Source of the DNA: Planctomycetota bacterium
GTDB lineage: Bacteria > Planctomycetota > SZUA-567 > H5-PLA8
NCBI GenBank assembly: GCA_045863855.1
Contig: BTVV01000158.1
Location: 1-13,109, forward strand
Direction of reading: 5' to 3'
Length of the DNA stretch: 13,109 nucleotides
Position numbers and translations under genes: made by a program. The notes under the pieces were generated by a model. The model worked only from the letters and a program-made list of their open reading frames with translations, was not told the origin of the DNA and did not search any database. Positions 1 to 13,109 of the stretch are shown here, piece by piece (within the stretch, counting starts at the first letter, position 1; every line of letters begins with the position of its first letter).

Positions 1-909
1 GGCATCGACGTGCGTGTAGAGTTCCGTCGTCGCGATGTTGGCGTGTCCGAGCAGTTCCTGAACGGCGCGCAGATTGGCGCCGCCTTCCAGCAGGTGCGTC
101 GCGAAGCTGTGCCGCATCGTGTGCGGGCTGACTTTCCCCGTCAGGCCGATACGCTTGGCGTATTTGCGCAGCAGCGACCAGACCGCTTGGCGGTCCAGCG
201 GCCGGCCGCCCTTGCTCAAAAACAGCCGCCCGCCGTCCCGCGTGCCGCGTTGTTTCGGCCGGACCGAAACCGTGTAGCGCCGCAGCGCCGCCAGCGCGCT
301 GTGCCCCACCGGCACGACGCGCGTCTTGCTCCCCTTCCCCGTCACGCGCACCACGCCTTGAGTAGCGTCCAGGTCCTCTTCGCACAGCCCGCACAGTTCG
401 CTGACCCGCAGGCCCGAAGCGTACAGCAGTTCCAGGATCGCACGGTCGCGGCACGGAAGCCGCCAACGCTTTGCGCTACTGCTCGTTTCCTCATGCGGCG
501 CCCGGACCAGCGCGTCGGCGTGATCGGCGCTAAGCACATGGGGCAACCGGCGCCACGTGCGCGGCGCATCGACGGTGGCCGACGGATCGGCGGAAAGCAA
601 TCCTTCGTGGACCAGGAAACGCATGAACACGCGCACCGCCGCTAAAGCACGAGCCACGGAAGACTCCCGGTGGCCGCGCTGCGATCGCTGCAAGGACATG
701 AAGGCGCCGACGTGCGAAGCGTCGATCTCGGAGGCGCATCCGATCCCTCGATCGTCGAGGTACCGCGCGAATTGTTCCAGATCCCGGCCGTAGGACGTGA
801 CCGTATGCGCCGAAAGTCCGCGCTCGACGGACAGATGCTCCAGAAACGCCGCGCGTTCGGCGGCAAGGCTGGCCGCGGCGGCGCGTTCGGACGGGCGAGT
901 GTCGGGCAT
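1..909 (-). CDS. xerD: Tyrosine recombinase, XerC/XerD family (XerD-like); 3' end truncated by window edge
   Basis: Manual translation of the minus strand from ATG at 909 stays open to base 1: MPDTRPSERAAAASLAAERAAFLEHLSVERGLSAHTVTSYGRDL...RDRAILELLYASGLRVSEL...VTGKGSKTRVVP...SPHTMRHSFATHLLEGGANLRAVQELLGHANIATTELYTHVDA. All catalytic residues (R, K, HxxR, H, Y) are present. GGGGAAG lies upstream of the ATG. Choosing XerD over XerC is less certain than the family call. Confidence 0.9.
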   Translation of the reverse strand, partial: MPDTRPSERAAAASLAAERAAFLEHLSVERGLSAHTVTSYGRDLEQFARYLDDRGIGCASEIDASHVGAFMSLQRSQRGHRESSVARALAAVRVFMRFLVHEGLLSADPSATVDAPRTWRRLPHVLSADHADALVRAPHEETSSSAKRWRLPCRDRAILELLYASGLRVSELCGLCEEDLDATQGVVRVTGKGSKTRVVPVGHSALAALRRYTVSVRPKQRGTRDGGRLFLSKGGRPLDRQAVWSLLRKYAKRIGLTGKVSPHTMRHSFATHLLEGGANLRAVQELLGHANIATTELYTHVDA

Positions 910-979
910 GGCGGGACTTCCCCGGATCGTTTCCTTCGTATCGTCCAATCGGCGGCCCCAACTGCACTCGAATGCCCAG

Positions 980-1008
980 TGGACGGGTGGCCCCGCGCGC
1001 ACTATAAA
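980..1008 (+). promoter_or_regulatory. Candidate sigma70-type promoter for the NtrC-family gene
   Basis: TGGACG (980-985), a 17-nt spacer, then TATAAA (1003-1008). It is a rare AT-rich patch in the divergent intergenic region, about 35 nt before ATG 1043. Confidence 0.45.
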
Positions 1009-1042
1009 AAGGTGGCAGGAATGCCGCCGCTATCGATAGGAA

Positions 1043-2656
1043 ATGGCTGACTCCATGAGCGATAATGCAGCCGAACCGGCCAAGGGTCCGACGCGACGGA
1101 TCCTGGCTATCGAAGACGATGCCAGCTACGGACTGCTGTTGCGCTATCAGCTTCAGCGCGAGGGCTACGAGCCCGCCGTGGTCACCAGCGGCGAGGAAGG
1201 CCTGCGCCGGCTCCAGGAACTCGAACCTTCCGTCGTCCTGCTCGACGTGATGCTCCCCGGTAAAGACGGGCGCCAGATCCTCGACGAGATCCACCGCATT
1301 CATCCCGAACTGCCGGTCGTCATGATCACCGCCGCCGGCTCCGTCGAGATGGCCGTCGAATGCATGAAGCGCGGCGCGTACGACTTCCTCACCAAGCCCT
1401 TCGAATTCGAACGGCTCTACGCGATTCTGCGCAACGCCATCGAGTACCACGAACTCAAGAAGCAGTTGAAGCAGCTGGAAGGCGCGCTGATCCAGCGCCA
1501 CGACTTCGAGCAGATCGTCGGGGTCTCCGAGCGCATGCGCCGCGTCGTCGACCAGGCCAAGCGCGCCGCGGCTTCCGATTCCGACGTGCTCATCCTGGGC
1601 GAATCGGGAACCGGCAAGGAAGTCCTCGCCCGGGCGGTGCATTACAACTCGGTACGCCGCAAAGGCCCCTTCGTCGCGATCAACTGCGGCGCGATCCCCG
1701 AAGGCCTCCTCGAAAGCGAACTCTTCGGGCACGAGAAAGGCTCGTTCACCGGCGCCGTCGCGCGCCGCACCGGCTGCTTCGAACAGGCCGAAGGCGGCAC
1801 CCTCTTCCTCGACGAGATCGGCGAGATGCGCCCCGACATGCAGGTGCGCCTCCTCCGCGCCCTCGAACAGCGCGAAGTCCGCCGCGTCGGCAGCGACAAA
1901 ACCATCAAGGTCAACGTCCGTGTCCTCAGCGCCACCAACCAGAACCTGACTCGCCGCATCAAGGATGCCAAGTTCCGCACCGACCTCTATTACCGCCTCG
2001 CCATCCTGATCCTCGATATCCCGCCGCTGCGCGAACGCCCCGAGGATATCGCGCCGCTCGCCCAGCACTTCCTCGCCCTCGCGCACCGCGAAGGCCACAC
2101 CCGCGCCACCGAATTCGCTCCCGACGCCCTCGAAGTTCTGAAGCGCTACGAATGGCCCGGCAACGCCCGCGAGCTGCGCAACGCCATCGAACGCGCCGTC
2201 GTCTTCGAAGACAGCGGCATGATCCAGGTCGGCAGCCTGCCGCCCGAACTCGTCCGCCGCGTCGCCCTCGCCGCCTCCGGAGCCGCCGCGCCCGAACCCC
2301 GCGCCGCCGAAGGCGGGATGTACGCCAGCGCCGCCGCCGGAGCGCCCCCGCGCCCGCTCACGCCCTCGCGCATGTCCACCCCTTCCATCCTCGCCGCCGT
2401 CTCCGCCGCCGCCGCTACCGGCACGCCAGCCGCCGCGCCCAAAGCCGCCCCCGCCGAAGCCCGCGACGACGGCGAAATCATGACCATGGAAGACGAAGAA
2501 AAGAAGATCATCCTCCGCGCCCTCGCCCTCACCGACGGCAACATCTCCGAATCCGCCCGCCGGCTAGGACTCCACCGCTCCACCTTGCACCGCAAGATGG
2601 CCCGCTACGGACTCGCCACCGAGGAAGATCTCGAAGCCGCCGAGAACGAAAGCTGA
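1043..2656 (+). CDS. Sigma54-dependent response regulator (NtrC/AtoC family; REC, AAA+, Fis-type HTH)
   Basis: REC motifs ILAIEDD, VLLDVMLPG, MITA, FLTKPF; Walker A GESGTGKE; ESELFGHEKGSFTGA; Walker B LFLDEIGE; FRTDLYYRL; WPGNARELRN; C-terminal GNISESARRLGLHRSTLHRKM. The start could be 1043 or 1055. Confidence 0.97.
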   Translation: MADSMSDNAAEPAKGPTRRILAIEDDASYGLLLRYQLQREGYEPAVVTSGEEGLRRLQELEPSVVLLDVMLPGKDGRQILDEIHRIHPELPVVMITAAGSVEMAVECMKRGAYDFLTKPFEFERLYAILRNAIEYHELKKQLKQLEGALIQRHDFEQIVGVSERMRRVVDQAKRAAASDSDVLILGESGTGKEVLARAVHYNSVRRKGPFVAINCGAIPEGLLESELFGHEKGSFTGAVARRTGCFEQAEGGTLFLDEIGEMRPDMQVRLLRALEQREVRRVGSDKTIKVNVRVLSATNQNLTRRIKDAKFRTDLYYRLAILILDIPPLRERPEDIAPLAQHFLALAHREGHTRATEFAPDALEVLKRYEWPGNARELRNAIERAVVFEDSGMIQVGSLPPELVRRVALAASGAAAPEPRAAEGGMYASAAAGAPPRPLTPSRMSTPSILAAVSAAAATGTPAAAPKAAPAEARDDGEIMTMEDEEKKIILRALALTDGNISESARRLGLHRSTLHRKMARYGLATEEDLEAAENES

Positions 2657-2784
2657 CCCGCACTCACGCGCGCTCCGGCACTCGAATCGGATGAGGCATG
2701 GCGCGCGCCCCCGCGCCGTGTTACGCTCCTAGTCGAGCGGCAAGTTCCACGACTCCGCCGCGCCCGAACAGAACTCGAGTCTCC

Positions 2785-4128
2785 ATGCACGACCCGGACG
2801 CCGAAGAAACTCCCGATTCCGCACCCCAGCCACCGGACGAAGCGGATGCCTCCTCCGCACCCGTCCCCGCGCTGCGCTCCGTCCAGGCCGAACCCGTTCA
2901 AGTCAAGGGCGGCGCCACCGGCGGCGGCGAAGACGAGATGGTCGTCGTGCTCCAGGATTCCGAACACCTCGCACCCCAGCCGGCCGTACTCAGCCCCGCC
3001 GCTTACGCGCTTGTCCAACTCTTCGACGGACGCCGCAGCGCCACCGAGATCGCCGAACTCTTCGAACAGATGTACGGGCAGGAAGTCCCCGTCGAACAAG
3101 TCCACGCGCTCAAGCGCGAACTCGACCAAGCCCTCTTTCTCAACAGCCCGCACTTCGAGAAGACCATCAAGGCCCAGCTCGTCGGCTACCTCAAGGCCAA
3201 GGTCCGCCCCGAAGCCCACGCCGGGCAGGCCTATCCCGAAGAGCCCCCCGAACTGCGCAAAACCGTCGAAGGCTTCTTCACGCTCCCCGGCGCGCCCGGC
3301 GTCCTCCCGCCCGCGCAGCCCGCCGCGAGCCACAGCCTCCGCGCGCTCATGCTGCCGCACATCGATCTGCGCGTCGGCGGAGCCGCCTATGCGCACGGCT
3401 ACAAGGAACTCCTCGAGAAAAGCCAGGCCGATCTCTTCGTCATCCTCGGCGTCGCGCATCAGGCCCTCGCCGAAGGAACTTTCTACGTCTCGCGCAAGCA
3501 TTTCTGCACGCCCTTCGGCGAAGTGAAGACCGAACGCGGCCTCGCCGGACGCCTCCAGAAAAAAGCCGGCCTCGAAGAAGCCATGGCCGAATTCGCCCAC
3601 AAGTCCGAGCACTCCATCGAATTCCAGACCACCCTGCTCCAGACGCTCCTGCACGAACGCGCCGGACGCGACTTCGAGATCGTCCCCATCCTCTGCGGCT
3701 CCGTCGAACCCTTCGTCGAAGCCGAAAAGAATCCCTGCGGCGACGACCGCTTCAAACGCTTCGTCGAAACGCTGGGCGAGGAACTCGCGCACTGCAAGCG
3801 CCGCTGGTGCGTCATCGCCAGCGTCGATCTCAGCCACGTCGGCCCCAAGTTCGGCCACTCCACCTCCATGGACGAAAAGCTGCTCAAGCCCGTCGCGCGG
3901 GCCGACCGCAAGATGCTCGGCTACCTCGAACGCCTCGACGCCTCCGGCTTCTTCCAGGAAATCCTGCGCACCCAGAACTCGCGCAACGTCGACGCCGTCA
4001 TGGCCATGCTCGCCCTGCTTACCCTCGGCGAAGGCCAGCTCAAGCAGGGCAAGCTCCTCCATTACGCCCAAAACTTCGAAGCCGCCACCAAGTCCGCCGT
4101 CACCTACGCCAGCATGTCCTTCGAGTAA
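2785..4128 (+). CDS. Memo1-like protein (AmmeMemoRadiSam system protein B family) with N-terminal extension
   Basis: Memo motifs PHID, ILGVAH, TPFG, HKSEHSIEFQ, IVPILCG, IASVDLSHVG and terminal SAVTYASMSF. The ORF opens at 2698, but ATG 2785 is preferred because a TG-n-TACGCT extended -10-like element lies at 2719-2727. Confidence 0.88.
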   Translation: MHDPDAEETPDSAPQPPDEADASSAPVPALRSVQAEPVQVKGGATGGGEDEMVVVLQDSEHLAPQPAVLSPAAYALVQLFDGRRSATEIAELFEQMYGQEVPVEQVHALKRELDQALFLNSPHFEKTIKAQLVGYLKAKVRPEAHAGQAYPEEPPELRKTVEGFFTLPGAPGVLPPAQPAASHSLRALMLPHIDLRVGGAAYAHGYKELLEKSQADLFVILGVAHQALAEGTFYVSRKHFCTPFGEVKTERGLAGRLQKKAGLEEAMAEFAHKSEHSIEFQTTLLQTLLHERAGRDFEIVPILCGSVEPFVEAEKNPCGDDRFKRFVETLGEELAHCKRRWCVIASVDLSHVGPKFGHSTSMDEKLLKPVARADRKMLGYLERLDASGFFQEILRTQNSRNVDAVMAMLALLTLGEGQLKQGKLLHYAQNFEAATKSAVTYASMSFE

Positions 4129-4136
4129 CCCCACGC

Positions 4137-4811
4137 ATGCCCGATTCCGCCGCCGAGATCGCCAACAAGCGCCGCCTCTTCCGCCGCCGGCTGGCCCAAA
4201 GCGTCCGCGCGCTTTCCGAACGCTCCGCCCCGCTGCGCGCCTGGATCGAAACGTGCGGCCCCTGCACCCTCGAAATCCGCTGGGAACAAAGCCCCTACGA
4301 ATCCCTCGTCCGCGCCATCGCGCACCAACAGCTCCACGGCCGCGCCGCGCAGACGATCCTCGGACGCCTCCAGGCCGGCTTTCGCGGCGACGGCTTTCCC
4401 GAACCCAAGCAGCTCGCCCGAGTCAAGCTCGATAAGCTCCGCCGCATGGGCTTCTCCGCCGCCAAAGCCGCCGCGATTCAAGGCATCGCCGCCGCCACGA
4501 TCCAAGGCCAAGTCCCAGACCGCGCCGAAGCCGAACGCCTTTCCGACGCCGAACTGATCCAACGCCTCGTCGCGCTCAAAGGCGTCGGCGTCTGGACCGT
4601 CGAAATGCTCCTCATCTTTACCCTTGGCCGCCTCGACGTGATGCCCGCCGACGATTTTGGCGTCAAAACCGGCCTGAAATTACTCCTCGAGCTGCCCGAT
4701 CTGCCCAAGAAGCCCGCCTTCGCCGAACACACCGCCGCCTGGAGCCCCCACCGCTCCGTCGCCGCCTGGTATCTTTGGCGCCGCGCCGACGCCGCCAAAT
4801 CCCCAGCCTGA
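4137..4811 (+). CDS. DNA-3-methyladenine glycosylase II (AlkA/Mag-like, HhH-GPD superfamily)
   Basis: PYESLVRAIAHQQLHG, helix-hairpin-helix LKGVGVWTVEM, catalytic-Asp region DVMPADDFGV, WSPHRSVAAWYLW. ATG 4137 is 8 nt after the Memo stop; the upstream part of ORF 3807..4811 is overlap shadow. Confidence 0.93.
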   Translation: MPDSAAEIANKRRLFRRRLAQSVRALSERSAPLRAWIETCGPCTLEIRWEQSPYESLVRAIAHQQLHGRAAQTILGRLQAGFRGDGFPEPKQLARVKLDKLRRMGFSAAKAAAIQGIAAATIQGQVPDRAEAERLSDAELIQRLVALKGVGVWTVEMLLIFTLGRLDVMPADDFGVKTGLKLLLELPDLPKKPAFAEHTAAWSPHRSVAAWYLWRRADAAKSPA

Positions 4812-4830
4812 ACGCCCGTATCGCGGGCGT
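4812..4830 (+). terminator. GC-rich hairpin immediately after the glycosylase stop (possible terminator or 3' stabiliser)
   Basis: ACGCCCG-TATCG-CGGGCGT forms a perfect 7-bp stem. There is no U-tract, so intrinsic termination is uncertain. Confidence 0.4.
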
Positions 4831-4886
4831 ACCGCCCGCTCTGCCATACGTTCTGTTCGCGGCCTGCCAAAGAGAAGCCAGACGGT

Positions 4887-4939
4887 GTGCCGTGCATTAA
4901 TTCCCCCTTACCAAGGGAGAGTTAGAGGCGGTGCCGTGC
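4887..4939. repeat. Short palindromic REP-like unit flanked by 9-bp direct repeats
   Basis: GTGCCGTGC at 4887-4895 and 4931-4939 flanks TCCCCCTT-ACC-AAGGGAGA (4902-4920; 8-bp arms, 1 mismatch). Confidence 0.4.
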
Positions 4940-4983
4940 GGTAGGGGTTAACCAAGTGCTGCGAGTTCATTGACGTGGGCCAG

Positions 4984-5026
4984 TATGCGGGCAGCCATGC
5001 AAAGGCATCCACCAGCCACCCGCATA
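4984..5026. repeat. Inverted repeat downstream of the secreted-protein gene (possible 3' hairpin)
   Basis: TATGCGGG (4984-4991) pairs with CCCGCATA (5019-5026), with an inner ATGC-AAAG-GCAT stem (4997-5008). It lies 20 nt past the minus-strand stop at 5047. Confidence 0.45.
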
Positions 5027-5046
5027 AGCAACCGTAAGGAACCTGC

Positions 5047-5775
5047 TTAGAGCTTTATTCGCTCCGGATCGATCTTCTGATTCCACTTCATCTCCGAATA
5101 GGTCTCGGTAAAGGTGGTCGAGCCTGCCGGCGCCTCTAGAATCGTTACGCGCTTTAGCGGCAAAGCCTTTACGGGATCGAGCCAGAACGTGCTATTAATC
5201 TTGATCTCGCCTTGGGTCGCTTGGGTTTCGACGATCTGAGCTTCCCGGTTATCGACCGTCTCTTTTTCACCCAGTTTGTAGGAAATAATGGGCGCAATCG
5301 TATTCATGCTGAGGGGCGGCAAATCTTTCTTGGGAGGCGGATTCTTGGGCGGAATCATGGCATTGACCGACGTAAATATGCCCAATCGAAGCCACGATTT
5401 GGTGAAATTCTCCTTAAAGTGCGAAGGCGCATACGTTCTCTGTTCGCTCTTCTCCTGAGCGGCTCCCATGACAACCGACACCAGGTATTCGGAACCGTTC
5501 GACCGCTGGTCCATACTGATTGATTTGCGCTGCATCTCGCCCGAATAAGTGATCTTACCCTTATTTCCGGTCTCTAACACCACTTCGCCGGTCAAATCCA
5601 CAGCCTTAATTCCGTTCTGAACGGCGCTGACCTGATACTTGAATTCCAGACTGGTGGTGCGGATCAGAAAGTCCTCCATTTTTCCAATCAACCGCCTGGC
5701 CTCGTTGCTATCCTGAGCGCCAAGGACACTTCCCCACAACATCGCCAACACGAGGCCCGATCGTTTCAAGCTCAT
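5047..5775 (-). CDS. Secreted hypothetical protein, possibly LolA/LolB-like beta fold
   Basis: Long open frame with a Sec-type signal (MSLKRSGLVLAMLWGSVLGA-QD). A beta-rich body and the tail YKLGEKETVDNREAQIVE...FWLDPVKALPLKRV...ETYSEMKWNQKIDPE resemble LolA-like proteins (inference). GGAG upstream favours ATG 5775 over 5790. Confidence 0.75.
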   Translation of the reverse strand: MSLKRSGLVLAMLWGSVLGAQDSNEARRLIGKMEDFLIRTTSLEFKYQVSAVQNGIKAVDLTGEVVLETGNKGKITYSGEMQRKSISMDQRSNGSEYLVSVVMGAAQEKSEQRTYAPSHFKENFTKSWLRLGIFTSVNAMIPPKNPPPKKDLPPLSMNTIAPIISYKLGEKETVDNREAQIVETQATQGEIKINSTFWLDPVKALPLKRVTILEAPAGSTTFTETYSEMKWNQKIDPERIKL

Positions 5776-6074
5776 AAGAATTATCTCCATAAGTAGTGAA
5801 CCGACCCGCGAATATACCTCAACAACAGGCCGGTTGACCGCCTAATCCGCCACTGTTCGGATGCGCACCAGAAACCCTCCGCCGCGCCCCCCTCATTCCG
5901 CCCCGGAACGGCATCGGAAAGTAGAGCGCAACCTGCCACCTCGCGCGCCTGCGCCGTTAACTGGAAACCGGAATCGGCCCGCGCCACCAGCCGCTTTCAA
6001 ACATGTGCGATCGGGCCGCCCGGTCAGCCGCTCCAAGAGGCGCGGCGATTCTAGTCGCCCGTAAGGATCGAGAT

Positions 6075-6887
6075 TCAGCACGCTTCCCAGGCTTCAAGTC
6101 GCGCGAGGATACGCGCCGGGCTCGTCAGGCCGCGGATCGCCTCGGCAAAGTTCCCTCGCGCCAATCGCGCCACCTGCACCAAGGCATTCAGATGAGGCCG
6201 CCCCGTCTGACCGCTCAGCAGGAACACCGCCATCCGTATGGGTTGCCCGTCAGGGGTCGGAAAGGGCAGGGGCCATCCCAGAGAAAGGAGCACCGCCGCA
6301 GGTGCTGCGCCGCGTACGACCGCATGCGGCGCGTACACCCCGAAGCCCAGCATCGAAGGAGCTTCGGCCTCGCGTGCAAGCACTTGCTGGACGAGTTGCC
6401 CAGGCGACGGGGAGGGCGTCCAAGACAGCCGAGAGACGGCCACTTCAACGAGGTCGTCCAGGCGCTGACATTCCAGTCCAGCCACCACTCGCTCCGCGCT
6501 CAATAACTGCCGCAGGCTCGCACGGTCGCCGGTTTTGGGGCGTCCGGTTGGAAACTCGCGGTCGAGAAACGCCCGCACACGCGCGAGGTCAGGAGCGCGC
6601 AGATCGCGCTTGGCGATCTCCAGAAACAGGGCGCCCGCCGCCGGTTCCTGCTTCACGTAGCTCGATACCGCCGGGCCGGTCTGCTCGGCCAGTTCCAGGA
6701 GTAATGGCGGCGGTACATCCAACTCTCGTGCGATCGCCAGGAGCCGATCCGGCGTCGGCACCGCGTCGTGGCCATGCTCCACGCGGCTCAAATACGCGCC
6801 GGATACGCCGATCCGCTGCGCCAGTTCGCGCAGCCCTATTCCCGCGCCCGCGCGCAAGAGCCGCAGCGTTGCTCCAAAGTGAGCCAT
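6075..6887 (-). CDS. XRE-family helix-turn-helix protein fused to a PTS EIIA (Ntr/fructose-mannitol type) domain
   Basis: N-terminal FGATLRLLR...GLRELAQRIGVSGAYLSRVEHG (XRE HTH). C-terminal REAEAPSMLGFGVYAPHA (EIIA phospho-His motif, H188), FPTPDGQPIR and HLNALVQVARL. Starts 4 nt after the antiporter stop. Confidence 0.88.
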   Translation of the reverse strand: MAHFGATLRLLRAGAGIGLRELAQRIGVSGAYLSRVEHGHDAVPTPDRLLAIARELDVPPPLLLELAEQTGPAVSSYVKQEPAAGALFLEIAKRDLRAPDLARVRAFLDREFPTGRPKTGDRASLRQLLSAERVVAGLECQRLDDLVEVAVSRLSWTPSPSPGQLVQQVLAREAEAPSMLGFGVYAPHAVVRGAAPAAVLLSLGWPLPFPTPDGQPIRMAVFLLSGQTGRPHLNALVQVARLARGNFAEAIRGLTSPARILARLEAWEAC

Positions 6888-6891
6888 TGCG

Positions 6892-9027
6892 CTAGCTGCG
6901 CTCCGATGTCGGGACGGTGTCAGCCGGAGGCCGCTCGGCGCGCGCTTGCGAGCGGTCCCGCACGATCAGCAGCGGAATAGGGCATTCCCGGATCAACCGC
7001 TCCGGTTGTAAACCAAACCGGCGCTCCTGAAGCCCCCAGTCGGCGCCTAGCCCCACCACCACCAGATCGATACCTTTGCGGCAGCGCTCCAGCACGGCCT
7101 GAGCCGGTTGGCTGTGGCGCACCACTTCCATGGCCACTTCTCCGTGCGCTTCCCCGAAGACGGTCCGCACCATCTCGCGCGCGCCCTGCCGCTCGGGCCG
7201 GACCACGTGGAGCACCACTATGCTCGCGCCCTGGTTACGCATCAGCCGGCGCGCCAGCCCCAGTGCCGCGCGGTCATGCTGCGAGCCCTGAAACGGCACC
7301 AGCACGGTCTTGACCGAGCCCAGCCCGCGGTCCACCAGAACCGCCACGTCCGCCGGAGCGGCCTGCATCACCTCGTGGACCACCCCGCCCAAATACGTCT
7401 GACTGAACAGCGGCTTATGCAGGCCCAGCAGGACCAGGTTCGCCGCGCGGGCGCCCGCCACGCGGCAGATATCTTGCGCCGGCTCGGGGGATACGAACGA
7501 CATCGGGCGGACTTCCACACCCAGGCTTCGCCCGAAGGTCACCATCGAATCCAGCACCGCGCTCGATCCCGACCCCGCTTCTTCTCCAATCAACTCGGAT
7601 TCGCGCTGCTCCGGCGGCTTGAGGTGCAACGCGAAGATGCGGTCCTCTCCGGGACCGGCCAGATAGTTCGCCAGGGTCAACAGGCTGGGCCCCGAAGAGG
7701 CGTGCGAAGCGCATACGAGCACCCGGTAATCGCCGGCCGCCAACGGCGGCGGCTTTTCGGTCGCTTCGATCAGATCCCGGGCCATCGCGTCGTCGGGGTA
7801 TACCCACTTCAAGATCGGCGTCGTGATAAAGGTGGTCACCAGCGCCATCAAGACCATCATCGTGAAGACCGTCGGAGAAATAACGCCCAGGTCCAGCCCC
7901 AGGTTCAATACGATCAGTTCCATCAGCCCGCGCGTATTCATCAGGATGCCCAGCGCGCTGGCCTCGCGCCACGATAACCCGGTCAGCCGCGCCGGGATCG
8001 CGCTGCCCCCGAATTTACCCAGGCACGCGACGAAGATCACCACCGCGCAGACCACCCAGTCGCCCGCGCTGTTCAACAGCCCCAGTTCCGTGCGCAGTCC
8101 GCTGAACGCGAAGAAAAGCGGGAGAAAGACGATCACCACCAAGTCCTCCAGCTTCTCCGCAAGCGCGTGCGCGAAGCCGCCTTCCTTCGGGAAGATCGCG
8201 CCAAACAGAAAGGCCCCGAAGAGCGCGTGAATCCCGATCAGTTCCGTGGCCCACGCGGAAAGAAACACCAGCACCAGCACCGCCGCGACCACGTTCTGGG
8301 ACATCGCCGCGGCCGTGCCCGTGCGTTGAGCCAGCCGGTGCAGGAGCGGCCGCACGCCCCACCACATCGCCGCGATGTACGCCAGTGCCCAGGCGGTCGT
8401 CCATGCCGCTCCCGCCATTCCCGACGACCGCGCCACCGCCACCACGAAGGCCAGCACACACCAGGCCGTAACGTCGTCCACCGCCGCGCACGTGATCGTT
8501 ACCGCGCCCACCCGCGTGCGTAGCAGCCTGCGCTCCGTCAAGATCCGCGCCAGCACGGGGAACGCCGTGATACTCATCGCCGCGCCCAGAAACAGCGAGA
8601 ACGCCGTGAACGGCACCGATGCGTCGGAATACAGGGGGTACAGGTATATCGCCAGGAGCACGCCGAGTACGAACGGCACGATGATACTCGTGTGCGAGAT
8701 CAGCACCGAAGTGTGCCCGCGGCCCTTCAGCATCTGCGGGTCCAGTTCCAGACCCACCAGGAACATAAAGAGGATCAGGCCTACCTGGCTCACGACCTGC
8801 AACACCACCAGCGACTCCGGCGCGAAAAGCACCTGCGACGCGTCCGGGAAGAGCAGGCCCACCAGGGAAGGCCCCAGCAGAATCCCCGCCGTGATCTCGG
8901 CGATCACCAAAGGTTGCCCGACCCACTTGGATACCAACCCCAAGAGCCGCGAAGCCACGATCACAGAGACGGCCTGCGCCATGAAGCGGGTTAGCGGGTC
9001 GTGCACGAGATGCTTGAGCACGCTCAT
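6892..9027 (-). CDS. Cation:proton antiporter (CPA2, CHX/Kha-like) with C-terminal USP-like domains
   Basis: About 400 hydrophobic residues with QPLVIAEITAGILLGPS, FMFLVGLELD, SITAFPVLARIL, AAVDDVTAW, LPLFFAFSGLRT, GKFGG and MNTRGLMELIVLNLG. The soluble tail has USP-like motifs (LVLLGLH...LGGVVHEVMQAAPADVAVLV; VLVPFQGSQHDRAAL; DLVVVG). Confidence 0.95.
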   Translation of the reverse strand: MSVLKHLVHDPLTRFMAQAVSVIVASRLLGLVSKWVGQPLVIAEITAGILLGPSLVGLLFPDASQVLFAPESLVVLQVVSQVGLILFMFLVGLELDPQMLKGRGHTSVLISHTSIIVPFVLGVLLAIYLYPLYSDASVPFTAFSLFLGAAMSITAFPVLARILTERRLLRTRVGAVTITCAAVDDVTAWCVLAFVVAVARSSGMAGAAWTTAWALAYIAAMWWGVRPLLHRLAQRTGTAAAMSQNVVAAVLVLVFLSAWATELIGIHALFGAFLFGAIFPKEGGFAHALAEKLEDLVVIVFLPLFFAFSGLRTELGLLNSAGDWVVCAVVIFVACLGKFGGSAIPARLTGLSWREASALGILMNTRGLMELIVLNLGLDLGVISPTVFTMMVLMALVTTFITTPILKWVYPDDAMARDLIEATEKPPPLAAGDYRVLVCASHASSGPSLLTLANYLAGPGEDRIFALHLKPPEQRESELIGEEAGSGSSAVLDSMVTFGRSLGVEVRPMSFVSPEPAQDICRVAGARAANLVLLGLHKPLFSQTYLGGVVHEVMQAAPADVAVLVDRGLGSVKTVLVPFQGSQHDRAALGLARRLMRNQGASIVVLHVVRPERQGAREMVRTVFGEAHGEVAMEVVRHSQPAQAVLERCRKGIDLVVVGLGADWGLQERRFGLQPERLIRECPIPLLIVRDRSQARAERPPADTVPTSERS

Positions 9028-9030
9028 AGG

Positions 9031-9052
9031 TCGTTAAGTAACGCCTTAACGA
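9031..9052. promoter_or_regulatory. Perfect palindrome, candidate operator of the antiporter/XRE-EIIA operon
   Basis: TCGTTAAG (9031-9038), spacer TAACGC, CTTAACGA (9045-9052). It ends 3 nt upstream of the antiporter ATG at 9027. Confidence 0.6.
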
Positions 9053-9526
9053 AATGCCGGCAAGTCGGAAGCCGTATTTTTATTACCGAACGTAGCCTTG
9101 GCCGGCCTGCAGACCCGGAATGCCTTGGCACGTGAACTTGCGCAGCTCATCCGGAACTCGCTGCATACGGCAGGCGTCGTCCAGAAATTACCCAGCAAGG
9201 ACGGGAAATGCTCTGCGTTCCCTCCAACTTTGGTCATGCATGGCGCAACATACACCTTCACGGTCGGTCGGCAGTTGGCACGGTCACGCCTCATCTTTCC
9301 GCGTACCCTTGTTTGAACTGGTGCCCCTGCGCTGCGGCCGTTCGCAGCCAGTGCCGGACGGCGTCTCGCCCACGCTTTGCAACTCCACGCGTGTCCCTAG
9401 TTGAAACACGGTGATCGCACGGGTTGCGAACGTCCGCATCCCGTGGCACCAAATCCAGAAGGAGCAACGCGCTCACGATCGGTTGGTTAAGTTCCCCGTG
9501 CCACAAGCCCTTCTATTAAAATTCAG

Positions 9527-9934
9527 TCACCGTCTAGCTGCGGCTCTTATTAAGGCTATTACATTCGCATCGTCTTTAAGTTGGCACTCCCAAAGCACCA
9601 ATACGCGATAGCCAAGTCGTTGAAGCGCCGCCTTGGACCGGCGATCTCGAATCTTGTTGGCATTCTTCTTGGACTCCCAAAACGATCGGCGAGTGGTCGG
9701 CATGCTCCGGCCTCGACGACAAGAATGAGCGTGCCAGAAACAACCATGAACGAAGATCGCCAGTTTGCGGCGGGGCAGAACTAAATCAGGGGTGCCGGGC
9801 AATCTCGCGTCGTGCTTGGTGAATCGGAAGCGCATCGAGCGAAGGAGCGCCATAACGGCCTTCTCGGGCCGGGTACCTTTCGACCGAATTTTACTCATGA
9901 CACTTGAGCGCTGTTCAGGGGAAAGGCGATCCAC
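9527..9934 (-). CDS. vsr: Very short patch repair endonuclease
   Basis: Full Vsr signature: DRLSPEQRSSVMSKIRSKGTRPE, LPGTPDLV, AIFVHGCFWHAH, FWESK, NKIRD, VLVLWECQL. GTG start 3 nt after the upstream stop. Confidence 0.97.
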   Translation of the reverse strand: MDRLSPEQRSSVMSKIRSKGTRPEKAVMALLRSMRFRFTKHDARLPGTPDLVLPRRKLAIFVHGCFWHAHSCRRGRSMPTTRRSFWESKKNANKIRDRRSKAALQRLGYRVLVLWECQLKDDANVIALIRAAARR

Positions 9935-9937
9935 TCG

Positions 9938-11065
9938 CTACGTTCCAGCTGCGGTATTGCCCGCTTGCGGCTTTGTGGTTGCGGCCTTTACTACCTCCTC
10001 CGCCCAAGGCTTCAAATCTCGTTCGGGCATGCCTGGCCGCGCCGCTGTTGTAAGGTAGGCCCAGGCCACTTGTTCACGAAACGGGCTGTCGATCGAGGCG
10101 ACCCTGACAAAGTCGTGGTTGGAGGACTTGAAATCACCAATCGAAGCGAGTGGTATTATTTCAAGGTCTTTGAGGTTGGCCGCAGAGGTCGGGAGTATGT
10201 CACCGAAAGCGGGCAGAGGAAGCCAGCCATTCCAACTTCCCTGTGACAGTACCAAGCTGGCCAACTGCTTTTTCAAATCCTTGTCGTCCGATGGTTCGAC
10301 TGCCTTTTTGAACTTGTCCAGCATAGCCGCAGACGGAAAGCACTTAGCAACAAGCGCAGCCGGAACCTTTCCACCCCGCGCCAAATCGCAAGATGGGCTG
10401 AGTATGAGCCGGTAGCTCTCGGGGGAAGTCTTTGGGCTCCCTCGCTTGTAGATGATGTCTCCTGTCAAACAATCTCGGCCGATTGCGGGTACAAGGTACA
10501 CTTCCCAGCATGTCATCTTGCGATTGCCGATGAGCGTTGGATCGTCCATCGTCGCGGCGATCCGCCGCCGACCCGCGTGTAAAAGGTGCGATGCGTCATC
10601 CATCGGCATGTGGCCGTCACCGGCCGTGTCTCGCAGCACTTTGTGGATCACGGCGTCCACTTCCGTCCGGAGCGATCGCACCGATGCGGCGAATGGTGCA
10701 AAGCGCTGAAGGCTCGCCACGACCTTCGGCAGTGAGCCCTCTCCTTTGGCGATTCGCTCTACGAACCTCTGTCCCTGTCGAATTGCGGGGTCGATGTCCG
10801 CGTCAGTCCCCGAATAGATAACAATGGGGCAGAAAGACCCATCCCAGATCGATTTCCAGGTTTTCGCGCCTGGCAGGTTGGGTGACTGCAGTCCTTCCAT
10901 CAAGTCCAGAATCACTGCATCGGGCCTCTCGACAGCTACCCGCTCTACCCCCTTCTCGAAGTCGGCCTCGCAGTTGCAGACTATCCCACTGAAGGCTTCC
11001 GCTATTGCCTCGGTAAGCAACTCGTGATACTCGGGATCGTCGTCAATGATGAGAACGGTCTTCAT
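9938..11065 (-). CDS. Receiver (REC) domain protein with an uncharacterised C-terminal domain
   Basis: REC: VLIIDDD, PDAVILD (D54 phosphoacceptor position), PIVIYSG, IAKG. The C-terminal ~250 aa have no recognisable HTH, GGDEF or AAA motif but contain TGDII, LILSPSCDL and RVASIDSPFRE...RPGMP. A GGAG RBS lies in the 18-nt gap upstream. Confidence 0.85.
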   Translation of the reverse strand: MKTVLIIDDDPEYHELLTEAIAEAFSGIVCNCEADFEKGVERVAVERPDAVILDLMEGLQSPNLPGAKTWKSIWDGSFCPIVIYSGTDADIDPAIRQGQRFVERIAKGEGSLPKVVASLQRFAPFAASVRSLRTEVDAVIHKVLRDTAGDGHMPMDDASHLLHAGRRRIAATMDDPTLIGNRKMTCWEVYLVPAIGRDCLTGDIIYKRGSPKTSPESYRLILSPSCDLARGGKVPAALVAKCFPSAAMLDKFKKAVEPSDDKDLKKQLASLVLSQGSWNGWLPLPAFGDILPTSAANLKDLEIIPLASIGDFKSSNHDFVRVASIDSPFREQVAWAYLTTAARPGMPERDLKPWAEEVVKAATTKPQAGNTAAGT

Positions 11066-11083
11066 GGGCCAGGCTCCGCCGGA

Positions 11084-13109
11084 CTACTTCAAAGGGAGAT
11101 CGAACAGGAACGTTGCGCCGCCGAGTTTGCCCTTACGGTCAAGAGCCAGTTTCCCGTCATACTCGGCCACGATTTCGGATGCCACCGTGAGACCCATGCC
11201 GATGCCGCCGGGCTTCTGGGTGACTCCGGGCCAGAAAACCTTGTCGGCCATGTCCTCGGCCACACCCGGACCAGTATCGTGTACTTCCACAATCGCACGC
11301 TTGCCGTGAGCGGCTTTACGGATGCGGACTTCAACCTTGCGCACGGTGCCGCCCTTGTGGGCCAACCAGTAGACCGCGTTGGACAAGAGGTTGAGTAGCA
11401 CGGCATCAAGTTCGCCCGGATCTATGGCAACTTCCGTCGTCGAGCCAGTTGGAATAGTGATGACGATTTTTCCCGCGGTACATTCCCGTTCGAGCATCTC
11501 CACGCAGCGTTTCGTACTCTCTTCAATGATCGCGCTCCGAACCCGCCGCTTGAATTGCCGATTAGCGAGGGGCGCAAAGGTATTCGCCAGTTTGTCGAGC
11601 GCGGTCACTGCCGTTCGGCCCTTCTCGATCTTGCCGACCGCGTCCTTATCGTCGCTGGCAAGACCGATTCGCTTACTTAGCCAGTCGAACACGCTGCCCA
11701 AAATCGTCGTCCGTTGCCGAACTTCGTGAATCAGCATGAGGGCAATCGTGCCGACGGTGGCTAATCGGCTGTAATACACGAATCGCGTCTCGATCTCTTC
11801 ACGTGCCTTGTCCAGGTTGCCGCTAAACTCTTCGATGAGCGGCAGTGCTTCGGAAGCCGAGCCGCCTGCGTTGGCGACTTCGGCAACTCCGGAGACCAAC
11901 CCCTTAGCGTCCAGTTGCTTAAACAAGTCAGAAACGCGGGGCTCCTTCGGCGATTCGTGGCGATCCTTCTGTCGCTCGTTCTCCATCACTGAGACGATGA
12001 CGCGCAGCGTCTCCTCGAATGCCAAGACCTCGGGCGTGGCGGCCAAGCGTTCGCGATCACTAGTATCTTCAATTTTGGGATTCTTCGCAGCCGTAATCGC
12101 GACATAGCCCACTATCTGCGTTGTGCTCATCCGTTTGCCGACCTTGCCGATGCGGCGAACATCAAGATGCAACCAATCTCGCGTGCCTTCGGACTTTGGT
12201 AACACGAGGACACCATCCCGATAGACGGAGATGCCTTTATAAGTCTTGATGTCCTCTTTGATCTTGGCCTTTTTCAACTCGAAACGCTCGGCGATTTCGT
12301 GAAGATCGTCGGAAGCGTTGTCCCATGCACGAATATCGAATGTGAAAGCCCCAAACCCCGGATTCTTCATTGCCATAAGCGTTGCGTCTTCAGAATCATC
12401 GCGTATCTGCGACCAGTTGACGGTCCCCTTTGACGAGCGATGACCGTCCCCCTGCATGGCCGCGAACTCGTACTCATACTTTATCGTACCCTTATTGTTG
12501 ACCGTGCCCCGCACAAGGTACTTGGGGTGCTTCAGAAACTCGGGAGGTTCAACGTTGATCGTATTGTCGAACAATCCCTCCGGTGTACTGAGTCGAATGG
12601 AGAACTCATCAGGAACATCGAACGGAGGGAGTAGGCGAGCAAGATTATCGCGAAGATCATCCCATGCTTGGTCGTTCCAAACGGTCCTGAGTGGCCAAAT
12701 CCGCAAGCGCGTCCCTGAAGTCTTGAACGGCGGTTCGGCAGTCCGTTGAATCGTGGCGACGCATTGTTCAAGACTCCCGGATTTCGACAATGCCTCCCAA
12801 TCCACTTTGAGCGTCCAGCATTCCTCGCCATCCGTCTGCGTGACCATTTCCAACTTGCCGCCCAATCTTGCGGACGACAAACGCCCGAGTCCTTTTTCTC
12901 CCGATGTCCGGCGGTCGCGCTTACCCTTGTGCTTTGCGACCGAGTGTTTCTTGCGATACGGTGTTGCAACCGTACACCAAGCATCTTCAATCGTCGCACG
13001 ACTCATGCCCGAGCCGTTGTCCTCAATCTCCAGCATCCACTCCGTCTTGGATCGTTCGAAGCGGACATCCACCATGGTCGCATAAGCGTCGTAGGCGTTC
13101 TTCACCAAC
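11084..13109 (-). CDS. GHKL (MORC/MutL-like) ATPase fused to a histidine kinase (HisKA + HATPase); 5' end truncated
   Basis: First GHKL fold: LVKNAYDA, IEDNGSGMS, GEKGLGRLS, SGTRLRI, then an S5-like region (GISVYRDGVLV, QIVGYVAI, DTSDRE). Kinase: H-box LIHEVRQ (His codon 11726-11728), N-box NLLSNA, DTGPGV, VFWPGVTQK, GIGMGL. The true start lies beyond base 13109. Confidence 0.92.
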   Translation of the reverse strand, partial: LVKNAYDAYATMVDVRFERSKTEWMLEIEDNGSGMSRATIEDAWCTVATPYRKKHSVAKHKGKRDRRTSGEKGLGRLSSARLGGKLEMVTQTDGEECWTLKVDWEALSKSGSLEQCVATIQRTAEPPFKTSGTRLRIWPLRTVWNDQAWDDLRDNLARLLPPFDVPDEFSIRLSTPEGLFDNTINVEPPEFLKHPKYLVRGTVNNKGTIKYEYEFAAMQGDGHRSSKGTVNWSQIRDDSEDATLMAMKNPGFGAFTFDIRAWDNASDDLHEIAERFELKKAKIKEDIKTYKGISVYRDGVLVLPKSEGTRDWLHLDVRRIGKVGKRMSTTQIVGYVAITAAKNPKIEDTSDRERLAATPEVLAFEETLRVIVSVMENERQKDRHESPKEPRVSDLFKQLDAKGLVSGVAEVANAGGSASEALPLIEEFSGNLDKAREEIETRFVYYSRLATVGTIALMLIHEVRQRTTILGSVFDWLSKRIGLASDDKDAVGKIEKGRTAVTALDKLANTFAPLANRQFKRRVRSAIIEESTKRCVEMLERECTAGKIVITIPTGSTTEVAIDPGELDAVLLNLLSNAVYWLAHKGGTVRKVEVRIRKAAHGKRAIVEVHDTGPGVAEDMADKVFWPGVTQKPGGIGMGLTVASEIVAEYDGKLALDRKGKLGGATFLFDLPLK

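Follow-up and report, generated by a model that had tools for sequence, protein, structure and literature searches.

The window (the whole stretch of 13,109 nt analysed here) carries most of a four-gene cassette whose response regulator has an output domain with the MazF/PemK/CcdB/ToxN fold, according to its predicted structure, a link undetected by the sequence methods tried. This assignment of a toxin fold to the receiver's output domain, with no antitoxin gene seen, is what is new here. At close to even odds (a probability of about 0.47), we propose that the cassette is a horizontally acquired defence system that restricts by signalling, in which a DNA-reading kinase gates the toxin-fold effector by phosphorylation. 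Cassettes with a MORC-type kinase and a receiver beside a C5 methylase had no identified output, and a toxin fold has now been assigned to one of them. It makes directly testable whether the domain is toxic, cuts RNA and depends on Asp54 and Dcm. If the proposal is true, phosphorylation controls a MazF-type toxin in place of an antitoxin, and abortive defence is coupled to DNA methylation. The features are as follows.

9270..9510, strand not applicable: dispersed repeat of ~240 nt at the downstream edge of the cassette, without an Rfam match
9527..9934, minus strand: Vsr very-short-patch repair endonuclease, 135 aa (TIGR00632, E 4.2e-41; PF03852)
9938..11065, minus strand: 375-aa receiver-effector protein with a REC domain, a helical linker and a predicted MazF/CcdB-fold domain
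10031..10477, minus strand: output domain with predicted MazF/PemK/CcdB/ToxN fold, about residues 197-345
10691..11065, minus strand: REC domain (D8-D10, D54, S85, K107)
11084..13109, minus strand: GHKL-ATPase/histidine kinase fusion, 674 aa visible and ~716 aa in full, truncated by the contig end
11090..11800, minus strand: histidine kinase core, H-box and HATPase_c, His codon near 11728
12764..13108, minus strand: MutL/MORC-type GHKL ATPase domain, HATPase_c_3 (Pfam E 3.5e-17, residues 1-115)
contig C154, 2-124, minus strand: first 41 codons of the kinase, same genome
contig C154, 125-1201, minus strand: C5 methyltransferase (dcm), 358 aa, directly upstream of the kinase

The three minus-strand reading frames in the window are separated by 18 and 3 nt, in agreement with the initial annotation. 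The C5 methyltransferase that it predicted past position 13109 was found as the next gene upstream, on contig C154, giving the order Dcm, GHKL-ATPase/histidine kinase, receiver protein and Vsr. The Vsr frame scored above the cut-offs of both its families in the profile search. For the kinase, the 674 visible residues of the frame at 11084-13108 stood, but the start did not: its TTG is an internal Leu codon, and the contig end truncates the gene. Close homologues are ~715 aa long. A hidden N-terminal sensor domain was rejected because only 41-42 residues are missing, and the first 41 are located on C154. Rfam gave no match anywhere in the window; the ~240-nt repeat is probably a non-autonomous mobile element outside the system. 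Neither a promoter nor a terminator was detected upstream of dcm. Nothing connects the cassette's Dcm to CAGCTG or GAGCTC, two sites that this genome strongly avoids.

The kinase contains two separate GHKL ATP-binding folds, as had been read from the translation, since both HATPase_c_3 and HATPase_c (residues 563-673, E 7e-22) were matched by Pfam. Residue numbers follow P0121. Among 102 aligned homologues, the N-terminal ATPase motifs (N3, D29, G31, G33, G69, G72, G74), the H-box (H460, E461) and the C-terminal motifs (N572, D610, G612, G634, G636, G638) were each invariant (102/102), which bears out the earlier description of intact H, N, D and G boxes. Residues 1-171 also matched NF050001, the N-terminus of the BbrUII/HgiDII restriction enzymes, with an E value of 1.3e-21, under the family cut-off. 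The kinase has no membrane helix (maximum 19-residue hydropathy 1.27) and no PAS or GAF domain by Pfam, again as first noted. The strict MORC S5 motif GhXhhpXXRhl is absent, its Arg position being V, I or L in all 102 homologues, and 66 of them lack the ExxxH mark of paraMORC2 in their middle region. The C-terminus is a histidine kinase; paraMORC groups 3, 4 and 5 are marked by an RE nuclease, a TIR and an HxH domain, respectively. The GHKL-S5 module may be the part that senses DNA.

The receiver site is intact, as previously described (D8-D10, D54, S, K). D54 and K107 were kept in 90/90 receiver homologues, and the REC fold aligned to the FrzS receiver with Z 15.4 and rmsd 2.4 over 112 residues. 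When the whole receiver protein was used as the fold query, every match was a REC domain. The isolated output domain was predicted with a pLDDT of 94.4 and compared with 48,161 chains. The top 12 were all MazF, CcdB, Kid, PemK or CptN, with Z of 10.0 to 6.7, and the next chain reached Z 4.3; no DNA-binding fold was found in this comparison. The best match was MazF-mt3 (Z 10.0, rmsd 2.9, 103/105 aligned). Foldseek gave E values of 6.6e-4 and 7.0e-4 against MazF-mt3 and a phage PemK-like protein, respectively, and the Atlas model of the domain matched a PemK cluster with a TM of 0.55 over 105 residues. A homodimer prediction scored 0.26 against a mark of 0.42, which speaks neither for nor against a dimer. 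MazF and CcdB are bacterial self-poisoning toxins; a common fold by itself proves no function.

Sequence identity of the output domain to MazF/CcdB is 9-15%. Pfam returned no meaningful family for the domain in 72 members, PF02452 matched 0/72 and nothing in the cassette's own genome, and NCBIfam and PADLOC had no match for it. A PDB sequence search yielded nothing under E 0.24, and hhalign against 17 PemK proteins was non-significant (E 0.58). One fragment is listed under PF28550, perhaps a more recent Pfam entry for the domain. Its near-invariant residues are D203, C226, D227, R343 and P347; in the wider homologue set, C226 was kept in 149/149 and D227 and R343 each in 148/149. Cys242 was kept in 140/149 and is absent from distant members. 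MazF requires an Arg and a Thr (PMC10893535). The position equivalent to that Thr (~243), placed by the non-significant alignment (E 0.58), is variable in homologues. The Arg candidate, R219, was present in 84/90 close and 102/149 wider homologues and was aromatic in 7/7 distant ones, in an ambiguous register. Judged from these alignments, the MazF catalytic threonine appears not to be conserved here.

The 18- and 3-nt gaps leave no room for an antitoxin gene, no small gene recurs among related loci (ORFs of at least 70 aa), and Rfam detected no RNA antitoxin. Some proteins of ~300 aa carry the output domain with no receiver attached. These receiver-less relatives had no matches in viral contigs, plasmids or phages, and the gene upstream of them had no family match in NCBIfam, PADLOC or Pfam. 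The domain profile matched 1133 clusters (50% identity) at E ≤0.001 and 277 at 1e-30. Members of this family are also carried on plasmids from Acaryochloris, Hymenobacter, Enterobacter and Campylobacter.

Dcm, the kinase fusion, the receiver protein and Vsr travel as one unit. The kinase stood beside the receiver in 60/60 dereplicated loci with at least 400 nt upstream. In the 17 related loci with full context, the kinase and Dcm were each present in 17 and Vsr in 16, consistent with the expected linkage of homologues to methyltransferase and vsr genes, and the Dcm motifs PCQ and ENV were intact in 46/46. No fifth protein family recurs among the loci (ORFs of at least 70 aa), and the cassette in this genome leaves no space for one. 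The nuclease sought past the contig edge did not appear: besides Vsr, there is none in the conserved core and none in this genome's cassette. Related loci share no conserved helicase, and HNH adjoins the core in 4/71. Half of the neighbouring ORFs (66/133) have no Pfam family, and nucleases may therefore be hidden among them. The expected defence context held for 13/17 full-context loci, which have defence or mobile-element neighbours, but not for the 4/17 with neither (a hand tally without background control). The cassette has a GC content of 0.562 against flanks of 0.641 and 0.663, and it was matched in 1/40 related genomes and 0/2 congeners. This low GC and patchy distribution indicate a mobile cassette that was horizontally acquired.

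The 5-methylcytosine that Dcm produces gives rise to T:G mismatches, which are repaired by Vsr. In the proposed mechanism, the N-terminal ATPase clamp would read the state of DNA, by detecting either that incoming DNA has unmethylated target sites or that Dcm is inhibited. This reading would switch autophosphorylation of His460 and phosphate transfer to Asp54, and phosphorylation would release or dimerise the toxin-fold domain. The domain may then arrest the infected cell by RNA cutting, as MazF and ToxN do, or by binding a protein target in the manner of CcdB, with the receiver standing in for an antitoxin. We infer the toxicity, RNase activity, phosphotransfer, input signal and defence in this scheme, which suggests a switch for phage defence in which a signal leads to poisoning of the cell and the DNA is left uncut. 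The toxin fold, linkage, intact catalytic motifs, mobility and the precedents of Ambrosia and VcSduA argue for the proposal; the 9-15% identity, the catalytic Thr that appears not to be kept, the ambiguous Arg register and Cys226-Asp227, which is foreign to MazF, argue against it, as do the 4/17 loci with neither kind of neighbour and the nucleases that may be hidden. Ambrosia (AbrRABCD) protects against phage in a way that depends on its receiver Asp (van den Berg et al., bioRxiv 10.1101/2025.09.30.679545). According to the available text of the same preprint, methylation gave phage no protection and no host toxicity was seen, so these results fit neither self-marking nor abortive infection. 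The mismatch is tempered by an output and a methylase that differ from those here. A broader statement is more tentative: the response regulator may be a MazF/CcdB-fold toxin without an antitoxin, a MutL-like clamp may read methylation and throw a His-to-Asp switch for nuclease-free restriction, and proteins across the wider MORC-kinase class, Response_reg_2 among them, may share this output domain.

The apparent absence of the MazF Thr and the uncertain Arg would also fit a defused toxin fold. The domain would then be a regulator that binds RNA, DNA or protein and adjusts Dcm/Vsr or a neighbouring restriction system, making the cassette a controller and not a killer. In 6/17 full-context loci (L028, L029, L035, L039, L044 and L083), other R-M components are found no more than two genes away, and the available texts of both the Bellieny-Rabelo 2021 and the Ambrosia papers propose control of R-M genes. 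We consider this somewhat unlikely, as no DNA-binding fold was found in the output domain, the cassette in this genome lacks a nuclease that it could control, and the types of neighbouring R-M vary between loci. The cassette might instead be an addiction module whose kinase and receiver kill cells that lose methylation after loss of the cassette or its plasmid, selfish first and with defence as a by-product. In its favour, the output domain is nearest in fold to toxins of plasmid addiction systems, CcdB and Kid for example, plasmids carry distant relatives that have this output domain, and Dcm is never missing from the full-context loci. The kinase gene is split in 4 loci and Dcm in 1, where a near-twin is intact; however, few loci are involved, the kinase gene has twice the length, and splits can arise from misassembly. 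Ambrosia, with a related layout, shows phage defence. We regard addiction as unlikely, although it is compatible with signalled restriction and does not exclude it.

The nearly invariant Cys-Asp pair and R343, together with the existence of the domain without a receiver, raise a new enzyme type on the MazF fold, in which the pair could serve in metal binding or as a covalent catalyst on an unknown substrate. This is quite improbable, since Cys226 may be structural (Cys242 is lost in distant members) and the neighbours give no substrate clue. Least plausible is a role outside defence, with an orphan methylase and repair nuclease under a two-component pair that senses nucleotides or stress. No PADLOC model matches the receiver protein, and sensing of NTP levels by the ATPase is a speculation of Bellieny-Rabelo et al. 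(PMC8011034, available text), but the patchy distribution, low GC, defence or mobile neighbours in 13/17 loci and toxin-fold output domain make such a role very improbable indeed.

Herein, the earlier view of a two-component anti-phage switch is retained in its context predictions and revised on the nuclease, on priority and on the effector, which it left unidentified and which has the predicted MazF/CcdB fold. It held that the architecture had been noted computationally, and HEF_HK (PF19191)/Response_reg_2 (PF19192) elements were indeed predicted in 2021 by Bellieny-Rabelo, Pretorius and Moleleki (PMC8011034); the text available from Iyer 2008 does not contain the words 'receiver' or 'two-component'. 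Its view that there was no mechanistic characterisation is superseded by Ambrosia, a relative assayed in 2025. The architecture class is thus known, and the cassette is a separate branch of it because its proteins match neither Pfam model. Going by the accessible parts of the 2021 paper, both have a soluble HATPase_c_3, H-box and HATPase_c kinase with an adjacent receiver gene, and those systems often have a C5 methylase upstream and most often Vsr directly downstream, both of which are linked here. Unlike HEF_HK, the kinase here has no PF19191 match at E 0.1 (control L093, E 1.6e-25), a genome search with PF19191 gave no match at the cassette locus, and the H-box reads HEV. The receiver lacks a PF19192 match (control L093, E 4.3e-18) and is a 375-aa protein with a near-canonical REC, compared with ~600 aa for Response_reg_2 receivers, to which the consulted text assigns no output domain. 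The C-termini of L093 and L091 carry similar short motifs, with hhalign E values of 0.029 and 0.066 against the output domain; in an iterated search, L091 reached a best E of 0.011 and L093 fell outside the top rows. These values are non-significant for an extension of the toxin fold to Response_reg_2 proteins.

Ambrosia likewise clusters a methylase, an HATPase/histidine kinase and a receiver. As described in the available preprint text, its methylase is of the N6-adenine type, its receiver has a winged-helix output, and the cluster also encodes an XRE regulator and an HNH nuclease, whereas the cassette here has a C5 methylase, Vsr and a predicted MazF-fold output, contains neither an HNH nor an XRE gene, and shows no conservation of either among related loci. 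In the paraMORC GHKL-S5 ATPases, BbrUII/HgiDII and VcSduA, too, the GHKL ATPase is N-terminal and has Dcm and Vsr as neighbours (Iyer 2008, PMC2292703; PMC12137116, available text), and defence by VcSduA requires a GHKL domain (PMC12137116). From these partial texts, a histidine kinase here replaces the nuclease or TIR domain of the paraMORC/GHKL-nuclease proteins. The output domain has its predicted fold in common with the MazF/PemK/Kid, CcdB and ToxN/CptN/AbiQ toxins. Compared with those toxins, it stands behind a receiver, is ~50 residues longer, has no antitoxin gene in sight, and carries Cys226-Asp227 and RxGxP motifs of its own, the Cys-Asp pair not being a MazF feature.

Three co-oriented minus-strand genes fill the end of the window, spaced 18 and 3 nt apart, just as the initial annotation had described:

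11084-13108, minus strand: kinase ORF, cut by the contig end
9938-11065, minus strand: receiver-protein ORF
9527-9934, minus strand: Vsr ORF, assigned by Pfam and confirmed by TIGR00632

The C5 methyltransferase expected beyond the window was found on C154, a second contig of the same genome. Close kinase homologues are about 715 aa long, and a search of the genome with their N-termini placed kinase residues 1-41 at C154:124-2 and the methyltransferase at C154:1201-125, its stop codon adjoining the kinase start codon. The methylase is of C5 type (PF00145, E 3.1e-57; also TIGR00675). Kinase codon 42 is split between the ends of C154 and C158, the contig that the window spans in full, with one base unaccounted for, and we infer the junction from colinearity of the sequences. 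The window end is overrun by contigs of two public sequencing runs, and one of these runs may derive from the source sample. Across both contigs the order is Dcm, kinase, receiver, Vsr. The cassette is bordered by an ArsR-AHSA1 gene on one side and a Na/H antiporter gene on the other, and its GC content is 0.562 versus 0.641 and 0.663 in the flanks.

Window 1-9027 holds ordinary neighbours, namely a sigma-54 response regulator, a Memo-like protein and the Na/H antiporter with Usp domains; by eye, the ORF cut by the contig start resembles a tyrosine recombinase. A dispersed repeat of ~240 nt at 9270-9510 gave no Rfam match and 13 more blastn pieces across 10 other contigs. It is probably a non-autonomous element, since its two halves on contig C13 flank a 220-aa ORF that by eye resembles a REP-associated tyrosine transposase. 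Genome-wide, CAGCTG occurs at 0.12 of expectation and GAGCTC at 0.25, a strong avoidance of both.

Pfam assigns residues 1-115 of the kinase ORF to HATPase_c_3 and residues 563-673 to HATPase_c. The two GHKL folds with intact motifs, read initially from this one sequence, held among 102 aligned homologues, where both motif sets and His460-Glu461 (numbered as in P0121) are invariant. Windowed hydropathy peaks at 1.27. At the N-terminus the ATPase is similar to the one in BbrUII/HgiDII restriction enzymes, and the cassette protein has the kinase in the nuclease's place. The receiver protein matches Response_reg weakly at residues 4-89 (Pfam), and its proposed receiver site is well conserved: D54 and K107 are kept in 90/90 homologues, and no residue other than Ser or Thr occurs at position 85. 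In its model (pLDDT 91.2) the REC domain is followed by a helical linker and then by a beta-rich domain that stands apart; fold searches with the whole model returned REC domains alone.

The beta-rich output domain (about residues 197-345) was modelled alone from a 72-sequence alignment, with pLDDT 94.4. Z scores of 7-8 are common for unrelated models, and in a comparison with 48,161 chains each of the first 12 rows was a MazF, CcdB, Kid, PemK or CptN structure (Z from 10.0 down to 6.7), the following row dropping to Z 4.3. MazF-mt3 aligned over 103 of 105 residues (rmsd 2.9) and CcdB over 95 of 95 (Z 9.1); a second comparison left MazF and CcdB tied, less than 1 Z unit apart. Foldseek hits included MazF-mt3 (E 6.6e-4) and a PemK-like protein of a phage (E 7.0e-4), and the ESM Atlas's own model of the domain matches a PemK cluster (TM 0.55). 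Because of the Z gap, the single family on top and the near-complete target coverage, the predicted domain matches the MazF/PemK/CcdB/ToxN fold. None of the sequence methods tried on the domain detected a link to MazF/CcdB toxins.

Related loci were collected through the receiver protein, giving 83 loci, of which 1 came out of genomes, 80 were the best of 302 metagenomic ones and 2 lay on viral contigs; 71 were left after dereplication at 90% identity. All-against-all clustering of the 83 recovered four recurring families (receiver 83, kinase 70, Dcm 68, Vsr 52); judged by eye, each remaining large cluster comes from reading the cassette genes antisense or in a shifted frame. The kinase was present in 60/60 loci with at least 400 nt upstream. 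Full-context loci (at least 4.5 kb upstream and 2 kb downstream) carried kinase in 17/17, Dcm in 17/17 and Vsr in 16/17. Kinase and receiver keep a constant order, whereas the places of Dcm and Vsr vary, and Dcm motifs are intact in 46/46 full-length copies. Pairwise identities across 34 loci correlated at 0.77 for kinase-receiver and 0.50 for both kinase-Dcm and receiver-Dcm, values for which shared descent alone could suffice.

A flank scan covered 133 ORFs, at most two per side plus any lying within the core. By hand tally without a background control, 7/17 full-context loci had R-M or Abi/TA-type neighbours, 8/17 had integrases, transposases or phage genes, 13/17 had either kind and 4/17 neither. 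Restriction or HNH nucleases could be recognised directly beside the core in 5/71 loci (L001, L016, L045, L074 and L083), a lower bound because many loci are short and 66/133 ORFs lack a family. At L086:2120-3343, in a relative genome, a 407-aa ORF comes after the receiver gene; by eye it resembles an HNH-type N-terminus fused to a Ser/Thr kinase.

An output-domain profile matched 1/40 related genomes, distantly, 0/2 congeners, and 3/400 genomes of the phylum (at most 8 candidates scored per genome). Distant receiver proteins on plasmids carry the domain (E 1e-25 to 1e-11). On a conjugative Campylobacter plasmid (L092:4408-8861), a related kinase and a convergent dcm accompany a domain-bearing receiver (E 1.1e-14); Campylobacter supplies 41/73 plasmid records matching the kinase. 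A Burkholderia plasmid (L088:3032-8201) pairs a related kinase with an N6-type methylase, an MBL-fold hydrolase and a short receiver without the domain; outputs are therefore exchangeable. Two proteins of about 300 aa carry the domain without a receiver (hhalign probability 92.9 for one). In both (L125:910-1788, L126:1147-2058 (minus)) it is N-terminal and an unknown gene lies upstream; they are possibly an undescribed toxin module.

Our leading proposal, at a probability of just under one half, is a phosphorelay ending in growth arrest. Dcm would mark host DNA and Vsr would repair the resulting mismatches; the ATPase clamp would read the state of the DNA or of the methylase, the kinase would phosphorylate Asp54, and the toxin-fold domain would arrest the cell. 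Sensing of unmethylated DNA has already been proposed for paraMORCs, in the available text of bioRxiv 10.64898/2026.09.30.754977. A methylase switch outside defence is very improbable, and an addiction module is distinctly unlikely.

The residues of the output domain bear on what it does. In the accessible parts of both sources, MazF requires Arg and Thr (PMC10893535) and the ToxN active site comprises Lys/Arg and Thr (PMC8860590). A non-significant alignment to PemK proteins sets R219 opposite the catalytic Arg and position 243 opposite the Thr; a register offset by two residues, losing the Arg, is by eye as plausible. R219 is kept in 84/90 close homologues, 102/149 of a wider set and 0/7 distant ones, and position 243 is variable. 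A non-toxic regulator of this fold is unlikely, yet the weightiest alternative to arrest. Across the 149 homologues, C226 is kept in 149, D227, R343 and P347 in 148 each and D203 in 144; a new Cys-Asp enzyme is quite improbable. The aligned range stops near residue 345, paired there with residue 101 of CcdB, so the RxGxP motif may fall where CcdB touches gyrase, as judged from end points only.

Such cassettes have relatives in the literature. In the available text of Bellieny-Rabelo et al. 2021 (PMC8011034), kinases with HATPase_c_3, HEF_HK and HATPase_c have Response_reg_2 genes next to them, and C5 methylases and Vsr accompany these pairs. The cassette shares this layout and, judged by sequence, works like that class, but is not a member by its defining profiles, since its proteins match neither Pfam model while a control pair does. 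The accessible part of Iyer et al. 2008 (PMC2292703) covers paraMORCs with Dcm and Vsr, not the receiver, and the cassette kinase lacks the motif of the MORC family in the strict sense. Ambrosia, as far as its preprint was available (bioRxiv 10.1101/2025.09.30.679545), is anti-phage and requires the receiver Asp; methylation did not protect phage and host toxicity was not seen. It differs from the cassette in its N6 methylase and winged-helix output, and in having an HNH nuclease as well as an XRE gene. Our literature search, which left out most subscription journals, found no paper on a toxin-fold output in such cassettes and just three that name HEF_HK or Response_reg_2, and a newer Pfam label given to one fragment could already name the domain. 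The cassette class is already known; its new and testable element is the toxin-fold output behind the receiver.
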